From: a virus
Taxonomy: Duplodnaviria; Heunggongvirae; Uroviricota; Caudoviricetes
Direction: 5' to 3' (one strand)
IMG/VR virus record: IMGVR_UViG_3300020200_000004
DNA length: 64,000 nt
Translations under genes and position numbers: made by a program
In this document: one piece after another, positions 1 to 64,000 of the stretch
Position numbering within the stretch: the stretch's first letter is position 1
Layout: every line of letters begins with the position of its first letter
Notes under the pieces: generated by a model
What the model saw: the letters and a program-made list of their open reading frames with translations, nothing else
What the model was told of the DNA's origin: nothing
Database searches by the model: none

Positions 1-276
1 GGAATTGGCTGTATATGTCTCAAGCGGGGATTCAAATGATGGTTGAATTCTTGCCAAAGCTGCTAAATGGTAAATGGTGTCAAATTTAGGTAATTTCTTG
101 ATTTCTTTTAATGTAAGGTTTTCAACGTTTTCTTTTATCAATTTGGCTTCTGGATTTAGGTTTTCCATCTTTCCAGTTGATAAATTGTCTATAACAAAGA
201 CTTTTTCGCCTTGGGCAATTAACGAATCGACAAGGTGACTTCCAACAAAACCAGCACCGCCAGTTACAAGAATCAT
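1..276 (-). CDS. NAD-dependent epimerase/dehydratase (SDR family); N-terminal ~92 aa, the gene continues past the window start
   Basis: Reverse-complement translation from ATG at 276..274 reads MILVTGGAGFVGSHLVDSLIAQGEKVFVIDNL..., the Rossmann GxxGxxG motif of SDR epimerases; GGAG RBS upstream; no stop before the window edge. Confidence 0.6.
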   Translation of the reverse strand, partial: MILVTGGAGFVGSHLVDSLIAQGEKVFVIDNLSTGKMENLNPEAKLIKENVENLTLKEIKKLPKFDTIYHLAALARIQPSFESPLETYTANS

Positions 277-302
277 ATTTTACTCCTTTGTGCTATTATA
301 GT

Positions 303-332
303 AAAAAACCCTGACTTTCATCAGGGTTTTTG
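303..332. terminator. GC hairpin with U-runs on both strands (bidirectional intrinsic-terminator-like); possibly the subterminal hairpin of the TnpB element right end
   Basis: aaccctga-ctttca-tcagggtt stem-loop flanked by A-run and T-run; lies just 3' of the minus-strand tnpB. Confidence 0.5.
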
Positions 333-343
333 TCGATGCCCTT

Positions 344-459
344 GCTATCCTTTTTAGACCCACTTCTCAGTGGCCATTGTTTAAAGTCCCAAAGAATTAA
401 TACGACTGATAACCGAGCTATCCTTTTTAGACGCACTTCTCAGTGGCCATTATTTAGAG
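344..459. repeat. Two ~43-bp imperfect direct repeats (344-386 and 417-459) immediately 3' of minus-strand tnpB; candidate omegaRNA/right-end region
   Basis: gctatcctttttagacCcacttctcagtggccattGtttaAag versus gctatcctttttagacGcacttctcagtggccattAtttaGag. Confidence 0.5.
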
Positions 460-479
460 CCTCAAAGGATGAAATAAGG

Positions 480-1706
480 CTAACCATGCTTAAAAATATT
501 TTCATTATATAAATTTTTGAATTCTTTATTCAATTCTAGCAATCCTATTTCCCATATTCTTTTACCTCTTTCTTTTATATTGATTGCTGAATTTTTATCT
601 CTTCCTATAATAAAATTACATTTAGAACATTCAAAAGTTCTTGTGCCGCTTAATTTTTCATTTAAATGTTTGCAATTTGAGCAAAGCATTGTTGTATAAG
701 GTGTAGGCACTAATACAAATGGCAGTCCTTTATCTTCGCAAATTGTTATTAGCTTAGATATAATCTTGTCTTGACCAAAACTCCCATGCCTTTTACCTAC
801 TTTTAGATTATCAATGCATATGCAAAGTTGATTGTCTTCTATATGTTTAGTAATCTCCTTAACAATATTATCGTATAATCTTGTAAGTTTTTTGTGATAT
901 CTTTTTATTTTTTTCCATTTAGTAGTTTTATCTTTGTTAGCTGCTCTTAATTTGTTTTCTATGTTGCATATTCTTTTCATAATTGGATCATTTTTGGAAA
1001 TTATGTCTATTTTTCTTTCTTTAAAATTAATCATATCTGAAAAAACCATAAAAGTTTTTGGAGTTTTATTCAAATCGAATCCTAAAAAATCTTTGGGTTG
1101 ATATTTCCAAACCACAGGTTTTTTAGTTCTGGCGACAAAATAAAGCTTATTATCTATCGTTGTTAAATTGCCGCCTGCTTCTTCCTTAAGATATTCTTTA
1201 GACCTCATCATGGTGCCGAGCGGAATATCAAATGGAACCGATATATTCTTTTTATCCTTTGAAAAGAAAAATTTAAAATTAATTAACATTTTTTCTTTAT
1301 CAATAGAAACACATCCAGAATATATTTCTAATCCTTTATCATTTCTGTTTTTGAATTTAATATAAGAAGAAGATTTTTTGTTTCTTTTTATATAACTTTG
1401 ATATCTTTGCAGAACTTGCCTTAAAATTTGTCTTTTAATAGTTGTAATTGGTATGTTTTCTTTTTCTGCCAATAATTCTATTTCATTTTCATATAAATGG
1501 TCGGCTTGAGATTTTATGCTTTTAATTATTAGTTTTTTCGCTTTTAATTGTTTGAATACTTTTTTAGAAAAATGATCATACAAAGGAAATAAAAAATTCA
1601 GAAAATCTCTGTTGGTATTTAATAATTCTAGTTTTAAACATCTGTTCTTGGTTGTGCCAAATTTATAGTTGTTGTTTTGTATTTTGATTAATTCTTTTAT
1701 ATTCAT
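480..1706 (-). CDS. tnpB: TnpB-like RuvC nuclease (IS200/IS605 OrfB family), solo; no TnpA nearby
   Basis: 408 aa. RuvC-I-like FLGFDLN, RuvC-II-like ICIDNLKV (Asp where Glu is typical), zinc finger CSNC...CSKC, RuvC-III RDKNSAINI. Confidence 0.8.
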   Translation of the reverse strand: MNIKELIKIQNNNYKFGTTKNRCLKLELLNTNRDFLNFLFPLYDHFSKKVFKQLKAKKLIIKSIKSQADHLYENEIELLAEKENIPITTIKRQILRQVLQRYQSYIKRNKKSSSYIKFKNRNDKGLEIYSGCVSIDKEKMLINFKFFFSKDKKNISVPFDIPLGTMMRSKEYLKEEAGGNLTTIDNKLYFVARTKKPVVWKYQPKDFLGFDLNKTPKTFMVFSDMINFKERKIDIISKNDPIMKRICNIENKLRAANKDKTTKWKKIKRYHKKLTRLYDNIVKEITKHIEDNQLCICIDNLKVGKRHGSFGQDKIISKLITICEDKGLPFVLVPTPYTTMLCSNCKHLNEKLSGTRTFECSKCNFIIGRDKNSAINIKERGKRIWEIGLLELNKEFKNLYNENIFKHG

Positions 1707-1743
1707 GCAAATTAATATAAACTAAACAAACATATAATACAAT

Positions 1744-2664
1744 ATGAAAATTGATATACTTGGCTTCTACAACCAAAATGCTGGCGACTCTCAATATAAA
1801 GTCTCCTTCCCAATCCTTTTCCCTCATCATAAATTCAATTTTGTAAATGACATAAAACCAAACAAGGAAAGGGATTGCGTAATTTTAGGCGGTGGGGATG
1901 TATTAAATGACTATTTCTATAAAGAATTGCAAAAAGCAGATTGTAAGAAATATGCTATGTCTGTAGATAGATCGCCATTATCACCTAAATTTGAAGAGAT
2001 ATGCGAATCTATTATTTACAGAAATGAAGACTGTCCAGATTTTGCTTTCGCACTTAAGGCAAATAAAGAGAACGGAAAAAAACGTCTTAAAAGTTTAGCT
2101 CAAGGCATAAATTTATACGAAAATGTGATTGCTATTGTAGTTAATGCTTATTTGCAGAAACAAGGAACTGATCAATTAGCCAGAGAATATCTTAATTTTC
2201 AGAAAGTTGCGTTCGATTTGGCTCAGGTTATTGACGCCACAAATGCTAGCTTCATTTTTATCCCATTTTGCACATCTTTCCCAGCTAATGACTGTCTGAC
2301 GAATTCTGTGGTTTATTCTAAAGCAAAATTCTGGGATAAAAACTTGATGATTTTTGAACCATTGCCGTTTTATGACATTCTGGATATAATATCTGTTTGC
2401 CAAGCTTGTGTGACAACTAGACTTCATGCAGCCATTTTCTCCTGTATCGGCGGCACACCTTTTGTAGATTTAACTCATCATGATAAGAATAGAAGGTTTA
2501 TAGAATACATTGATAAGCCTTGGAGTTTAGATTATTGGCATTTTGATTCATCTAAATTAAAATTTTGGTTGGATGAATTCATTTTAAATCAAGAAAAATA
2601 TCGTGCGGAAGTAAGTAAAATAAAAGAAAAAATTGAATTTACAAATGTGAAAAATGCGATATAA
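1744..2664 (+). CDS. Polysaccharide pyruvyl transferase-like
   Basis: 306 aa; ILGGGDVLND and TRLHAAIFSCIGGTPFV resemble CsaB/WcaK-type pyruvyl transferase motifs. Confidence 0.4.
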   Translation: MKIDILGFYNQNAGDSQYKVSFPILFPHHKFNFVNDIKPNKERDCVILGGGDVLNDYFYKELQKADCKKYAMSVDRSPLSPKFEEICESIIYRNEDCPDFAFALKANKENGKKRLKSLAQGINLYENVIAIVVNAYLQKQGTDQLAREYLNFQKVAFDLAQVIDATNASFIFIPFCTSFPANDCLTNSVVYSKAKFWDKNLMIFEPLPFYDILDIISVCQACVTTRLHAAIFSCIGGTPFVDLTHHDKNRRFIEYIDKPWSLDYWHFDSSKLKFWLDEFILNQEKYRAEVSKIKEKIEFTNVKNAI

Positions 2665-2841
2665 TGTTGCATGGACAAATCATTGATGAGACGAGTTCTA
2701 ACTTACATGTTGGAAAATGATTTCACCAAGCCAATTGAGCAGGCAGTTGTTTTGGCCATGATGAATCGCCTAACTAAAGAAGAACAAGAAACTGTTGAAA
2801 GAATTTATAAAGAATTAATCGAAGAAGAAAAAGAGTGAAAA

Positions 2842-3669
2842 ATGGCTGAAAATACGAAGATTCAATGGACGCACCACACGCAAAATTTTTGGGTTGGCTG
2901 TACAAAAGTAGCGCATGGCTGTAAATTCTGTTACGCTGAAGAATTAATGGCTAATCGTTACAAAAGAGTTAAATGGGGGCCAGAAGGCGTTAGGTCTAAG
3001 ACAAAGACATGGCATGATCCTATTAGATGGAATAAGAAAGCAGGCGAATTAGGCGAAAAACAGAAAGTCTTTGCTTGTTCCTTGTGCGATGTATTTGAAG
3101 ATCGCCCAGAGTTAGTCCCTTGGAGAAAAGAAGCATTTGAATTAATAGATAAATGCCCAAATTTAGACTGGTTGATGTTAACTAAAAGACCTGGCAATAT
3201 AGTTGATATGTGGCCAGATACTTTCCCCACGTTAAGAGAGAATGTCTGGTTGGGCACAAGTATTTCATTACAGGACGAAGTGGATTCTGCTGTATCTGCT
3301 TTGTTGACTGCTAAGGAATTATGCCAGTATTTGTTTTTATCAGTTGAGCCTCAGATTGGCAAAATTGATTTATCAGACTATTTGTTTCCCGAACCGTTAG
3401 TGGATTGGGTTATTGTAGGTGGGGAAAGTAAACAAGGCAAGGAAGACCCAAGGCCATTTGATATTGAATGGGGTAGGTTTTTGTTGAATCAGTGTCAAGA
3501 AGCTAGTATCCCTTGTTTCATGAAGCAATTTGGTTCTATTGTTTACGATAATGGAGTCAGGGTGCATTTTAAGGATGGGCATGGTGGTGATTGGGATGAA
3601 TGGGCAGATGAATTACGTGTAAGGGAATGTCCAGAATCTGGCAAAGAACCACAATGGAGCAAAATATAA
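2842..3669 (+). CDS. Phage Gp37/Gp68-family protein (DUF5131-like)
   Basis: N-terminus IQWTHHTQNFWVGCTKVAHGCKFCYAE matches the Gp37/Gp68 IEWT..WNP..GC...GC..CYA pattern. Confidence 0.55.
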   Translation: MAENTKIQWTHHTQNFWVGCTKVAHGCKFCYAEELMANRYKRVKWGPEGVRSKTKTWHDPIRWNKKAGELGEKQKVFACSLCDVFEDRPELVPWRKEAFELIDKCPNLDWLMLTKRPGNIVDMWPDTFPTLRENVWLGTSISLQDEVDSAVSALLTAKELCQYLFLSVEPQIGKIDLSDYLFPEPLVDWVIVGGESKQGKEDPRPFDIEWGRFLLNQCQEASIPCFMKQFGSIVYDNGVRVHFKDGHGGDWDEWADELRVRECPESGKEPQWSKI

Positions 3670-3711
3670 AACTTTTCGACAAAGAAAAATGTTTGAAGCT
3701 GTTGGCCATTC

Positions 3712-3725
3712 TTAATTGTACCAAG
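3712..3725 (+). promoter_or_regulatory. Conserved motif TTAATTGTACCAAG, copy 1
   Basis: Exact 14-mer 8 nt upstream of ATG 3733. Confidence 0.5.
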
Positions 3726-3732
3726 TAGACCC

Positions 3733-4017
3733 ATGAAAACCATTTGGCAAAAAATTGGCAGTCGAAGCGGCCCAAGAAGTGATGAATTACCAAAACAAGT
3801 TCCAGAAAAAGGGACTTGGGATGATGACCGTGGACAAATTATTGCTTACCACATTGATCAAGATGGTAATGTAACTATCGGTGACGTTTTATGGCGTCGT
3901 GGTCGATGGGAAAAGCAATATGATAATGTAACTAAAAGGGATGAAATCAATTTTTGCCTTTATGGTCCAGGCTATTCTGACTATGAGTGCACATGTGTCA
4001 AGGTAGAAGAATTTTAA
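3733..4017 (+). CDS. Hypothetical protein (94 aa)
   Basis: ORF with ATG start directly after motif copy 1. Confidence 0.4.
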   Translation: MKTIWQKIGSRSGPRSDELPKQVPEKGTWDDDRGQIIAYHIDQDGNVTIGDVLWRRGRWEKQYDNVTKRDEINFCLYGPGYSDYECTCVKVEEF

Positions 4018-4094
4018 TTGTACATTGCAATTCGCACTTCATCCGTAAAGTGACCTGTATTTTAGCTATTCAGGTGTAGAATTGCAAGAGAATT

Positions 4095-4108
4095 TTAATT
4101 GTACCAAG
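4095..4108 (+). promoter_or_regulatory. Conserved motif TTAATTGTACCAAG, copy 2; a degenerate copy ttaattgtacattg lies at 4015-4028
   Basis: Exact 14-mer in the 240-bp intergenic region upstream of the sigma-factor gene. Confidence 0.45.
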
Positions 4109-4154
4109 AAGGGCATGAACCTTTTGGTTTTTCTGTGTCTCTTGTAAAAGGAGA

Positions 4155-4182
4155 TTGACAATTTCAGCATTTTCTGTACAAT
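4155..4182 (+). promoter_or_regulatory. Host-type sigma-70 promoter (TTGACA-16-TACAAT) upstream of the sigma-factor gene
   Basis: ttgaca at 4155-4160, 16-nt spacer, tacaat at 4177-4182, about 75 nt upstream of ATG 4258. Confidence 0.5.
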
Positions 4183-4257
4183 GATAGATTGCAGGGAATG
4201 CGGGCTTTCTGGGATGAAGGTCAAACAACCACACCACAGTACGAAAGGGTATCTTAA

Positions 4258-5220
4258 ATGGGGATTCCTAGCATTTCACTTTCCAAGGAAGAATTGGAAC
4301 AAAATTGCCGCATTATGCGTAAGGGTAACACAATCTTACGCAAGTTCAGCGAAATAACTGGACTCAGCTTAAAAGCATTCCGCATCCGTCTATTCAAGGT
4401 TGGTCCAGATGTAAAGGAGAACTGGCCTGAATTGACCTTGGCACAACTGGAAGAATTGCAATTTGGTTGGAAGGCAATTCAGCATATCAAGGCAATTGAA
4501 TGGGATATGATTCAGTGTTTTTCTCGCCTTGTGCATCAGCTTGCTTCTCGTTTTTGCAAAGGTTATCAGCTACGCACCAGTGGCTCAATTATTTCGATTG
4601 CCGATTGCGTTCAAGAAGCTACTTTAGCTTTAATTGATGCAATTTTCACTTATGATAATGAAAAAATTAAGTTTATTACCTATGCATTTACGTGTATCAG
4701 GAATAAGCTGACTCAGATGGTTGCCAAGAATGCTCCTCTTAGCCCATTGACAGGGGAAGTGCCTGATTTGATGCGTCGTTATGAGATTCAGAAGGCAAGT
4801 TATAATCGTCATGTGACTGATGATGAGGTTTTCGCTGATCTTAAGTTGGACGAGCGGGAAATTAAGATTTTGACCAAGGCTAAAGCTAAGGTTTGGACTT
4901 CTAGGGAATGGCGTGACACCGATGAATCTCGTAGTTTTTCAAATGACTATACTGAGGCTCGTCATGGCATTGAACATGAGAAGCCTTTCCCGGCTGACTT
5001 TGAAATTGAAGAAGTAATTGGCCGGGCTGGTTTGGATGAGATTGAGAAGAAGATCATTGCTACAGCTATACGTCCTTATGCTGGGTGGCAGACTGATCTT
5101 GCTGCAAACAATATCAATCCAAACACTGGCAAGCCTTATACCCGTCAGCGTATGGGTCAGATTGTGCATGCTGCCTATGATAAGGTTCGCAAGGCATTGG
5201 CGTTAACTGAGAGTAGGTAA
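4258..5220 (+). CDS. Sigma-70-family RNA polymerase sigma factor (phage-encoded)
   Basis: 320 aa; region-2-like ADCVQEATLALIDAIFTYDNEKIKFITYAFTCIRNKL (FxTYA..IR); C-terminal region-4-like TRQRMGQIVHAAYDKVRKAL. Confidence 0.55.
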   Translation: MGIPSISLSKEELEQNCRIMRKGNTILRKFSEITGLSLKAFRIRLFKVGPDVKENWPELTLAQLEELQFGWKAIQHIKAIEWDMIQCFSRLVHQLASRFCKGYQLRTSGSIISIADCVQEATLALIDAIFTYDNEKIKFITYAFTCIRNKLTQMVAKNAPLSPLTGEVPDLMRRYEIQKASYNRHVTDDEVFADLKLDEREIKILTKAKAKVWTSREWRDTDESRSFSNDYTEARHGIEHEKPFPADFEIEEVIGRAGLDEIEKKIIATAIRPYAGWQTDLAANNINPNTGKPYTRQRMGQIVHAAYDKVRKALALTESR

Positions 5221-5260
5221 GAGTGTGGTGTTTTAATTTTACTAAGCTCTCTTATCTCCT

Positions 5261-5296
5261 GCCTGTAGGGATAGCCTTAACCCCTACAGGCTTTTA
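5261..5296 (+). terminator. Rho-independent terminator after the sigma-factor gene
   Basis: cctgtaggg-atagccttaa-ccctacagg stem followed by cttttaatt. Confidence 0.6.
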
Positions 5297-5326
5297 ATTA
5301 TCTTTGTAAGGGACAATGAAAGCGGA

Positions 5327-5362
5327 GTGCCGTTCTATTCTTACGGGAATAGAAGGAAGCAC
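5327..5362 (+). promoter_or_regulatory. Conserved 36-nt hairpin element, copy 1 (UUACGGG loop; 3' arm overlaps the SD)
   Basis: gtgccgttctattcttacgggaatagaaggaagcac; 32 of 36 nt identical to 17143-17178; stem ttctattc/gaatagaa; AAGGAAG SD for GTG 5365 lies in the 3' arm. Confidence 0.5.
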
Positions 5363-5364
5363 CT

Positions 5365-6093
5365 GTGACAAACAATCTAATTAAATATCTGAATAAGCGT
5401 ATTATCCCTTGGCGAAACGATTTTGGGTTGCCAAGGGATATTGCCCATAAAACCCATAGCCCCGTTAATATTTTAATATTAAATGCGGCGACTGAGGTTA
5501 ATAGGTATAATTCACCTTTTTGGGCAACCAAGGAACAATGGAATTCAGTAGGTTGTAAAGTTAGATATTGGGAACAGCCAACTTTAAGTTATTACAACAA
5601 AGACCAAGTAGATGGAAGCTTTGCTTGTGCTGCTGACCCTGTTATGTCTTTTAATGAAGTTGATAAGTTAATTGTTGATACCAAGGTTAATATAAAGTTT
5701 TCGCATAAGCTTATTGCTGAATATCATTATCCACCCAATGATTACATTTTGTTTCCTTATAAAATTCATTTTGATATGGGAGAAGGTAAGGAAGCTGGGT
5801 ATTACAATGCAATTTTCCATGAATTAGCCCATTTTACAGAACCTAAATTGGGTTGGGAATCTGAAAAGTATGGTGTGCCGGTTACTGAGTTACGTGCTGA
5901 AATAGCTGCTGACTTCATCACTTCTTATCTGCGTCTCCCACGATTGGCTTTTAATTTAAGAAGTAACCATCACAAGTGGATGGCAGATTGGGTCATGGCT
6001 TTGTCCTATGCTCCAAATTTGCTTGTTGCGGCTGCTGCTTCGGCTTACAATGCATTTAGATTGATTGTGAAGAAATATGCTAACGTATATTGA
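5365..6093 (+). CDS. ArdC-like protein (N-terminal ssDNA-binding-like region plus HExxH metallopeptidase-like motif)
   Basis: 242 aa, GTG start; NRYNSPFWATKEQWNSVGCKVR resembles the ArdC-N (DUF1738) motif; HELAH motif downstream. Confidence 0.4.
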   Translation: MTNNLIKYLNKRIIPWRNDFGLPRDIAHKTHSPVNILILNAATEVNRYNSPFWATKEQWNSVGCKVRYWEQPTLSYYNKDQVDGSFACAADPVMSFNEVDKLIVDTKVNIKFSHKLIAEYHYPPNDYILFPYKIHFDMGEGKEAGYYNAIFHELAHFTEPKLGWESEKYGVPVTELRAEIAADFITSYLRLPRLAFNLRSNHHKWMADWVMALSYAPNLLVAAAASAYNAFRLIVKKYANVY

Positions 6094-6502
6094 AGGCGAT
6101 CTGTTTAATTCAAAATGCGAATATGTTATATGCACCGTGAACTGTATTGGTGTAATGGGAAAAGGAATTGCTTTAGAATTTAAGAAGCGATACCCAGAAA
6201 TGTACTTGGCTTATAGAGAGGCTTGTGATAAAGGGGAAGTTAAAATAGGAAAGATGTGGGTTTGGAATAATATTATAAATTTTCCCACTAAAGATGATTG
6301 GCGTAACCCTTCCAAGCTAGAGTATATTAAAGCTGGGTTGTTGGACTTGAAAGTGGTTGTAAGAGAAAGAGGAATAAAAAGTCTTGGGATGCCAAAATTA
6401 GGTTGCTCCAATGGAAAATTAACGTGGGAAGATGTTAAAAAGCTAATTGAGATATTTCATTCAGTGGTTCCAGAATTGGATTTGCAAGTTTATTTAAAAT
6501 GA
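6077..6502 (+). CDS. Macro-domain protein, OARD1/TARG1-like (terminal ADP-ribose glycohydrolase family)
   Basis: EGDLF...CTVNCIGVMGKGIALEFKKRYP and LGMPKLGCSNGKLTWEDV parallel human OARD1 EGDLF...[21 protein letters not shown] and LSMPRIGCGLDRLQWENV. Confidence 0.7.
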   Translation: MLTYIEGDLFNSKCEYVICTVNCIGVMGKGIALEFKKRYPEMYLAYREACDKGEVKIGKMWVWNNIINFPTKDDWRNPSKLEYIKAGLLDLKVVVRERGIKSLGMPKLGCSNGKLTWEDVKKLIEIFHSVVPELDLQVYLK

Positions 6503-7140
6503 TTAATCCTTTTCGCATTACTTTTTCTGGAGTAGATGATACAATTACTCCAGAAGCACTGGCCAGTTTCCAAGTAGACTATCCTGAAATCGACTTGGAA
6601 TGGGGGGTTTTGCTGTCCAAGAAAAGAGCGGGAACAGCAAGATATCCTAGCCTTGACTGGTTAGAGAAGGTAGCAAGATATACTATTTTTTTCAAAGATA
6701 AGTTTAAATTGAATTTAGCTGGTCATCTTCAGGGGCAATGGTTGCAAGAGGTAATAAATGGCGAATTCATGTTTCCTAGTTTGTGGAAAAAGTTATTCAG
6801 AAGGATGCAGTTAAATTTTCATGGGCAGACATTAAATGATAATTTTCCCAATAATTTGAAACTTCGTCCTTTAAATTGGGATATGGATTGCAATATATTC
6901 CAAGTTGTTAATGGCGATGATAGATTGGTGCATAAAGCAAGGAAATTAGGTATAAATGTTTATCCTCTTTATGACTCATCTTGTGGGAATGGCAAAGTAC
7001 CTGACTTTTGGATTAAAGGGTATTTTGATGTAAATGGTTTTGCAGGTGGGTTGGGACCGGATAATATAAAAGAAGAATGGTTTAAGATAGTCGATGCTGC
7101 TGATGGAAAAGACTTCTGGATTGATTGTGAAACACAATAA
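6499..7140 (+). CDS. Hypothetical protein (213 aa)
   Basis: ORF in operon-like + strand run; no motif recognised. Confidence 0.4.
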   Translation: MINPFRITFSGVDDTITPEALASFQVDYPEIDLEWGVLLSKKRAGTARYPSLDWLEKVARYTIFFKDKFKLNLAGHLQGQWLQEVINGEFMFPSLWKKLFRRMQLNFHGQTLNDNFPNNLKLRPLNWDMDCNIFQVVNGDDRLVHKARKLGINVYPLYDSSCGNGKVPDFWIKGYFDVNGFAGGLGPDNIKEEWFKIVDAADGKDFWIDCETQ

Positions 7141-7194
7141 GAACGGATGAAAAGTTTGATTTAGAGAAATGCAAGAAAGTTATAGAAAACATAT

Positions 7195-8241
7195 ATGAAA
7201 TTCACACATTTGCTAGAAATTAAATTAGGGACTTGGTTTGGCATCAAGGTTATTTTAGACTTATGTTTGGTTGTTTTATGGATAACCTTGGCGATAATAA
7301 ATTTCAGTTCTATTGCAATTATATTATCTGTTTATGCATTTGTGCTTTTGCATGAATTTGGGCATGCGTTAGTTGGTAGATATATGGGGTTAAATTGTTA
7401 TCAGATAAAGATATATCCATTTGGAGGGTGCGCCTCATTTAGTAGCGAAATGGATGTGGGATATAAAGAATTTTGGATGGTTGCTGCTGGTCCGTTTGTA
7501 AACATAGTATTGGCATATATCTTTTGTGGTTTGTATTTTGTTTGCCCAAGTTATTTTTTATCTCAATGCACCACTATTAATTTGGCATTAGCTATATTTA
7601 ATTTAGTCCCTCTTTTTCCTATGGATGGCGGGCGTCTTGCAAGAATAGTATTTAATAAAATATTCAACAATACAATAAAAGCTACTCGTTTAGTCAACAT
7701 TGTGGGAATACCCCTGGCTTTGGCCCTATTTGTATTAGCTGTATATTCTTCCAATTTCATTTTGGGCATTATTGCTTTAATAATGCCTTTGGCTGGTACT
7801 TATGAACTTTCTGAGTTAAAACATAAGAAAAAGGCAAAACTTTATTTAGAGGCAGCTTATGCAGCAAAGAATCATGATTATGAAACTCAAGAAAGAATAT
7901 CTAATGAATTACACAGTGACGGGACAAGTGATATAATTAAGAATTATTTTTATATCGAACCCGATTACAAACTGGATTATATCATAGAAGTTTTGGAAAG
8001 CGATTTGGAAGGATATAAAAAGACAGGAGAATTCTTGAAATTTGCTATAGATTTTCACAAGTCTGTAAATGAAAAATTAAAAACATTGCATAAAATGATA
8101 AATGAAGATTTCGCTGACGGAGTATATTACAGAACTAGATTGTGCATTGACAATTTACAGCATAGAGCTTACAGAAAAGAGTTGGAAGAAATTCTTGATA
8201 AGCGTGGTTATATGACAAGATATGCACCTTTTATTAATTAA
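7195..8241 (+). CDS. Site-2 protease family (M50) membrane zinc metalloprotease
   Basis: HEFGHAL (HExxH) in a hydrophobic segment plus NLVPLFPMDGG (LDG-type motif); multiple predicted TM helices. Confidence 0.7.
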   Translation: MKFTHLLEIKLGTWFGIKVILDLCLVVLWITLAIINFSSIAIILSVYAFVLLHEFGHALVGRYMGLNCYQIKIYPFGGCASFSSEMDVGYKEFWMVAAGPFVNIVLAYIFCGLYFVCPSYFLSQCTTINLALAIFNLVPLFPMDGGRLARIVFNKIFNNTIKATRLVNIVGIPLALALFVLAVYSSNFILGIIALIMPLAGTYELSELKHKKKAKLYLEAAYAAKNHDYETQERISNELHSDGTSDIIKNYFYIEPDYKLDYIIEVLESDLEGYKKTGEFLKFAIDFHKSVNEKLKTLHKMINEDFADGVYYRTRLCIDNLQHRAYRKELEEILDKRGYMTRYAPFIN

Positions 8242-8821
8242 CATGAATAAAATTAAGTTAAATAAGGTAGTTGACAGGCAATTTGTGCAAAAGCTATTGT
8301 CTGTAGGCAGAGCCTTTGATGTAGACCAAGGCGGATACTATGATGCCAGATCGGGAGTGGTAAATTTTTGGTGCGGGCCGGATAATAAGCCTTCTTGTTG
8401 GCCTAACGACATTAAAATTGGTGGTCTTAAGCATCCAAGGGATTATGTGGGCGGGTTATATTGGGAAGTAGAAGGGGACGAATTCCATCTTTATTTGGAA
8501 GCTGATCCGTTTAGTTTGCTTGAATTTAGGAGCGGCGACAGATATAATAAGGATTGTCTGTCCAAAGATGATTCGGATTCTGTTTTTGATTGGTTAAAAG
8601 AGCAAGCTGATGGTTTAATACGTTTGGCTGGTGTATCTGTGGAATCAAAGGGTACTAAATGCCCTTTTTGTGATTATGTTTCGCCGCCTACTGAACTTTT
8701 GAATGATTTAATGGATCATATGGAAGGGCATGATGGTGTAAAGGTTACAGGTATATTTATGGGTAAGTCAATTGTCATTGAAACCAACCGTGGCGACTTG
8801 ACATTAGAGGAAAGTTGGTAA
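8222..8821 (+). CDS. Hypothetical protein (about 193 aa; probable start ATG 8243)
   Basis: ORF; CPFCDY zinc-ribbon-like pair near the C-terminus. Confidence 0.4.
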   Translation: MHLLLINMNKIKLNKVVDRQFVQKLLSVGRAFDVDQGGYYDARSGVVNFWCGPDNKPSCWPNDIKIGGLKHPRDYVGGLYWEVEGDEFHLYLEADPFSLLEFRSGDRYNKDCLSKDDSDSVFDWLKEQADGLIRLAGVSVESKGTKCPFCDYVSPPTELLNDLMDHMEGHDGVKVTGIFMGKSIVIETNRGDLTLEESW

Positions 8822-8837
8822 AATAAGAGGGTTTGAA

Positions 8838-9173
8838 ATGGCAGCACCTAAGGGTAATGTTTATGCACAAAAGGAACAATATGCGTATCCATCTTATCAT
8901 GGTTCGCATAAGAGCATGGTCATGGAAGAGGAAACAAAGCAGTTGAAGGATAAAACTTTAACTGTATTGAAGGATGAATTTGGTCTTTATGTCACAAAGG
9001 CCAAATATCTTGACAATGGTTTGGCTGATCCTTATCGTAATGCTTGGCGTGGATATAGAAAGGAGCTTTACAGCAAGCTTATTGCACCTGTCAAGCCTGA
9101 TGAAAAAGAAAAGTCTTTGGTAGAGATTGAAGAAGAGTTGCAAGCTAACCTGGAACAAATCCTTAAAGATTAG
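8838..9173 (+). CDS. Hypothetical protein (111 aa)
   Basis: ORF with GGGTTTG-type RBS context; no motif recognised. Confidence 0.4.
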   Translation: MAAPKGNVYAQKEQYAYPSYHGSHKSMVMEEETKQLKDKTLTVLKDEFGLYVTKAKYLDNGLADPYRNAWRGYRKELYSKLIAPVKPDEKEKSLVEIEEELQANLEQILKD

Positions 9174-9181
9174 AGGCTAAA

Positions 9182-9577
9182 ATGAATGATATTGTAAGCA
9201 AAATTGAGAAATCGCTTAAAGAATGTTGGGCGACACCTGGAAGCGTATCTTTTAACAGTCGGTGTAGAGATGATATTTTTAATATTAGCATTTCACCGGC
9301 AGTTAGGGAAACAGTAGGTGGGGCTGAGGATGGTTCTCAGTCATATCCTCCCTTTGCTATGGAATTGAATAAGTTTATTGTCCAGGTATTTGATAAATGT
9401 CCCAAAATTACTTTAACTGGTCAAAATGGGGATGACGTTCCTTATCTTCATTTTAGGGGTAAAATTGGTGGGCAACTGTGTAATGTTATTGTGTTAACTA
9501 GGCCGCATAATACACAGCAAGTTGCAGAAATTTTCTATGCATATGGGCCTAAAGCTGGGACAGTTGAGAACAAGTGA
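9182..9577 (+). CDS. Hypothetical protein (131 aa)
   Basis: ORF; no motif recognised. Confidence 0.4.
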   Translation: MNDIVSKIEKSLKECWATPGSVSFNSRCRDDIFNISISPAVRETVGGAEDGSQSYPPFAMELNKFIVQVFDKCPKITLTGQNGDDVPYLHFRGKIGGQLCNVIVLTRPHNTQQVAEIFYAYGPKAGTVENK

Positions 9578-9586
9578 AGGAATATC

Positions 9587-9641
9587 CCCCAATCATATGT
9601 GAAAAAGGCAAAAATCTAACTGTTTTCACATATGATTGGGG
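9587..9641 (+). promoter_or_regulatory. Perfect 19-bp inverted repeat hairpin (17-nt loop) between genes; the 3' arm overlaps the SD of the RNA-ligase gene
   Basis: ccccaatcatatgtgaaaa ...17 nt... ttttcacatatgattgggg; SD ggggagaagg begins inside the 3' arm; ATG at 9651. Confidence 0.55.
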
Positions 9642-9650
9642 AGAAGGTTT

Positions 9651-10280
9651 ATGAAGGAATATCCAAAAATCTTGGGGGTGAGTGAAGCTAATGACAAGCC
9701 ATGTGTTGCTTTCTACAAATATGACGGGTCTAATCTAAGATTTGAATGGCGATTTAAGCGTGGGTGGTATAAATTTGGGACACGGCATAGATTATTTAAT
9801 GAAACAGACCCAGAATATGGTGAATCTGTATCTATATTTATGGCAAAATATGCTGATGGTATAGAAAAAATTTTAAAGGATAAATTCAAAAAAATAGAAT
9901 CTGCAATCGCATATTGTGAATTTTTCGGGCCGTATAGTTTTGCAGGAATCCATGAAGAAGCTTTTCTAGGCGTTAATTCTAACGCTCCTAAAGATTTAAT
10001 CCTTTTTGACGTAAATGTACATAAAAAAGGATTTATTCCACCGTGGCAGTTTCTTGATTTTTTTAATCATTTGCATATAGCCAAAGTTGTTTATGAAGGA
10101 CATTTTACCGAAGATTTTGTACAAGATATAAGAAATAGTGTCTATAATGTAGAGGAAGGTGTTATAGTAAAAGGAGGCCAATCTGTACATGAAATTTGGA
10201 TGAGAAAAATTAAAACTTACGCATATCTTAAAAAACTTAAAGAAAAATTTAAAATTAATTGGAAAAATTATTGGGAATAA
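9651..10280 (+). CDS. ATP-dependent RNA ligase (Rnl2-like nucleotidyltransferase domain)
   Basis: Motif I KYDGSNLR (KxDG lysine-adenylate), motif IV EEGVIVKGG, motif V IWMRKIK; about 210 aa. Confidence 0.6.
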   Translation: MKEYPKILGVSEANDKPCVAFYKYDGSNLRFEWRFKRGWYKFGTRHRLFNETDPEYGESVSIFMAKYADGIEKILKDKFKKIESAIAYCEFFGPYSFAGIHEEAFLGVNSNAPKDLILFDVNVHKKGFIPPWQFLDFFNHLHIAKVVYEGHFTEDFVQDIRNSVYNVEEGVIVKGGQSVHEIWMRKIKTYAYLKKLKEKFKINWKNYWE

Positions 10281-10345
10281 TGTATAATGTTAAATTGTGC
10301 CAAAATATAATATAGATGAATTGAGAAAATTGTATGAGAGCGTGC

Positions 10346-10392
10346 ACTATAATAATTTATTATGCCTGTCCAGAGGCTATAGTATCTGGAAG
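10346..10392 (+). repeat. 47-bp intergenic repeat element A, copy 1 (second copy at 17041-17087)
   Basis: actataataatttattatgcctgtccagaggctatagtatctggaag, identical at both loci. Confidence 0.6.
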
Positions 10393-10459
10393 GTGTAACG
10401 AATTACAAGAAAGATTTGGTTTAGAGTGGAAAAAATATGTGTGATTAATCTATTAAGAC

Positions 10460-11512
10460 ATGAGTTATGAATACGATTTAGAGATAATTATTCCGGTAGC
10501 TAATAAACAGCCATATCTTCAAAGAATTATTGATTTTAAAGAATTTAATTTGCTTAACATTAATAAGTATAAAATTATAATTAAACTTTTAGTCGGTCCA
10601 GAAGAGATGCCGGAAGATATTTTTGAAAAATGGCCCTGTGATGTAGAAAAAATTGCTTTTGCATCAAATATTCATGTATCTAAGATATACAATTATTACC
10701 TTTCATTAAAAGACGGAGATTTTAAAAAGACCAGATGGTTTGCTAAGTTTGATGATGATTCTATCAGTGATATAGATGGGATAATATCAAATCTAGATGC
10801 AGATTTTGATTGCGAAAGAGACTATTATTTAGCCACCAATATATTTTATGATGATCATGAAGTGGAAATTGAACTTTTGGAAGAATTGGGGTTTTCACGT
10901 TGGTTTAAACATCATAAAAAAGTTCATCATGAGTGTGAAGGATCAATTCTATCAAACACTGCATTAAGGCGTATATTAAATAATGAACAAGCTAGAAATT
11001 TTTTGGAAAGAAGAAAAGATATAGAAAAAGGGTTTTGCGATATCGCTTTGGGGTGTGCTGCTAGAATATGTAAAATACATCTAACAAAAGCAGAATTCAT
11101 GACGCATATGCATTTTTTACATAAATTCACTTTGTTTGGTGGCCATCTTGCTCATATTCATTTTTTGTCTCATGATCGTCGTGGAGAATTATATAATATT
11201 TTTAAGAAAGCCATTAATAATAAAATATGTCCTGATATAATTGCCGAGGAAATATGTGATAAAAGCTATTTGTTTTCTAGGGATGATGGGACAATAATTT
11301 CTACAGTAAAATTATCAAGAAATGGCAAGGTGACTGGTAAAAAATTAAATGATAATGAAACTTTTTGGGATGTGGAAGATAGTAAACTAAGATTTTTAAA
11401 TATAGAAGGGAAACCCAGCACTGTTTTTGATATGTATAATTTCAATAAAATGTCTGGACAATTCTTATTTGACAAAAAAATAACTCATATGTTGCAAAGA
11501 GTATATGAATAA
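10460..11512 (+). CDS. Putative glycosyltransferase (GT2-like)
   Basis: 350 aa; LEIIIPVANKQ N-terminus and FAKFDDDS (DxD-like) are weak GT-A fold hints. Confidence 0.3.
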   Translation: MSYEYDLEIIIPVANKQPYLQRIIDFKEFNLLNINKYKIIIKLLVGPEEMPEDIFEKWPCDVEKIAFASNIHVSKIYNYYLSLKDGDFKKTRWFAKFDDDSISDIDGIISNLDADFDCERDYYLATNIFYDDHEVEIELLEELGFSRWFKHHKKVHHECEGSILSNTALRRILNNEQARNFLERRKDIEKGFCDIALGCAARICKIHLTKAEFMTHMHFLHKFTLFGGHLAHIHFLSHDRRGELYNIFKKAINNKICPDIIAEEICDKSYLFSRDDGTIISTVKLSRNGKVTGKKLNDNETFWDVEDSKLRFLNIEGKPSTVFDMYNFNKMSGQFLFDKKITHMLQRVYE

Positions 11513-12278
11513 ACCATTGATGATGTTGTCCCTGCCGAATACTGGAACTGATTGGTTGGTTAAATGTTTATTAAAGACTAATAAGTATAATTATTCTAGG
11601 GAATTTTTCAACCCAATGGTGAACGAAAAGTATTGTGATATTTTATCGAAATGTTTTGGGTGTGAATATGCTTCTCTTGCGCATTTGATTGCTAAAGAGC
11701 CTATTTTGTCTTTGGCAACAAGTGTTTTAAATGATAGTTGGAATAAAGAAACATTTGATTTTACTAAAGAGACATTTTCTGCTTTTAAAATTGATTTCTT
11801 TTTTAAAAAATTTACTTGTTTTGTTTTATTCAGAAAAATAGAACAAAGTATGCCGTCGAATGTCTTTGAAAGGATATATCCATTAAGAAGCTGGTATGAT
11901 GCTATGTTTTTCTCTTTAATAGCCAATAAAGCATCTCTTGAGCCAGATATAAGAAAAATGGTTGAAGTTACTGAAAAATATGGTTTGATAGAGAGACAAA
12001 TAGCTGCTTTTGTGATATATTACAGCAAGTTACTTAAAGAAGCTAAAGATCGTCAACTTATTGTTTTGGAATATGATAAATTGCTTTCCTTTTCAGCGGT
12101 AAAATTAGTTGATTATTTGACGATTCCATTTATTTGCAATCCTACATTAACTGCATCTGAAGTTTTGGAAACTAGAAAACCACGAATGGATAATTTTTGC
12201 TCATTAGGGAAAAAAGCGGTTAAATTTAAAGAACTAATCACATCTTTTGCACCAGAAGAATACAAGGCTTTATGTTAA
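11505..12278 (+). CDS. Hypothetical protein, possibly sulfotransferase-like
   Basis: 257 aa; SLPNTGTDWL resembles the PAPS-binding PKSGTTW motif. Confidence 0.3.
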   Translation: MNKPLMMLSLPNTGTDWLVKCLLKTNKYNYSREFFNPMVNEKYCDILSKCFGCEYASLAHLIAKEPILSLATSVLNDSWNKETFDFTKETFSAFKIDFFFKKFTCFVLFRKIEQSMPSNVFERIYPLRSWYDAMFFSLIANKASLEPDIRKMVEVTEKYGLIERQIAAFVIYYSKLLKEAKDRQLIVLEYDKLLSFSAVKLVDYLTIPFICNPTLTASEVLETRKPRMDNFCSLGKKAVKFKELITSFAPEEYKALC

Positions 12279-12796
12279 AGGTTATGCCTAGATATCAAAC
12301 TGACAGACCTGATATAAGCGGGTGGTTCCTTGATTATGAAGGACGTTTTTATCATGATTTAGTCTCTAAAATTGAAAATGGTATTGTTGTCGAAATTGGT
12401 AATTGGCATGGGCTTTCATTATCATATGTTGTGGAAGTTTGTGCCCAGCAAAACAACAAAATTTATGCAGTAGACAAATTTCATTGCACTGAATTTCTTA
12501 AAAATTTTAAAAATTGGCCTCAAAATACAGTAGAATTAATTACAATGTCTTCGGCGGAAGCTTCACTTAAGTTTGATGACGCTTCTATAGACCTAGTTTT
12601 CATAGACGCAAATCACGAATATAATTCAGTGCATGCTGATATAAATGCTTGGATGCCTAAAATAAAAAAAGAAGGAATTATTTCAGGCCATGATTATTGT
12701 TTAGCTTGGCCTGGCGTTATAAAGGTTGTTGATTCTTTGCTTCCTAATAGAAAAATTCAAGATAGAATTTGGTATTGTAAGCTGGAGGGAATATGA
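12272..12796 (+). CDS. Class I SAM-dependent methyltransferase (Methyltransf_24 / macrocin-O-MT-like)
   Basis: VVEIGNWHG (motif I) and LVFIDANHEYNSV. Confidence 0.55.
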   Translation: MLKVMPRYQTDRPDISGWFLDYEGRFYHDLVSKIENGIVVEIGNWHGLSLSYVVEVCAQQNNKIYAVDKFHCTEFLKNFKNWPQNTVELITMSSAEASLKFDDASIDLVFIDANHEYNSVHADINAWMPKIKKEGIISGHDYCLAWPGVIKVVDSLLPNRKIQDRIWYCKLEGI

Positions 12797-12797
12797 A

Positions 12798-13994
12798 ATG
12801 GGCATGTATACAGAATTGGTTTTTGCTTCTGAACTTAAAAAAGACATCCCAGATGAAACTGTAAATCTTTTGGATTTAATGGTTCGTGGGGAAGGCAAAT
12901 TATTTGAAGAAACATTTTCAACTACGCTTCCAGATCATGAATTTGTTATCACTGGAAGCATCAAACAAAAGAGTGCTGAAGATGTTAAGGAATTGGTAGA
13001 TTTGACAGAAAAGTTCCTGCAAGAACAATCCATCTATAAAGGCAAAGCTGTTAAAGTTTCTTTTGAATGGCAAAGAATTAACAGACAGTTTGATCCTTCC
13101 CAAGACTGTCCGCAATTCATGAATTTGGAGAACGTTAAGGAAGATGACCTTATTTTTGGTGAAGATGTACAAAATGCCGTAAACATTGGTCTTTTTGCTC
13201 CACTTGAGAATGCTGATGCTTGCCGTCGTTATAAAGTACCGCTTAAGCGTGGTATTTTGCTGCATGGTCCATACGGCACAGGTAAAACTCTTTGTGCCAA
13301 TGTTACAGCTTTGAAAGCAAGAAAGCACGGTTTTACTTTCATTTATCTTGATAGTGTTGAAGACCTCAAGAAAGGTTTACAATTTGCGGCTCAACATGCT
13401 CCTGCTGTACTATTTGCAGAAGATATTGATCGTGTCACAAATGGGTCAAGAACTAAAGACCTTGACGCCATTCTTAACACTTTGGACGGCGTTGATACTA
13501 AGAATTGTGAAATCATTACAGTTTTTACCAGCAACCACATTGAAGATATTAATCCGGCTGCTTTGAGAATGGGCAGATTGGATACTTTAGTGGAAGTTAC
13601 TCCTCCTGATGCCGTTGCTGCTGTGCGTTTAGTTAAACTTTATGGGCGTGGCTTGCTTTCCCATAATATTAATTTTGATAAAGTGGGAGTAGCTTTGTCT
13701 GGTAATATTCCTGCATATATTAGGGAAACTGTAGAAAGGGCTAAGATTGCAGCTATTTCCAGGCTAAAAGGGCAAGACATTAATGGACATGTATTGGAGC
13801 AGGATTTGTTAAATGCTGCTTCTTCTATGAAGGTGCATGCTGAATTGCTTAAAGATAAGAAGAAGATTGTTAATCCCAACGCTGAGGTTTTGGTTAAGAT
13901 TCCTTCTCAGCACCAATTGGCTCAGACATTGCTTGGTGAACTTCACAAGAATGGGCAAGAGGTATTAGCAGCCTCCTCTGATGATTATGATTAG
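12798..13994 (+). CDS. AAA+ ATPase
   Basis: Walker A LLHGPYGTGKT, Walker B VLFAEDID, sensor region; start ATG 12798 with GGAGGGA RBS (the ORF track's upstream start at 12726 overlaps the previous gene). Confidence 0.7.
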   Translation: MGMYTELVFASELKKDIPDETVNLLDLMVRGEGKLFEETFSTTLPDHEFVITGSIKQKSAEDVKELVDLTEKFLQEQSIYKGKAVKVSFEWQRINRQFDPSQDCPQFMNLENVKEDDLIFGEDVQNAVNIGLFAPLENADACRRYKVPLKRGILLHGPYGTGKTLCANVTALKARKHGFTFIYLDSVEDLKKGLQFAAQHAPAVLFAEDIDRVTNGSRTKDLDAILNTLDGVDTKNCEIITVFTSNHIEDINPAALRMGRLDTLVEVTPPDAVAAVRLVKLYGRGLLSHNINFDKVGVALSGNIPAYIRETVERAKIAAISRLKGQDINGHVLEQDLLNAASSMKVHAELLKDKKKIVNPNAEVLVKIPSQHQLAQTLLGELHKNGQEVLAASSDDYD

Positions 13995-14059
13995 TGCCAA
14001 TTCCTTCATCAGAAGATGAATTGAAGCACATTAGTCTGTTCTGTCACCTTCCTTGGTGG

Positions 14060-14096
14060 GGCTGGATTATGGGAAACTGTAATCCAGCCTTTTTTC
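14060..14096 (+). terminator. Rho-independent terminator after the AAA+ gene
   Basis: ggctggatta-tgggaaactgt-aatccagcc followed by tttttt. Confidence 0.65.
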
Positions 14097-14131
14097 TTGA
14101 CAGCTAAAGGAAAAAGTGTTATAGAATTATT

Positions 14132-14416
14132 ATGTGGACTTCTGAAAAAAATGGTTGGGTAATTGCTTTTAAAGAACCATATCCAGAGACTTGTAATTAT
14201 GAAGAAATACAAGCAATTTTTAAGAAATTATTTTTAAAATTGCGACATATTTGCCCAAAAGGAGTAAAACTTAAGTCAGTGCAGTCATTAGTTGGCACTT
14301 TATTTGTCGCTGGTTCAAATGAAGCTTGCCTTGAACTACAAAAAAGGTTAAAATCCACTAATCTGGCTCATATGGAAGAAAACAGGAGTAAAGTGGAGAT
14401 TAGTTATGGAAAATGA
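14132..14416 (+). CDS. Hypothetical protein (94 aa)
   Basis: ORF after terminator. Confidence 0.35.
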   Translation: MWTSEKNGWVIAFKEPYPETCNYEEIQAIFKKLFLKLRHICPKGVKLKSVQSLVGTLFVAGSNEACLELQKRLKSTNLAHMEENRSKVEISYGK

Positions 14417-14544
14417 AAAATGCAAATTCATTGTGCCAACTTTCTGTGAATGGCAAATGTGTACTGATCCTTCTGCTTGTCCTTTCATAGATAAGCATGG
14501 GAATTGTAATAGACCCAAAGACGTAAAACAATGTCCAATAGAGG

Positions 14545-14802
14545 ATGAAAATGCCGTACATCAAGCAAAAAGATCGACCGAAGTTTGATAGTGCATTAAA
14601 AGATTTCCCCGTTCCTGATACAGAAGGCGAACTTAATTATATTTTAACTAAGTTATGCCATCAGTATATCCAAAAAAAGGGAAAAACATATTCTACTTAT
14701 AATCAAGTCGTTGGCGTATTAGACTGCGCCAAATTAGAGATTTATAGACGACACGTTGGAATTTATGAAGATCAGAAAATTATTGAAAATGGTGACGTGT
14801 GA
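14545..14802 (+). CDS. Hypothetical protein (85 aa)
   Basis: ORF. Confidence 0.3.
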   Translation: MKMPYIKQKDRPKFDSALKDFPVPDTEGELNYILTKLCHQYIQKKGKTYSTYNQVVGVLDCAKLEIYRRHVGIYEDQKIIENGDV

Positions 14803-15065
14803 ATGTAATTTATTCAAACGAACCTTTTAAAAATCACTCTCCTTCTATCTTCCTTGCGGGGCCAACAGTTAGGCGGCAGGATTTAAAATCGTGGCGTCCT
14901 AAAGCTATTGAGTTCCTTATTAAAGAATTAGAATTCAAGGGCGCTATTTATGTCCCTGAGTGGAATAAAAACTTACAGCCAGTTGATTATTTAACACAAG
15001 TTGAATGGGAACATTTAGGACTTGAAAACGCTACTTATATTAGTCGTACATTTTCAGGAGTGTAG
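14799..15065 (+). CDS. Nucleoside 2-deoxyribosyltransferase-like, apparently truncated (88 aa)
   Basis: SIFLAGPTVRR resembles the NDT-family YLAGP motif; the ORF ends where a minus-strand ORF begins. Confidence 0.3.
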   Translation: MNVIYSNEPFKNHSPSIFLAGPTVRRQDLKSWRPKAIEFLIKELEFKGAIYVPEWNKNLQPVDYLTQVEWEHLGLENATYISRTFSGV

Positions 15066-15340
15066 CTTAACCTTGAATTGATTCTATCTATTGAGGGACT
15101 GTAAGGATTTGCTTTGCCATTGTTTGTTTCTGTTGGAATGATTAAAGGCAGGCCAGTTATAGCACAAAGCCCATTTTGTTTATCCCATAAATTGCAAAGA
15201 AAATTAGTTGAAATGTTAAATTCTATATTTTTTCTTTTTGCTCTCCTTTTTGCGATTCGATTTAGTTCCACTAAACGACCTTTTATGCTTAAATAATAGT
15301 TGTGCCTGTATTCTTGAGAATAGCTTTTATTGGCTTTCAT
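15035..15340 (-). CDS. Hypothetical minus-strand protein with degenerate HNH/EndoVII-like motif (possible endonuclease remnant)
   Basis: 101 aa; NGLCAITGLP...SIDRI is loosely like the CxxC...DHDH nuclease pattern; one of few minus-strand ORFs. Confidence 0.3.
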   Translation of the reverse strand: MKANKSYSQEYRHNYYLSIKGRLVELNRIAKRRAKRKNIEFNISTNFLCNLWDKQNGLCAITGLPLIIPTETNNGKANPYSPSIDRINSRLSYTPENVRLI

Positions 15341-15501
15341 CCAATTTTGGTTAAGTATTTTAAGATGTTCTTTATGTTTTTGTCTATATTCTTTTAAATA
15401 TTTGCTCCTACAATCAATACACCAAGATTTATTTGTTGTGTTTTTGTGGCATCTAGAACATAATTTTATAACCTATAAAGAGTAACTTGATAGGATTTTT
15501 T

Positions 15502-16104
15502 ATGGCTAGATTCGTTGTGGCTGATTGGCATTTAGGGGAAAATAGATTTGAATTAATGAATCGACCATTTAGTTCTCAACAACAAATGGTTGATTATTTG
15601 ATTAAAAAACATAATCAAATAGTAGCCAAAGACGATGAAGTATTTATGCTGGGGGATGTTTGCTATAAAGAAACCCCAGAATATTTAAAATATGTTGCTG
15701 ACTTCAATGGAAAGAAAATTTTAGTCCGTGGTAATCATGACCGTGGTATTACAGATGAGGAATTCAAAAACTACTTTGAAGATATTATCCCTGAAGGAAA
15801 AGGGATAGAAATCAAGATCGAAGACATACCCTGTTATTTCACTCATTATCCTACACAGGGCAGGCAAGGATGTTTTAATGTAGTTGGCCACATTCATGCT
15901 GCTTGGAAATATCAATTGAATATGTTGAACTGCGGTGTGGATGTGCATCATTTCTCGCCAGTTAATCTATCCACTATTCCAATTCACTTCAAAGCAATCC
16001 ATGAGTATTATGATGAAGATATATGGGCAGCTTATTCCCCTCTCAATTCCTGCTATGTTGGCATAAGGGGGAAGAAGGGTACTTACTTTAAGAACCCAAG
16101 TTGA
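15502..16104 (+). CDS. Calcineurin-like metallophosphoesterase
   Basis: VVADWHLG, GDVCYKE, GNHDRG metallophosphatase motifs. Confidence 0.65.
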   Translation: MARFVVADWHLGENRFELMNRPFSSQQQMVDYLIKKHNQIVAKDDEVFMLGDVCYKETPEYLKYVADFNGKKILVRGNHDRGITDEEFKNYFEDIIPEGKGIEIKIEDIPCYFTHYPTQGRQGCFNVVGHIHAAWKYQLNMLNCGVDVHHFSPVNLSTIPIHFKAIHEYYDEDIWAAYSPLNSCYVGIRGKKGTYFKNPS

Positions 16105-16169
16105 TTTTTTGAAATTTTGAAATATAATACAGGAAGCACTCTTTCTAACAACTCAATGGAGTATCCTGT

Positions 16170-16589
16170 ATGCAAATGAAAGTCAAAAAGAAATTCGTCT
16201 TGACTGCGCATGTAAGGGAACGATATCTTGAAAGAATCAAAGAAATTCGCAAATATAAACCCCTCAGTGAATGCTTTGAAGAAGATTGCTATGAATGCAA
16301 AAAGCTAAAAAGAACGTTAGAATTAGAAGTTTATAACAATAAAAGGCAGCTTGACGAAGAGATTAAGGAAAGACTGAATCGAGCAACTTCTGAAAAGAGT
16401 TATTTGAACAATTCCTCTTTTATGTACAGTATTTATAAAAAGTATGGATACGATAGAAGGTTTGAATTGCTTTTAGACAAAGATGTGGTGTTTATAGTAA
16501 TTTTAGATGAAGCTAACGTAGTAGTTACTTGTATGAATTCTAGCACTACTATATTAGCTAATTATGCTTGTAAAAATAGGGTGATTTAA
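16170..16589 (+). CDS. Hypothetical protein (139 aa)
   Basis: ORF. Confidence 0.35.
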   Translation: MQMKVKKKFVLTAHVRERYLERIKEIRKYKPLSECFEEDCYECKKLKRTLELEVYNNKRQLDEEIKERLNRATSEKSYLNNSSFMYSIYKKYGYDRRFELLLDKDVVFIVILDEANVVVTCMNSSTTILANYACKNRVI

Positions 16590-16834
16590 TGAAGTGCCAA
16601 TGTCGATCTAAAGACTTTTTCCATGAATTGCAATGTCAAGGTGTTCAAAAGCATTCTGGGAAACATTGGGCTTATTGTCCGGCTGGTAATTTAATTTTGT
16701 GGCTCAATAAAAGGGAAGTTAAAAAGATAACTCCAATTACAATTATGCTTGAAGACATACCACCTGGCAGTAAAAGTTATATTTCTCCAGATAAGATGTT
16801 TGAAAAGAGATGGACAGTAATAAGGAGAAAGTAA
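16589..16834 (+). CDS. Hypothetical protein (81 aa)
   Basis: ORF. Confidence 0.3.
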   Translation: MKCQCRSKDFFHELQCQGVQKHSGKHWAYCPAGNLILWLNKREVKKITPITIMLEDIPPGSKSYISPDKMFEKRWTVIRRK

Positions 16835-17047
16835 ATGGGCGTAAGCTATAGTTCCAACCTTTGTGTTGGTGTTAAGATGAGTAAGGTATTTGAGATAAAG
16901 AATAAAACTGTACTTAAAACTAAATACAATCCTGACACTGGTGTTCCATATGAAAGCAAACTTATAGAAAAGGAGCTTTTGTTTTTTGGAAAAGTAATAG
17001 AAGAACCTGTTAAGTATTATCCTGGCGAATGGGCACTGCAACTATAA
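16835..17047 (+). CDS. Hypothetical protein (70 aa)
   Basis: ORF; its 3' end overlaps repeat element A copy 2. Confidence 0.3.
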   Translation: MGVSYSSNLCVGVKMSKVFEIKNKTVLKTKYNPDTGVPYESKLIEKELLFFGKVIEEPVKYYPGEWALQL

Positions 17048-17087
17048 TAATTTATTATGCCTGTCCAGAGGCTATAGTATCTGGAAG
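17041..17087 (+). repeat. 47-bp intergenic repeat element A, copy 2
   Basis: Identical to 10346-10392. Confidence 0.6.
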
Positions 17088-17142
17088 AAGTATGGAATGA
17101 ACCTAAATATAAGCAACAGAGATTAAATTAAGTGTAAACTTA

Positions 17143-17178
17143 GTGTCGTTTTATTCTTACGGGAATGGAAGGATGCAC
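17143..17178 (+). promoter_or_regulatory. Conserved 36-nt hairpin element, copy 2 (spans the start codon of the IDO-like gene)
   Basis: gtgtcgttttattcttacgggaatggaaggatgcac; 32 of 36 nt identical to 5327-5362. Confidence 0.5.
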
Positions 17179-18283
17179 AGCAACAGAGAGCAAACTAATG
17201 CGAAGTCACTTTTGGGATGTAGTGGTAAGGGGATTTTTACCCATTCGTGATCCTGTATTAAAGGGAGATTTATTTGAAAAAATACCCCTTACAGGATCAA
17301 GGAATGAAATATTTAATTATTTAAATCAAAATAAAGTTGATTTAACAGCATTTGTAAACAATGAAGAAGATTGTGAACGGCTCTTTAGAATGTATTCCTA
17401 TGCTGCTAGTGCCTTTATTCATTCCCAAAGTGAACCGCCTACAAACGTTCTACCAAAAGAAATAGCCGTACCTTTAGTTAAGTTCTCTCAGATACTAGAC
17501 AGAAAGCCAATTCTATCATATGGTAGCTATTGTTTAAATAATTGGCAAAGAATAGATGTTACCAAACCTGTAGAACTAGGTAATATTCGTTTATTGACGC
17601 ATTTTTGCCCTATTCCATATAATCGGGATGAAGCTTGGTTTATTCTGGTGCATGTGGATATAGAAAATTCAGCAGCTTTGGGTATTTTTGCTTGTCATTC
17701 GATGCTTTTGCAAGACCCCTTAACACCTGAATTTGCTTTCTTTGTGCTTAATCAGATAAAAACCAGTCTGATTAACATGAATAAAGCCTTGAATAGAATG
17801 CCAGAAGAATGTAGCCCAGAGCATTATTTTTTATTCGTTAGACCTTATATATTCAGCTTTGAAAATGTTGTTTATGAAGATTGTTTTCATGGTAAACCGC
17901 AAACTTTTAGGGGTGAAACAGGGGCACAAAGTTCTATAATACCTGCTTTTCTTGCAGCATTGGAGATAAAGCATAAAGATTCAATGTTGACTCATCATTT
18001 GCAGGAAATGCGGGATTATATGCCTAAAGACCATCGCATTTTCCTGAATAATTTAGAAAATAGTTCTGTGCATCTAAGGGAAGTGGCTAAGAAAGACAGC
18101 AAGTTAAAGCCTTTATATAATGAATGTTTAATGCAACTTATTGATTTTAGAGAAAAACATTTTGAATATGCTATTAACTATATTGCTAATAAAGTAGAGA
18201 ATCCTAAAGGTACAGGAGGAACACCTTATGTGCCTTGGCTTAAGCAGCTGAAAGAAGAGACTAAGCAGCAAATTTTGGAGTAA
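17165..18283 (+). CDS. Indoleamine 2,3-dioxygenase (IDO)-family heme dioxygenase-like protein
   Basis: GETGAQSS, LQEMRDYMPKDHRIFL and KGTGGTPYVPWLKQLK parallel human IDO1 GGSAGQSS, LQDMRRYMPPAHRNFL and KGTGGTDLMNFLKTVR; a His is present where IDO has its proximal His. Confidence 0.65.
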   Translation: MEGCTATESKLMRSHFWDVVVRGFLPIRDPVLKGDLFEKIPLTGSRNEIFNYLNQNKVDLTAFVNNEEDCERLFRMYSYAASAFIHSQSEPPTNVLPKEIAVPLVKFSQILDRKPILSYGSYCLNNWQRIDVTKPVELGNIRLLTHFCPIPYNRDEAWFILVHVDIENSAALGIFACHSMLLQDPLTPEFAFFVLNQIKTSLINMNKALNRMPEECSPEHYFLFVRPYIFSFENVVYEDCFHGKPQTFRGETGAQSSIIPAFLAALEIKHKDSMLTHHLQEMRDYMPKDHRIFLNNLENSSVHLREVAKKDSKLKPLYNECLMQLIDFREKHFEYAINYIANKVENPKGTGGTPYVPWLKQLKEETKQQILE

Positions 18284-18285
18284 AC

Positions 18286-18420
18286 ATGAAAGATTATTTA
18301 AGGACAATCAAGCTTGGCATCGGAGAAGGTGAACCCGGCAAGCAAGCATGTTGGATGAGTGCCCTTTCTGCGCATTTGGGCGGGGAATGGACAGATAGTT
18401 TGGAATGTGTTGATCCTTAA
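18286..18420 (+). pseudogene. Truncated member of a local paralog family (44 aa: MKDYLRTIKLGIGEGEPGKQACWMSALSAHLGGEWTDSLECVDP*)
   Basis: N-terminal homology to 47403.. and 48392..48943; stops where the paralogs continue. Confidence 0.45.
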
Positions 18421-19034
18421 ACTTTGAGGCAAATGGTCCTGGGTGGAGAGGAGACAATTATTATTTAACAGAAAAAGAAAATAATTGTTCGGTTTGTGGA
18501 GCTACAGAAGAATTAACTCGGCATCATGTTGTTCCATACAGTTATAGAAGATATTTCCCAGAAGAAGTAAAATCACATAATCATCATGATATTGTGCTTT
18601 TATGTGTTCCTTGCCATACCGAATATGAACGTGAGGCACGTAAATTTAAAAAGCAAATTATAATTAAGTATGGCATTTCGGTTAATGGTACTGGATATCA
18701 ATATGACCATGAAATAGCAATAGTTAAAAGGTTTTCTGGTACTTTATTGGAACATGCCGCTTTAATCCCACAAGCTAGAAAAGAGGAAATGTACCAAGTT
18801 ATAAAGGATTATTGCAAAAAAGATGTGACGACAGAAGATATGAAAAAGCTGGTTGAGACTTTAAACCCACATACATACTCAGAAGATCATTTAAAACATG
18901 CAGATGCAATTGCAAAACTGGTTGATATTCAGGAATTTGCTAGAGAATGGAGACAGCATTTTATTGATTCTATGCAGCCTAAATTCTTACCGCTTCATTG
19001 GGATGTGAATCGTTCTGTTTATAAGGAAAATTAG
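18414..19034 (+). CDS. HNH endonuclease domain ORF without a canonical start (frameshifted fusion to the upstream paralog fragment, or a remnant)
   Basis: Open frame reads ...DNYYLTEKENNCSVCGATEELTRHHVVPYSYRRYFPEEVKSHNHHDIVLLCVPCH (HNH motif). The N-terminal stretch DNYYLT resembles paralog NDLYYMDNK. No ATG, and no GTG/TTG before the internal GTG 18594 at which the ORF track opens this ORF. Confidence 0.45.
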   Translation, partial: SLNFEANGPGWRGDNYYLTEKENNCSVCGATEELTRHHVVPYSYRRYFPEEVKSHNHHDIVLLCVPCHTEYEREARKFKKQIIIKYGISVNGTGYQYDHEIAIVKRFSGTLLEHAALIPQARKEEMYQVIKDYCKKDVTTEDMKKLVETLNPHTYSEDHLKHADAIAKLVDIQEFAREWRQHFIDSMQPKFLPLHWDVNRSVYKEN

Positions 19035-19456
19035 TGTATTCATTTATATTTGCATGCATTTTAGATTTTGTAGTAATGAAGAAAGTAAGAAAGGTTCTTT
19101 TTCCACTCAAGACACCATCTGAAATCTTCCTAGCTAGAATGAAAAAATATGCTAGTTGTCTTATAAGGCATAGTTATTTTTATGTTAGTTCAGAGGAAAC
19201 GAGTAATTTTTTCAATATTTGTGCAGATTACCTTGATGCCATAAATACAGAAAAATGTCCTGATATGGCTAATTTTGTATTAAAAGAAAAATTAGAATTA
19301 ATAGACGCAAAATGGTATGCATTAACATATAGCTCATACAATGGTGAAAGTAATTATTTGACTTATACTGCTGAAGTATGGTATTATCGCATAACAGGAG
19401 ACGAAGACCCACTGGCTTCTAAAATGAGATATGTGGATATTTTAAAGAAGGTTTAA
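19034..19456 (+). CDS. Hypothetical protein (140 aa)
   Basis: ORF. Confidence 0.35.
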   Translation: MYSFIFACILDFVVMKKVRKVLFPLKTPSEIFLARMKKYASCLIRHSYFYVSSEETSNFFNICADYLDAINTEKCPDMANFVLKEKLELIDAKWYALTYSSYNGESNYLTYTAEVWYYRITGDEDPLASKMRYVDILKKV

Positions 19457-19457
19457 C

Positions 19458-21386
19458 ATGTTATTTTATGGTATTGTTGCTGGAATTTGCTTTGTAGCTT
19501 TTCTGATCTTTGTATGGCTTACTACAAGATACATACCTAATAACAAAATAGGTATTGTAGAGAAACTATGGTCCAGAAAAGGATCATTAGGCGAAGGTGA
19601 AATTGTTGCCTTGAAAGGTGAAATTGTTGCCTTGAAAGGTGAAGCTGGATTCCAACCAGAAGTCCTAAGAGGCGGCATTCACTTTGGTTATTGGAGATGG
19701 CAATATGCTGTCCACAAACGCAATTTGATTACTATCAGGCAAGGCAAGATTGGTTATGTATTCTCTAGAGCCGGACAGCCTTTATCTGCAACTCAAACAT
19801 TATGTAAATATGTTGAATGTAATAACTTCCAGAACGTAAAAGCTTTTCTTTCTAATGGCGGTCAGAAAGGTCGTCAAAGAGCAATTTTGCGTGAAGGTGT
19901 ATATGTTATCAACACAGCTATTTTATCTGTAATCACTGAACGGATTGTTTATTCAATGATTACGGATAAAGATGTTAACTTAAATGAATGGCAAAGTCAG
20001 CTAGCAGCAGTAAAAGGTTTTGATCCTATTATCATTGGTCATTCTTCCAATGAATCAGATGATATTGGCATTGTGACTACTCATGATGGTCCTGCTTTGG
20101 AAGATGGAGAAATCATTGCACCGGCAGTAGGCACATCTTCTTCTGATTCAAATTACCATAATAATTACCAAGATATTGAAGCGTTCTTAAGAGCGGGTGG
20201 CAGAAGAGGTTTGCAATATGCCACACTTTTAGATGGTACTTATTTCATTAATAGGTGGTTTGCTACTGTTGAACATATTAAAAAGGCAGTTGTTCCTATA
20301 GGTTCAGTAGGAGTTGTAGTAAGCTATTATGGGCGTCAAGGGGCTGATACTTCTGGAACTCAATTTAGGCATGGCGAAAGGGTACATCAAGGCGAAAAGG
20401 GTGTTTGGGAATCTACTCTTGGGCCTGGCAAGTATCCCTTTAACAATTATGCAGGCCAGATCATTTTAGTACCTACTACCAATTTCGTGCTGCATTGGGT
20501 GACAGGCAAGAGTGAATCGCACAAATATGATGAAAGTTTAAAGTCTATAGATTTAATTACTAAAGATGCTTATGAACCACTTTTGCCTTTAAGTGTGGTG
20601 GTGCATATTGATTACCAGAAAGCACCTAGCGTTATTCAAAGATTTGGTGATGTTAAGCAGCTTATTACGCAGACTTTAGACCCATTGTTAAGTGCTTATT
20701 TCAGGGACGTGGCACATAAAAAGACTATGCTTGAGTTAATCCATTCTAGAGACGAAATTCAAGCGCAAGCCAGGAAGGAATTGCAGGCTAAGTTTTCCCA
20801 ATTTGATATTGAATGTGTTGATGTTTTAATTGGTCGCCCCGAATCCTATTCAGATGATGGCAAAATTGAGAATTTACTTGAGCAATTGAGGTTAAGGCAA
20901 TTAAGTCTTGAACAAATTGAGACTTATAATAAGCAAAAGCAAGCAGCAACTACAGAACAGACTTTAAATGAAGCTTTGGCCCATGCTGCTATGCAAAAGG
21001 AATTAACGGGTTCTAAGATTCATATTGAGATTACTTCTAATAATGCCGAAGCTGATCTTGCTAAGGCCAAGAAAGAGGCAGAAAAGACGATTGTTATTGC
21101 AAAAGCAGATAGCGAAAAGGCTAAATTGCAAGGTGTTGGTGATAGTTCTAAAATTCAATTGGTAGGTAGTAGTGAAGCTGAGGTTTTGCAGAAGAAGATT
21201 GCTTCTTTTGGTGATTCTAAACTTTATGCTTTGTCCGTGATTGCTGAAATGCTTTCTAATAGCAAGCAACCTTTAGTGCCTTCTACTATGTTGGGTGGCA
21301 ATAATTCTAATACATTATTGACTGCTTTAATGTCCTTAATGGTTAATGAAAAATTAAGTGTTTCTCCACAAGAGCCTCAAATTTAA
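19458..21386 (+). CDS. SPFH/band-7 flotillin-like membrane protein
   Basis: N-terminal TM helix, SPFH-like core (IGIVEKLWS...QPEVLRGGIHF), C-terminal Ala/Lys/Glu-rich coiled coil like YqiK/flotillin; contains a 2x21-bp tandem repeat (GEIVALK x2). Confidence 0.6.
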   Translation: MLFYGIVAGICFVAFLIFVWLTTRYIPNNKIGIVEKLWSRKGSLGEGEIVALKGEIVALKGEAGFQPEVLRGGIHFGYWRWQYAVHKRNLITIRQGKIGYVFSRAGQPLSATQTLCKYVECNNFQNVKAFLSNGGQKGRQRAILREGVYVINTAILSVITERIVYSMITDKDVNLNEWQSQLAAVKGFDPIIIGHSSNESDDIGIVTTHDGPALEDGEIIAPAVGTSSSDSNYHNNYQDIEAFLRAGGRRGLQYATLLDGTYFINRWFATVEHIKKAVVPIGSVGVVVSYYGRQGADTSGTQFRHGERVHQGEKGVWESTLGPGKYPFNNYAGQIILVPTTNFVLHWVTGKSESHKYDESLKSIDLITKDAYEPLLPLSVVVHIDYQKAPSVIQRFGDVKQLITQTLDPLLSAYFRDVAHKKTMLELIHSRDEIQAQARKELQAKFSQFDIECVDVLIGRPESYSDDGKIENLLEQLRLRQLSLEQIETYNKQKQAATTEQTLNEALAHAAMQKELTGSKIHIEITSNNAEADLAKAKKEAEKTIVIAKADSEKAKLQGVGDSSKIQLVGSSEAEVLQKKIASFGDSKLYALSVIAEMLSNSKQPLVPSTMLGGNNSNTLLTALMSLMVNEKLSVSPQEPQI

Positions 21387-21972
21387 GGATAAAGAAATGA
21401 CTTATATTGAACTTGTTAAAGCGGTGGCGAACGATATCGAAATAGCTTTTATTAGCTATGGATTAACTCCTGTTTTCGGGAGTTTTGGGGATGGAATAAA
21501 CACTGGCTGTGCTGTTACAGCTTTATCAAAGAATAGTAGTCTTAAACGTGATCATGGCAACAAGCATTTTGATGTAATAGCTGCCAAGGCGCTTCAGGAA
21601 AAATATAGTTTGGGACATTTCAGCACAGAGGTAGTTCACGGTATTGTTTCAGGCTTTGACTGTTGGCCTGGCGATGAAATTTTTGATGCCTGTTCGGATA
21701 TTGTTGGGCGCAAGACCTTCACTCTTAAGTTTAGACATGCCAAAGAATTTATAGGTTTTCAACTTTTGTCTGATCCGAAAGCGTGGATAGACGACACTTT
21801 CAAATTAAGCAGGAAACTTAAAGAGACTGGAATATTAATTGGAATGCTTGTTCGACTCCGTTTGTCCAGAAAGATCAAGAAAAATGCTTACATGGATAAA
21901 AACAAAGAAAGAAAGCTTGAAGATAGTAATAGCAATCGGATTAAAGAAGACAGCGATTGTTGTTGCGTCTGA
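21358..21972 (+). CDS. Hypothetical protein, paralog family B member 1
   Basis: VKAVANDIEIAFISYGLTPVFGSFGDGINTGCAVTAL is paralogous to 22500..22988. Confidence 0.4.
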   Translation: MFLHKSLKFKDKEMTYIELVKAVANDIEIAFISYGLTPVFGSFGDGINTGCAVTALSKNSSLKRDHGNKHFDVIAAKALQEKYSLGHFSTEVVHGIVSGFDCWPGDEIFDACSDIVGRKTFTLKFRHAKEFIGFQLLSDPKAWIDDTFKLSRKLKETGILIGMLVRLRLSRKIKKNAYMDKNKERKLEDSNSNRIKEDSDCCCV

Positions 21973-22528
21973 TAATGATTCAATTTTAGACGAAGTATCT
22001 GATTATGGGCCTTTTGTAAATGAAATAGGCATATTAAAACACAAGGAATATGATAATGTGCCTGGACTTTATTTATGGCAAGGAACGTGGGCGGTGGTGC
22101 CTTCATCTGGATTTGCAGAAGAGGGTGCGGATTCATATGTTGAGTACGAAGGGGAAATGACTTGCCTGCTAAATGCTGAGAATTTTTTGGATAAAGAAAT
22201 TGGGGAATATGAATCTGAGAAAGAAATTGCAGAAATTACTGAACCAAGCTCCCACGCAAAAGTAGTTATAGCAATTGGTTTAAGCCAAAAAGCAATTGTA
22301 CTTTCTTCTGATAACGAGAGGGTATTGCAGGATATTGAAGATATAAGCTCTGATATAGATGACTTAGGCATTTTTAAACCTAAAGATTACAATAATCCCC
22401 CTGGACTTTATTTATGGGAAGGTGAAGTCCATTGTAAATTTGATTGGAATGACGAAGATGCTTATCTAGAATTTAAAGGTGAATTAACTAGCTTGGCAAA
22501 TGCAGGAAAAGCTTATGATGATTGTTGA
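21839..22528 (+). CDS. Hypothetical protein with internal tandem domain duplication
   Basis: Two ~90-aa repeats (VIAIGLKKTAIVVASDND...PGLYLWQGTW / VVIAIGLSQKAIVLSSDNE...PGLYLWEGEV); the start may lie downstream of 21839. Confidence 0.4.
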   Translation: MECLFDSVCPERSRKMLTWIKTKKESLKIVIAIGLKKTAIVVASDNDSILDEVSDYGPFVNEIGILKHKEYDNVPGLYLWQGTWAVVPSSGFAEEGADSYVEYEGEMTCLLNAENFLDKEIGEYESEKEIAEITEPSSHAKVVIAIGLSQKAIVLSSDNERVLQDIEDISSDIDDLGIFKPKDYNNPPGLYLWEGEVHCKFDWNDEDAYLEFKGELTSLANAGKAYDDC

Positions 22529-22988
22529 ATTTATCAAAAAGGTAGCTAATGACATTGAAATGGCCTTTATTAGCCAAGGCATAACACCTGTTTTCAAATC
22601 ATGGGGCAATAGCAAGACTACTGGCTGTGCTTTAACTGCATTGAATCTTGCTAATGGCGTAATATTAAGATTTACTTCGCCAGAGGCTTTTAGTGAAACA
22701 TTGAAAACACTTGAAAAATTATATGGTTTATCCTCAAAAGCTGCTTATTGCCTTAGAAGTGGTATTCTTATGGGATATGATAGCAACATTGGAACTAAAT
22801 TAATGCTTTTAACATTTGGAGGGAAAGCGGCTTTCATTAGGGATACTTCAAAGATGAGGATAGACATAGAATTAATCTCTCCTTATGATTATTATTTCGT
22901 AGGCAAACTGATAGGTCAATTAGTTCAGAAAAGAATTCTAAGAAAAGTTAAAGAAGAAACTGTACCTGCTTGTTTAATTGGAGCATAA
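22500..22988 (+). CDS. Hypothetical protein, paralog family B member 2
   Basis: IKKVANDIEMAFISQGITPVFKSWGNSKTTGCALTAL. Confidence 0.4.
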   Translation: MQEKLMMIVEFIKKVANDIEMAFISQGITPVFKSWGNSKTTGCALTALNLANGVILRFTSPEAFSETLKTLEKLYGLSSKAAYCLRSGILMGYDSNIGTKLMLLTFGGKAAFIRDTSKMRIDIELISPYDYYFVGKLIGQLVQKRILRKVKEETVPACLIGA

Positions 22989-23232
22989 AATGACAGTTAT
23001 TGAATTTATTAAAAAAGTGGCTAATGATGGCAAAAAGAAAATCTTAACGCTAATGCTCTTATTATTGAATTTGCAAAGAAATTTAAACATAATATAAAAG
23101 TATTAGGCGAAATGGGAGAATATAGCAAACCAGATTATTTCTTCGCTGGACAATTAATAGGCAAACTCATTCAGAAAAGAATTCTAAGAAAAGTTAAAAA
23201 AGAAACTGTGCCTGCTTTAGTTGGAGTGTAAA
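22989..23232 (+). pseudogene. Decayed third copy of paralog family B
   Basis: MTVIEFIKKVANDGKK... then stops and frame changes; the 3' piece FAGQLIGKLIQKRILRKVKKETVPALVGV matches the end of 22500..22988. Confidence 0.45.
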
Positions 23233-23425
23233 ATGAGTTAGAAAGAAAAAGGACTCCAAGATTAAAGAAGATGCTCGTAATAAAGCCCAAGCCATTTTAG
23301 ATTTCTATATTTCAGCAAAAGTAGATGGCCTAAATGAAATAAAACAAATTTTACATGAAATCCATGATGATATGGGCGGCGATTATGGGTTTTCTGGAGA
23401 TTGGTGGAAAAACACTAAATAGTTA

Positions 23426-24412
23426 ATGGAATTCAAGACCTTTATAGAAAATCAATATAAACTTTTTGGCAAAGATGCTCAAAGAATTACAACAAATGAG
23501 CTAAAACTAGTCTTTTATGAACTAAAGACTCTCATTGGTAACTCTTTCCCAGAAATGGAACTTACAAGGTGGCTTCCCGCTAAAGAAGATCACGGCGATA
23601 TTGATATCCTTGCTCATTCTCGGCAAACACCCGTCAAAGACATTCTTGCAGCTAATTTAGGCAACCAATTAGTCAAATTCAGCAAGAATGGCAACGTCAA
23701 TTCTTTTTTATTCAAAAGCAATCTAATCAACAAAGTCGTTCATGTCGATCTTATTACTTCTCCACCCGATTTGATGGATGCAAAACGTAATTATTATGCC
23801 TTTGGTGATGCCAGCTTTGTAATAGGTGTTATATCTAAAAAACTACATTTTAAATATGGGACAGAAGGGTTCTTTAAGAGATTTAAGGATCAAGGAACAA
23901 TCTGGCACGATATTCCAGTTACTAATAATATGAAAGAAGCCATGTTGATTCTTGGCTTTTCTAATCCTGACCAATTTAATCAAATTAAGACTAATGATGA
24001 TACTGTAGCTTTTATCGCTACCAATCCTTTTATTGATTCCAGTTGGTTTATGCATGAGAATTTAATTTCTAAAGATAAACAGAGCCAGAATCGCAGAAAA
24101 GGCGCTGATTATATTCTTGATAAACTTAAAAGCTTAAATTTAAAAGGTAAAATTACAGATGAAGACTATTTCTTTAAAACCCTTTATCCTGAAAAATATA
24201 AAGAAGTTGAAGAACAAAAGGTAGCATTAAATCAAAAAGCATATGTTAAAGCTTCCAATTATAATGGTTATTGGTTAATGAATAAATTTGGCATTAAGCC
24301 TGGACCGCAAATAGGAAATATATTAAGATTAATGACTCAGAAGTATGGCGATCAATTGGATAATGTGCCAGAACCAGAAGCGATAGAGTTTGTCAAGGGA
24401 ATTATGAAATGA
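23426..24412 (+). CDS. Hypothetical protein, possibly Pol-beta-superfamily nucleotidyltransferase
   Basis: 328 aa; GNSFPEME...HGDIDIL fits the [GS]x9-13 DhDh pattern. Confidence 0.3.
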   Translation: MEFKTFIENQYKLFGKDAQRITTNELKLVFYELKTLIGNSFPEMELTRWLPAKEDHGDIDILAHSRQTPVKDILAANLGNQLVKFSKNGNVNSFLFKSNLINKVVHVDLITSPPDLMDAKRNYYAFGDASFVIGVISKKLHFKYGTEGFFKRFKDQGTIWHDIPVTNNMKEAMLILGFSNPDQFNQIKTNDDTVAFIATNPFIDSSWFMHENLISKDKQSQNRRKGADYILDKLKSLNLKGKITDEDYFFKTLYPEKYKEVEEQKVALNQKAYVKASNYNGYWLMNKFGIKPGPQIGNILRLMTQKYGDQLDNVPEPEAIEFVKGIMK

Positions 24413-24828
24413 CCTTTGAGGAAATTAAGAAAGCATGGTTCAAAGCGAAGATAGGATTTGTTGATGAGTCCGATCTTAGGTTGATTAAATCTGAAGTGTT
24501 TGATGATCGAATATGTATGTTTTATAAGTGTCCATGCGGTAGTGATCATTATGCAATGCGTTTTATGGTACAAGAAGGTTATTCGCAATATCCATCATGT
24601 ATTCTCAATTGTTTTGTTAATAATCATCAATGGGGTATAAAGGTTGCTGATGTTGCCGCTATTATAAAAGAAGAGGAAGAAAAGTATCTTCGACTTATAG
24701 AACGGGCACCAAAGATTATCAAGAAAGTTATTGCCCAACGTGGAATGTCGGAGGAAACATTATTTTTCTTGGAAAATACACATGGCATTGATCGTGAAAT
24801 GGTTTCTATTATAGAATTAAATCTATAA
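24409..24828 (+). CDS. Hypothetical protein (139 aa)
   Basis: ORF. Confidence 0.35.
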   Translation: MTFEEIKKAWFKAKIGFVDESDLRLIKSEVFDDRICMFYKCPCGSDHYAMRFMVQEGYSQYPSCILNCFVNNHQWGIKVADVAAIIKEEEEKYLRLIERAPKIIKKVIAQRGMSEETLFFLENTHGIDREMVSIIELNL

Positions 24829-24869
24829 ATCCTATTGTAAAACAGAGATAAATATGTTATATTTAACTA

Positions 24870-26042
24870 ATGCTTGTAGCAGAACGACATTATATACAAG
24901 AAACACTTGAAATTGTCCGACTATGTACATTAAGCAAAGAACTTTACAATAAATGCAATTTCTTGATGAGGCAAGCATGGTTTATAAATGAAAAATTACC
25001 TAATATAAATTTGCTTGTTCGAGAGACAAAGCCATTAGACTGTTACAAAAACCTTCACAACACCAAAACAGCAGCACAAACAATACGTAAATGTCTTGTA
25101 GATTGGGCAAACTTCCTCAAAACCCTGAAAGCATACAAGAAAGACCCAACAAAATTCAAAACTAGACCTAAACCGCCTTATTATAAAAATAAACTCACAC
25201 AAATTATATTCTTTAATGAAACTATCAAGAAAAGACCATTGAAACAAGATGTAATTACCCCAACGAACAATCTATTTTCAATTAAAAGTGACATTAAAGA
25301 ATTTAAGCAAGTAATGATTACTCCTAAAACATTTGGTTTTATAGTAGACATTCAATATGAAAAAGAAGTCAAGAAAGTAAAAGTAAGCAAGAATAGGTTT
25401 GCCTGTATAGATGTTGGTGTAAATAATTTAGCTACGATAACTTCAAACCAACTGGAGCATCCCATATTGGTTAATGGTCGCATACTAAAAAGCATCAATA
25501 GATTCTATAATAAAAAACCTAATAAGAATAATAGTAGGAAACGTTATTTCCGTATTGAGAATTATTTCCATCATGCTTCTAAATTTATAATTGATTTATG
25601 TATTAAACATAAAATTGGCAAAATCATTATCGGTAAGAATGATGGTTGGAAGCAATTTTCTAAAATACGAAAAGTACAAAACCAAAATTTTCAATATATT
25701 CCTTTTTATAAATTTTTAGATAAGATTAAGTATAAAGCAACATTAGCGGGCATTGAAGTTATATTTACTGAAGAATCATATACAAGTAAAGCAAGTTTCC
25801 TTGACCATGATTCAATACCAACTTATAAAAAAGGCAATAAACCTCCTACTTTTTCTGGTAAAAGAGATAAAGGAATGTATAGAACATTTAGACCTATTCA
25901 TGCTGACGTGAATGGAAGTTTAAACATAGGATGTAAAGTATTCGGGGATAAAGTCTACAAGGCTTTCCCTGATAGGAGCATTGCCGCAATGCCAGTACGA
26001 ATTAATCCATTGAAGATTTTTGCATATAACAGCAAAAATTAG
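24870..26042 (+). CDS. tnpB: TnpB-like protein (OrfB_IS605 family), apparently nuclease-dead (TldR-like)
   Basis: 390 aa. RuvC-I FACIDVGVNNLA and RuvC-III HADVNGSLNIGCK are present. The RuvC-II position reads KIIIGKNDGW (Gly where the catalytic Glu is expected). The zinc-finger cysteines are absent (ESYTSKASFLDHDS...). Confidence 0.65.
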   Translation: MLVAERHYIQETLEIVRLCTLSKELYNKCNFLMRQAWFINEKLPNINLLVRETKPLDCYKNLHNTKTAAQTIRKCLVDWANFLKTLKAYKKDPTKFKTRPKPPYYKNKLTQIIFFNETIKKRPLKQDVITPTNNLFSIKSDIKEFKQVMITPKTFGFIVDIQYEKEVKKVKVSKNRFACIDVGVNNLATITSNQLEHPILVNGRILKSINRFYNKKPNKNNSRKRYFRIENYFHHASKFIIDLCIKHKIGKIIIGKNDGWKQFSKIRKVQNQNFQYIPFYKFLDKIKYKATLAGIEVIFTEESYTSKASFLDHDSIPTYKKGNKPPTFSGKRDKGMYRTFRPIHADVNGSLNIGCKVFGDKVYKAFPDRSIAAMPVRINPLKIFAYNSKN

Positions 26043-26049
26043 ATTAATT

Positions 26050-26240
26050 CTCAAACTTAGATTTATTTATTTCTAGGAACGGTGGACTATTCAATGTTCT
26101 GAGTGTAAAAGACATACTTGGCCCAATTTAGGTGTCAACTGCCCTGCTGGGTGCGATGTTGCTCTTAGTGCATGTTACGCTTGGTGGTATGGATATCAAA
26201 ATGAAAAGTCTTTTGATGCCGTAAAATTGATATACAGTAA
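26050..26240 (+). ncRNA. Candidate omegaRNA / guide-RNA region 3' of TnpB-like gene 2
   Basis: Locally GC-richer, structured segment (gtcaactgccctgctgggtgcgatgttgctcttagtgcatgttacgcttggtgg) immediately downstream of the tnpB-like stop; by analogy with IS200/IS605 right ends. Confidence 0.3.
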
Positions 26241-26268
26241 AGTTAATTGGTTAAAATCTATATAATGC

Positions 26269-27021
26269 ATGCTTTCTTTGCATGCTAGGAAAAAAAGTCC
26301 TCCAGTACCGCCAATTACATTAAGAGAATATTATTTTTCACAAGATAACCAGGCATTTCTATTAAGTGGGCAAGTTGATTTCAATAAGATGATGGCCGGT
26401 ATCAATCTTCCTATAAATTCTCACATCTTAGAAATAGGTTGTTGTACAGGTAGAGTGTTACGCAATTTTTGGCCTGTATTGAAAAAATATAGAGTTGATG
26501 GTTGTGATATAGAACCGGCATATGTTCAATGGTGTAGAGAACATATGAATCCAATGCGATTCTATTTTCCTGAAGAAATTCCTTTAAATACTTATGATTT
26601 TGTTTATTGCCAATCTGTATTTACTCATATTCCAAATCCAATTCCAGATTTATTTAAAATAAGGAAATTTCTCAAGAAAGATGGTTTATTTTATGTAACA
26701 ATTCATGATGAAGTTGATTTAGAAAGAATAAAGGGATTTCCAGAGAAAGAACAGTTACGTCGTTTTATCGAAGACTATGTTAATTTAAATGAATTTCATG
26801 TGTCCACAATCTATTCAATTGCTCTAGAACAAGGAAGAAATTGTAAAGTTTTCTATAACAGAGACTTTTTTGTAAAATTAGCTTCTTATGCTGGATTTAA
26901 ATTAATAAAAATAGTTGACAAAGCACATAGAAATGGCACTACGCAAACTGGACTGTTATTCCGTACATATCTTCAACAAAAATCAGAGGTTTGCATTATT
27001 TTCAAAAAAAGTGTCATTTGA
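26269..27021 (+). CDS. Class I SAM-dependent methyltransferase
   Basis: ILEIGCCTGRVL (motif I), DGCDIEP (motif II acidic), VYCQSVFTHI. Confidence 0.6.
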   Translation: MLSLHARKKSPPVPPITLREYYFSQDNQAFLLSGQVDFNKMMAGINLPINSHILEIGCCTGRVLRNFWPVLKKYRVDGCDIEPAYVQWCREHMNPMRFYFPEEIPLNTYDFVYCQSVFTHIPNPIPDLFKIRKFLKKDGLFYVTIHDEVDLERIKGFPEKEQLRRFIEDYVNLNEFHVSTIYSIALEQGRNCKVFYNRDFFVKLASYAGFKLIKIVDKAHRNGTTQTGLLFRTYLQQKSEVCIIFKKSVI

Positions 27022-27116
27022 TGTTTATTTTTGGAAAACATCTGCTATAATAAAAGTGTAAGGCAAAAGGGCCTTGCGATTTTGCAGTAAAAGACTGCGT
27101 AGAAAAGGAGAACGAA

Positions 27117-28154
27117 ATGTTAGAGCAAATGTTTGAGTCCGTGCGCACACTTCTTAATTCCCACAATCAAGTAATCGGTGAAGGAAATCCTGGGTATGTA
27201 AACCCTGATGAATTTCTTACTGCCATTAAAGTTGCTGGTGGGACAAGTGAAGAAAGATTGAAAAGAATGTCCCATGAGGATATTTTGCATTTTCTTCCAA
27301 AGACTAATTATCTACCTATTATGTTGGCCAAGGATATTGCAAAGGTATTCCGTGGCAATGATAGTGTGAACCATATCGAAACAGATACGGTCGAAGCACA
27401 AAGCCGTAAGCCTGTCACATCTAAAAAGGCTGATAGGATGAGTTTGCGTGAACTTATCCAAAATTATGATCCTGAAGAAAATAATGCTGTTTCCAAGCGG
27501 CTTAAAGAGGTTTCTAGAAATGAACCTTTTATTGTGTTTTCAACTGATAATGCTGTTAATGTTGAAGTTACTTTAAAGTTATTGCTAGAAGTTAAAGGTG
27601 GTTTTGACGGTAGAACCGATTATAAAGTTGGCAATGACATATTTCCAGTCTACAAAGTTGGTGAAAGAACCGATTATTATGTAGATGAGAATCCGCTTTA
27701 TGATAATCGCCCTTTGCGGCCTGATGGTACTTGTGATCAAACAGGAAGGTCATGGGAAGGTGTTGAACTTAAAATAAGGCAGCTAGTCAGGTTGGCTGTA
27801 GCAACTGGAGAACTTCATGTTAGCTTGGAAAATGCAAATAACATCTTGGATATGGTTTTATCTACAGATGCTTGGAGCAAGTTGACAACAAGGTATCGTA
27901 AGGCTACACTTAAGTTTAATGAACTTAGCAAGACTGGCGAATTACCTAAGTTAAAGATGGCATTGGGGGTTGCCCGCAAACGCCCTTTTGAGGATGGGAA
28001 GAAGGTTGTATTTATTAAAGAATCTTCTCCCAAAAACAAGCGTGGCCAACAGAACGCTGGAATTTGGCAGTATCCAATTGGCGGTGGGGTTGCTCATCCT
28101 GATTGCATATACAAAAATGATGGCGGTAAGTGGACGATGAATGTTGAAAAGTAA
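27117..28154 (+). CDS. Hypothetical protein (345 aa)
   Basis: ORF with AAGGAGAA RBS. Confidence 0.4.
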   Translation: MLEQMFESVRTLLNSHNQVIGEGNPGYVNPDEFLTAIKVAGGTSEERLKRMSHEDILHFLPKTNYLPIMLAKDIAKVFRGNDSVNHIETDTVEAQSRKPVTSKKADRMSLRELIQNYDPEENNAVSKRLKEVSRNEPFIVFSTDNAVNVEVTLKLLLEVKGGFDGRTDYKVGNDIFPVYKVGERTDYYVDENPLYDNRPLRPDGTCDQTGRSWEGVELKIRQLVRLAVATGELHVSLENANNILDMVLSTDAWSKLTTRYRKATLKFNELSKTGELPKLKMALGVARKRPFEDGKKVVFIKESSPKNKRGQQNAGIWQYPIGGGVAHPDCIYKNDGGKWTMNVEK

Positions 28155-28161
28155 AACTTTT

Positions 28162-28210
28162 AGCAAGTGCAGGTATTTTAATTGTACCAAGTACCTGCAC
28201 TTGCTTTTTC
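28162..28210 (+). terminator. Rho-independent terminator whose 16-nt loop is motif copy 3 (TTAATTGTACCAAG at 28178-28191)
   Basis: agcaagtgcaggta / tacctgcacttgct 14-bp stem, loop ttttaattgtaccaag, then tttttc. Confidence 0.6.
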
Positions 28211-28239
28211 TTAAAATTTAAATTACAAAGGAAATTAAT

Positions 28240-29004
28240 ATGAAAAAGCAAAAAAAAGACAAGCCTACTACGATTATTTCTGTAATTTTAGATAAAAGCG
28301 GAAGTATGGGCGGGCGTGAAAAAGAAATAGTAGCTGGATATAATGAACAAATCCAGCAAGCTAAATTAAGTTCTAAAGATCAAAATATATTGTTTAATTT
28401 GATTTCGTTTAATGGCGAGGTCAGCGAGCATCATTGGGGTCAAAAAGTAGAAGAATTACAAGAAGCTACAGTTGAAGACTATCAACCTGAAGGATCAACA
28501 GCACTTAGGGATGCTGTAGGTTATACGATAGATAAACTGTTAAAGACTACAGACCCAACTGATCCTAATGTTGCGTATTTAGTTATTATAATGTCTGATG
28601 GTGCCGAAAATGCATCTAGGCATTATTCTCCATATGAATTGCAAAGAGTTAAATCGCAGGCAGAAGAACATAAAAACTTTACTTTCACCTATATGGGATG
28701 TTCAGAGGCAATTGTAAAACAAGTAGCTGCTGAATATTCTATACCGTTGTCAAATTGTGCTGTTTGGAGTAATAACAGTGTAGGCAGTACAGAATTTGCA
28801 TATAAGGCTAGTAATAAGAGAATGAGTGAAAAGTATCTTAGTGCTAGAAGTGTTGGCAAGGGTGTATTAAATGACGTATATAGTGATACAGGTGGCATGG
28901 CTAATTTTGCTCCTGAAGAGGCAGCAGATTCAGTTGTACCAGATGTATCAGTAGTAACACCTGATAAGTTTAATATAACCAATACTGTAGATGTTCAGGG
29001 TTAA
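28240..29004 (+). CDS. von Willebrand factor type A (vWA) domain protein
   Basis: MIDAS-like ILDKSGSMGG near the N-terminus; a second metal-coordinating segment SDGAENAS. Confidence 0.55.
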   Translation: MKKQKKDKPTTIISVILDKSGSMGGREKEIVAGYNEQIQQAKLSSKDQNILFNLISFNGEVSEHHWGQKVEELQEATVEDYQPEGSTALRDAVGYTIDKLLKTTDPTDPNVAYLVIIMSDGAENASRHYSPYELQRVKSQAEEHKNFTFTYMGCSEAIVKQVAAEYSIPLSNCAVWSNNSVGSTEFAYKASNKRMSEKYLSARSVGKGVLNDVYSDTGGMANFAPEEAADSVVPDVSVVTPDKFNITNTVDVQG

Positions 29005-29038
29005 ATAAAAAAGGAACCCCTGTGCAATGGACAAATAA

Positions 29039-29803
29039 ATGAAAAGTGACTTTGCAAAAATCGTAACGGAGAGGCCAAGAGCAGGGGGCGGCTATAAAAA
29101 CCCAAAAGGTTGGAATGCCCGTTCTCAACATCGTACTGCCAATCAATGTGAACAGGAAAACTGGCCCAAAAGGGAAAAAATCCGACAAAAATGGCAGTCC
29201 AGTTTCGGTGAGAAACAATTCACCGATGTTCTTGGCCCTCTCTACGGTTATCTTTTAAAGCAAGTTGGGCGTCATTGGGATGATGTATTTTCCGAAATCT
29301 GCGAGAATCTACCAGCCAATAACACCAATACCAGCCATGTCAGGGACCACGTTTTCGATTTCGTTGAGGTTGACGTGGTTATGGTTGATGGCGTTCCTTG
29401 TTATCGCAGAAGCTTTGGAAAATATACTTGGTTAAAGAAACAAGAATGGACTCCCTTGAGCGTCTATGGAAGTCGCCAATTCCAATTGTATGTTAATCCC
29501 GAAAATGGTTTACTCTGCAAACTTGAGAAAAAGAAAGAAGTCAAGAAGGACAAAAAAGAAGGCAAAGGTGTCATTGTAGACGATACCCATCAATACCATA
29601 AGATTGATGGAGTTTGGTATCTGTTGGCACTTAAGATCGTTAACCGTCATCCTGAATATTACGAACTTTTCTATGATGTTGGTTACAAAAAGAACTTTCG
29701 TGACTCTGAAATGTTCCGCCATTATGGAAAACGTTGCTATTGCATTCACAAAACTCAATTAAACAAACGACAAATCAAAAAGGCTAAATTAAATGGAGAA
29801 TAG
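29039..29803 (+). CDS. Hypothetical protein (254 aa)
   Basis: ORF. Confidence 0.4.
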   Translation: MKSDFAKIVTERPRAGGGYKNPKGWNARSQHRTANQCEQENWPKREKIRQKWQSSFGEKQFTDVLGPLYGYLLKQVGRHWDDVFSEICENLPANNTNTSHVRDHVFDFVEVDVVMVDGVPCYRRSFGKYTWLKKQEWTPLSVYGSRQFQLYVNPENGLLCKLEKKKEVKKDKKEGKGVIVDDTHQYHKIDGVWYLLALKIVNRHPEYYELFYDVGYKKNFRDSEMFRHYGKRCYCIHKTQLNKRQIKKAKLNGE

Positions 29804-30218
29804 GCCATTAATAGGTGTCGCTACTTGTATTTTCAAAGACGGTCAAGTTTTATTAGGTTTGCGTAAAGGTAAGCATGCCAATAATACATGGGGATTTCCT
29901 GGCGGGCATCTTGAATTCGGAGAAAAAATAGAAGATTGTGCCAGAAGAGAAATAGCTGAAGAAGTTGATGTGGAAGTAAATTGTTTAAGTTTTATATCAG
30001 TTGTTGGCAATGTTTATGAAGAAGAAAATAAACATTATTTGACAATACTTTATACAGCCAATTATGTTTCTGGTGATTTAACAGTAAAAGAACCAGATAA
30101 ACACTTGGAATGGAAATGGTTTCCCATCTGTGATTTGCCAGAAAACTTAATGCCTCCTGCCAAGAAATTTTTGAAGGAACTTAGTAAAGATACTTTGTGT
30201 TCGGTTATAATTGAATGA
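29793..30218 (+). CDS. NUDIX hydrolase
   Basis: Nudix box GFPGGHLEFGEKIEDCARREIAEEVDV (Gx5Ex7REUxEExGU). Confidence 0.8.
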   Translation: MENRPLIGVATCIFKDGQVLLGLRKGKHANNTWGFPGGHLEFGEKIEDCARREIAEEVDVEVNCLSFISVVGNVYEEENKHYLTILYTANYVSGDLTVKEPDKHLEWKWFPICDLPENLMPPAKKFLKELSKDTLCSVIIE

Positions 30219-30392
30219 CACAACAACAAAATTTTTTAAATTCTTTGGTTGAAATGCTCAAGGCATTAAATGATGATGAGAGAACAGAAGTTTTAAATAA
30301 TTTCTGTCGATCTTGCGGTACGTATATACAGAGTAGTGATTGGGCCGACTTGAATTATTGTTATTCGTGTTCCCCTGACCCTAGAGAATAAC

Positions 30393-30797
30393 ATGAGCAT
30401 TTTTGCAGATAGATTGAAAACCCTTCTTACGGTGGACAATAGCTGTTTTGCCTATACATTAAAAGAATGGGCTTATATATTACACAGACCCGTTGAGCGA
30501 ATAGAAGATTGGTTTAATGATAAAGATATACCTAGTTTTTATACTTTAAACCTTATAACTATAGTTTTTGAGCATTCCAGCGATATGAATGTGGAAGCCT
30601 TAGCCCAATTTAAAGAATTGTTTGACATGAATCCTCTTGATATATCGCCGCATGGGGCTAGAATGTTGCCTTCCCTTGGGGAATACATCAAACGCACTAT
30701 TTTTTCCGACGAATCCAGTATATTAGCAAAACTAAATAAAGATGAGCAAGCTGAATACCTATTAAATAAATATGCAAGCCAGCAAACTACCAATTGA
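30393..30797 (+). CDS. Hypothetical protein (134 aa)
   Basis: ORF. Confidence 0.35.
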   Translation: MSIFADRLKTLLTVDNSCFAYTLKEWAYILHRPVERIEDWFNDKDIPSFYTLNLITIVFEHSSDMNVEALAQFKELFDMNPLDISPHGARMLPSLGEYIKRTIFSDESSILAKLNKDEQAEYLLNKYASQQTTN

Positions 30798-31278
30798 GTC
30801 TGCATTACTTATAACCCCAACTCGTCAGATAGATGAAAGAGGGTCGCTTTTAGAAGTCTTTAATGAAGATGTTTTCAGGAAAAATGGTATAAACAATAAA
30901 TGGGTAGGTATTGAAGCCCATGTTTCTAACAAAGATGTTATTCGTGGCATTTATATTACAGATTTTGCCAAGATAATAAGCTGTGTTAGTGGTAATGTTT
31001 TTTGTGCTATTGTAGACATGCGAATAGGTTCTAAGACTTATTTTCAACATATTGGTGTTGGTCTTAGTCCTGATATTGGAGTTCAATTATTTGTTCCTCC
31101 TGGTTGTGGGTATGGTTTCTTTTGCCATGTGGATAGTTCTGTATTGGTTTTACAAGAAGGCATACAAAAAGAACGTGTTTTGAAATATAATGATCAAAAA
31201 ATTAAAATAAATTGGCCTAAACCTTCTGGGGCTGATTATATTTTATCATTAAGGGATAGATTAGCCCAATGCAATTAA
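30772..31278 (+). CDS. Cupin-fold protein, dTDP-4-dehydrorhamnose 3,5-epimerase (RmlC)-like
   Basis: ALLITPTRQIDERGSLLEVFNEDVF...NKDVIRGIYI parallels RmlC ...p.vf.DeRG.f.E.f......S.kgvlRGLH. Confidence 0.45.
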   Translation: MQASKLPIESALLITPTRQIDERGSLLEVFNEDVFRKNGINNKWVGIEAHVSNKDVIRGIYITDFAKIISCVSGNVFCAIVDMRIGSKTYFQHIGVGLSPDIGVQLFVPPGCGYGFFCHVDSSVLVLQEGIQKERVLKYNDQKIKINWPKPSGADYILSLRDRLAQCN

Positions 31279-31456
31279 ATAAACTTTTTCCAGATAGAGT
31301 AGACGTTATAAGTCGTGAAACTATGATGAATGTAACTGATATTATAGCTTGGATTTATGATAAGAATCCAGATATAGTATTGGAAGTATTTAAAGCATTA
31401 GGCAAGAAGCATAAAGATTCATTGAACCAGTTAGAAAATTATTTGGACATATACCG

Positions 31457-31918
31457 ATGATGTACAGAACAAATCAAGAATGGTTTGATTTGATTGCAAA
31501 GGATTATCCTAATGAAGATTGGGATGCTGTTCCTGATGTGGAAACTTTACCAGATATTTATAAGGTTTGTGGTAAATTTAAAAGCAAATTCAATTGCAGT
31601 GATTCATTTGTTGTTATAACTGAATTTAAAACATTGGAAGAGGCGAAAGCACAAGTGGAAAGGTGTAAAACTACCTGGGGTGTTGAATTTGATTCCATTG
31701 AGATAAAATCACAAAAGCCTAAAGAAGCTCTTTGGAAGTCATGGGCTAAAGAATTACGTGAAAAGCTAATGGAAGAAACCGCTCCTGATGTTGTTCTTTC
31801 TCCAGAAGGTGCAGAACTTTGGGAAAAGATTGAAAATGATCCAAATTCTCCCGTAGGCCGTCCAGTCAATCATGTACGAAGAAGATTACCTGAAAAATCT
31901 GATAAAATTGATAAATAA
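31457..31918 (+). CDS. Hypothetical protein (153 aa)
   Basis: ORF. Confidence 0.35.
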   Translation: MMYRTNQEWFDLIAKDYPNEDWDAVPDVETLPDIYKVCGKFKSKFNCSDSFVVITEFKTLEEAKAQVERCKTTWGVEFDSIEIKSQKPKEALWKSWAKELREKLMEETAPDVVLSPEGAELWEKIENDPNSPVGRPVNHVRRRLPEKSDKIDK

Positions 31919-31921
31919 GGG

Positions 31922-32179
31922 ATGAAAACATTTAATCAATTTTTCGAAGCAGTTGATGAGCCGGTAGCTGGTTATGAAGATTTTATGGCAAATAGGCCAC
32001 CTAAAGAGTTAGACCCTTTTCAAACAGCAGCACAAGAGGCACAAGACCATCTTAAACAGGCAATGGCGTCTATAAGTAAAATGTTACAAAATCCAATGGG
32101 CTGGGAACAACATCTTAATGCTTTTATTGAACAATTGAATGTTATGAGCCAAAATTTGAACTATTTGCAACACAAGTAA
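31922..32179 (+). CDS. Hypothetical protein (85 aa)
   Basis: ORF. Confidence 0.3.
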   Translation: MKTFNQFFEAVDEPVAGYEDFMANRPPKELDPFQTAAQEAQDHLKQAMASISKMLQNPMGWEQHLNAFIEQLNVMSQNLNYLQHK

Positions 32180-32186
32180 GGCTTTT

Positions 32187-32200
32187 TTAATTGTACCAAG
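32187..32200 (+). promoter_or_regulatory. Conserved motif TTAATTGTACCAAG, copy 4
   Basis: Exact 14-mer, 8 nt upstream of ATG 32209. Confidence 0.5.
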
Positions 32201-32208
32201 AGGCAGCA

Positions 32209-32472
32209 ATGAAACTTTTATTTTTTTCTGCCCCTGGTTGCGGTCCTTGCACCCTATTTTTCCCCATTGTGGAGAAAATTTCAGCAGATTTAAATTTAGA
32301 ATTAGAGAAAATTGACGTTTCAGAGAACCTGGATTTAGCTGTGAAATATGGCATTGGCAGCATTCCACAGCTTTTAGTCTTGGAAAATGATAATGTTAAT
32401 GGTCGCCTTGTCGGTTTGTGTAATGAAAATGATGTATTTAAACTTCTTCAAGAATCAACAACAAAAATGTAA
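32209..32472 (+). CDS. trxA: Thioredoxin
   Basis: MKLLFFSAPGCGPCTLFFP with CGPC active site; about 87 aa. Confidence 0.75.
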   Translation: MKLLFFSAPGCGPCTLFFPIVEKISADLNLELEKIDVSENLDLAVKYGIGSIPQLLVLENDNVNGRLVGLCNENDVFKLLQESTTKM

Positions 32473-32482
32473 ATAATTAATA

Positions 32483-33412
32483 ATGTCTACGCCTTTACAG
32501 AAGAAATGGGCTGCAAAAAGTATTGATGCAGATGATGTTTATAACTATGATGATGACTCAATAACATTTGTCTATGCACCAAAAAATGACAAATTGTACA
32601 CAAGTAAATATCCCGATACACATATTGAAGTTGGTTATCAATTAAGTCCAGAAGAACAAGCTGCCCTTAAAGATATTAGCCGAAAAGCAATGCTTAATAA
32701 AGGTTATATTTTAGGCAGGATGGGGCATTTGCCTTGGAGCAAAGTAGAAGGCAGAGCATCAAATCAAGAAGATGCATTTGTTATTCCAGTTATAGCCTTC
32801 TGGAATCAAATTAACTTTACAGAAGCACAAATTAAGAGAACTTTACAGAAATTGATGGAAGCGTATCCAGGCTATTTCATTGTTCCTGCAAACGAAGTAG
32901 TTGTAACAGGCGAAAGAGGAAATGGTGTTAAAACTTCCTTTTTATCAGATTGGGGAATGGAAATATCAGGAGAACCCCAATCAAAAAAAAGAGATGCCCC
33001 TGATTGCAAAGCACTTGAAAAAATAGACATTTTAGGCAAACCTTATGGACTGCAAGGCATTCTGGGGGCTATTCATTCTACCAAAGGCGAAGAACTAGGC
33101 TACCTAAGAGGCTCTTTCTGTAGTGCTTATCCTATAAAAAGACAACAAGCACAGGAAAAAGACTGCCCATTGCAAGCTAAAATGCTAGATGCCCTTTCAA
33201 GCAAATTTAAATGTGGTGAAAATGACTGGAATAAATACGTAAATGCTGGTAAATTTGCCAGAAGGCAGCAACTTAAAAATATTTTCTCTAAACCAGAAGA
33301 AATTGATAAAAATTTTAGAACACAAAAAGAAATCGATGCCGCTTGGGATGAACTAATGAACAAAAAGGAATGTGTTTTAAATTTCAAATCCTGGCTAACT
33401 TCCAAAAATTGA
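32483..33412 (+). CDS. Hypothetical protein (309 aa)
   Basis: ORF. Confidence 0.4.
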   Translation: MSTPLQKKWAAKSIDADDVYNYDDDSITFVYAPKNDKLYTSKYPDTHIEVGYQLSPEEQAALKDISRKAMLNKGYILGRMGHLPWSKVEGRASNQEDAFVIPVIAFWNQINFTEAQIKRTLQKLMEAYPGYFIVPANEVVVTGERGNGVKTSFLSDWGMEISGEPQSKKRDAPDCKALEKIDILGKPYGLQGILGAIHSTKGEELGYLRGSFCSAYPIKRQQAQEKDCPLQAKMLDALSSKFKCGENDWNKYVNAGKFARRQQLKNIFSKPEEIDKNFRTQKEIDAAWDELMNKKECVLNFKSWLTSKN

Positions 33413-33617
33413 AATTTACTTTTCAAAAAAAAGCTATACAATGAAGTATGGTGCGAGCTTATTGGTCCCAAAATAAACTAATTGTTGAACAAGTTTCACC
33501 CGAAAAAGAGGCAGAATTGGCCGATTTTGTACAGGAAACCCTAGATTTGGTTGGCATAGCTGTATTTGAAGGTATGGCCTATTCAACCGAAGCAACTGCC
33601 AGAGAAAAGTTGGAATT

Positions 33618-33631
33618 TTAATTGTACCAAG
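33618..33631 (+). promoter_or_regulatory. Conserved motif TTAATTGTACCAAG, copy 5
   Basis: Exact 14-mer about 41 nt upstream of ATG 33673 (AAGGAG RBS lies between). Confidence 0.5.
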
Positions 33632-33672
33632 AACCGGAATCAGAGTTAAAAATAACAAAAAAGGAGCTAATC

Positions 33673-34587
33673 ATGCGTCAAATTAGTTTTATTGTCACAA
33701 ATGATGGGTCTATCTGTGCCTTTGCTAATAACAAGGCTTTCCCTCCCATCGCCAAAGATCATCCCAAGTATAACCAAGTAAAACAAGCCATCAAAGATGA
33801 CAATGTTGATGAACTTAGTAAGCTTGTGGATATTGTGCAGCAGATTATCAATTTCTCTGATGGCAAGGTTGAAATCAAGGATGGGGTAGTTTATTACAAC
33901 GGTCAGGCAATGCATAACGTGTTGACTAATAGGATTATTGGTCTTATGCGTGAAGATTTCCCATTTGCCCCTGTAGTTAAGTTTTTTGATAACTTGATGC
34001 AGAACCCATCTAGTTCCTCTGTAAATGAGCTATACACGTTCCTAGAGCATCGTGCGCTACCTATTACGGAAGATGGTCATTTCCTTGCCTATAAGCACGT
34101 TAGGGACGATTGGACTGATATTTGGACTGGCAAGATTGATAATAGTGTTGGCAAGGTTGTTGAAATTATCAGGAACCAAGTTGACGATGACCGCAACAAG
34201 GGCTGTTCTTATGGTTTGCATTGTGGAACCATTGAATATGTTAAAAACTATTCTGGTTCTGGTTGCAATGATGGTGGTCATTACATCATTGTTAAGGTTA
34301 ATCCCAAGGATGTAGTTTCTGTGCCGTTGGAATCAAATTGCACTAAGCTACGTACTTGCCGCTATGAAGTCCTTGGCATTTATAGTGGTGATTTGGTTGC
34401 TCCGCTTTATAATAATATGGGTGGGCCTCCTACTACCTTTGATGACCCAGAGGATGAAGAGGAAGAGTACGAAGATTTTGATTTGGATAACGAAGAAGAG
34501 GAAGAGGAAGAGGAAGACGTTTTGGAAGCTGAGTTAGTAGACCCAACGGATTCCGATCATAGGTCTTTTAACCCAAATAACAATTAA
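33673..34587 (+). CDS. Hypothetical protein with poly-acidic C-terminal tail
   Basis: 304 aa from ATG 33673 (RBS AAGGAG); C-terminus DDPEDEEEEYEDFDLDNEEEEEEEEDVLE. Confidence 0.45.
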   Translation: MRQISFIVTNDGSICAFANNKAFPPIAKDHPKYNQVKQAIKDDNVDELSKLVDIVQQIINFSDGKVEIKDGVVYYNGQAMHNVLTNRIIGLMREDFPFAPVVKFFDNLMQNPSSSSVNELYTFLEHRALPITEDGHFLAYKHVRDDWTDIWTGKIDNSVGKVVEIIRNQVDDDRNKGCSYGLHCGTIEYVKNYSGSGCNDGGHYIIVKVNPKDVVSVPLESNCTKLRTCRYEVLGIYSGDLVAPLYNNMGGPPTTFDDPEDEEEEYEDFDLDNEEEEEEEEDVLEAELVDPTDSDHRSFNPNNN

Positions 34588-34807
34588 TGTCTAATAAACT
34601 TAATTTGACATTTGAACAATTGTGGGATACTTTTGTTTTGGCCAATCCTATAATTGGTGAAGGTCAGGAAATAACTATACCCACATTATTGATAAAGCAA
34701 TTATGTGAAGTATCTTACGAAATAGGCCAAACCTACGAAGAAATTGAAGATTTCCAGGCAGCAATTGATGAAATAGAACGTTTAAAAAAGAAATTAGAGG
34801 AATAGTT

Positions 34808-35023
34808 GTGCGTTGGATATTTATTTTAGTTTGTTTTTTAATTTGTTCTTGCAGTAATAATAGCGACAAGGATTCAGGCCGTTGCCGTTGCGAGAAACCG
34901 ACACCGGGCCATCATTGCACTTGTTATGCAGATTGTACATGTAAAGAAAACGATAAGTGCAAGAATTGGTATTGCACATGTAGTAAAAGCCCAACAGAAG
35001 GTAAACCTTGGCCTAAAAGGTAG
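34808..35023 (+). CDS. Small Cys-rich putative lipoprotein (71 aa)
   Basis: Signal peptide with lipobox-like FLICSCS; 14 Cys in the mature part. Confidence 0.35.
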   Translation: MRWIFILVCFLICSCSNNSDKDSGRCRCEKPTPGHHCTCYADCTCKENDKCKNWYCTCSKSPTEGKPWPKR

Positions 35024-35231
35024 TTAAAATAATGTAAAAATGTTTCGCCCACATTTTTTACACCATCTTTTACCTTTATAGGAACTTTTAAATAAAGGAA
35101 ACCAAGTGCCACACCAAGGGCAACGAAGGGCAATTAAACCACCTAGAAAACTAAGTATAGCCATCAAAACTGTGAATCCCATAATTTATATATGAGCCGT
35201 TATAAAGTAAGTTAAAATAAGAGGAAACACA

Positions 35232-35924
35232 ATGTTGAATGAAAACAAGATGGACCTTAATTTATTTTGCAATAATCCAATATCAGCGATAAGGGCTATT
35301 TTAGCATGGCATTGGGGCAATCCTTTAATTGGCGAAGGTAATCTTTCTAAAGACTTAGTAAGGGGATTACGTCTTACTAATAAATTTTGCAATGGTGATA
35401 CCGATAATTTTACTCAATGGGATTTTTGGATTTTTCTTGATGAAAATGGAAAGAAAAGATGTAGCAAATGTCAAATAACAAAAGATACAGAAGATTTTAA
35501 AACTTCCAATAATTCCAAAGATGGTTACAAATCTGCTTGTATGAGATGTGAAAAAAATAGTGATTTGCTGAGCCAATATGGTATAACTTTGAAGCAATAT
35601 GAGGCAATAGAAAAGAATCAAAATCATTGTTGTGCTATATGTGAATCAAAAGACTCAAAAATTCCTAGAAAACATAGAAAAACTAAAATAGATGTATTTT
35701 GTGTAGACCATGACCACGATACAGGCGAAATAAGAGGTTTACTTTGTTTTAATTGTAATACTGGATTAGGGCAGTTTAAAGATTCTGCCGATGTTCTGGG
35801 AAACGCTTTGTGTTATTTGAGGAAGTTTAATTGTACCAAGAACGAGAAAAGTTCAACGAACAATCAAATAGGAAATACAAATGATTTTGGTACAGAACCC
35901 ATTGAATTTGGAAAAGTCTGCTGA
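35232..35924 (+). CDS. Recombination endonuclease VII-family protein (C-terminal EndoVII domain)
   Basis: HCCAICES...VDHDHDTGEIRGLLCFNCNTGLG matches the EndoVII CxxC...DHDH..G..RGLLC..CN..LG signature. Confidence 0.7.
   Translation: MLNENKMDLNLFCNNPISAIRAILAWHWGNPLIGEGNLSKDLVRGLRLTNKFCNGDTDNFTQWDFWIFLDENGKKRCSKCQITKDTEDFKTSNNSKDGYKSACMRCEKNSDLLSQYGITLKQYEAIEKNQNHCCAICESKDSKIPRKHRKTKIDVFCVDHDHDTGEIRGLLCFNCNTGLGQFKDSADVLGNALCYLRKFNCTKNEKSSTNNQIGNTNDFGTEPIEFGKVC
35827..35840 (+). promoter_or_regulatory. Conserved motif TTAATTGTACCAAG, copy 6 (inside the 3' end of the EndoVII ORF)
   Basis: Exact 14-mer 40 nt upstream of ATG 35881. Confidence 0.45.
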
Positions 35925-37920
35925 TGTTAAGCCATCTACTTTTAGGATTAAAGCGTCTCAAAAAGCTTTTGCGATCTTGTCGTCTGGTTTATATTCAGAT
36001 AAGGTGTCATCGACCATCCGTGAATTGTCTACCAATGCCGCTGATGCCCATATCGCTGCTGGCAACAAGGAATCTTTTACCGTTCATCTGCCCAATACCC
36101 TTGAACCATTTTTCTCCGTAAAGGACAATGGCACTGGACTTTCCGAACATCACCTTAATACCCTTTATACAACCTATTTTGAATCAGATAAAACTCATTC
36201 AAATGACTTTACTGGTTGCTTGGGATTGGGCAGTAAGAGTCCATTTAGCTATACCGATCAATTCACCGTTGAAAGCCGATTCAATGGCAACAAGTATACC
36301 TATAGTTGCTTCATTGATCAGGATGGATTGCCTTCTATCGCCAAGATGGGTGAAGAAGTTACTGAAGAATCCAACGGTCTAGAAGTTAAGTTTGCTGTTA
36401 AAAGTTCTGATTTCTGGGAATTTCAGAATAAGGCATCAAATATTCTATCTTGGTTTAATCCTCAGCCTAATGTTGTTGGCGTTGCTGGGTTTGAACTTAC
36501 GCAACGAGAATACATTAGGAAAACTGATAAGTATGCTCTCCGCAAGGAAAAGCATTATGGTGATGCGAGCCGATTGATCATGGGTAATGTTGCTTATAAG
36601 CTGTCTACCTACAGTCTTGGCAACAAGGTTAGTTTGGATGAACTTGACCGGCAGATTCTAGATTGGGGCTGTGAAATCTTTGTCCCAATTGGCACTGTTG
36701 AAGTAACTGCAAACCGTGAAGATATTACTTATACTGAAAATAGTGCTAAGGTCATTAAGGAATGTCTTGCTGAAGCTGTCAAGGATGTTAGGGGAGAAAT
36801 TGATAACATGATAGCTTCCGCTCCTACAATTTGGGAAGCTAGGCGTGTTCTCCATGATTCTCACCATTCCATCATTGGCAAGATTAAGAATTTAACTTCT
36901 GCTACTTGGAATGGTCAGGAAATTCATAGTTATGTAAGTTCTGCCAAGTGGAATGAAAAGAACCCTGACAAGGAAATTAATATTCAGTTTTTGCGACGTA
37001 AGAAGGAACGTTTCGCAAAGAGCAATGGGCATAGCCACATTCACGCTGATAACAAGCCCATTTATGTGAATGACTTGGGGCATGGTGGTTACACAAGGGT
37101 TTTGCATGATTTAAATAAGAAACGCACAGATGAAGCTTACTTGCTGCAAAACAATAACGTAAGTTTCTTGGAAGAAGCTGGACTAAAAGAAATTGTAATT
37201 CGTGCTAGTTCTTTACCTAAGCCTGAAAGCAAGCGTTCTTATGTTCCACGTCGCAAGGGAGTAAGGGCACAGCTTAATCGTTGGGTTGAATCTCATTCCT
37301 ATAAAAAAGAAGCTTGTTCATATTGGCAACCAGCTGACGTTGATTTGGAACAAGGTGGCATTTATGTAGAAATGTCTTACTATAAATATACGTTGTTTGG
37401 TAATGAAGGTAATAGCCCAGACGGTTTGGAGTCTACCATCAGCGCTTTGTCGGCTTTCCATGAATCTGAGGATGGAAAATTGGAAGTTTTTGGAATTCGT
37501 TCGGCTGATAAGAAGATTCTGGAAAAGATGGATAACTGGATTAGCCTTGACGATTATATCAAGGAAGTTGTTGAAGCTAATGAATATCTTGATGCCACTA
37601 TCAAGATGAATAATGAATGGACTCATTATCGTGACAATCTTGCCGAAGCTTTCTTTAATGATGATTTGAGTGAAAAAACCTTATTTGGCCGTTATGTGGA
37701 ATATTGCAAAAAGGCTTACAAGGCTCATTCCAGTGAAAGTCGGGCATATATTAGACTGTGCGGTTTGGTTAATAAGAACATTGGAACTGGAACTAAGTTA
37801 AAGGAAATGCGGGATGAATTGCAGGCCAAGTATCCTTTGATTAGTTTTCTTAGTTCTTACGATACTCCTTACAACAGTAAAACTTTTAAGGCAGCACTTT
37901 TGAAATATGTGAAGGAGTAA
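35881..37920 (+). CDS. GHKL-family ATPase (Hsp90-like N-terminal ATP-binding domain)
   Basis: 679 aa; N-box IRELSTNAADAH, G1 box VKDNGTGLS, G2-like GCLGLGSKSPFSY (compare Hsp90 ELISNASDA / DTGIGMT / GQFGVGFYSAF). Confidence 0.5.
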   Translation: MILVQNPLNLEKSADVKPSTFRIKASQKAFAILSSGLYSDKVSSTIRELSTNAADAHIAAGNKESFTVHLPNTLEPFFSVKDNGTGLSEHHLNTLYTTYFESDKTHSNDFTGCLGLGSKSPFSYTDQFTVESRFNGNKYTYSCFIDQDGLPSIAKMGEEVTEESNGLEVKFAVKSSDFWEFQNKASNILSWFNPQPNVVGVAGFELTQREYIRKTDKYALRKEKHYGDASRLIMGNVAYKLSTYSLGNKVSLDELDRQILDWGCEIFVPIGTVEVTANREDITYTENSAKVIKECLAEAVKDVRGEIDNMIASAPTIWEARRVLHDSHHSIIGKIKNLTSATWNGQEIHSYVSSAKWNEKNPDKEINIQFLRRKKERFAKSNGHSHIHADNKPIYVNDLGHGGYTRVLHDLNKKRTDEAYLLQNNNVSFLEEAGLKEIVIRASSLPKPESKRSYVPRRKGVRAQLNRWVESHSYKKEACSYWQPADVDLEQGGIYVEMSYYKYTLFGNEGNSPDGLESTISALSAFHESEDGKLEVFGIRSADKKILEKMDNWISLDDYIKEVVEANEYLDATIKMNNEWTHYRDNLAEAFFNDDLSEKTLFGRYVEYCKKAYKAHSSESRAYIRLCGLVNKNIGTGTKLKEMRDELQAKYPLISFLSSYDTPYNSKTFKAALLKYVKE

Positions 37921-37922
37921 AC

Positions 37923-38162
37923 ATGGAGTTATATTTACTTTGGATTAGCTGGGGTGATTATGATGATAAGGAAGATCATTTATTGGGAGTGTATAGTTCC
38001 CTAGATGAACGTCAAGCTGCTATTAAGCGATATGAAAGTAATGGTAATTGTTGGATATTCAAGGATGGAAAGCCTTTTGCCTCTGATGCACAATATACTT
38101 TTCAGAAAACAGAAATAAACAAGGACATTTATCTTGAAAAACCTCTTGAAAAACCTAATTAA
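37923..38162 (+). CDS. Hypothetical protein (79 aa)
   Basis: ORF. Confidence 0.3.
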   Translation: MELYLLWISWGDYDDKEDHLLGVYSSLDERQAAIKRYESNGNCWIFKDGKPFASDAQYTFQKTEINKDIYLEKPLEKPN

Positions 38163-38448
38163 AGCTATAAAATGTTTGAAGAAGTATCGTGACCAACTTG
38201 GCAAAAAGGATTTAACTTATGCTGATCAAGTGATGAAAGAACTTCAAAATCACATCGTCAGTTTGTCCAGGCATTTAACCTTCATGTTGGAGTTTGATCA
38301 ACATGCTACAGACCTTAATCTTTATGAAAAGTCTGAGGTTGCAGCTAAGAATATTGTAAAGGCTACCAAGCTTTACCGTGAAAGGACTGGTGTTGGACTT
38401 ACCGAGGCACATAAAGCTGTTCAACAATATGTAAAAGATCGAGACTAA
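38134..38448 (+). CDS. Hypothetical protein (104 aa)
   Basis: ORF. Confidence 0.3.
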   Translation: MKNLLKNLIKAIKCLKKYRDQLGKKDLTYADQVMKELQNHIVSLSRHLTFMLEFDQHATDLNLYEKSEVAAKNIVKATKLYRERTGVGLTEAHKAVQQYVKDRD

Positions 38449-38690
38449 TGATGAAACCACAATGGTTATACTCTGAGTGTTCTCTATTTATCAGGAAAAT
38501 ACTTAAAGCTAAAACTGATGTTGAACGAACGGCAACGGCTCGAAAATGGGCTGATTGGCTTGAAGCAAGAGGAGATAGAGAATATGTTGAGTGGCTTCGT
38601 CATCCAAAACTTTCCTGGGAGACAAAAAACGGCTATGTAGTATGGCAAGTGCATCCTTGATCTAACAGTGGTCATGGGTGCAGTAGTAGG

Positions 38691-38972
38691 GTGGATAATG
38701 ACTGGTGGACGATTTATTATCCAACTGAAGAATGGACCAATAGTTCCCACGCTGAAAGTTTATTGAAAGCTTGGATTAAAAATGGTGTTGGTTTAGAGAA
38801 ATATCCTTGGACTAAGATTGTTTCAGAAAGAATTGGTTTAATTAATAAGTGGAATCAATTAGTTGAAGAGTGCAAAGACGAAAAGAACTTGCAGCATATA
38901 ATGAAGAACAAGATATTAAAGAATTTGAAAGGCTTAAAAAAAAGTTTGGTGATGGTGGCGTTTGGATTTTAG
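38691..38972 (+). CDS. Hypothetical protein (93 aa)
   Basis: ORF. Confidence 0.3.
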   Translation: MDNDWWTIYYPTEEWTNSSHAESLLKAWIKNGVGLEKYPWTKIVSERIGLINKWNQLVEECKDEKNLQHIMKNKILKNLKGLKKSLVMVAFGF

Positions 38973-38991
38973 TTAAGCCAAAGGGGTAATA

Positions 38992-39300
38992 ATGAAATTC
39001 TATACTGCCGAAAAGATTATGGAATTGTTTTGTTCTCCCACAAGAGAATTTGTTATTACTACAATCTCCGACAATGGGGCAATTAGAGTTTGGAATGGTA
39101 TTGATTTTGAGTTTCCTAATGATGATCCTTGGGGATACAAGAATTTAAAAGCTGCTCAAAGGGTTGCCAATAAGATTGAAAAAGACAAAGGTATAAAGAC
39201 TAAAGTTTGTTTTTGGGTTCATTCTGAAGATGATTATAAGCCAATTGAAAAATACGCTAAAATGACCGGTAAACGCTGGGAAGGGTGTCCGACGCAATAG
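38992..39300 (+). CDS. Small hypothetical protein translationally coupled to the cas12-like gene (candidate accessory)
   Basis: 102 aa; its stop TAG at 39298-39300 overlaps taGcATG with the start of the 1020-aa effector gene. Confidence 0.4.
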   Translation: MKFYTAEKIMELFCSPTREFVITTISDNGAIRVWNGIDFEFPNDDPWGYKNLKAAQRVANKIEKDKGIKTKVCFWVHSEDDYKPIEKYAKMTGKRWEGCPTQ

Positions 39301-39301
39301 C

Positions 39302-42300
39302 ATGTCGCAATTTAAGACAGTTGAGAATTTTAAGGATATTTTAATGTTAAAAGAAAAAACTACTTTGCGATCCTATCAGCTGCTTCTATTAGATAATCAT
39401 GATTTAGTAGAAAAGACGATAGATGTTTATACAAAAGGAGCTTCTGCTTGGTTGGACTTTTGGCTTACTGTTTTGGGCGGTATAGAATTTGAGATGATTC
39501 CATTATCTCCTCTTAGCAGTTATTGTATTACTAAAAAATTAAAGAGGAAATCCCAAGAAGATAAAGAAATATTTATTCCTATTAGCGAAGAAGCTTTATT
39601 GTTTGGCTGTTGGTTTTCTTTAGAAACGAATAGCAATTCGCCATTCATTATTTCTGTTCAAGATGTTTGGAACAAGTTCAAATCTTATCTGCCGAATAAT
39701 GTGAAAATAAGCTACAATTGGGAAAGAACTATCAAAGCACAAATTAATTCCTTTGTGTCTGAGAATACTTGTTGGGTAGATAGAAGAAAAGCATTTCAAG
39801 ACCTATCATTTAAAATTAATGTTGCTGATCTTGTTTGTAAAAAAGATTTTTGGCTTAATAAAGATGTGGATAGCAAATTGTATATGAGAAGTGCCTTGGG
39901 GCAATGGTGGAATGATGGAACAAAATCAGATTGGGTTAATCTTAAAATTAAATGTGAACAGTCTATAAAATTTATCGAACAAGAATCAGATATCAGAAAT
40001 GCAAAAACAAAAATTCTACAATCTCTTGGATTGCCAGATATAGCAGAAGCTAAAGAAATTGGCAAAGCTTATGGCAAAAAAGGAAAGCCTTCCAGAGTGT
40101 TTATTAAATTGGAAAAATTAACAGAAGATACTACCAAAGACCAATTGGTTAAGGAATTTCAAGAAGAAATTGTAAACGCAGAAGAACATGTTGCTTTTAA
40201 GCGTTGTCCCTGGCATGCGAAAATTAGAGAAAACATTGAAAAAGCAATAGGTGTAAGTTATTTTAATGAAAAAGGTAATAGTAGTCAAAATAATTTTGGA
40301 GAAATGGGCAATCTTGCTCTTGAAAAAATTAAAAGTTGGAAATCTAATTTTTTTAATGTCTTAGGAGAAAGATATCATAACTGTAAATCTGATTTCCATG
40401 ATTCAGAGGTAAAAGAATGGTTTGAAGAATACAAAAAAACAAACAAACAACTTAGAAATAGCAGCCTTTCAGGACTTGAAAAAGTATTTGATTTACTAGA
40501 TAACAAGTCTTTTGAAGATGCTATTAAAGAAGCCCAAAAATCCTACAACATTCTTGGAAGAAGATTTGGAGACGCTAACTTTTTCAACTTTTTAGGCAAT
40601 AAAATTCAGTCCAGAAAGGACAAAGATTGGTTGAAATTAATACGAGAATATGATAATTGGGATAATGTAAATTACAAATTTATAAATCATAAAAGTCCAA
40701 GACTTAAGCATTTTGGGGATGATCACTTAGCCACTCCTAGATTTGGGGAGTCAAGACCAACAGGCAATATCAAAAGCACAACTGGAAATAGTCACTCAAT
40801 TACATTGAATGTTTTCGATGGCAAATCATTCAAACTGACTAAAATTAATTCTGCTTGCAAAAGATTGTCTAATGAAATTAAAGATAATCAATCAATTAGA
40901 CAGACTAAGTTATCTGGAAAAATCTTTGAAAACTATCGAATTCTTCCTAAGAGTTTAGTTAAAAAGGGTGGACTTAAACTTTGTAAACAAAATGATAAAT
41001 GGTATGCCCATCTAACAGTCAATTTGCCAGTATTTGAAAAAGCTTCATGGCAAAAATTGATGAAAACCGGCACCATAATAATGAGTATAGACCCTGGTAT
41101 TAGAAGTTCTATATCATATACTATATTTGAAATATTTGAATGTGATCGAGATACAGATTATTTTATTGAAAATGGCATTACTCATGTGAAAATACATTCA
41201 TGGGAAGATCATAGTGGTACTAAGTTTAAAGTGCCTCATAATAATTTGTGGGTTAAATTGTTGGAATGGGGACATATTCGTGATCTACAACCTATTGGCG
41301 AAAATGGTTATCGTCAGTGCAGATTAGATGGTGGAACAAACACCAATTTAGACTCAGAAGAAATAGAATTTTGGAAATATCTTTTAATAACTGGTGTTGA
41401 GCAAAAAGACATGCCTGATCCTTTGCCAAAAAGGTCTGAATATTCTAGAATTATTGCAAATTTAATTAACAAGTGGTATACAAACAAATCAAAAGAAATT
41501 ACAGATAAGGTTAAACAACTAAATATTAATGATCCTGTAGAGTTTTCAAAAACTTTACAACATGTAAGAAAAGAAAGCGATTTATCATCAGAATTATTGA
41601 TAAAGGCGTCCCAAATATTATTTGTAAATAATTCAGATAAAATTGGGAGAGGCGGGTTATCCTATGCTAGAATTAAGATGCTCCAAACACTTTCTTCTGC
41701 TTGTAATAAATTCTTAAAAGTTAAAGAAAATAATGCAGAAATTATTGAATTTCAGAATTTTCTTAGAAAGAAAATTAATGCCATAAGAACGGAACGAGTA
41801 AGAATTACTGTAAACAAAGTTTTGCATGAAGCTGTCAATAACAAAGTAAATCTAATTCTATATGAAAATACCCAACTAAAATCTTCTTCCAGTTCCCCCA
41901 GAGGTCTTAATAGAAGTATAACATCCTGGTGCCCGTCAAAAGTAATCGAAGAATTGAAAAAACAAATAGATTTGTTGCCAATTTCTATAATGGGAGTAAA
42001 CTCTGCTTATACGTCTCATAACTGTTTTGTAACTTGCAAGAAAAAATGTCGTTATGATAAAGTTCATTTAGATGATCTTAATATTGAGCCTTGGAAAGAA
42101 AGAATAACCGATATTTTTACAAAAAAACAATTAAGCTTAACTGATTGTTTGTTGAAAAAAGGTTGGGAAAATTTCCTGAAAGAAAATGACTTGATGAGCT
42201 ACAAACAAATACCTGAATTTGTTAAAAACAAAAAAGCTTTTTGTTTAGTTCCCTCCAGGACAGGAAAATTGTTTGTTACAGAAATTGGAGAATTGAATGC

Positions 42301-42364
42301 TGATATCGCCGCTGCTGCTACAATAGGAATGAAAGGTCTTGCAATAATCCTATCCAAAGCTTAA
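39302..42364 (+). CDS. cas12: Cas12-family (type V) CRISPR effector-like protein, RuvC-only single effector; subtype not assignable by eye
   Basis: 1020 aa. C-terminal RuvC split in TnpB/Cas12 order: RuvC-I IIMSIDPGIRSS (D597), RuvC-II NLILYENTQLKS (E855), Cys/His cluster HNCFVTCKKKC (906-916), RuvC-III GELNADIAAAATIGMKGL (D1001). About 590-aa N-terminal helical region. The gene lies immediately upstream of a co-oriented CRISPR array. Confidence 0.75.
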   Translation: MSQFKTVENFKDILMLKEKTTLRSYQLLLLDNHDLVEKTIDVYTKGASAWLDFWLTVLGGIEFEMIPLSPLSSYCITKKLKRKSQEDKEIFIPISEEALLFGCWFSLETNSNSPFIISVQDVWNKFKSYLPNNVKISYNWERTIKAQINSFVSENTCWVDRRKAFQDLSFKINVADLVCKKDFWLNKDVDSKLYMRSALGQWWNDGTKSDWVNLKIKCEQSIKFIEQESDIRNAKTKILQSLGLPDIAEAKEIGKAYGKKGKPSRVFIKLEKLTEDTTKDQLVKEFQEEIVNAEEHVAFKRCPWHAKIRENIEKAIGVSYFNEKGNSSQNNFGEMGNLALEKIKSWKSNFFNVLGERYHNCKSDFHDSEVKEWFEEYKKTNKQLRNSSLSGLEKVFDLLDNKSFEDAIKEAQKSYNILGRRFGDANFFNFLGNKIQSRKDKDWLKLIREYDNWDNVNYKFINHKSPRLKHFGDDHLATPRFGESRPTGNIKSTTGNSHSITLNVFDGKSFKLTKINSACKRLSNEIKDNQSIRQTKLSGKIFENYRILPKSLVKKGGLKLCKQNDKWYAHLTVNLPVFEKASWQKLMKTGTIIMSIDPGIRSSISYTIFEIFECDRDTDYFIENGITHVKIHSWEDHSGTKFKVPHNNLWVKLLEWGHIRDLQPIGENGYRQCRLDGGTNTNLDSEEIEFWKYLLITGVEQKDMPDPLPKRSEYSRIIANLINKWYTNKSKEITDKVKQLNINDPVEFSKTLQHVRKESDLSSELLIKASQILFVNNSDKIGRGGLSYARIKMLQTLSSACNKFLKVKENNAEIIEFQNFLRKKINAIRTERVRITVNKVLHEAVNNKVNLILYENTQLKSSSSSPRGLNRSITSWCPSKVIEELKKQIDLLPISIMGVNSAYTSHNCFVTCKKKCRYDKVHLDDLNIEPWKERITDIFTKKQLSLTDCLLKKGWENFLKENDLMSYKQIPEFVKNKKAFCLVPSRTGKLFVTEIGELNADIAAAATIGMKGLAIILSKA

Positions 42365-42451
42365 AATGGCTCTGTTCGTTGATCTTTGACATCTTATTTT
42401 TAAGTTTATTTTAAACAGAAAGCAAACTGTTATCAGTTTTTCTTTCTGTTC

Positions 42452-42489
42452 AGTCTCTCGCCCTTATTTAAAAATAAGGGCGAGAGACT
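42452..42489 (+). other. Perfect 15-bp-stem hairpin between the cas12-like gene and the CRISPR array (terminator-like but without a U tract)
   Basis: agtctctcgccctta-tttaaaaa-taagggcgagagact. Confidence 0.45.
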
Positions 42490-42713
42490 ATGTGGTGAAA
42501 AACGTTGGAAAAGAAAATTTTTCTTAAGTCCTGATGAATTAAGCTTTTGCGATAAAGTTATCCTGTGCTGCCTATCGCTCGTTTTAAGTCTTTATTTGAA
42601 AAAGGTTTATGGCATCAAACCAATAAAATTCGGATATGCAGTTGTTCTAAAGTAATTGCCTCTCGCATACTTGTTTGTAAGTTGTTTTATTAAAAGGCTT
42701 TATGCAAATGAGC
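42490..42713 (+). promoter_or_regulatory. AT-rich CRISPR leader (putative)
   Basis: About 220 nt AT-rich sequence directly upstream of the first, non-degenerate repeat; the degenerate repeat is at the far end of the array. Confidence 0.4.
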
Positions 42714-44534
42714 GTTGCAATAGATTAAAACAATGTGCTGTTATTGGCACTTCGGCGTCATCGTCGGCATGGCCGCCCTGGTCCTGGTTGCAATAGATTA
42801 AAACAATGTGCTGTTATTGGCACACCAATGGCCAGTTTCAGAAAAGCACTTTTTCAATGTTGCAATAGATTAAAACAATGTGCTGTTATTGGCACAAATA
42901 AAACCAGCCAGTAACCGCTATATCCGCAAAAGTTGCAATAGATTAAAACAATGTGCTGTTATTGGCACTATTTGATTGTACATTGCATTACAATCGCCGT
43001 TTTTGTTGCAATAGATTAAAACAATGTGCTGTTATTGGCACCCAAAGGCCAGTCTCCGCCTTTGGCGCTCAAGAGCGTTGCAATAGATTAAAACAATGTG
43101 CTGTTATTGGCACCGATACAATGAAAGTAATCACGTGCACGATGGCAAGGTTGCAATAGATTAAAACAATGTGCTGTTATTGGCACGTCAAATATGGAGT
43201 AGGATGAAGGGCGAATTTTGGAGTTGCAATAGATTAAAACAATGTGCTGTTATTGGCACTGGAGGCTAAGGACTAACAAGAAGAAACTAGGAATGGTTGC
43301 AATAGATTAAAACAATGTGCTGTTATTGGCACGGAGTCCAGATACCATAGTTAATTCGTTGCAATAGATTAAAACAATGTGCTGTTATTGGCACACTAAT
43401 CAGCCAATCTTCTTAGGTGTTGATCTTTCGTTGCAATAGATTAAAACAATGTGCTGTTATTGGCACCGAACCGCCCTTGCCGCCGCCGTACACCTTAATG
43501 GTGTTGCAATAGATTAAAACAATGTGCTGTTATTGGCACTATCCGCAAAAAAAGAATGTGTCAATGCAAGGGTATTGTTGCAATAGATTAAAACAATGTG
43601 CTGTTATTGGCACCCAGCTTGGCAATCTGTCCTTCAATGTGCGTTCTTTGTTGCAATAGATTAAAACAATGTGCTGTTATTGGCACTATAGTGTATGCAC
43701 CGACTAATATATAATAGTAGCGTTGCAATAGATTAAAACAATGTGCTGTTATTGGCACTTTTTGGTCCTCGTCGTGGCCGTACACGTGATCGAGGTTGCA
43801 ATAGATTAAAACAATGTGCTGTTATTGGCACTCCAGTTATTGCTTGTTACTGAGAGAAGGGCTGGGCAGCGTTGCAATAGATTAAAACAATGTGCTGTTA
43901 TTGGCACTATAGCAATCGATTATCTCCGCATCGTCCAGTAGATGTTGCAATAGATTAAAACAATGTGCTGTTATTGGCACCTGCGCAGCGTAGAAGGTTG
44001 TTTCGTCGATGACCTGGTTGCAATAGATTAAAACAATGTGCTGTTATTGGCACAAACGTGACAAAGAGGTTGCAATAGATTAAAACAATGTGCTGTTATT
44101 GGCACATGAATTCGCCAGTGGCGACATGTCGGTCCGTGTCTGGTTGCAATAGATTAAAACAATGTGCTGTTATTGGCACTTGATGCTCTGCCCCAGACTT
44201 TCGTGGAAATCCGTGTTGCAATAGATTAAAACAATGTGCTGTTATTGGCACGGCATTTGCTTAGCCACCTCCGCACTCTTACACTTCTGTTGCAATAGAT
44301 TAAAACAATGTGCTGTTATTGGCACAATGTTCCAGACTTGCTACTACCTAATATGTTTCCGTTGCAATAGATTAAAACAATGTGCTGTTATTGGCACGTG
44401 CGAAGGTTGCCGGACTGCTTATGTTGCAATAGATTAAAACAATGTGCTGTTATTGGCACTGGAACGCACTTTTTCTTTTTTGCGATGCAGCAAGGAAGTT
44501 GCAATAGATTAAAACAATGTGCTGTTATTAGCAC
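42714..44534 (+). CRISPR. CRISPR array: 26 direct repeats of 37 bp (GTTGCAATAGATTAAAACAATGTGCTGTTATTGGCAC), 25 spacers
   Basis: Most spacers 35-37 nt; outliers 39, 38, 25, 25 and 15 nt. Repeat 4 carries a 1-nt deletion. The last repeat (44498-44534) is degenerate (..TTAGCAC). A 3' stem GTGC-N8-GCAC sits in each repeat next to the spacer. Same orientation as the cas12-like gene. Confidence 0.95.
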
Positions 44535-44670
44535 TCCAAGCAGCAACATTCCTGATCGTTTAGCTGAAATTTATAGTAAAGATGATCCTGTGCCGCCTCA
44601 AGTATGGGAAGCAGTTAAAGAAGTCCGAAAAGGAATGGGCATGATGTGGCATTACGCAGGAGATTAATTT

Positions 44671-45186
44671 ATGTCATTGATTTTAGCTAAGTCTGCTCCT
44701 AAACTGGAGGTTAAAACTTTTGGTATTGTGCCAATTCCTTCATTAGAAGATGAATTGAAGCACCCCAACATATGGATTCGTACCAGAGATTCTAAAGAAG
44801 TAGATTTTGAAATAGATTTTATTGATTTTAATCAAATATTGGATTGTTATTTTGGATTTAAACCATCGGCAGACATATTTTCCATTGACGAAGAGGAGAT
44901 GGAATTTTGGTTCGGTAGTAATAATTGGGCAGAAAATTGCATTCTATTCAAATTCAAAACCAATGACGCTAATGTATTTGCCATTGATGAAACAGATTTC
45001 AAAGTAATGGCACAATATGTTTATACCAATACAGATTTAATAGCAAATGACGTAAGATTAAATTATTTGGGAAGGCATAAAAAGAAGTCAGAAAAACTAA
45101 AAAGAGGGCAAGATTTATTTGATTGGTTGCTTTCTTTGAAATTGGTCGATGGTTTTAATACAAAAAACAAAAGGCTTGCAAAATAA
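44671..45186 (+). CDS. Hypothetical protein (171 aa)
   Basis: First ORF after the array. Confidence 0.4.
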   Translation: MSLILAKSAPKLEVKTFGIVPIPSLEDELKHPNIWIRTRDSKEVDFEIDFIDFNQILDCYFGFKPSADIFSIDEEEMEFWFGSNNWAENCILFKFKTNDANVFAIDETDFKVMAQYVYTNTDLIANDVRLNYLGRHKKKSEKLKRGQDLFDWLLSLKLVDGFNTKNKRLAK

Positions 45187-45187
45187 C

Positions 45188-45904
45188 ATGACATTTTGGC
45201 AAGAAGCAAAGGGGTTGGCCAAGTCTTTATGGTTCGACCCTTTTTGGTATTTGATGTTATTTTTGATAACATTTGGGCCGGTTCTTAGTCATGGAGAATT
45301 TCCTTGGTGGACTTGGCTATGGATTCCAGGGTCTATTCTGGTTATGTTCTTTATTATATTGTGCAAGCAAAGATATGGCTACCGTTGGAATAAGGAAGAG
45401 GAAGATGCCAAAGACCCTATGCGGTATAGCGTGAAAAAAGTAAAGTTTAGCATGGAAAAAGGTGGAAATTCTGTGAATACTGAAATTATTGTTAGATATG
45501 CCAGAAAAGAAGACGCACATACTTTATATCAACTTTATAATGGCGATTGGTCTAACTTTATAATGTTGGGGCATAGTTTTTATGAATATGAAGAAATGAT
45601 ATTGGCTTCTCATGTTAAAGTAATTGGGGCTTTTAGAGAAGATGCGTTTCTTGAAATTAAAACTTCGACAGCAGTTGGAATTTTAATTGCAGTTGATGTA
45701 GTTTGCTGGGGGTATTTGGATATAATTTATGTTGATGAAGAATATAGAAAATTAGGTGTTGGCAAGAGAATGATAGATTTACTTATAGCATCTAATCCCA
45801 AATGGAAAAAACTGGAAGCTGGGGATATAAATGAGAATGAGAAGATAAAAGAAATGGGTTTTCAGTACGTTGAACCTTTAAATTGGTGCGTGAAAAGCTT
45901 ATGA
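45188..45904 (+). CDS. Membrane-anchored GNAT-family N-acetyltransferase
   Basis: Two N-terminal TM helices (LWFDPFWYLMLFLITFGPVL / LWIPGSILVMFFIILC) then GNAT motif A IIYVDEEYRKLGVGKRMIDLL. Confidence 0.55.
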   Translation: MTFWQEAKGLAKSLWFDPFWYLMLFLITFGPVLSHGEFPWWTWLWIPGSILVMFFIILCKQRYGYRWNKEEEDAKDPMRYSVKKVKFSMEKGGNSVNTEIIVRYARKEDAHTLYQLYNGDWSNFIMLGHSFYEYEEMILASHVKVIGAFREDAFLEIKTSTAVGILIAVDVVCWGYLDIIYVDEEYRKLGVGKRMIDLLIASNPKWKKLEAGDINENEKIKEMGFQYVEPLNWCVKSL

Positions 45905-46077
45905 TAACAAGTGATGATCCTCTTACTGCAAAATTGATAAAGCTTTTGAACCGGGCACATGATATAATATGGCTCAATGCTTTAGAACCTATTTATAAAG
46001 AAGAGGTTTTGTCACAAGCAGAAATTGAAGCTTTTCTGATGGAAGTTGAGGAAGTAATATATAAGCCAAACCCAAAA

Positions 46078-46151
46078 GCCCCTGTAGTTTAATTGTGCAA
46101 AACGTGCTACTTTAGATAGCTAAGATGTGGGTTCGAATCCTGCCAGGGGCG
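46078..46151 (+). tRNA. tRNA with predicted anticodon UUA (ochre/UAA-suppressor-type)
   Basis: Cloverleaf by hand: acceptor gcccctg/caggggc, D-stem gttt/aaac, anticodon stem gcta/tagc with loop cTTTAga (U33, anticodon TTA, R37), variable loop aagat, T-arm gtggg-ttcgaat-cctgc. One t-t mismatch at the top of the anticodon stem. Confidence 0.5.
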
Positions 46152-46180
46152 TTAGTTTCATTGCATATTTACTATGATAT

Positions 46181-46651
46181 GTGATGAAGAAAACAAAACC
46201 AACACAACTTAATGAACAAATATTACAAAAAATAATTCCAAATTGTATTTCTTACAGCGAAGTGTTTAGGCAATTAGGTATGGTTCCTGCTGGTGCCAAT
46301 TATAGAACCTTGCATAAGTATGTTAAATTATGGAATATTGATGTATCTCACATTGAGGCACGTACTTGGCATAAACATATAAGTAATGGGAGGGGCAGAC
46401 CTTTAGAAGAAATTTTGGTTAAAGGCAGATTCGAGACGGGACACATTCTAAAAAAAAGACTTATAGCAGCAGGAATCAAAAAACATGCTTGCGAAGGATG
46501 TGGTTTAACTGAATGGCGTGGCAAGTCAATTCCTTTAGAAGTTCACCATAAAGACGGGGATAGGAATAACAACTTGCTTGTAAGTCTTGTGATGAAAAAA
46601 ACCGAAAAACAAAAATTTCTTGGCCATCCTGTGAAGAACTTCAATCAATGA
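46181..46651 (+). CDS. HNH homing endonuclease; the reading frame appears broken near 46578, and the C-terminal part continues in another frame to about 46750
   Basis: CEGCG...LEVHHKDGDRNNNL (HNH core). After NNLL the +1 frame reads CKSCDEKNRKT...AVGRQLGVSDRAVHKRLKNH, the usual ..NLQLLCKSC.. plus HTH tail of these enzymes. Confidence 0.6.
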   Translation: MMKKTKPTQLNEQILQKIIPNCISYSEVFRQLGMVPAGANYRTLHKYVKLWNIDVSHIEARTWHKHISNGRGRPLEEILVKGRFETGHILKKRLIAAGIKKHACEGCGLTEWRGKSIPLEVHHKDGDRNNNLLVSLVMKKTEKQKFLGHPVKNFNQ

Positions 46652-46732
46652 TAAAATCTTCTTCATTTTTAGCTGTTGGAAGGCAATTAGGAGTTTCAGA
46701 TAGGGCAGTTCATAAGCGGTTAAAGAATCATT

Positions 46733-47401
46733 GTGGAATCAAAAATGAGTAAAATTAAAGTTTTAACTATAGAAGAAGCTATGTGGAATATAGGCCAATA
46801 TAAACCTAGCAAAGTCAGACTTCCAAAGAAACTAGTTGAAATTGGAAAACTGAAAATCCATGCAGACACACAATATTACGATGCCTTTGCTAATTATTAT
46901 AGCAGGCTAAAAACTCAATTGCCACATGATAAGTTCTGGCAAATAATTGAATTTCTAAGAAAGCTAATCGCAAATCGTGGTTTCACCTATGACAAATTAA
47001 AAACTTCCATAGATGAATTGTTCCGGCTAACTGCAACTGGAGAAAGCGAACACCCTGAAGGTGGTTTTGATGGTCCACATGTTGCATATAATTTCAAGGA
47101 CTTATTGCAGTTCTGCTTTACATATGAAGGAATTTCCGATAAAATAGACCAGAAGCTTGATGACTTTTCTCTTGGCAGTGATGATTCTAGAGGCGATTTG
47201 ATGGATTCACTGCCCTTGGCTGGTGTAAAAGTGTACGAAAATATACTAAATGGCACAGTCAAGAATGAGCAAGATTTAGAAAAAGAATTGAAGTCATTGG
47301 CTAAAAAATGGTATGAGTTTATCCGAAATGGCGAAAACTATGTGTGGATGACATTAAAGGAAGAAGCGGCAAGTAGAGCCTTAAATCTAATGATGGAGTA
47401 A
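46733..47401 (+). CDS. Hypothetical protein (222 aa)
   Basis: ORF. Confidence 0.4.
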   Translation: MESKMSKIKVLTIEEAMWNIGQYKPSKVRLPKKLVEIGKLKIHADTQYYDAFANYYSRLKTQLPHDKFWQIIEFLRKLIANRGFTYDKLKTSIDELFRLTATGESEHPEGGFDGPHVAYNFKDLLQFCFTYEGISDKIDQKLDDFSLGSDDSRGDLMDSLPLAGVKVYENILNGTVKNEQDLEKELKSLAKKWYEFIRNGENYVWMTLKEEAASRALNLMME

Positions 47402-47402
47402 C

Positions 47403-48095
47403 ATGAAAGATTATCTAAGAACAATTAACTTGGGGTAGGGAGTCGGTGAATCTGGCAAGCAAGCATGTTGGATGAGCGCTCTTTCTGCTCATTTGGGTGG
47501 GGAATGGACCGATACATTAGATTGCGTTGATCCTATCATTAATAGCCTTTGCATAATTATTAATGATCTTTATTATATGGACAATAAGGGCAGAACCAAT
47601 GACATTATGAAATTTGGTTTGTTTGCTCCATTGGGAACTAAAGGCACTTGGAAAGATACTGAGAAAAGACTATTTAAACTTGCGGATATTGCTATAAGAA
47701 AATGGGCAGCAACCGTGAGTTTTCATACAGGATTTATACAAGATGAAAAATTCCTAAGAAATTTGGATGAAATTGTAGATTTGCCTAGTCTTCGTAAAGC
47801 TAGAAATGATATTGAAATTGCAGCTTGTTATTTAATGAGTGAATTGGACATAATAATTTATCATATAAAAGGCATTTTGATAATCCACGAAACTTGCAAG
47901 AGAGAAATGATAGCTAATTTATATAAGTTTACTGGAATTTTGATAGATCATATGGGTAGAAACGTTCTCGTAAAAGATCATTTATATTCTGCACTAAGAG
48001 AACTAATTGAAATGGGTCCACATGCACCAGAAGAACCTGAATATCCTGCTTGTGGTATTCCAAAGTTTCAAGAACTAGTAGGTATTAAAACATAA
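47403..48095 (+). CDS. Paralog family A member with an in-frame TAG at codon 12 (pseudogene, internal restart at 47472, or stop-codon readthrough)
   Basis: MKDYLRTINLG-TAG-GVGESGKQACWMSALSAHLGGEWTDTLDCVDPIINS... The paralogs have Ile/Phe at the TAG position. C-terminus LIEMGPHAPEEPEYPACGIPKFQELVGI is shared with 48392..48943. Confidence 0.45.
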
Positions 48096-48110
48096 ACTAA
48101 AAGAATTAGT

Positions 48111-48136
48111 GGATTAAAACAATGTGCTGCTGGCAC
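48111..48136 (+). repeat. Orphan degenerate CRISPR repeat (solitary repeat unit) about 3.6 kb downstream of the array
   Basis: ggattaaaacaatgtgctg-ctggcac versus array repeat agattaaaacaatgtgctgttattggcac (18 nt exact, then a 3-4 nt deletion); intergenic between two paralog genes. Confidence 0.55.
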
Positions 48137-48147
48137 ATAGGTATTAA

Positions 48148-48390
48148 ATGTCAAAGTTAACTGTTAGGACTATCTTTAATGGTGCAATGAATGCCAAGTA
48201 TGAAGTTAGTATTCCTCTTAACAAGAAAGAAACAGAGGAACTTAAAAGTGCTTTGGAAGTGGTAAGAAAGTATGAGAAACAAGCTTTAGACGCCACAAAG
48301 GTATCTAGAAAGACAGAAGCAGTTGTAATTGATTATCTGGTTAAATCAAATAGTGTGCTTATCTCTGTTGAAGCTGGAGGTTTTGGTTAA
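48148..48390 (+). CDS. Hypothetical protein (80 aa)
   Basis: ORF starting 12 nt after the orphan repeat. Confidence 0.35.
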   Translation: MSKLTVRTIFNGAMNAKYEVSIPLNKKETEELKSALEVVRKYEKQALDATKVSRKTEAVVIDYLVKSNSVLISVEAGGFG

Positions 48391-48391
48391 A

Positions 48392-48943
48392 ATGAATGAT
48401 TATCTTAAAACAATCAAGCTAGGATTTGGCAAAGGCAAAAGGGGAGAACAAGGATGTTGGATGAGGGTGTTCCACATTGCAGATACTGTTATTAGAGAGT
48501 GGACGCCAACTGTGTTAAGAAATTATTGGCACGGTTTACGGATCGGTTGTCCAATGCACCTTTTATATCAAAAAATTGCTGATAAATTAGAAGAAATGCC
48601 TAAAATTTCAAAAGAAACATCTAAACTTTATCGTGTTTTAGATACTTTAAATGAAATGGAAATTAAAGAATTAAAATCTGCAAAAACTATTATTATGGCT
48701 GCATGTTTTCTTTCCATTAAACATAGTCGTATAATGTGTGATGGCATTGCCGATTCCGTTGTTGGCACATTTCCTTGGCCTTGGTTAGAATTGAATGCCG
48801 ACCGTGATCATAGAAAATACCTAAAGACCAAAGTTTACCCATTGTTAAGAGAACTAATCGAAATGGGACCACATGCACCAAAAGAATCAGAATATCCTGC
48901 TTGTGGTGTACAAAAGTTCAAGGAAGCGGTGGGAATAGTTTAA
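48392..48943 (+). CDS. Paralog family A member, intact (183 aa)
   Basis: MNDYLKTIKLGFGKGKRGEQGCWM... ...LIEMGPHAPKESEYPACGVQKFKEAVGIV; GGAGG RBS. Confidence 0.5.
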   Translation: MNDYLKTIKLGFGKGKRGEQGCWMRVFHIADTVIREWTPTVLRNYWHGLRIGCPMHLLYQKIADKLEEMPKISKETSKLYRVLDTLNEMEIKELKSAKTIIMAACFLSIKHSRIMCDGIADSVVGTFPWPWLELNADRDHRKYLKTKVYPLLRELIEMGPHAPKESEYPACGVQKFKEAVGIV

Positions 48944-48953
48944 TTGTACCAAG
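48940..48953 (+). promoter_or_regulatory. Conserved motif TTAATTGTACCAAG, copy 7
   Basis: Exact 14-mer 8 nt upstream of ATG 48962. Confidence 0.5.
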
Positions 48954-48961
48954 CAAATGCC

Positions 48962-50032
48962 ATGCAACCATATTTTCAATTTTTCAGGGAAGGGGAAAAT
49001 CCACCCTCTCCTAACTGTCGTAATTGGTATCTTGACCCATCTAACCCAGAGTCCCCATATTACGGGTTCGTGGGTAATGAGAATGCTATTAAGAGGCTTG
49101 TCCGTATTGACTTTAATGCTTTGGGTAAGTTCAATCATGCCACAGAGGGATTAAATGTGGCGGTTATTGGTCCTGCTGGTACTGGCAAGACTAGCCTCGT
49201 AAAGCGTCACAATAGGGCTAGAATGCTTCCGTTTGTGGAAATTAGCCCAAAGTCCGTCAAGAACACTCAGGATTTATTTAAAGAAATCTCAGGTGTTGCA
49301 TTTAGGTCTGGCGTGACCCTTGAGAAGCAGAATAATGGGTTTTACCTTCCGCCAATGGACATTTTCATTGACGAAGTTCATGCCCTTCATAACAACATGG
49401 TCCAAGGATTGCTTAAAGCTACTGAACCCAGCGATAGCATCCTTGTTACCTCTGAGGGCATGACGGTTAATTGTAAAAATATCCACTGGATTATTGCTAC
49501 AACTGACCGTGGTAAGCTGTTTGATGCCTTTGATACCCGTTTCATAAAGATTCAACTGCATCTTTATGACAAGGAAACGATGGCTCAGATTGTAAATGCC
49601 CATTATCCTAACTGGTCTATGGACGTTTGTAGGCTGGTTGCCCATTATAGCTCCAGGGTTCCTAGAGAAGCTATTGCATTCGCTAAGGAAATGACTTTGG
49701 AATATAACATGAATCCTGGCAATTGGGAATCAGTAGCAAAGCAAATAGCCTGTGATAATGAAATTGACCCTTGGGGAATGACTTATCAGCGGCTTAAAAT
49801 CCTTAAAGCATTAGGCCAACACCCGGTTTCTGCTGCTAGACTTCCTGGCGTGGCTGAATGTAAAATCGAAGAATTGGATAAGTTTGTTCTGCCCTGGTTG
49901 CTTGAATCGACTCCAGATCAGGCGGCAATGGTTTCTGTTAGCAGCAAAGGTTATTGTATAACTGAGGCTGGAGTTGAGCAATTGGAAGTCAGGGGTATTG
50001 AGTATAACAAAGACGTACTTGAGGCTGCATAA
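48962..50032 (+). CDS. ruvB: RuvB-like AAA+ ATPase (Holliday-junction branch-migration helicase homolog)
   Basis: Walker A VIGPAGTGKTSL, IFIDEVHAL (RuvB LIDEIHRL), IIATTDRGKLFDAFDTRF (RuvB LIGATTRAG...LRDRFG), C-terminal winged-helix-like region. Confidence 0.6.
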   Translation: MQPYFQFFREGENPPSPNCRNWYLDPSNPESPYYGFVGNENAIKRLVRIDFNALGKFNHATEGLNVAVIGPAGTGKTSLVKRHNRARMLPFVEISPKSVKNTQDLFKEISGVAFRSGVTLEKQNNGFYLPPMDIFIDEVHALHNNMVQGLLKATEPSDSILVTSEGMTVNCKNIHWIIATTDRGKLFDAFDTRFIKIQLHLYDKETMAQIVNAHYPNWSMDVCRLVAHYSSRVPREAIAFAKEMTLEYNMNPGNWESVAKQIACDNEIDPWGMTYQRLKILKALGQHPVSAARLPGVAECKIEELDKFVLPWLLESTPDQAAMVSVSSKGYCITEAGVEQLEVRGIEYNKDVLEAA

Positions 50033-50290
50033 AATGGGAGCTAAGTCAACGGTAGACATTACTAGGGCTGAAGCTCTCTGTTTTATTTTTGGCCATCTGG
50101 AGAATGCAGATAATAAAACGATAGCAGCTGTATTGGATAAATGATGCACTGTATGAAAATGAGAAAGAAAGTTTAGGACTCCATAACTTTTGGGTGTATG
50201 ATGAGTAAGCAATACAATAATTTTGATACATTTTGTAAAACAAGATTGGTACGAAAATAATGTGCCAAGTGATTTGTGGAAGCTTAAACA

Positions 50291-50563
50291 ATGAATAATT
50301 ATCAGCCAGAAATAGGGCAGATGTGTTTTGGGCAACAGTGGAAGAAATATGAAGGCAGCAATCTTCTTATTGCCGCATTACAGGCTATTGATAGTGAGCT
50401 TAGGCGTATAATGTGGAATGCCAATCAAGAGGAATACAATTCACCATTTGATAATACCGGCAACAGATATAAAAATGATGTATTTGAAGTCCAGGCTTAT
50501 TCTTGGGATGATTCCTATGAACAACCTTTTAACTTTAAATGGGACAATGTAGAGGTTAGCTGA
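50291..50563 (+). CDS. Hypothetical protein (90 aa)
   Basis: ORF. Confidence 0.3.
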   Translation: MNNYQPEIGQMCFGQQWKKYEGSNLLIAALQAIDSELRRIMWNANQEEYNSPFDNTGNRYKNDVFEVQAYSWDDSYEQPFNFKWDNVEVS

Positions 50564-50646
50564 TATAAGTATTTAGGGCGTGGAGTTTCCGTTAATCAAG
50601 AACTATGCCCAGATAGAATCAATAAGATGTTGGATGCTTGTCTTGA

Positions 50647-51063
50647 ATGTTTAGAGAAGTTGGAACAATTAAGGGATTAATTTTGATAGCTGAATACTAC
50701 CTTCAAAGCAGTCATTATCTTCATCGGGCATATGCTGCTGGAGTACGTGCTGCACAAAGCGATAATGATTATTGTCGCATTCATGTTATGTATCAGAAAT
50801 TTAATCCTGGTTATAAATTAGTGCTGCATAAGGATGGGGATTATTGTTATAAAAGAGTAGTTATATTAAATTTATCTGGATATGCCAATTTGCTGTTCTC
50901 TAAATATGAATATATTCCTCTTGATGGCGTACCTGTCTATCATTATGTACATGCTGGTGATATCGTTTATATGGAAGGTGACTCATTGGATAGATACTAT
51001 CATGGTATTCCTCACATGCCGGTAGAAAGATTGTTATCAGGTATTACAAATAATGGCCGTTGA
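50647..51063 (+). CDS. Hypothetical protein (138 aa)
   Basis: ORF. Confidence 0.35.
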   Translation: MFREVGTIKGLILIAEYYLQSSHYLHRAYAAGVRAAQSDNDYCRIHVMYQKFNPGYKLVLHKDGDYCYKRVVILNLSGYANLLFSKYEYIPLDGVPVYHYVHAGDIVYMEGDSLDRYYHGIPHMPVERLLSGITNNGR

Positions 51064-51259
51064 ATGGTGTCAATATGAGCATATATGTCTTGGAATCATA
51101 AGCCAATTTGAAAGAGTTAGGCAAAGATGTGGCTATGGAAAAGTCAAAGTTCCTCCAAGAGTACGTTGTAAGAAATGCAAGAAAAGATTTAAGCCTTATT
51201 TTAAAACAGATCATGATGGTGATTTAAGGTGGTATTTGCCCAAGCATAAATGAGACAAC

Positions 51260-51622
51260 ATGGAACATCCTATGATTAATGATGGAATTTTAAAACTCGC
51301 ATACGGGCAAGAAGCTTATACTCCAGATGCAGGCAAAATTCCCGTTGGCACAATAGTTTTATGTGGTTTGTGCGGAGATAAATGTAATGAAACCAGAAAT
51401 GAATATGGGCCTAGAAGTTATGCGATGTCAATGTTGGGGTCAAAATCACATTATGATTGTTGGCTTTGCTCCAATAGAGAGGCAAGATGGCATATTCAAG
51501 CACAAAGACTTAGAAGAGAGGCCAGAAATTCTCCAAGTGCTACGATAGAAAGAATATTGTTGGAAGAAATGGAACAGGTTATAAAGACCAGAAAACAAAC
51601 AAAAGAAAATGTATATCCATGA
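51260..51622 (+). CDS. Hypothetical protein (120 aa)
   Basis: ORF; several Cys pairs. Confidence 0.3.
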   Translation: MEHPMINDGILKLAYGQEAYTPDAGKIPVGTIVLCGLCGDKCNETRNEYGPRSYAMSMLGSKSHYDCWLCSNREARWHIQAQRLRREARNSPSATIERILLEEMEQVIKTRKQTKENVYP

Positions 51623-51987
51623 ACGAACCACTTTCATATCAACGATTACTTGAAATAACTGATGGGCATCCTGAACAAGAATATATCTTTAAATTCATTT
51701 TAAATAATGAAAGAAAGACTATTAGTAGGCTTTCTGAATTGAGAAAATCTGAAAATGAGTTAAACAAGCTGAAACGGAAAGCTGAGGATAAGTTTAAAAA
51801 GCTAGAAGAACGGACTAAAAAATTAGACAAAAGAATTAAAAAGGCTGGAAATATTAAAACTTACAAAGGTCTAAAAGAATTAAATGTGCATTTGGAATAT
51901 ATTATCAAACAACCAGAGAAATATAAAGAATTGGAAAGCAAAATAAGTGAACTAGCCAAGTTAATAACTGACTATATTAGTGCATGA
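51619..51987 (+). CDS. Hypothetical Lys/Glu-rich coiled-coil protein (122 aa)
   Basis: ORF. Confidence 0.3.
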   Translation: MNEPLSYQRLLEITDGHPEQEYIFKFILNNERKTISRLSELRKSENELNKLKRKAEDKFKKLEERTKKLDKRIKKAGNIKTYKGLKELNVHLEYIIKQPEKYKELESKISELAKLITDYISA

Positions 51988-52271
51988 AAAAATTAAGTGT
52001 TGTTTTCTTTGGAAGTCTATTGGGGTTAACCATTCTCGGCAGCGGTTCCCTTTTACTAATTAAATTCCGTAACTTTTTTATTGGTAATCCTTACGTTTAT
52101 CAAAAAGATACGAAAACGGAAGGAATCGTAGCTTGCCTTTTAACTGGCTTGGCTATGATTTTTATGTTTACAGGCTTGTATTTTACGATAGAATTAACTT
52201 GGTTCCTTTTAGCTTTAGTGGGCTATTTGGGTGTTTCCTTTATAATGTGGCAAAAGATGTTTTTAAACTAA
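51984..52271 (+). CDS. Hypothetical small membrane protein (95 aa)
   Basis: Three hydrophobic segments. Confidence 0.3.
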   Translation: MKKLSVVFFGSLLGLTILGSGSLLLIKFRNFFIGNPYVYQKDTKTEGIVACLLTGLAMIFMFTGLYFTIELTWFLLALVGYLGVSFIMWQKMFLN

Positions 52272-52309
52272 TCCTTGTCATCTGGTAGCGGAACATAAAG
52301 GAAAAATAA

Positions 52310-53233
52310 ATGAATGATAAGGTAAAAGGAGCATTGTGGGGAGGAGTTGTGGGAGATTCAGCTGGGATGTGCGCCGAATTCCTTCCGAGAGGGAGTTTTC
52401 CACCAATTACTGGATATAGAAGCGGTGGGCCATTCAATTTAGAAAAAGGGGCATTCACCGATGACACTTCTATGGCCTTGTGTTTGGCTGATAGCATTGC
52501 CACTGTTGGTTGGGACTTGAAAGATCAATTGAAACGGTATGTAGATTGGTATGAAAATGGAAAATATTCAGTAAATGGTAAATGTTTTGATATTGGCTGT
52601 ACAACTAGGCATGCTTTAAATGAATTTATTCGTACTGGAGAAGTTAATGCAGACCTAGACGAAAATGCTTCTGGCAATGGTTGCATAATGAGACTTTCTG
52701 CCGTTCCAGCCTATTATAGATATCTTTTCCCTCACTATTTGCCTGAATTAATGGTAAAGGCCGAAGAGTCTAGTGCAACAACTCACGGAAGCGAACAATG
52801 CAAATCTAGTTGTCGTTATATGACTGCAATTATTTGTGCTTTTATTCATGGAGATTATACAAAAGATGAAGTTTTATCAACAAATTGGAGAATACTAAAA
52901 GAAATTGAAAACTTAAAGCCTTTGCATCCTTTAGTTAAAACTATTGCAAATGGCAGTTTTAAAACAAAAACTTTAGAAGAAATTGATTCATCAGGATGGG
53001 TGATTGCTACGCTTGAAGCGGCAATTTATTCATTTTATCATTCGAATAGTTTTGAAGAAGCAGTATTTCGTTCTTGCAACATGGGATTAGATGCAGATAC
53101 GGTAGGTTGCGTTACAGGCCAAATTGCTGGTGCGTATTATGGTTTTGATGCTATCCCCAAGGAACTAATTGAAGGTTTGAGTAGAAAAGACATGCTGGAA
53201 GAATATTTCGGCAAGTTATATAAAGGAAACTAA
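52310..53233 (+). CDS. ADP-ribosylglycohydrolase (ARH/DraG family)
   Basis: GALWGGVVGDSAGM and GAFTDDTSMALCLADS N-terminal signatures; C-terminal GLDADTVGCVTGQIAGAYYG. Confidence 0.8.
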   Translation: MNDKVKGALWGGVVGDSAGMCAEFLPRGSFPPITGYRSGGPFNLEKGAFTDDTSMALCLADSIATVGWDLKDQLKRYVDWYENGKYSVNGKCFDIGCTTRHALNEFIRTGEVNADLDENASGNGCIMRLSAVPAYYRYLFPHYLPELMVKAEESSATTHGSEQCKSSCRYMTAIICAFIHGDYTKDEVLSTNWRILKEIENLKPLHPLVKTIANGSFKTKTLEEIDSSGWVIATLEAAIYSFYHSNSFEEAVFRSCNMGLDADTVGCVTGQIAGAYYGFDAIPKELIEGLSRKDMLEEYFGKLYKGN

Positions 53234-53283
53234 AATGTTAATTGGTGCTATAGGATACGATTCTAAGGCTATTATTGTAAGTT

Positions 53284-53754
53284 ATGAAAACCGTCACTCT
53301 CACAAGCAAATTGATCTGTCCTTATTGTAAAACAAGGCAAGAATACAAGGCTATAGATTATTTTGTTTATAACCGTGCTGGTCCTAAACATGCTAAAAAC
53401 ACCTTGGCCAGAAAAACTATGACCGGATTACTAATTACTGAAGAATTGCTGGAATCCCTTGGGGCAACAAAAATAGGCAATGCTTGGGAACTAAATTCTA
53501 GGGGATATTTGTTTTCTTTCGAGAAACCTAAACCTCGGAAGGGAGTAACTTATCCTCCTAATCAGTGGGAGCTTAGTTGCCCTGGATCAGCATATAGCCA
53601 TTCCGTAGATAATTTAAGTGAATGCTTTGGCTTTATAGCAAATGCATCCTTTGCTTCTGGTAAGGAATATAAATTGCATGAAATTAGGGATGCTCTTGGT
53701 ATTGGCGGTGCAATTGGTAGCTCAGCTAATATTATAACCCCACAAATGGATTAA
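53284..53754 (+). CDS. Hypothetical protein (156 aa)
   Basis: ORF; CPYC motif at N-terminus. Confidence 0.35.
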   Translation: MKTVTLTSKLICPYCKTRQEYKAIDYFVYNRAGPKHAKNTLARKTMTGLLITEELLESLGATKIGNAWELNSRGYLFSFEKPKPRKGVTYPPNQWELSCPGSAYSHSVDNLSECFGFIANASFASGKEYKLHEIRDALGIGGAIGSSANIITPQMD

Positions 53755-53934
53755 ATATGAAATTCTCTCTTGACCCTCAAAAAGAAGTTGAAAAATTAAG
53801 TAAAGCTACTTGGTGTGATAAATTTGTGGCTGATTTCATTCGAGAACGTGGAATTGATGCCCTTAGCCGTTTATCAGCCAGGGGAGCTATTGGTGAATTT
53901 TATCATTGGTTAGACGAACAAGGCAAAATTAAAC

Positions 53935-54624
53935 ATGATTAATGAACTAGGTCCGACTGGAGATTTTCGCTGTCCAAAATGCAAAAACAGCCTCCAAAAT
54001 AGCGTTGTTGGGGACAAATATCGTTGCGCAAATTGTAAGCACGATTGGAAACCTACCATTGTCGATTGGGCATTAAAGATTGCAACCGAAGCGCATATTT
54101 ATCAAAAGAGGAAATGGGCTACTGGAACGGCAGAAGTTCCTTATATTGTCCATCCAATCCGTGTTGCTAAAAAGATTGCTACGTTAAAAGGCACTACTGA
54201 AGTTGACGTTGCAGCAGCTTTAGTCCATGATTTAGCGGAAGATGTTGCTATTCCCCAAAAGAAAGTTGCAGAATATAATCAGCTTGTTGAAGAAAAGTGT
54301 GGTAAGTTAGTTCTTGAATTGATGTGGGAACTTACTAATCCAACGGAAGGACCGGAATGGGCAGATGTTCCAAGGACTGAGAAGAGAAAGCATGATTGGC
54401 AGCATTTAGCTCAAGTTTCTGATCGTGCCAAACGTATTAAAATGGTTGATCGCTGGGATAATGTCAGTGACTTTGGCAATGCTCCGTCCAGGCTTGTTTT
54501 CAAATACATCCCAGAAAGTTATCATCTTTTAAGTATGACTCGTTATGTTGATGAAGAAATGGGTCAAGAATTAGAAGATGCAATTAAGGCATTAGAAAAA
54601 CGTTATAAACACAAAAATGGCTAA
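53935..54624 (+). CDS. HD-domain (p)ppGpp hydrolase (small alarmone hydrolase, RelA/SpoT-HD-like) with N-terminal zinc ribbon
   Basis: EAHIYQKRKWATGTAEVPYIVHPIRVA...AAALVHDLAEDV...IKMVDRWDNV parallels the SpoT HD GEPYI.HPL.VA..AALLHDVVEDT...IKLADRLHNM; CPKC/CANC pairs at the N-terminus. Confidence 0.7.
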   Translation: MINELGPTGDFRCPKCKNSLQNSVVGDKYRCANCKHDWKPTIVDWALKIATEAHIYQKRKWATGTAEVPYIVHPIRVAKKIATLKGTTEVDVAAALVHDLAEDVAIPQKKVAEYNQLVEEKCGKLVLELMWELTNPTEGPEWADVPRTEKRKHDWQHLAQVSDRAKRIKMVDRWDNVSDFGNAPSRLVFKYIPESYHLLSMTRYVDEEMGQELEDAIKALEKRYKHKNG

Positions 54625-54896
54625 CCAAATTAAAGTGACTGGTCCGACACAATTTGCACAGAAATGTTTGAAAGACATTGAAGTTGGAGAATGTTTTTCT
54701 ACGGAACATGAAGAAGTATACATAAAAAGTAATGTTTTAGATAATATTGATGAAAATGAAATTGGTTGTTATTGCCTTTTGTTAAATGAAACAACAATTG
54801 AGAATCCTGGCTATATTCATACTTTAAAACAAACCATGTTAGTGTACCCGTTAACTTGTACGATCCAAATAGAAAGAATTTCAAAGGAGAATTAAA

Positions 54897-55352
54897 ATGA
54901 TTTCGATTGCTGGATTGAGTAAAGGTGCTGTTTTAGCTGCATTGTATAACCGTAGCCGACCACAAGGCATGGGTTTCCTTCATTATGATCCCACGCCTAT
55001 GACCGAAGAAATTGCCAATGAACTTCTAGCCCAAACTCAATATTTTGATTATGTTAAAGGTCGGGTAATGAAAGTTGACCTGAAGAAAAATGAATTTGAT
55101 GAACGTCTTTATGACAGGGATAATGGACATGGAGCGGCCCAAAGTGCTATCAATGAAGTCTTGAAAGGTCAAGTTAATTCAGAAAAGCTACAGGAAGATC
55201 ATAATGCTTCCAAGTCTGCTGCTGCTTTGGAAGCGTATGTTGGAATGCAAACGCCTACCAAATATGAAAAGGATTGCGTTACAATGGGTCTGGATGACGT
55301 TGCTGATATTTTAGGACCGGCTGTGAAAAAAGCTTTAAACCCGGAGAGTTAA
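54897..55352 (+). CDS. Hypothetical protein (151 aa)
   Basis: ORF. Confidence 0.35.
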   Translation: MISIAGLSKGAVLAALYNRSRPQGMGFLHYDPTPMTEEIANELLAQTQYFDYVKGRVMKVDLKKNEFDERLYDRDNGHGAAQSAINEVLKGQVNSEKLQEDHNASKSAAALEAYVGMQTPTKYEKDCVTMGLDDVADILGPAVKKALNPES

Positions 55353-56192
55353 ATGCCAATTTTAGCCAAAACAGCTAAAAAGCTTGGAAAATCTGCAACA
55401 CCACGTTCTGATCGTAAAGAACTAGTAATGCTACGTGTTTCTATAGCTAAACTTGCTAGAAAATTAAAAGTAGATTATGGAGATTTATGTTTTACTGATG
55501 CAATATTTATGTTTTACTGATGCAATTTATGAAGAAATTTGCGCAAAAGCTAGAAGAAAAGAGCGGGGCTGGAACAGACTTGTAAGTGAATGTTATAAGA
55601 AAATTACAAAGATTCATAGGCAAATTTGTCAAATGCTGGCTATAACAAAGGAGCTTAAAATTGAAGGTTATGAAGTACAAGAATTATGATGTTTATTTGC
55701 AATACAAAAAGTATTATAATGGCAGAGTGTGCATTCAACTGACGCATGCACATGACCATGATCCAGTTGCAATTGCTACAGTAAATTTACCTGATGATGA
55801 ATTGGGCGAAGGGGAAGTTTTCATCAAGAACTATTCAGAGAATGAAGGAATGCTTGAATGGCTTGAGAAAAATGGCATTGTGGAACGAACCGGGAGGGTA
55901 GTACCAAGTGGATATGTAACAATTCCAGTTTGCAGGTTGCTTAAGTAATGGCTTTAATATCTTATATTACATGCTCTGTTTGTCAGCAAGAGAAAACAGT
56001 TAGCCACAGTGCATCTGATTGGCCTCCTGAAGTTTGTGATGAATGTGTAGAGAAGAAAAAAGAACAGGATAAAGAAGTGTATCTGGCGTGGTGCGCTAGT
56101 TTGCCGATTGAGGAAAGATTGGTAAAGATTGAGACGGCTTTATATGATTTGGAAAGAAAACCGCCGCCTTTTGATAGTAATACGCTTATAGG

Positions 56193-56672
56193 ATGAAATA
56201 TATGTATACGTTTGAGGAACATTTAGACAACTTAATTAGACATATAGAATTAGTAAGAGAAGCCTGTATTTTAATGGGCAAGAGGCTTATAGCACAAGGT
56301 AGAAAAGATCATGGACGATTATTGATAATGCGGGGGCATATGCATGATGTAAGCAAATTCACTGGCATAGAATTTGACTACCTTCACGTTGGTCCAGATG
56401 TAAATCAAGTAGAATTAGAGGATATGCAAGAATTAGTTGGAGGCTATATTGAACCTCTTACTTTTGAAGGTTTTACAGGCTATGTCAACGAAGAAGGCAA
56501 AATGATGGGGTTGATTTATAATGAATTAGCTACAACTTTTTGCTTCAAAAATAACCTTGGCTTGAGAGATGATGATTATATAGTTGGCAATTTGCTTTTA
56601 CTAGGCCCAATTGATGAAAACGGCGATGATACAGATGTGCCTCATTTTGTTCAAAAGAATCTAGGTTTTTAG
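56193..56672 (+). CDS. Hypothetical protein (159 aa)
   Basis: ORF. Confidence 0.35.
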   Translation: MKYMYTFEEHLDNLIRHIELVREACILMGKRLIAQGRKDHGRLLIMRGHMHDVSKFTGIEFDYLHVGPDVNQVELEDMQELVGGYIEPLTFEGFTGYVNEEGKMMGLIYNELATTFCFKNNLGLRDDDYIVGNLLLLGPIDENGDDTDVPHFVQKNLGF

Positions 56673-56897
56673 ACTATATTAAATTATGGCAGCAAGAGAA
56701 CTAGACGCAAAAAGAGAACTTAAAAGACTGCAAATAGTCAGCAGAAGCCAAACTGCGCAATTTAACAATATGGTCAGATTGGCAAATGCTGTAGCCCAAG
56801 AAAACGCTAATTTAAAAAAAGCTATTGGAGAATTGATTAAAGTCAAATCAGATCATCCAAATTACGAAAAAGTAGTAGCTGCTGCAAAAGCACTACT

Positions 56898-56911
56898 TTA
56901 ATTGTACCAAG
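56898..56911 (+). promoter_or_regulatory. Conserved motif TTAATTGTACCAAG, copy 8
   Basis: Exact 14-mer 6 nt upstream of ATG 56918. Confidence 0.5.
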
Positions 56912-56917
56912 ACAGTC

Positions 56918-57199
56918 ATGCGAAAACTCATTCTAAGTCTGATTATTGTTTTAGCAATTCTTAATCCTGCTTATGCCAGGAATCTACGTAATTTCAGGCC
57001 AATTACACCTGGATTGCCGATTCAAACTCAATGGCAAATGCGTCAAGCACAATGGATGCAGCAACAATATATCATGCAGCAACGGTATATTCAAAATTAC
57101 CAGCTATTAATGCAACAGAGAATGCAATGGTGGCTTATTACTAGGCAGCAACAAATCAACATGTGGCTTTATTGGCGAGCTATGATGTATGGATATTAG
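56918..57199 (+). CDS. Secreted Gln/Met/Trp-rich small protein (93 aa)
   Basis: Signal peptide MRKLILSLIIVLAILNPAYA then QWQMRQAQWMQQQYIMQQRYIQNYQLLMQQRMQWW. Confidence 0.4.
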   Translation: MRKLILSLIIVLAILNPAYARNLRNFRPITPGLPIQTQWQMRQAQWMQQQYIMQQRYIQNYQLLMQQRMQWWLITRQQQINMWLYWRAMMYGY

Positions 57200-58023
57200 T
57201 TTAGAAGAATATCAAAAAGCATGCTCATGACTGACGAACAAGAATTTGAATCTGAATCTTCCTTTAAGTATTACAAACGATATGCCAATGGGCAACTTGT
57301 AATTGTTACCCAAAGACCATTTAATACCCAATTGACGATTGGAAGAGACTGGTCAAGTTGGGACAAGGGTTATTGATACAAAGATACAGCTTCGGCGGTC
57401 GCTGCGGCACAAACCTTTGATCCAGAACGAGATATTGAACCTGATGGCTGGTTTCGCTGTCCTGTAGATGGCAGACGAAGGCCAGATGGGGATAAAACTA
57501 AGGAATATTATAATATGTAAAGGAGGATGCAAGTGATCTGTAACTATGGCGACAGCGTTCAGTTCAACAATGATGGTCAAGGAGATTGGAGAACTGGAAC
57601 AATAATAGGGCGAAGCATGGAAAATGGAGTAGGGCCTTTTGTTTGGATAGAAATGTTTGACGGAATGCGAGTGATGGTGCTTGAATCTAACGTGATTACT
57701 TGGAGCGTTCCCTTTCCTAAATACTCACAATTTCCTAACTAAACTAAGGGTCATTATGAATACTTTACGTGAAGGTCTTGAAACCTTAGCTGGACAATTT
57801 GATAGATTTCATAAAGAACTTGCTTCTCTTAAACAAAGTGCCATTATTTCACAGCAAGAAAAAAGCAATTAAGTTTTTGGATGAACCTGGCTTGTACGAT
57901 TTAGGTGATAAAGATGATAAATATGATGATTATCAGGTTGTGTTTTTTAATAGAGACGAAAGCATTTGGCAACTTCTAAAATGAGGTTGATTTATCTTGA
58001 AATTTAGTATATAATTATTTCAT

Positions 58024-58094
58024 GGCCCCATAGCTTAAGAGGAAAGCAGGGTGCTTATAACGCCAAGACGGTAGTGCGACTCTACCTGGGGCTA
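58024..58094 (+). tRNA. tRNA, predicted anticodon UAU (Ile, AUA-reading); short
   Basis: Acceptor ggcccca/tggggct, D-arm gctt-aagagga-aagc (GG in loop), anticodon loop cTTATAa, T-arm ggtag-tgcgact-ctacc; the anticodon stem has one mismatch and one G-U pair. Confidence 0.45.
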
Positions 58095-58267
58095 CTTTAA
58101 AGGCTAACAAATGAATTTTGAAGCTGATAGACCTGTTTTTGAAAATATGACCAAAGAAGAACTAATTGCTATATTAGACAGTTTTCGCAGTTCTTTGGTT
58201 AACTGTGAAGATGCTGGTGGATTCTGTTTATATGTTGGCAAACGTTTAAAGGTTAGTTGCGAATCAG

Positions 58268-58624
58268 GTGCTTATGATGATGAGTAAAACTTTTGAAGTT
58301 AAACCAGAACATATTAAGTTATTGCAAAGAGCATACATCGATTGGCAAGATTGTGAAACTGGCGCTCCTGCAATTGACCCTAAAAGGCCATATGGCAATA
58401 GCTATGTTGTAGGTGATATTTTTGAAATTTTGGAATGGAAACATCCAGAAGAAGATGATGATTTAGATGAGGAATTTGAAGATTTAGAAGATAAGGCAAT
58501 GACTTTACATCAAGAAACTCAAACTGTCTTGCAAATTCTAGTTAGTAATATAAGTGTTGGTATCAGTCCTGGGAAGTATAGACAAGTTGAAGAATATAGC
58601 AATGAATGGGTTAGAGTGAAATGA
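58268..58624 (+). CDS. Hypothetical acidic protein (118 aa)
   Basis: ORF. Confidence 0.35.
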   Translation: MLMMMSKTFEVKPEHIKLLQRAYIDWQDCETGAPAIDPKRPYGNSYVVGDIFEILEWKHPEEDDDLDEEFEDLEDKAMTLHQETQTVLQILVSNISVGISPGKYRQVEEYSNEWVRVK

Positions 58625-58668
58625 AAGTTAAATGGGCAAAGGAAGTTGAGAAGGAATGCAAAAAGTTT

Positions 58669-58682
58669 TTAATTGTACCAAG
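58669..58682 (+). promoter_or_regulatory. Conserved motif TTAATTGTACCAAG, copy 9 (no + strand ORF immediately downstream)
   Basis: Exact 14-mer; followed by the minus-strand HNH gene and then a tRNA-like gene. Confidence 0.35.
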
Positions 58683-58686
58683 GTAG

Positions 58687-59397
58687 TTAGGCAACAATTG
58701 AAATTAAAGCAGTGGAATTTATTTCCCATAAGTTGTGGTCTAACTCCCAATGACAATTTCTACATAAAGATATAAGATTGCTGAGTTGATTTATGTCATT
58801 AACAATTGTTTCCTTGGGAAAACTCCGTATTGGCTTAATGTGGCAGACTTCGTAGTGTTTATCATAACCACATTTGACGCAATATTTTGGTAGACTTGAT
58901 TCTCTGTATTTTGTCCTAGCGTGTTCTCTTATTCTCGCATAGATTTGGTATTTGTATTTATAATGAAATTCTTTTATAGCTATTTTACCAAGACTCTCTA
59001 ATGAAATTTTATTTGTTTCTGGTTTATTCGTTATGCATTTTTCGCAATATTTTTTCCTCGAAGCAATAGGGTCATTACAGACACGGCAATAACCTTTAGG
59101 CTTTCGTTTTGGGCAATGAACATTAGTATGTATTGCGCAGCATCTAGAGGAACAGAATTTGGGGTTTAAAGTTGGTTTTTCACAAAGATGGCATGGATGA
59201 AGTTTTCTATAATGTCTTGAAACATCAGTATTGAATATTTCTTTTATTGCATTAGCCCATGAACCGAATCTATTTTTAATTGTTGTTCTGGCATATTGGC
59301 CTAATTTGTCATAATGTTTTGAAGTAGGTATTTTATTTATTTGTTCAAAAACTAATTTTATATCTTCGGCTATTTGTTCTTTGGTTAATCTATACAT
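58687..59397 (-). CDS. HNH homing endonuclease with multiple zinc-finger Cys clusters
   Basis: 236 aa on the minus strand; C-terminal EVCHIKPI...NLISLCRNCHWELDHN (HNH); CHLC..., CRVC..., CEKC..., CVKC pairs. Confidence 0.6.
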   Translation of the reverse strand: MYRLTKEQIAEDIKLVFEQINKIPTSKHYDKLGQYARTTIKNRFGSWANAIKEIFNTDVSRHYRKLHPCHLCEKPTLNPKFCSSRCCAIHTNVHCPKRKPKGYCRVCNDPIASRKKYCEKCITNKPETNKISLESLGKIAIKEFHYKYKYQIYARIREHARTKYRESSLPKYCVKCGYDKHYEVCHIKPIRSFPKETIVNDINQLSNLISLCRNCHWELDHNLWEINSTALISIVA

Positions 59398-59492
59398 ATT
59401 ATATTAGAGTGCCATTTCGATTTTTATAAGGAGTATTTTATAAAAATTTTGTTTGAAAAAAGTAAAGTATGTGATATAATATATTATTAAAT

Positions 59493-59569
59493 GCCCCTGT
59501 ACCGGCTCCGGTTTCTACCCGGATGTACCGTAATTGGAATAGATGCAGGTTCGAGTCCTGCCAGGGGTG
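59493..59569 (+). tRNA. tRNA-like gene (canonical acceptor and T-arm; candidate anticodon arm with UCU/Arg; the D region does not fold canonically)
   Basis: Acceptor gcccctg/caggggt, T-arm gcagg-ttcgagt-cctgc, hairpin tccgg-tttCTac-ccgga; the 5' and 3' ends are near-identical to the tRNA at 46078. Confidence 0.35.
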
Positions 59570-59854
59570 CTTTTATCACTTTTAATAGCTTAAAAAGTCA
59601 GGCTGGCATAACAATGACATTCAACTTCATCTAATTGCATATGTATCGTGCTGAAATGTCTAAACAAAAGCAAAGAGTAATTGAAGCAAAACGTCTTGCT
59701 AATATATGGCATTTAACTCTTGCTTGCAGAGCAAAAATAACTCGTCCCGTTATTCCTTACTATCCTTATTATGGATCAGGGATTTATGGTGTTCCAGTTG
59801 CCGTAAAAATTCAATATGTTTGGTGTGAATGTTACAAGTGCAAAGGTTTAAATA

Positions 59855-60181
59855 ATGAAAATTAAATTCTGCATTGCCCTATTGCTTTTAGTAGGATGTA
59901 AGCAACAAAGTGAGAAAAAGGATTTGGATTGGCACATAGCGGATCGATCCAGGTTTATGAGTGAAAATCGGCAGGCTGTTCGCATTCTAAGCATTGATGA
60001 CGAAGGAGCATTCCGTAAAGTCGAAGTAGAAGGCATTGTAACAAAAGAAAGAACGTGGGCATATTTTCGGAAAAGTACAAAACCAAAAGTAGGCGAAATC
60101 TGGCGTGTTAATCCTGTGGCTGACGGGAAAATAGCTTGGTTTGAACTTTCTTGGACACCTGCTTCTCTGGAGGATAAATAA
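59855..60181 (+). CDS. Putative lipoprotein (108 aa)
   Basis: MKIKFCIALLLLVGCKQQ: signal peptide with LVGC lipobox. Confidence 0.4.
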   Translation: MKIKFCIALLLLVGCKQQSEKKDLDWHIADRSRFMSENRQAVRILSIDDEGAFRKVEVEGIVTKERTWAYFRKSTKPKVGEIWRVNPVADGKIAWFELSWTPASLEDK

Positions 60182-60965
60182 TGTCATCAGAATTTCTAGA
60201 AGGATACAGAGCGGTTCTTCAGGCGGAAATAAAAAAATATAATACCGCAACAAGAATCAAATTACGTTTAATAGATGATGATGACAAAATTGCTTATGGC
60301 GAATTTGAGGTTGAAGAGTTAACAAAATTTTTAGAAGAAGTGAAAAATGGCTGTGACAAAAGGTGAAATCAGAACATGGTTGCTTGAAGCTAAAAAAGAA
60401 GGTGCAACACACGTTATTGTAGTTTGCGACACATTTGACTACGATGATTATCCAGTTAAAGTAATGCCTGGAGAAGATGCGAAAAAAAGGGCATTTCAGA
60501 TTAATGGAAACGACATATGATAAAAAATGTGCGTGACCAACATCATGTTTTCTTGGAAGGATTGAAAAGCACCACACCTAAATTACTTAACCCCAAAGAA
60601 GGCGTAACTTACCATGAATTTATAATGGGAAGCTAAATGAGAAATATCAAAACCTATACTGTTGTTCTTAATCGTCCACACACTAATTCATTTCTTATGT
60701 TGGAAATCGAAGCTAAGGACTTTGATAATGCATGCTGTCAGGCTTTACACAACATGGATGAATGGGTGATTGCTGATATGCCTATTGATGAGGGATATGA
60801 ACAGAAGCGTGATAATGGTGAATCATGAATAAAGTAATTGTGGATGATAAGTTTAACTTAATCCCAGCATATAGTTTGATTAAAGGTCAACTTGGTATAA
60901 TACATGCTCCAGAAGGCGAAGAAACTAAGTATGATGGTTGGGTTTTACTATAAATGGAATAAACC

Positions 60966-61358
60966 ATGAACGAACGAATTAACTTATCTGATACTCCTAT
61001 TAGTGCCATTACCAAGCTATGTGAAGGTAATCCAGGGGCATTAACTGTACTTGCCAATATCTTAAAAGAGGGTGGCAAGATTGATCCTGATGCTGGATTC
61101 GGTGAACCATTCTTTATAATCCTTAATTTCGATAGTTATAATATCTATGGGCCTAGAATTTGGATGTTGTATAAGGATGTATGCGAACAGAAGCTTGATA
61201 AAACGATTGCGATGGTAAGAGCTACCCAAATGGGGTTTATTAGTGCAAGTAAATTAAATTTTGCAATCGACAATGGTGGGGCTGGATTAGACGTTGAGGC
61301 TGTTTGTAAGCAAGTAAAAGAACGTTTGCCTAATTTTCAATTCAAAGAAGAAGTTTAA
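60966..61358 (+). CDS. Hypothetical protein (130 aa)
   Basis: ORF. Confidence 0.35.
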   Translation: MNERINLSDTPISAITKLCEGNPGALTVLANILKEGGKIDPDAGFGEPFFIILNFDSYNIYGPRIWMLYKDVCEQKLDKTIAMVRATQMGFISASKLNFAIDNGGAGLDVEAVCKQVKERLPNFQFKEEV

Positions 61359-61368
61359 TTGTACCAAG
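61355..61368 (+). promoter_or_regulatory. Conserved motif TTAATTGTACCAAG, copy 10
   Basis: Exact 14-mer about 118 nt upstream of ATG 61487. Confidence 0.4.
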
Positions 61369-61486
61369 AAGGTTAAAACCCCTCCTAATGCGTCCAGATT
61401 AGCTTATAATAAGTTTTGTAAGTTAAAATGAGATTCGGATCGTTAAATGGGTCTGGATGCGTTATAATTGAATTTAAAGGGATAAA

Positions 61487-61978
61487 ATGGGATATGAGAC
61501 TAAGATGTATGTGGTTAAGCCTTATGGGTTTGCAGATGATGTACCACATGGTCAGGTTATTTGCAGTATTGATCTTTGCAAATGTGATGAGGATGGGGCT
61601 GTAGGAAGGTTGGTAAGTGATTCACACAGTTTTAAAGATAAAAATCCTACATTTGCTTTGTATAATGATTTTCATCCAGATGGGCAACTTGGCGCAATTG
61701 AAAAATTACAAAAATTGCATGATGAATTAAAGGATAATGGGCATAAAGAACTAATACAGGAAGTTATTGATTATGTAGAAGACCCAGGACATTGCACCAA
61801 AGATAATTATGATGACTTTTTTGGTGTTATTTCGATTGATGATATGATTGAGGCATTGGAGAAGGATATTGCCAGCGAAAAAGTGCCGTATCGCAGGTTT
61901 GTAATTGCTTTGGATATGCTGCAATCTGTTAAAAAGAACTTCCAAGAGAAAGTGAAGATTCTTACATACGGGCACTAA
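61487..61978 (+). CDS. Hypothetical protein (163 aa)
   Basis: ORF. Confidence 0.4.
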   Translation: MGYETKMYVVKPYGFADDVPHGQVICSIDLCKCDEDGAVGRLVSDSHSFKDKNPTFALYNDFHPDGQLGAIEKLQKLHDELKDNGHKELIQEVIDYVEDPGHCTKDNYDDFFGVISIDDMIEALEKDIASEKVPYRRFVIALDMLQSVKKNFQEKVKILTYGH

Positions 61979-61985
61979 ATTATGT

Positions 61986-62504
61986 ATGTTGAGTTTTATG
62001 GACTGGCTTGAGAGTGTTTATCGTATAGACCAAAACCCAATTAGTGATTTTTCATCGGATTTAAAAACTTATTACAGAAGTCCAGATTGGAGCAGTAGCG
62101 GTTCATTCTCTAATCAAGAAAATATACCTAAAGATTGGCTAAAGGAAGTAGGTTTGTTTGGCGGAAAACTAAAAAATATAATTCCTTATGCCACACCTAG
62201 AAATGTAAGATGGATTGTCACAAAGGATTTAAGCCGCCCTACAGTCATATTTGCTGAAAAAGATAAACAGGCGATTACTTCTTATCGGCCTTATTTATCT
62301 AAATTTTCTCAATCGTCATTTACTCAGCAATCAAATGGAGAATTTTTCAGTCATGACCCTAAACAAGCGATGAAACAGGAAATGATTAGGAATCCGTTGC
62401 GTTTTATGCAAAAATGGTATAATGTTAAATTTGTGCCTAATTTAGATGATTATGCCAAGCAGTTGAAGTCACAAGATATCAATTTTGACTCAGAAGGGTT
62501 ATAA
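61986..62504 (+). CDS. Hypothetical protein (172 aa)
   Basis: ORF. Confidence 0.4.
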   Translation: MLSFMDWLESVYRIDQNPISDFSSDLKTYYRSPDWSSSGSFSNQENIPKDWLKEVGLFGGKLKNIIPYATPRNVRWIVTKDLSRPTVIFAEKDKQAITSYRPYLSKFSQSSFTQQSNGEFFSHDPKQAMKQEMIRNPLRFMQKWYNVKFVPNLDDYAKQLKSQDINFDSEGL

Positions 62505-62509
62505 GATTT

Positions 62510-62523
62510 TTAATTGTACCAAG
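62510..62523 (+). promoter_or_regulatory. Conserved motif TTAATTGTACCAAG, copy 11
   Basis: Exact 14-mer 7 nt upstream of ATG 62531. Confidence 0.5.
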
Positions 62524-62530
62524 AGAAAAC

Positions 62531-62833
62531 ATGAAAGTGAAATTAGAATTATACAAGTATGGTGGAATTAGTTGTTTGGATGAAGGTTGCATATTTAAGC
62601 GTGAATGTGCAAATCATATGACTGCTGGAGACTTTAGATCAGAAGATGGATTTACTCCTCAGTTGGAAGAAAAAAATGGCGAATATTTCTGTGCTACTAA
62701 AGATGCAGAAATTGATGAGTGGTATAGCTGTGAATATGGCACAACTTATCCCGAAGGAAGGGAAAAATTGGGCGATGGAGCTATGACACAGAAGGATTTA
62801 AAGTTGGTATCCGTTATCAACTATGTAATCTAG
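62531..62833 (+). CDS. Hypothetical protein (100 aa)
   Basis: ORF. Confidence 0.4.
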   Translation: MKVKLELYKYGGISCLDEGCIFKRECANHMTAGDFRSEDGFTPQLEEKNGEYFCATKDAEIDEWYSCEYGTTYPEGREKLGDGAMTQKDLKLVSVINYVI

Positions 62834-63019
62834 GTTTGGCGTCCATCTGAATCTAGCACAAGTGCAGTTTTTTTTGCAGCAGCTTCCGGCACAATTGATT
62901 CTGTAAATTTTTCCATCCCTTCTAAGCACCAGACTTCCATGATCTTTTTTGCTGCACCCGCATTTGCAAATTTCTACTTTTTTTGCTTTTTTTGTTGCCA
63001 GCATGACTTCTTCCCCCAA
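62798..63019 (-). CDS. Hypothetical Cys-rich small protein on the minus strand (73 aa)
   Basis: ORF with 11 Cys (CKCGC, CAGSCC, CTC); uncertain. Confidence 0.25.
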   Translation of the reverse strand: MGEEVMLATKKAKKVEICKCGCSKKDHGSLVLRRDGKIYRINCAGSCCKKNCTCARFRWTPNLDYIVDNGYQL

Positions 63020-63432
63020 TCTTGAACATTGTTGTTAAAACCTAGATGCCAATACAAAAATATTGAAAACGTTGAAATTTGCAGGAAAAACGATAGAATG
63101 CTGTGTGTAGATGGGCATTCACTGTGCGATTTCGGGCAATTGATTTCCTATGACTGAGCAAAATTTTACATTACCTGATTGTAGACTTCCTGATGCGAAT
63201 GGCAAGAGAAATCTCCAGATGATTTCGATTTGTTAACTGCTTCCAAAAAGGCGCTAAAGGATTGCCCATTTTGTGGCCGAAGTCCTATTACTATTTGCAC
63301 AGTGAACGATAAAACGGGAATATACGGATGTCAAGTAACTTGCGATGTATTTTGTGGTATTAGTTTATTTTTTAGTGCTTATGATAGAGAAACAGCAAGA
63401 AAAGGTGCAATTGAAAGGTGGACTAAGAGAAT

Positions 63433-64000
63433 ATGAACGTTGATGATTTAGGTTCACGCATGAAACTTTTTGAAGGACAGACTGAAGGAAATTTAATTCC
63501 TATGCTTCCTGCAATGTGCCGAATTGATGGAAGATCGTTTTCTAGTTTCACAATGGGACTTCGCAGACCATATGATGAACGTCTTTCTAAGTTAATGGTT
63601 GATACTACTAAATTTTTGGTCAAAGAGACTTGTGCAACTTGTGGTTATACTCAGTCGGATGAAATTACTTTATCGTGGTATCACCCTACAATGCAAACCC
63701 AGATGTTTTTTGATGGTAGAATCCAAAAAATCAATTCTGTGGTCGCCAGCATGACCTCTGTTTACTTTATTTCGCAGATTTTAACTAATGATGCATTGCC
63801 AATTGAATATGCTGCTAAATTGCCTCATTTTGATTGTAGGGTTTGGAATGTACCCAAATTAGAAGAAGCAGTTAATTGTTTCATGTGGAGAGAGTGGGAT
63901 TGTACCAAAAACTCAGTTTCAATGGCTGCGCAAAATTACTACAAGCACAAAGAATTAATGGGCAAGCACAGCGGAGAACTCCAAGAATTGCTTTTTCAAA
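63433..64000 (+). CDS. tRNA-His guanylyltransferase (Thg1)-like protein; partial, continues past the window end
   Basis: CRIDGRSFSSF (Thg1 RLDGRNFHRF), GYTQSDEITL (Thg1 AYGQSDEYSF), CRVWNVPKLEEAVNCFMWREWDC; no stop before position 64000. Confidence 0.65.
   Translation, partial: MNVDDLGSRMKLFEGQTEGNLIPMLPAMCRIDGRSFSSFTMGLRRPYDERLSKLMVDTTKFLVKETCATCGYTQSDEITLSWYHPTMQTQMFFDGRIQKINSVVASMTSVYFISQILTNDALPIEYAAKLPHFDCRVWNVPKLEEAVNCFMWREWDCTKNSVSMAAQNYYKHKELMGKHSGELQELLFQ

Follow-up and report, generated by a model that had tools for sequence, protein, structure and literature searches.

A solitary CRISPR repeat near a phage Cas12i array as a possible scar of microhomology-mediated rearrangement

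The phage DNA analyzed here (Caudoviricetes; IMG/VR record IMGVR_UViG_3300020200_000004), a stretch of 64,000 nucleotides referred to below as the window, carries a single repeat-derived unit outside its own CRISPR array. This unit (48112..48136, + strand) represents the 3'-terminal 28 nt of the array repeat, in which a C has taken the place of the loop TTAT, and it belongs to a known kind of element, the orphan or solitary CRISPR repeats. From the anatomy of the DNA, we put at about one half the probability that the orphan is the scar of an illegitimate rearrangement in which a microhomology joined array sequence to the end of a protein-coding gene, and that it still carries a complete crRNA handle, so that the phage effector may cut and bind it on the operon mRNA. 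We regard the unit as a tolerated by-product and not as an evolved device.

Results

The phage encodes a divergent Cas12i effector beside a 26-repeat array

The effector gene (39302..42364, +) encodes a protein of 1020 aa, with gene callers placing the start 14 codons later. PADLOC Cas12i HMMs matched the RuvC half of the protein (E=4e-24), followed by Cas12b models (9e-17), and an exhaustive HMMER search recovered 38 relatives, the closest being 40% identical (among 1.8 billion cluster representatives). A profile of 12 relatives aligned with Cas12i2 (6LTP) over the full length (positions 5-974 versus 4-966, E=4e-45), and the residues of the RuvC triad, D597, E855, and D1001, were invariant in the 12-relative profile alignment. 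Based on the PADLOC models, the 38 relatives, and the end-to-end profile alignment to Cas12i2, we assign the protein by sequence to Cas12i (type V-I), of which it is a divergent member. Compared with Cas12i1 and Cas12i2, its divergence is such that a profile was needed to establish the relationship: a Pfam search returned no match, and phmmer against PDB sequences found no Cas12i, the best hit being a marginal C2c1-like chain (E=0.14). The catalytic H485/H486 pair of Cas12i2 aligns with K-L in the phage effector, in an alignment that is rough here. The RNase sites of Cas12i1 and Cas12i2 themselves differ. No Pfam matches to Cas1, Cas2, or Cas4 were found among the called genes within 10 kb on either side of the effector locus, as in most systems of huge phages, in which type V-I systems without adaptation genes have already been described (PMC7162821).

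Between the effector gene and the first repeat lies a leader of 349 nt (42365..42713, +) with a strong hairpin at 42450-42492. The array itself (42714..44534, +) consists of 26 repeats of 37 nt, GTTGCAATAGATTAAAACAATGTGCTGTTATTGGCAC, and 25 spacers, which are mostly 35-37 nt long, three being truncated to 25, 15, and 25 nt. The last repeat copy carries a G -> A change and, because this degenerate copy stands at the far end, the array is likely transcribed from left to right; the 3' fragment of an ORF follows it directly. None of the 25 spacers, whose targets might have revealed the PAM, had a protospacer in the window or among 50,697 phage records. The minimum-free-energy fold of the repeat is a 16-nt hairpin with 6 bp and a 4-nt loop, closing at the last base, C(-1). 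The system thus resembles those of Cas12i1 and Cas12i2 in having an effector homologous to Cas12i2 over its full length and a 37-nt repeat with a terminal hairpin and a GGCAC end (PMC8190297, PMC7567891).

Cas12i enzymes process their own pre-crRNA and do not need a tracrRNA (PMC7567891, PMC8190297, PMC9122993). The tag of the mature crRNA comprises 23 nt, a 6-nt tail plus the stem-loop; Cas12i1 and Cas12i2 cut the pre-crRNA between -24 and -23, with bases -23 to -21 being essential and the repeat sequence 5' of the cut dispensable (PMC7567891, PMC8190297). The Cas12i PAM is 5'-TTN (PMC8190297), and activation of cleavage by Cas12i2 requires 14 bp of pairing (PMC7567891).

The orphan descends from the array repeat and is the only such unit in the window

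Positions 48112-48129 (+), GATTAAAACAATGTGCTG, are identical to positions 10-27 of the repeat (18/18 nt). After this 18-mer, the loop TTAT gives way to C, a net deletion of 3 nt, and TGGCAC (48131-48136) reproduces the last 6 nt of the repeat in register. On the left side, the G at 48111 mismatches the A of the repeat, whose first 9 nt are kept at 3/9 positions. A gapped alignment to the last 28 nt of the repeat matches at 24/28 positions, and BLASTN reports 18 nt at 100% identity (36.2 bits, 49% coverage). The orphan lies on the array strand (+), 3,578 nt from the array end, within a 52-nt intergenic gap that extends from a stop codon (48093-48095) to the ATG at 48148; the unit ends ~11-12 nt upstream of this AUG, which opens a gene for an 80-aa protein. 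A first-pass annotation of the DNA had described an 18-nt match followed by a GGCAC end with a deletion, in the orientation of the array, 3.6 kb from it and in the 52-bp gap before gene 48148, and sequence and coordinates bear this description out.

Allowing up to three mismatches, the 18-mer occurs at 27 sites in the window (26 in the array plus the orphan), against 0.15 expected. Exact copies among 241 million metagenome records amounted to 14 unrelated single matches, none of which (0/14) extended into the hairpin. Given the excess over expectation and the lack of any such extension elsewhere, we attribute the orphan to descent from the repeat and not to chance.

Within the window, a scan for the GTGC...GCAC hairpin motif returned the array repeats and the orphan and nothing else, and no other repeat-like or anti-repeat-like sequence scored above chance. 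Further solitary units, for which the first-pass annotation had recommended a search and whose absence it had listed among the refuting outcomes, were not found in the 64 kb covered; the phage genome exceeds the window. A 17/20 match at 30454-30473 was discarded as a solitary unit, being at chance level and without a hairpin. Similarly, a second degenerate repeat 3' of the orphan, which would have made a mini-array, reached a gapped score of 28, but 253 of the 2063 window tiles score at least as high, and the 60 nt downstream of the orphan compare with the repeat at background level. The Rfam scan gave no match at the orphan, IMG/VR searches with the repeat and the orphan gave no matches, and INPHARED contained neither a near match to the phage nor an effector homologue. 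A 20-mer of the orphan variant had seven single matches in GTDB genomes, all in coding-like sequence and none in an array. All contigs carrying the effector, paralog 1 (the gene upstream of the orphan), or the 80-aa gene are 100% identical to the window, which matches contig Ga0194131_10000472 (JGI metagenome 3300020193) and identical contigs from other samples; breaks in the contigs fall at ~47486-47503. The orphan is identical in contigs of at least six metagenome samples, as is the remaining genome.

The complete crRNA handle is retained

Except for the loop, the orphan equals repeat positions -28 to -1; the tail region GAUUAAAACAAU is preserved in full, as are the two arms of the stem (GUGCU / GGCAC). 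It covers the equivalent of the 23-nt mature tag, including the 6-nt tail AACAAU. The predicted hairpin, GUGCU-GCU-GGCAC (48124..48136, +), has 5 bp and a 3-nt loop; in its sequence context, the predicted fold grows to 7 bp through pairing of 48122-48123 with 48137-48138 (AU). The orphan hairpin measures 13 nt versus 16 nt in the phage's own repeat and 16-17 nt when the related arrays that we recovered are included. The shortened form may or may not suit the effector.

The repeats of related effectors (L033, GTCGTCACACCGAAACAACTAGTGCCGGACTTGGCAC; L034, ATAGAATGTGCCGTATATGGGCAC; L043, GTTGCAATGCCTAATCAAATTGTGTCGATATGGACAC) share the layout AAACAA...GTGC...GGCAC. Repeats that are truncated at the 5' side and keep the hairpin occur in all three of these arrays, and in two of the three the tail is kept too. 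In L043, one repeat (3403-3428) is cut down to its last 26 nt; in L033, one (3606-3623) is reduced to its last 18 nt, and two terminal units are also truncated or degenerate; in L034, all repeats are short. Since truncation is seen in 3/3 arrays, handle-only units are a recurrent and tolerated state among related Cas12i arrays.

The orphan lies between a paralog gene and an ORFan gene

Throughout the annotated 23 kb (29344-52364), which includes homologues of rIIB and endonuclease VII, all called genes but one are on the + strand; GC content is ~35%. Seven called genes and one tRNA gene separate the array from the orphan. The last of these, paralog 1, belongs to a phage gene family without assigned function, whose members form tandem genes in other phage contigs. 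For this gene, placed at 47403..48095 (+) by the first-pass annotation, the end stands and the start does not: an in-frame TAG (47436-47438) occupies codon 12, and gene callers begin at 47472. Stop-codon recoding of this TAG was considered and set aside, wholesale recoding being unlikely when TAG ends 10 of 92 crude ORFs and TAA 53.

Directly downstream of the orphan, the 80-aa gene (48148..48390, +) ends in a stop codon that abuts the ATG of paralog 2 (48392..48943, +). Its product has no Pfam or PHROG match and no homologue but itself among 5.8 billion proteins, and the AlphaFold2 model (pLDDT 48.6) was too poor for a fold search. The paralog-family loci L006, L007, and L009 contain neither a repeat-like element nor a homologue of the 80-aa gene.

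The repeat piece is joined to a degenerate gene end at a shared 9-mer

Three partial copies of the paralog gene end are spaced ~30 nt apart around the orphan, and the repeat piece is joined into the middle one. Copy A, AAGAACTAGTAGGTATTAAAACA (48070..48092, +), represents the native last codons of paralog 1 and has homologous counterparts at the ends of the genes in L009 and L007 and of paralog 2. Copy B, AAGAATTAGTGGATTAAAACA (48101..48121, +), is a degenerate 3' end of the paralog family, either a duplicate or a remnant, and overlaps the first 10 nt of the orphan. Its local alignment to copy A has 20 matches in 24 columns with two 1-nt gaps; the score of 29 was reached in 0/2000 shuffles (maximum 25). 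Copy B is also similar to the L009 gene ends, CAAGAATTAGTTGGAATTAGCACA. Copy C, TAGGTATTAAA (48138..48148, +), is identical to 48079-48089 in copy A, and it ends on the first base of the ATG at 48148; this sequence has exactly two copies in the 64-kb window (shuffle P ~0.0075).

The 9-mer ATTAAAACA is common to the paralog gene end and the CRISPR repeat. Past it, the orphan continues as in the repeat (ATGTGCTG..TGGCAC) and departs from the gene (TAA...). Because copy B joins the repeat in register at this shared 9-mer, the orphan is a chimera of a gene 3' end and the repeat. The junction also accounts for the sharp left edge at -28, so selection need not be invoked for it. The first-pass annotation had mentioned a relic of array rearrangement as an alternative, and the chimeric join at a 9-nt microhomology, together with the three gene-end copies, lends that suggestion direct support.

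We propose that the join took place inside ATTAAAACA, leaving the degenerate gene end on the left and the 3' part of the repeat on the right. One conceivable route involves template switching while the gene end was being triplicated locally. In the other, the 3.6 kb at 44535-48111, with genes for a GNAT acetyltransferase, an HNH endonuclease, and a suppressor tRNA as well as paralog 1, would have been inserted as a cassette at the distal end of an older array; a right-hand crossover at the 9-mer would then have left the old terminal repeat stranded. Both routes fit the junction anatomy.

Several further observations agree with a scar. The region bears other signs of rearrangement: the three truncated spacers, the ORF fragment after the array, the nonsense codon in paralog 1, and, in the 3.6 kb between array and orphan, a tRNA and a gene for an HNH endonuclease. 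Homologous paralog clusters of other phages have no intergenic repeat-like element, repeats truncated at the 5' side recur in the arrays of related effectors, and copy C flanks the orphan as a third trace of the gene end. Other points fit this origin less well. Copy C is left unexplained by simple two-partner recombination. The retained segment, -28 to -1, is what Cas12i keeps and needs (PMC7567891, PMC8190297), and a change confined to the loop, with arms and tail intact, would be equally expected under selection for function. The unit ends 11 nt from a start codon, where binding would matter, and it persists unaltered across the metagenome samples, like the rest of the genome. Later co-option would be compatible with origin as a scar.

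Possible fate of the orphan on the operon mRNA

In the scar reading, the handle (AACAAU tail plus stem) would have survived by happenstance, in sense orientation and probably on a polycistronic mRNA. No close promoter on the + strand was found upstream of the orphan, and none within ~250 nt. The nearest sigma-70-like match on this strand (47825-47854, 9/12) lies ~260 nt upstream, inside paralog 1, and the phage consensus may differ; promoter-like matches as a whole are at background (13 found versus 8.4 expected). A + strand terminator between the upstream genes and the orphan was not found either.

If the shorter hairpin were accepted, a Cas12i-like enzyme would cut near 48116-48118 and would stay on the RNA, in which the ribosome-binding region and start of the 80-aa gene would take the place of a "guide". 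This pseudo-spacer (48137..48172, 36 nt, +) spans the 5' UTR and the first 8 codons. A search for a second target in the window yielded at best 22/36 and 15/20 matches, which is background, and the guide would match its own locus only. There, as within the array, the repeat ends with CAC at the position of the PAM; because CAC and not TTN flanks the only match, no self-cleavage is expected. Binding or cutting of this kind would presumably be neutral for the phage.

The first-pass annotation had envisaged an effector-bound orphan that uses the start of gene 48148 as pseudo-spacer. Mechanistically, this proposal is plausible, given that the effector belongs to the Cas12i family and that tail, both arms, and orientation are kept; the lack of a close promoter and of a second target, and a hairpin 3 nt short, speak against it. 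That neither a close promoter, nor a second target, nor another solitary unit was found also counts in favour of the scar reading.

Alternative explanations

An evolved cis-regulatory repeat survives best among the alternatives, and we consider it unlikely. In such a device, recognition of the handle by the effector would lead to a cut in the operon mRNA downstream of paralog 1 and upstream of the 80-aa gene, and the enzyme would remain clamped on the 5' end over the ribosome-binding region and AUG; effector abundance would then set how strongly the 80-aa gene, and perhaps also the adjoining paralog 2, is expressed. Much of the handle's anatomy would serve this role, with the tail and both stem arms complete and the change limited to the loop, and Cas12i self-processing needs the bases just 3' of the cut, not the sequence upstream of it (PMC7567891). 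Tail-plus-hairpin repeats also persist in the arrays of related effectors. The placement would suit a switch equally well: the unit is in sense orientation with no + terminator between it and the upstream genes, the AUG follows 12 nt past the handle, and the ATG of paralog 2 adjoins the 80-aa stop codon. However, all available copies of the phage are 100% identical and so give no conservation signal, the gene under the putative control is an ORFan, and the junction anatomy suggests an accident. On the enzymatic side, the 13-nt hairpin falls below the 16-17 nt range of the Cas12i family (PMC7567891, PMC8190297), and the phage effector shows no obvious counterpart of the catalytic His pair of Cas12i2, as far as the rough alignment goes. 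We are more doubtful still that a stray repeat has been co-opted as a cis switch that ties expression of the 80-aa gene and the abutting paralog to free effector. If true, it would provide a natural example of a type V effector that processes an mRNA and regulates translation of a non-CRISPR gene.

It is improbable that the orphan works as an RNA anti-CRISPR. As such a Racr-like decoy, perhaps together with a small acr gene, it would sequester Cas12i-type effectors, whether these belonged to the host, to a competing phage, or to this phage itself, whose system would then be held in check. The idea draws on solitary repeat units (SRUs) of phages that act as RNA anti-CRISPRs, often beside acr genes and sometimes bicistronic with them (Camara-Wilpert et al. 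2023, PMC10651486). Like these, the orphan is a single intergenic phage unit that keeps its hairpin and lies directly upstream of a small gene, here an ORFan. Described candidates, however, occur in elements without cognate cas genes and behind their own promoter (PMC10651486), which for Racrs is sought within 250 bp, whereas this phage has the cognate effector and, 3.6 kb from the orphan, an array of 26 repeats. Here a decoy would blunt the phage's own system, and a promoter for the orphan itself was not found within ~250 nt upstream. To be called by SRUFinder, a unit must match a known repeat with 90% identity, 50% coverage, and 41.1 bits or more (PMC10651486); the orphan, with 36.2 bits and 49% coverage, falls below the latter two cut-offs, and its placement is of the kind required, being intergenic and having no further repeat, whole or partial, closer than 100 bp. 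Nor does the 80-aa protein, which has no detectable similarity to anything, point to an anti-CRISPR partner.

We give still less weight to a crRNA-like regulatory RNA (crlRNA) of the CreA/CreR type, in which the pseudo-spacer would guide a non-cleaving effector to partly matching DNA and repress transcription. A comparable case is the long tracrRNA form, which autoregulates Cas9. The resemblance lies in a degenerate repeat with a non-acquired "spacer" near a cas locus, which could load the effector with a non-cleaving guide (bioRxiv 10.1101/2024.12.27.630466). Bases 2-12 of the pseudo-spacer equal 48079-48089, 59 nt upstream on the same strand; this 11-nt match is under the 14 bp needed for cleavage by Cas12i2 (PMC7567891), and such limited pairing suffices for known crlRNAs (bioRxiv 10.1101/2024.12.27.630466). 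Yet position 1 is mismatched, the site is flanked by CTA (48075-48077) and not by the Cas12i PAM TTN (PMC8190297), and it lies within the last codons of a gene, where no promoter is recognisable. The match is better explained by the local triplication, and the window holds no other partial target. The crlRNA examples compared here come from class 1 (type I-C) systems, and no PAM-flanked promoter target was found for the orphan.

Reading the orphan from the - strand as a tracrRNA anti-repeat has very little to recommend it. Complementary to the repeat with a 3-nt bulge, the orphan is the only anti-repeat-like sequence in the window, and on the - strand its hairpin is followed by a T-rich run, with a weak promoter-like site ~30 nt upstream (48197-48169). 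The effector here, however, belongs to the tracrRNA-independent Cas12i family (PMC7567891, PMC9122993), and the repeat has its own terminal hairpin, like the repeats of Cas12i1 and Cas12i2. The terminator-like look of the - strand is common to all 26 array repeats, promoter-like matches are at background, and all neighbouring genes are on the + strand. Chance resemblance to the array repeat is practically negligible: the first 10 nt could come from the paralog 3' end instead of the repeat, but the match to the repeat runs on in register through eight further bases, ATGTGCTG, and TGGCAC, against the small number of matches expected per window and the absence of hairpin extension among the metagenome 18-mer matches.

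Discussion

As a scar, the orphan is closest to the degenerate, truncated, or orphan repeats that array decay and rearrangement leave behind, with which it shares its make-up of one repeat-derived unit on the array strand, its location past the distal (old) array end, and an indel. It differs from them in lying 3.6 kb outside the array and in its left edge, where the microhomology that joins it to the 3' end of a protein gene can be seen. Units of this kind would be missed by standard SRU finders, to judge from the bit score and coverage of this one. To our knowledge, no natural solitary-repeat case has been described for a single-protein type V effector.

Read as a scar, the orphan shows how phage arrays that lack Cas1-Cas2 can be reshaped, and a 9-nt microhomology between repeat and gene end would have sufficed to place an entire crRNA handle within an operon. 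The small size of the locus, the effector plus ~500 bp, would make it a convenient test of how Cas12i acts on handle-bearing mRNAs and whether it tolerates a hairpin shorter by 3 nt. Such accidents are likely the raw material from which solitary-repeat regulators and RNA anti-CRISPRs arise.

Short repeats in related arrays and isolation of the effector

Repeats that are 5'-truncated or short occur in the arrays of three contigs from elsewhere (L033 3525-4166, L034 8279-8416 and L043 3140-3705), whose effectors are distant Cas12i-like proteins sharing 25-30% identity with the effector of the window. The hairpin is kept in such repeats of all three arrays, and those of L034 and L043 keep the tail as well. 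The L034 mini-array consists throughout of repeats of about 24 nt at a spacing of 50-59 nt; the L033 array ends in two identical degenerate units of 51 nt each. In the window, ATACATTAAAAGAATGGGCT at 30454-30473 (+) agrees with repeat positions 7-26 at 17 of 20 nucleotides. Since it lacks a hairpin and its score lies at the level of shuffled sequence, this candidate for another repeat copy is probably a chance match.

The effector itself (39302-42364) is very isolated: among 5.8 billion proteins it alone makes up its 90%-identity cluster, and a search of 1.8 billion cluster representatives found only 38 relatives. For the profile built from 12 of these relatives, the top PDB match in the N-terminal half was 9KLN, a 1496-aa 'C2c1 ... 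RuvC-like' chain, ahead of Cas12i2.

Spacers and the array boundary

Several spacers of the array (window 42751-44497) fall into similarity families, namely 42824/43042, 43395/43614 and 43467/43759, and TATCCGCAAAA is common to spacers 42896 and 43540; these similarities account for the periods, 145 and 218, that TRF gives. Either several spacers seem to be aimed at homologous sites in related targets, or the array grew via segmental duplication. No protospacer was found for any of the 25 spacers in 50,697 phage records and the window. The spacers are higher in GC content than the phage, and three are truncated (25, 15 and 25 nt). Directly after the last repeat lies an ORF-like 3' fragment (44535-44667, ending ...DRLAEIYSKDDPVPPQVWEAVKEVRKGMGMMWHYAGD*), which resembles a gene tail that the array, or else an insertion, has severed.

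A suppressor tRNA and the paralog genes

The 3.6 kb separating the array from the orphan repeat copy contain a gene for an ochre-type suppressor tRNA (anticodon TTA) at 46078-46151 (+; ARAGORN 'tRNA-Stop'; 57 bits with the Rfam tRNA model). Its U34 could read both UAA and UAG. Wholesale stop recoding in the window looks unlikely, because TAA is the most frequent stop (53 of 92 crude ORFs).

In a contig from JGI 3300076146 (L009 1-2768), the paralog family is present in tandem in at least four copies; in each of them, conserved N- and C-termini enclose a long, low-complexity repeat region rich in Ala (GCTGCTGATGCTGCT...). The intergenic spacers between these copies are about 60-70 nt long and mutually similar, and their common motif AATTGTACC is also present 3' of paralog 2 in the window. 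In several assemblies made independently (ENA ERZ27247963, JGI 3300020197 and 3300020220, Logan SRR7990525 and SRR7053050), contigs start at nearly the same point within paralog 1 (~47486-47503). This coincidence suggests that the population is heterogeneous here or that a repeat immediately upstream breaks the assembly.

Paralog 1 (47403-48095) carries an in-frame TAG at codon 12 (47436-47438), where its homologues have L, H or F; family conservation is still present in the 11 codons N-terminal to it. Either paralog 1 has only recently become a pseudogene or a restart gene, with an ORF from 47472, or the suppressor tRNA nearby allows readthrough of its TAG.

Follow-up and report, generated by a model that had tools for sequence, protein, structure and literature searches.

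The 64,000-nucleotide stretch of viral DNA analysed here, referred to as the window, is AT-rich (~36% GC) and densely packed with genes, nearly all of them on the + strand. Positions 53935 to 54624 hold an open reading frame (ORF) that fuses a short zinc ribbon to a small alarmone hydrolase (SAH), a stand-alone enzyme of the RelA/SpoT type. A preliminary description, made from the letters of the sequence, had placed the gene at exactly these coordinates, and the ORF is real and lies on the + strand. Its features are as follows.

53935..54624, + strand: complete ORF of 229 aa with an ATG start and a TAA stop, the zinc ribbon-SAH fusion
53965..54048, + strand: zinc-ribbon module, residues ~11-38, C13-P-K-C16 ... 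C31-A-N-C34, recognized by sequence
54070..54486, + strand: HD_4 (RelA/SpoT-type HD hydrolase) domain, residues 46-184, a Pfam match
54109..54111, + strand: R59, counterpart of the conserved Arg R24 of Mesh1, invariant in the clade
54151..54153, + strand: H73 of PYIVHP, counterpart of the metal ligand H35 of Mesh1, invariant
54226..54243, + strand: H98-D99-L-A-E102-D103, in which H98, D99, E102 and D103 are all invariant
54448..54462, + strand: D172-R-W-D-N176, in which D172 is at least 90% conserved and N176 invariant

Codon 1 is the sole in-frame ATG, GTG or TTG ahead of the HD domain, so the ribbon and the HD domain belong to one polypeptide. The start of the ORF overlaps the stop of an upstream 61-aa ORF by 8 nt (ATGATTAA), and its own stop overlaps the start of a downstream 92-aa ORF, again by 8 nt (ATGGCTAA). 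No intergenic terminator-like sites were found between positions 51500 and 57500; the single candidate in this interval falls within the SAH ORF itself, and shuffled sequence yields more than this one site. The two overlaps and the lack of an intergenic terminator identify the SAH gene as one link of a translationally coupled block. Stop-codon recoding, considered as a threat to the ORF call, left no sign, and TAA is the commonest stop.

The HD domain belongs to the RelA/SpoT family. Pfam HD_4 (PF13328) matches residues 46-184 with 33.5 bits against a cutoff of 27.2 (E = 4.4e-8), while the generic HD model PF01966 scores under its cutoff in the same scan of the protein. NCBIfam TIGR00691 (spoT_relA) is matched through its N-terminal hydrolase part only, and the PHROGs match is to phrog_990, a 'metal-dependent phosphohydrolase' (E = 2e-16). 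A search of PDB sequences with the single protein retrieves L. levettii SAH, human MESH1 and RelSeq. The comparison sharpens with a clade profile built from the query and 29 relatives (30 sequences), which matches the solved structures of Drosophila Mesh1 at 1.1e-18 and human Mesh1 at 1.5e-18. The hydrolase domain of long Rel follows, with T. thermophilus Rel at 5.5e-18 and the catalytic motifs in register, and P. aeruginosa SAH (1.2e-8) stands behind Mesh1 (1e-18). RelA_SpoT synthetase, TGS and ACT domains are all missing from the 229-aa protein in Pfam and NCBIfam scans, in agreement with the earlier claim that no synthetase domain is present. The protein is a stand-alone RelA/SpoT-type HD hydrolase, that is, an SAH. 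With its 39-residue zinc ribbon, this SAH is not strictly single-domain.

The active site is intact. The 30-sequence alignment shows no variation at H54, R59, H73, H98, D99, E102, D103, D175 or N176, and at least 90% of its sequences share D172. Equivalences to Mesh1 were read off the PDB-sequence and clade-profile alignments. H98 and D99 are Mesh1 H61 and D62 and, with H73 (H35) and D172 (D122), make up the set of metal ligands. E102 and D103 correspond to the catalytic dyad E65 and D66, R59 to the conserved R24, and N176 to the conserved Asn N126. The loss of the metal-binding His and Asp residues would have spoken against an alarmone hydrolase; instead, the metal-binding tetrad and the ED dyad are invariant or nearly so in all 30 sequences. 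The motifs quoted in the preliminary description are found in the protein as H54, HPIRVA (73-78) and IKMVDRWDNV (168-177), with one slip: the sequence AALVHDLAED (94-103) had been misread as AALLHD..ED.

Structure prediction leads to the same family. An AlphaFold2 model built with the 30-sequence alignment has a pLDDT of 91.6 and a pTM of 0.88. It shows an all-helical SAH core from about residue 41 to residue 229, preceded by short beta elements and beta-hairpins in residues 1-40 (pLDDT 61-87). When this model is compared with the PDB by Foldseek, the best 40 matches are RSH hydrolases, every one. SAHs take the top places, with target-normalised TM-scores of 0.70-0.82, and the hydrolase domains of long Rel and SpoT proteins rank after them. 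Among the matches are MESH1 (9CHY, 5VXA, 3NR1), Drosophila Mesh1 (3NQW, target-normalised TM 0.82), P. aeruginosa SAH (6YVC, target-normalised TM 0.79-0.80), RelH (7QOD) and L. levettii SAH (7QOE). Together with the HD_4 and Mesh1 matches, this ranking upholds the earlier assignment to the RelA/SpoT-type HD hydrolases. Identity to characterised SAHs in the structural alignments is 17-26%. Matches in BFVD are HD or '(p)ppGpp hydrolase' proteins of Erwinia phage Alexandra, Klebsiella phage FBKp24, Caulobacter phage CcrSC, Clandestinovirus and others, and the number of these viral structures indicates that SAH-like proteins are common in large viruses.

The setting of the gene is that of a phage. 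The window encodes a full-length rIIA (phrog_612, E = 2.9e-117), a clamp-loader-like AAA protein, two TnpB-like proteins, endonuclease VII, an HNH protein, a sigma-70 region 2 protein, DUF5131, and NUDIX, Macro and ADP-ribosylglycohydrolase proteins. The rIIA, the clamp loader and the dense, co-directional genes corroborate the phage origin, and the gene content points to a large T4-like or jumbo phage. When the 5 kb around the SAH gene were compared by megablast with 50,697 phage records, no match was returned, so that the phage has no sequenced close relative.

The enzyme itself has many distant homologues. A word-index search gave 31, and an exhaustive search gave 3009 representatives at E <= 1e-3, of which 7 reach E <= 1e-30; the immediate SAH clade is therefore small. 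Relatives on long contigs all lie in phage-like settings: two IMG/VR viral contigs of 390 kb and 373 kb, the 595-kb GenBank 'uncultured phage' LR756511, and a phage-like contig of 669 kb. On a 29-kb contig rIIB and an rIIA homologue immediately precede the SAH gene, and a 55-kb contig carries DUF5131, a UvrD helicase and an RNA ligase. Across the relatives' loci no gene neighbours of the SAH are conserved beyond phage backbone genes, and there is thus no constant partner that would favour one pathway over another. The coupled neighbours in the window have no domains detectable with Pfam and are not kept beside the relatives, and neither they nor the SAH match any PADLOC defence-system model.

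Some SAHs act as the antitoxin half of a type IV toxin-antitoxin module with a toxSAS synthetase, and an arrangement of this kind was looked for here. Pfam scans of 67 window ORFs, a set that takes in almost every ORF of 100 aa or more and the smaller neighbours of the SAH gene, returned no RelA/SpoT synthetase domain (PF04607); the rest of the phage genome lies outside the window. No synthetase was seen at the relatives' loci either. Within the visible sequence, the SAH gene is an orphan and not part of a toxin-antitoxin pair.

The N-terminal zinc ribbon named in the preliminary description is present by sequence as the cysteine pairs C13/C16 and C31/C34. The pattern CxxC-x14-CxxC provides two knuckles and four potential Zn ligands, with short strands predicted around them. 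Four of the five cysteines of the protein sit inside these 22 residues; at the window Cys frequency of 1.9%, the probability of finding at least four in one given 22-residue stretch is ~8e-4. Pfam zinc-ribbon models are all sub-threshold, the best being Zn_ribbon_IS1595 with 18.3 bits against a cutoff of 25.4.

The extension is peculiar to this phage and is the one feature of the protein that is out of the ordinary. Residues 1-39 are missing in 29 of 29 aligned relatives, including those that are 57-62% identical, and these proteins start near query residue 40. In the exhaustive search, residues 1-36 were left unaligned in every one of the 150 best representatives, and of 178 relatives whose sequences were retrieved, not one has paired N-terminal CxxC knuckles with ribbon-like spacing. 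No further ribbon-SAH fusions emerged when viral and metagenome contigs were scanned with a back-translated pattern; a query with the 46-aa ribbon region returned no candidates, an outcome that reflects the word-index limit of the search. The one other copy lies on a 2,153-bp JGI contig from sample 3300020221, identical to the window except at three neighbouring bases, where L133 becomes T, so the fused ORF recurs unbroken in another assembly of this phage population. A literature search, judged by titles and abstracts, found no papers on a zinc ribbon-SAH fusion. As far as these searches reach, the fusion is unique. The ribbon is best regarded as a late addition to an SAH of standard type, and its confinement to one phage leaves no evolutionary depth for judging selection on it.

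An origin of the ribbon by fusion with an upstream gene was discarded, as the closest relatives, L001 and L007, have no nearby zinc-ribbon ORF. At locus L004 a stand-alone CPKC...CQGCKSDW protein is encoded ~2 kb upstream of the SAH, and its likeness to the ribbon is weak (pairwise E = 0.009) and generic. A tblastn alignment beginning at query residue 13 seemed to place a zinc ribbon in the SAHs of Erwinia jumbo phages, and proved an artefact: it ran upstream of the annotated start and through a stop codon, and the true proteins begin at the HD domain. A few distant SAHs do carry Cys-rich appendages, C-terminal in P0049 and P0129 and N-terminal in P0059 and P0116. The query segment CANCKHDWKP resembles CAGCKHEWRP at the C-terminus of P0129 as well as CQGCKSDW of the L004 ORF, over 10 residues only in each case, and the resemblance has the look of a signature that ribbons generally share.

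Binding to nucleic acids is frequent among zinc ribbons. For the present one, the likeliest role would be to target the enzyme to nucleic acid or to a partner protein. A functional ribbon would make the protein a specialised counter-defence enzyme: by binding tRNA, for example, it could help the HD site to remove efficiently the 3'-pyrophosphate left by toxins of the CapRel/FaRel2 type, or it might dock to the ribosome or a host RSH enzyme. We regard this proposal as unlikely. If it were true, the Cys-rich appendages of the distant SAHs would mark a recurrent and undescribed class of 'targeted' SAHs.

A comparison with known systems places the protein among the SAHs. Mesh1/MESH1 (HDDC3; 3NR1, 3NQW, 5VXA, 9CHY) is the best profile match, with target-normalised TM-scores of 0.72-0.82, and all eight active-site residues are conserved in the query. 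It differs in being a cellular enzyme of eukaryotes that is reported to act as an NADPH phosphatase; it shares 23-26% identity and has no zinc ribbon. The bacterial SAHs of P. aeruginosa (6YVC), C. glutamicum (RelH, 7QOD), L. levettii (7QOE) and X. campestris (XccSAH) are single-domain hydrolases of (p)ppGpp and (p)ppApp. They have the same catalytic-domain fold and size (target-normalised TM 0.70-0.80), but are 17-25% identical, lack an N-terminal extension and are encoded by chromosomal housekeeping or self-resistance genes. Long RSHs (Rel, SpoT; 1VJ7, 6S2U, 7QPR) possess a homologous HD domain with identical catalytic motifs, to which they add synthetase, TGS, zinc-finger (ZFD) and ACT domains under ribosome regulation; the query is the hydrolase domain without them. 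Position also sets its ribbon apart, N-terminal in the query whereas the ZFD of long RSHs is C-terminal. A relationship to the Aph1-type (p)ppApp-specific hydrolase (7SMG) was rejected: the alignment is confined to the N-terminal third (profile positions 3-69, E = 4.4e-8), and the TM-scores of 0.43-0.44 (query-normalised) and 0.66 (target-normalised) are poorer than those of the SAHs.

The closest precedents in function are phage proteins. PaSpo of Salmonella phage SSU5 and PbcSpo of PVP-SE1 (PMC7229694) are likewise stand-alone RSH hydrolases of lytic phages with no adjacent synthetase, and the role proposed for them is the same: to degrade alarmones or toxSAS products and so escape growth arrest. 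They are too divergent to appear in a tblastn search of the phage collection, even at E <= 1. The query clade differs from them in being small and found mainly on huge-phage contigs, and the query in carrying an N-terminal zinc ribbon. Phage Atd1 (Ho et al., bioRxiv 10.1101/2022.06.09.495361) also degrades a host alarmone as counter-defence. It is a MazG-like pyrophosphatase that depletes (p)ppGpp, with an unrelated, non-HD fold, and is a functional analogue only. Another unrelated phage attack on the same pathway is that of the T7 portal protein Gp8, an inhibitor of RelA and SpoT.

Alongside the observed fold, family, intact active site, lack of a synthetase and phage context, we infer substrates, timing of action and biological role, as well as any ribbon function. 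On the basis of homology, the protein is probably (roughly 0.7) a Mn2+-dependent 3'-pyrophosphohydrolase of the SAH class, used by a large lytic phage to counter alarmone-mediated arrest of the host or the products of toxins. The gene lies in a tightly packed, translationally coupled block of accessory genes. In the enzyme, the H73/H98-D99/D172 tetrad would hold the metal, the E102-D103 dyad would activate water, and R59 and N176 would position the nucleotide, allowing the 3'-pyrophosphate to be stripped from (p)ppGpp and probably also from (p)ppApp. During infection this activity would keep the host out of the stringent, growth-arrested state; alternatively, it would reverse what the RelA/SpoT-homologue toxins of abortive infection have produced.

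Published experiments support these roles for other SAHs. PaSpo and PbcSpo neutralise five of five tested toxSAS, namely CapRel, PhRel, PhRel2, FaRel and FaRel2 (PMC7229694), and PaSpo detoxifies CapRel during expression (PMC9712102). MESH1 and the ATfaRel SAH restore tRNA that has been pyrophosphorylated at its CCA end (bioRxiv 10.1101/2021.04.30.441581). That phages bypass alarmone-based abortive infection by means of hydrolases was explicitly proposed by Jimmy et al. in 2020 (PMC7229694). A counter-defence role for the present protein would therefore match other phage SAHs and an idea already published. With 17-26% identity to characterised SAHs, substrate preference is not predictable from sequence, as the annotators of another phage SAH likewise concluded (PMC12846349).

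The rival readings concern mainly the substrate. A generic or inactive HD-superfamily phosphohydrolase devoid of alarmone chemistry might be suspected from the modest E-value of the single-sequence HD_4 match (4.4e-8) and from automatic phage annotations, some of which read only 'metal-dependent phosphohydrolase'. It is barely credible, given that HD_4 is above its cutoff and PF01966 under it, that the RSH-specific ED dyad, R59 and N176 are invariant, and that the best 40 structural matches are all RSH hydrolases. A metabolic phosphatase acting mainly on NADPH or another 2'/3'-phosphorylated nucleotide (PAPS), and reshaping host cofactor pools in the manner of metazoan MESH1, finds more in its favour. 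Mesh1 is the best profile match, the top structural matches include MESH1-PAPS and MESH1-NADPH complexes, and XccSAH hydrolyses NADPH and controls NADH levels; the window is also rich in nucleotide and ADP-ribose enzymes (NUDIX, Macro, ADP-ribosylglycohydrolase). However, XccSAH hydrolyses alarmones too, human MESH1 first came to notice as an efficient (p)ppGpp hydrolase (bioRxiv 10.1101/2021.04.30.441581), and both tested phage SAHs counter alarmone and toxSAS toxicity (PMC7229694). We judge this metabolic role improbable.

Two further readings keep the alarmone-type chemistry and change its target. An enzyme directed against toxSAS or CapRel would have 3'-CCA-pyrophosphorylated tRNA as its main substrate, with the zinc ribbon as an RNA-binding handle that brings the tRNA to the HD site. 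The general affinity of zinc ribbons for nucleic acids would suit such a handle, the Cys-rich appendages of distant SAHs hint at recurrent fusions, and phage SAHs do neutralise the tRNA-targeting CapRel, PhRel, PhRel2 and FaRel2 (PMC7229694). Yet ribbon-less SAHs already do this job, which argues that the ribbon is not required. Moreover, the ribbon is limited to one phage, its likeness to others amounts to one 10-residue knuckle each, and RNA binding is putative, so we hold this reading to be possible at a rather low probability. The protein might also be a type IV antitoxin against a toxSAS that the phage encodes elsewhere in its genome, protecting the phage or lysogen. The ATfaRel SAH is such an antitoxin, and toxSAS genes, PhRel, PhRel2 and CapRel among them, are present in phages (PMC7229694). 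This is very unlikely in view of the absence of the synthetase domain from all scanned window ORFs and of a synthetase from the relatives' loci, and of coupled neighbours that have no detectable domains and are not conserved beside the relatives. A hydrolase that counters alarmone-mediated arrest or toxin products is the reading we prefer.

The chemistry of alarmones and RelA/SpoT homologues is a recognised battleground between bacteria and phages, fought over the stringent response, abortive infection by toxSAS and CapRel, and (p)ppApp toxins. Phage stand-alone SAHs are already known, and what appears to be new here is a divergent member (17-26% identity) of a small SAH clade associated with huge phages, which the gene adds to the known phage counter-measures. 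Its occurrence in one window with Macro, NUDIX and ADP-ribosylglycohydrolase proteins suggests an arsenal for erasing nucleotide-derived signals or modifications. In practice the gain is modest, a further candidate for neutralising toxSAS. If the ribbon is functional, the fusion would show how nature can direct a promiscuous hydrolase to a target.

The gene for the small alarmone hydrolase (SAH), a RelA/SpoT-type HD enzyme, is present in a second copy on a 2,153-bp JGI contig from sample 3300020221 (L002), and the sole difference between this contig and the window lies in three adjacent bases, CTT in the window (54331..54333) versus ACA in L002 (1365..1367). This replaces the family-invariant L133 of the SAH with T, an odd whole-codon change amid otherwise identical DNA.

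Shortly 3' of the SAH block, a small protein with a ribbon of its own is followed by a protein that combines two domains of the DUF class:

55661..55948, DUF4313 protein
55948..56196, +, small 82-aa protein with a CxxC-x17-CxxC ribbon
56193..56672, +, DUF5662 and DUF3846 protein

Some distant SAH relatives carry zinc-ribbon-like, Cys-rich appendages at either end, and a stand-alone protein with a related look is encoded near the SAH of a huge phage (L004):

P0129, residues 230-263, Cys-rich appendage
P0049, residues 208-234, Cys-rich appendage
P0059 and P0116, N-termini, Cys-rich appendages
L004 3711..3977, stand-alone CPKC...CQGCKSDW protein, ~2 kb upstream of the SAH

The presence of these elements with or near SAHs may reflect a recurrent association or coincidence. 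The gene neighbors of the relatives vary. In one relative (L008, region 2653..6549), rIIB and an rIIA homologue are followed directly by the SAH. On the 669 kb contig L006 (region 4852..6651), the SAH comes after genes for a PTH2 peptidyl-tRNA hydrolase and an AstE/AspA-like product.

Two tRNA genes are found in the window:

46078..46151, +, tRNA with anticodon TTA (ARAGORN "tRNA-Stop"; Rfam tRNA, 57.4 bits)
58024..58094, +, second tRNA (Rfam, 53.6 bits; no call by ARAGORN)

From its anticodon, the first is predicted to decode the stop codon UAA. Of the 113 plus-strand ORFs in the window that are 60 aa or longer, 61 end in TAA, which makes it the most frequent stop there, and the ORF structure agrees with the standard code despite this putative suppressor. 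The anticodon loop of the second tRNA, read by eye as CTTATAA, suggests that it may be a tRNA-Ile(UAU).

Elsewhere the window encodes an auxiliary metabolic gene unusual in phage, an indoleamine 2,3-dioxygenase, along with two TnpB/Cas12f-like genes, which between them match Cas12f1-like_TNB, OrfB_IS605 and phrog_506 "transposase":

480..1706, -, TnpB/Cas12f-like gene
17165..18283, +, indoleamine 2,3-dioxygenase (PF01231, E = 5e-58)
24870..26042, +, TnpB/Cas12f-like gene

Among the ORFs scanned between 1744 and 29803, one or two contain ArdC-N and MPTase-PolyVal (zincin) domains of the kind seen in ArdC-like anti-restriction proteins; further products of the ORFs scanned there are DUF5131, a VWA protein and a protein with sigma-70 region 2.

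The window also encodes three further predicted enzymes of ADP-ribose or nucleotide chemistry, and a stretch of ~700 bp that includes two small ORFs separates one of them from the SAH gene downstream:

6077..6502, +, Macro-domain protein (2.6e-13)
29793..30218, +, NUDIX hydrolase (1.9e-23)
52310..53233, +, ADP-ribosylglycohydrolase, the enzyme upstream of the SAH (PF03747, 4e-63)

With the SAH, they make up a group of enzymes that may be able to remove signals and modifications derived from ADP-ribose or nucleotides, and the four genes are therefore possible counter-defence genes.
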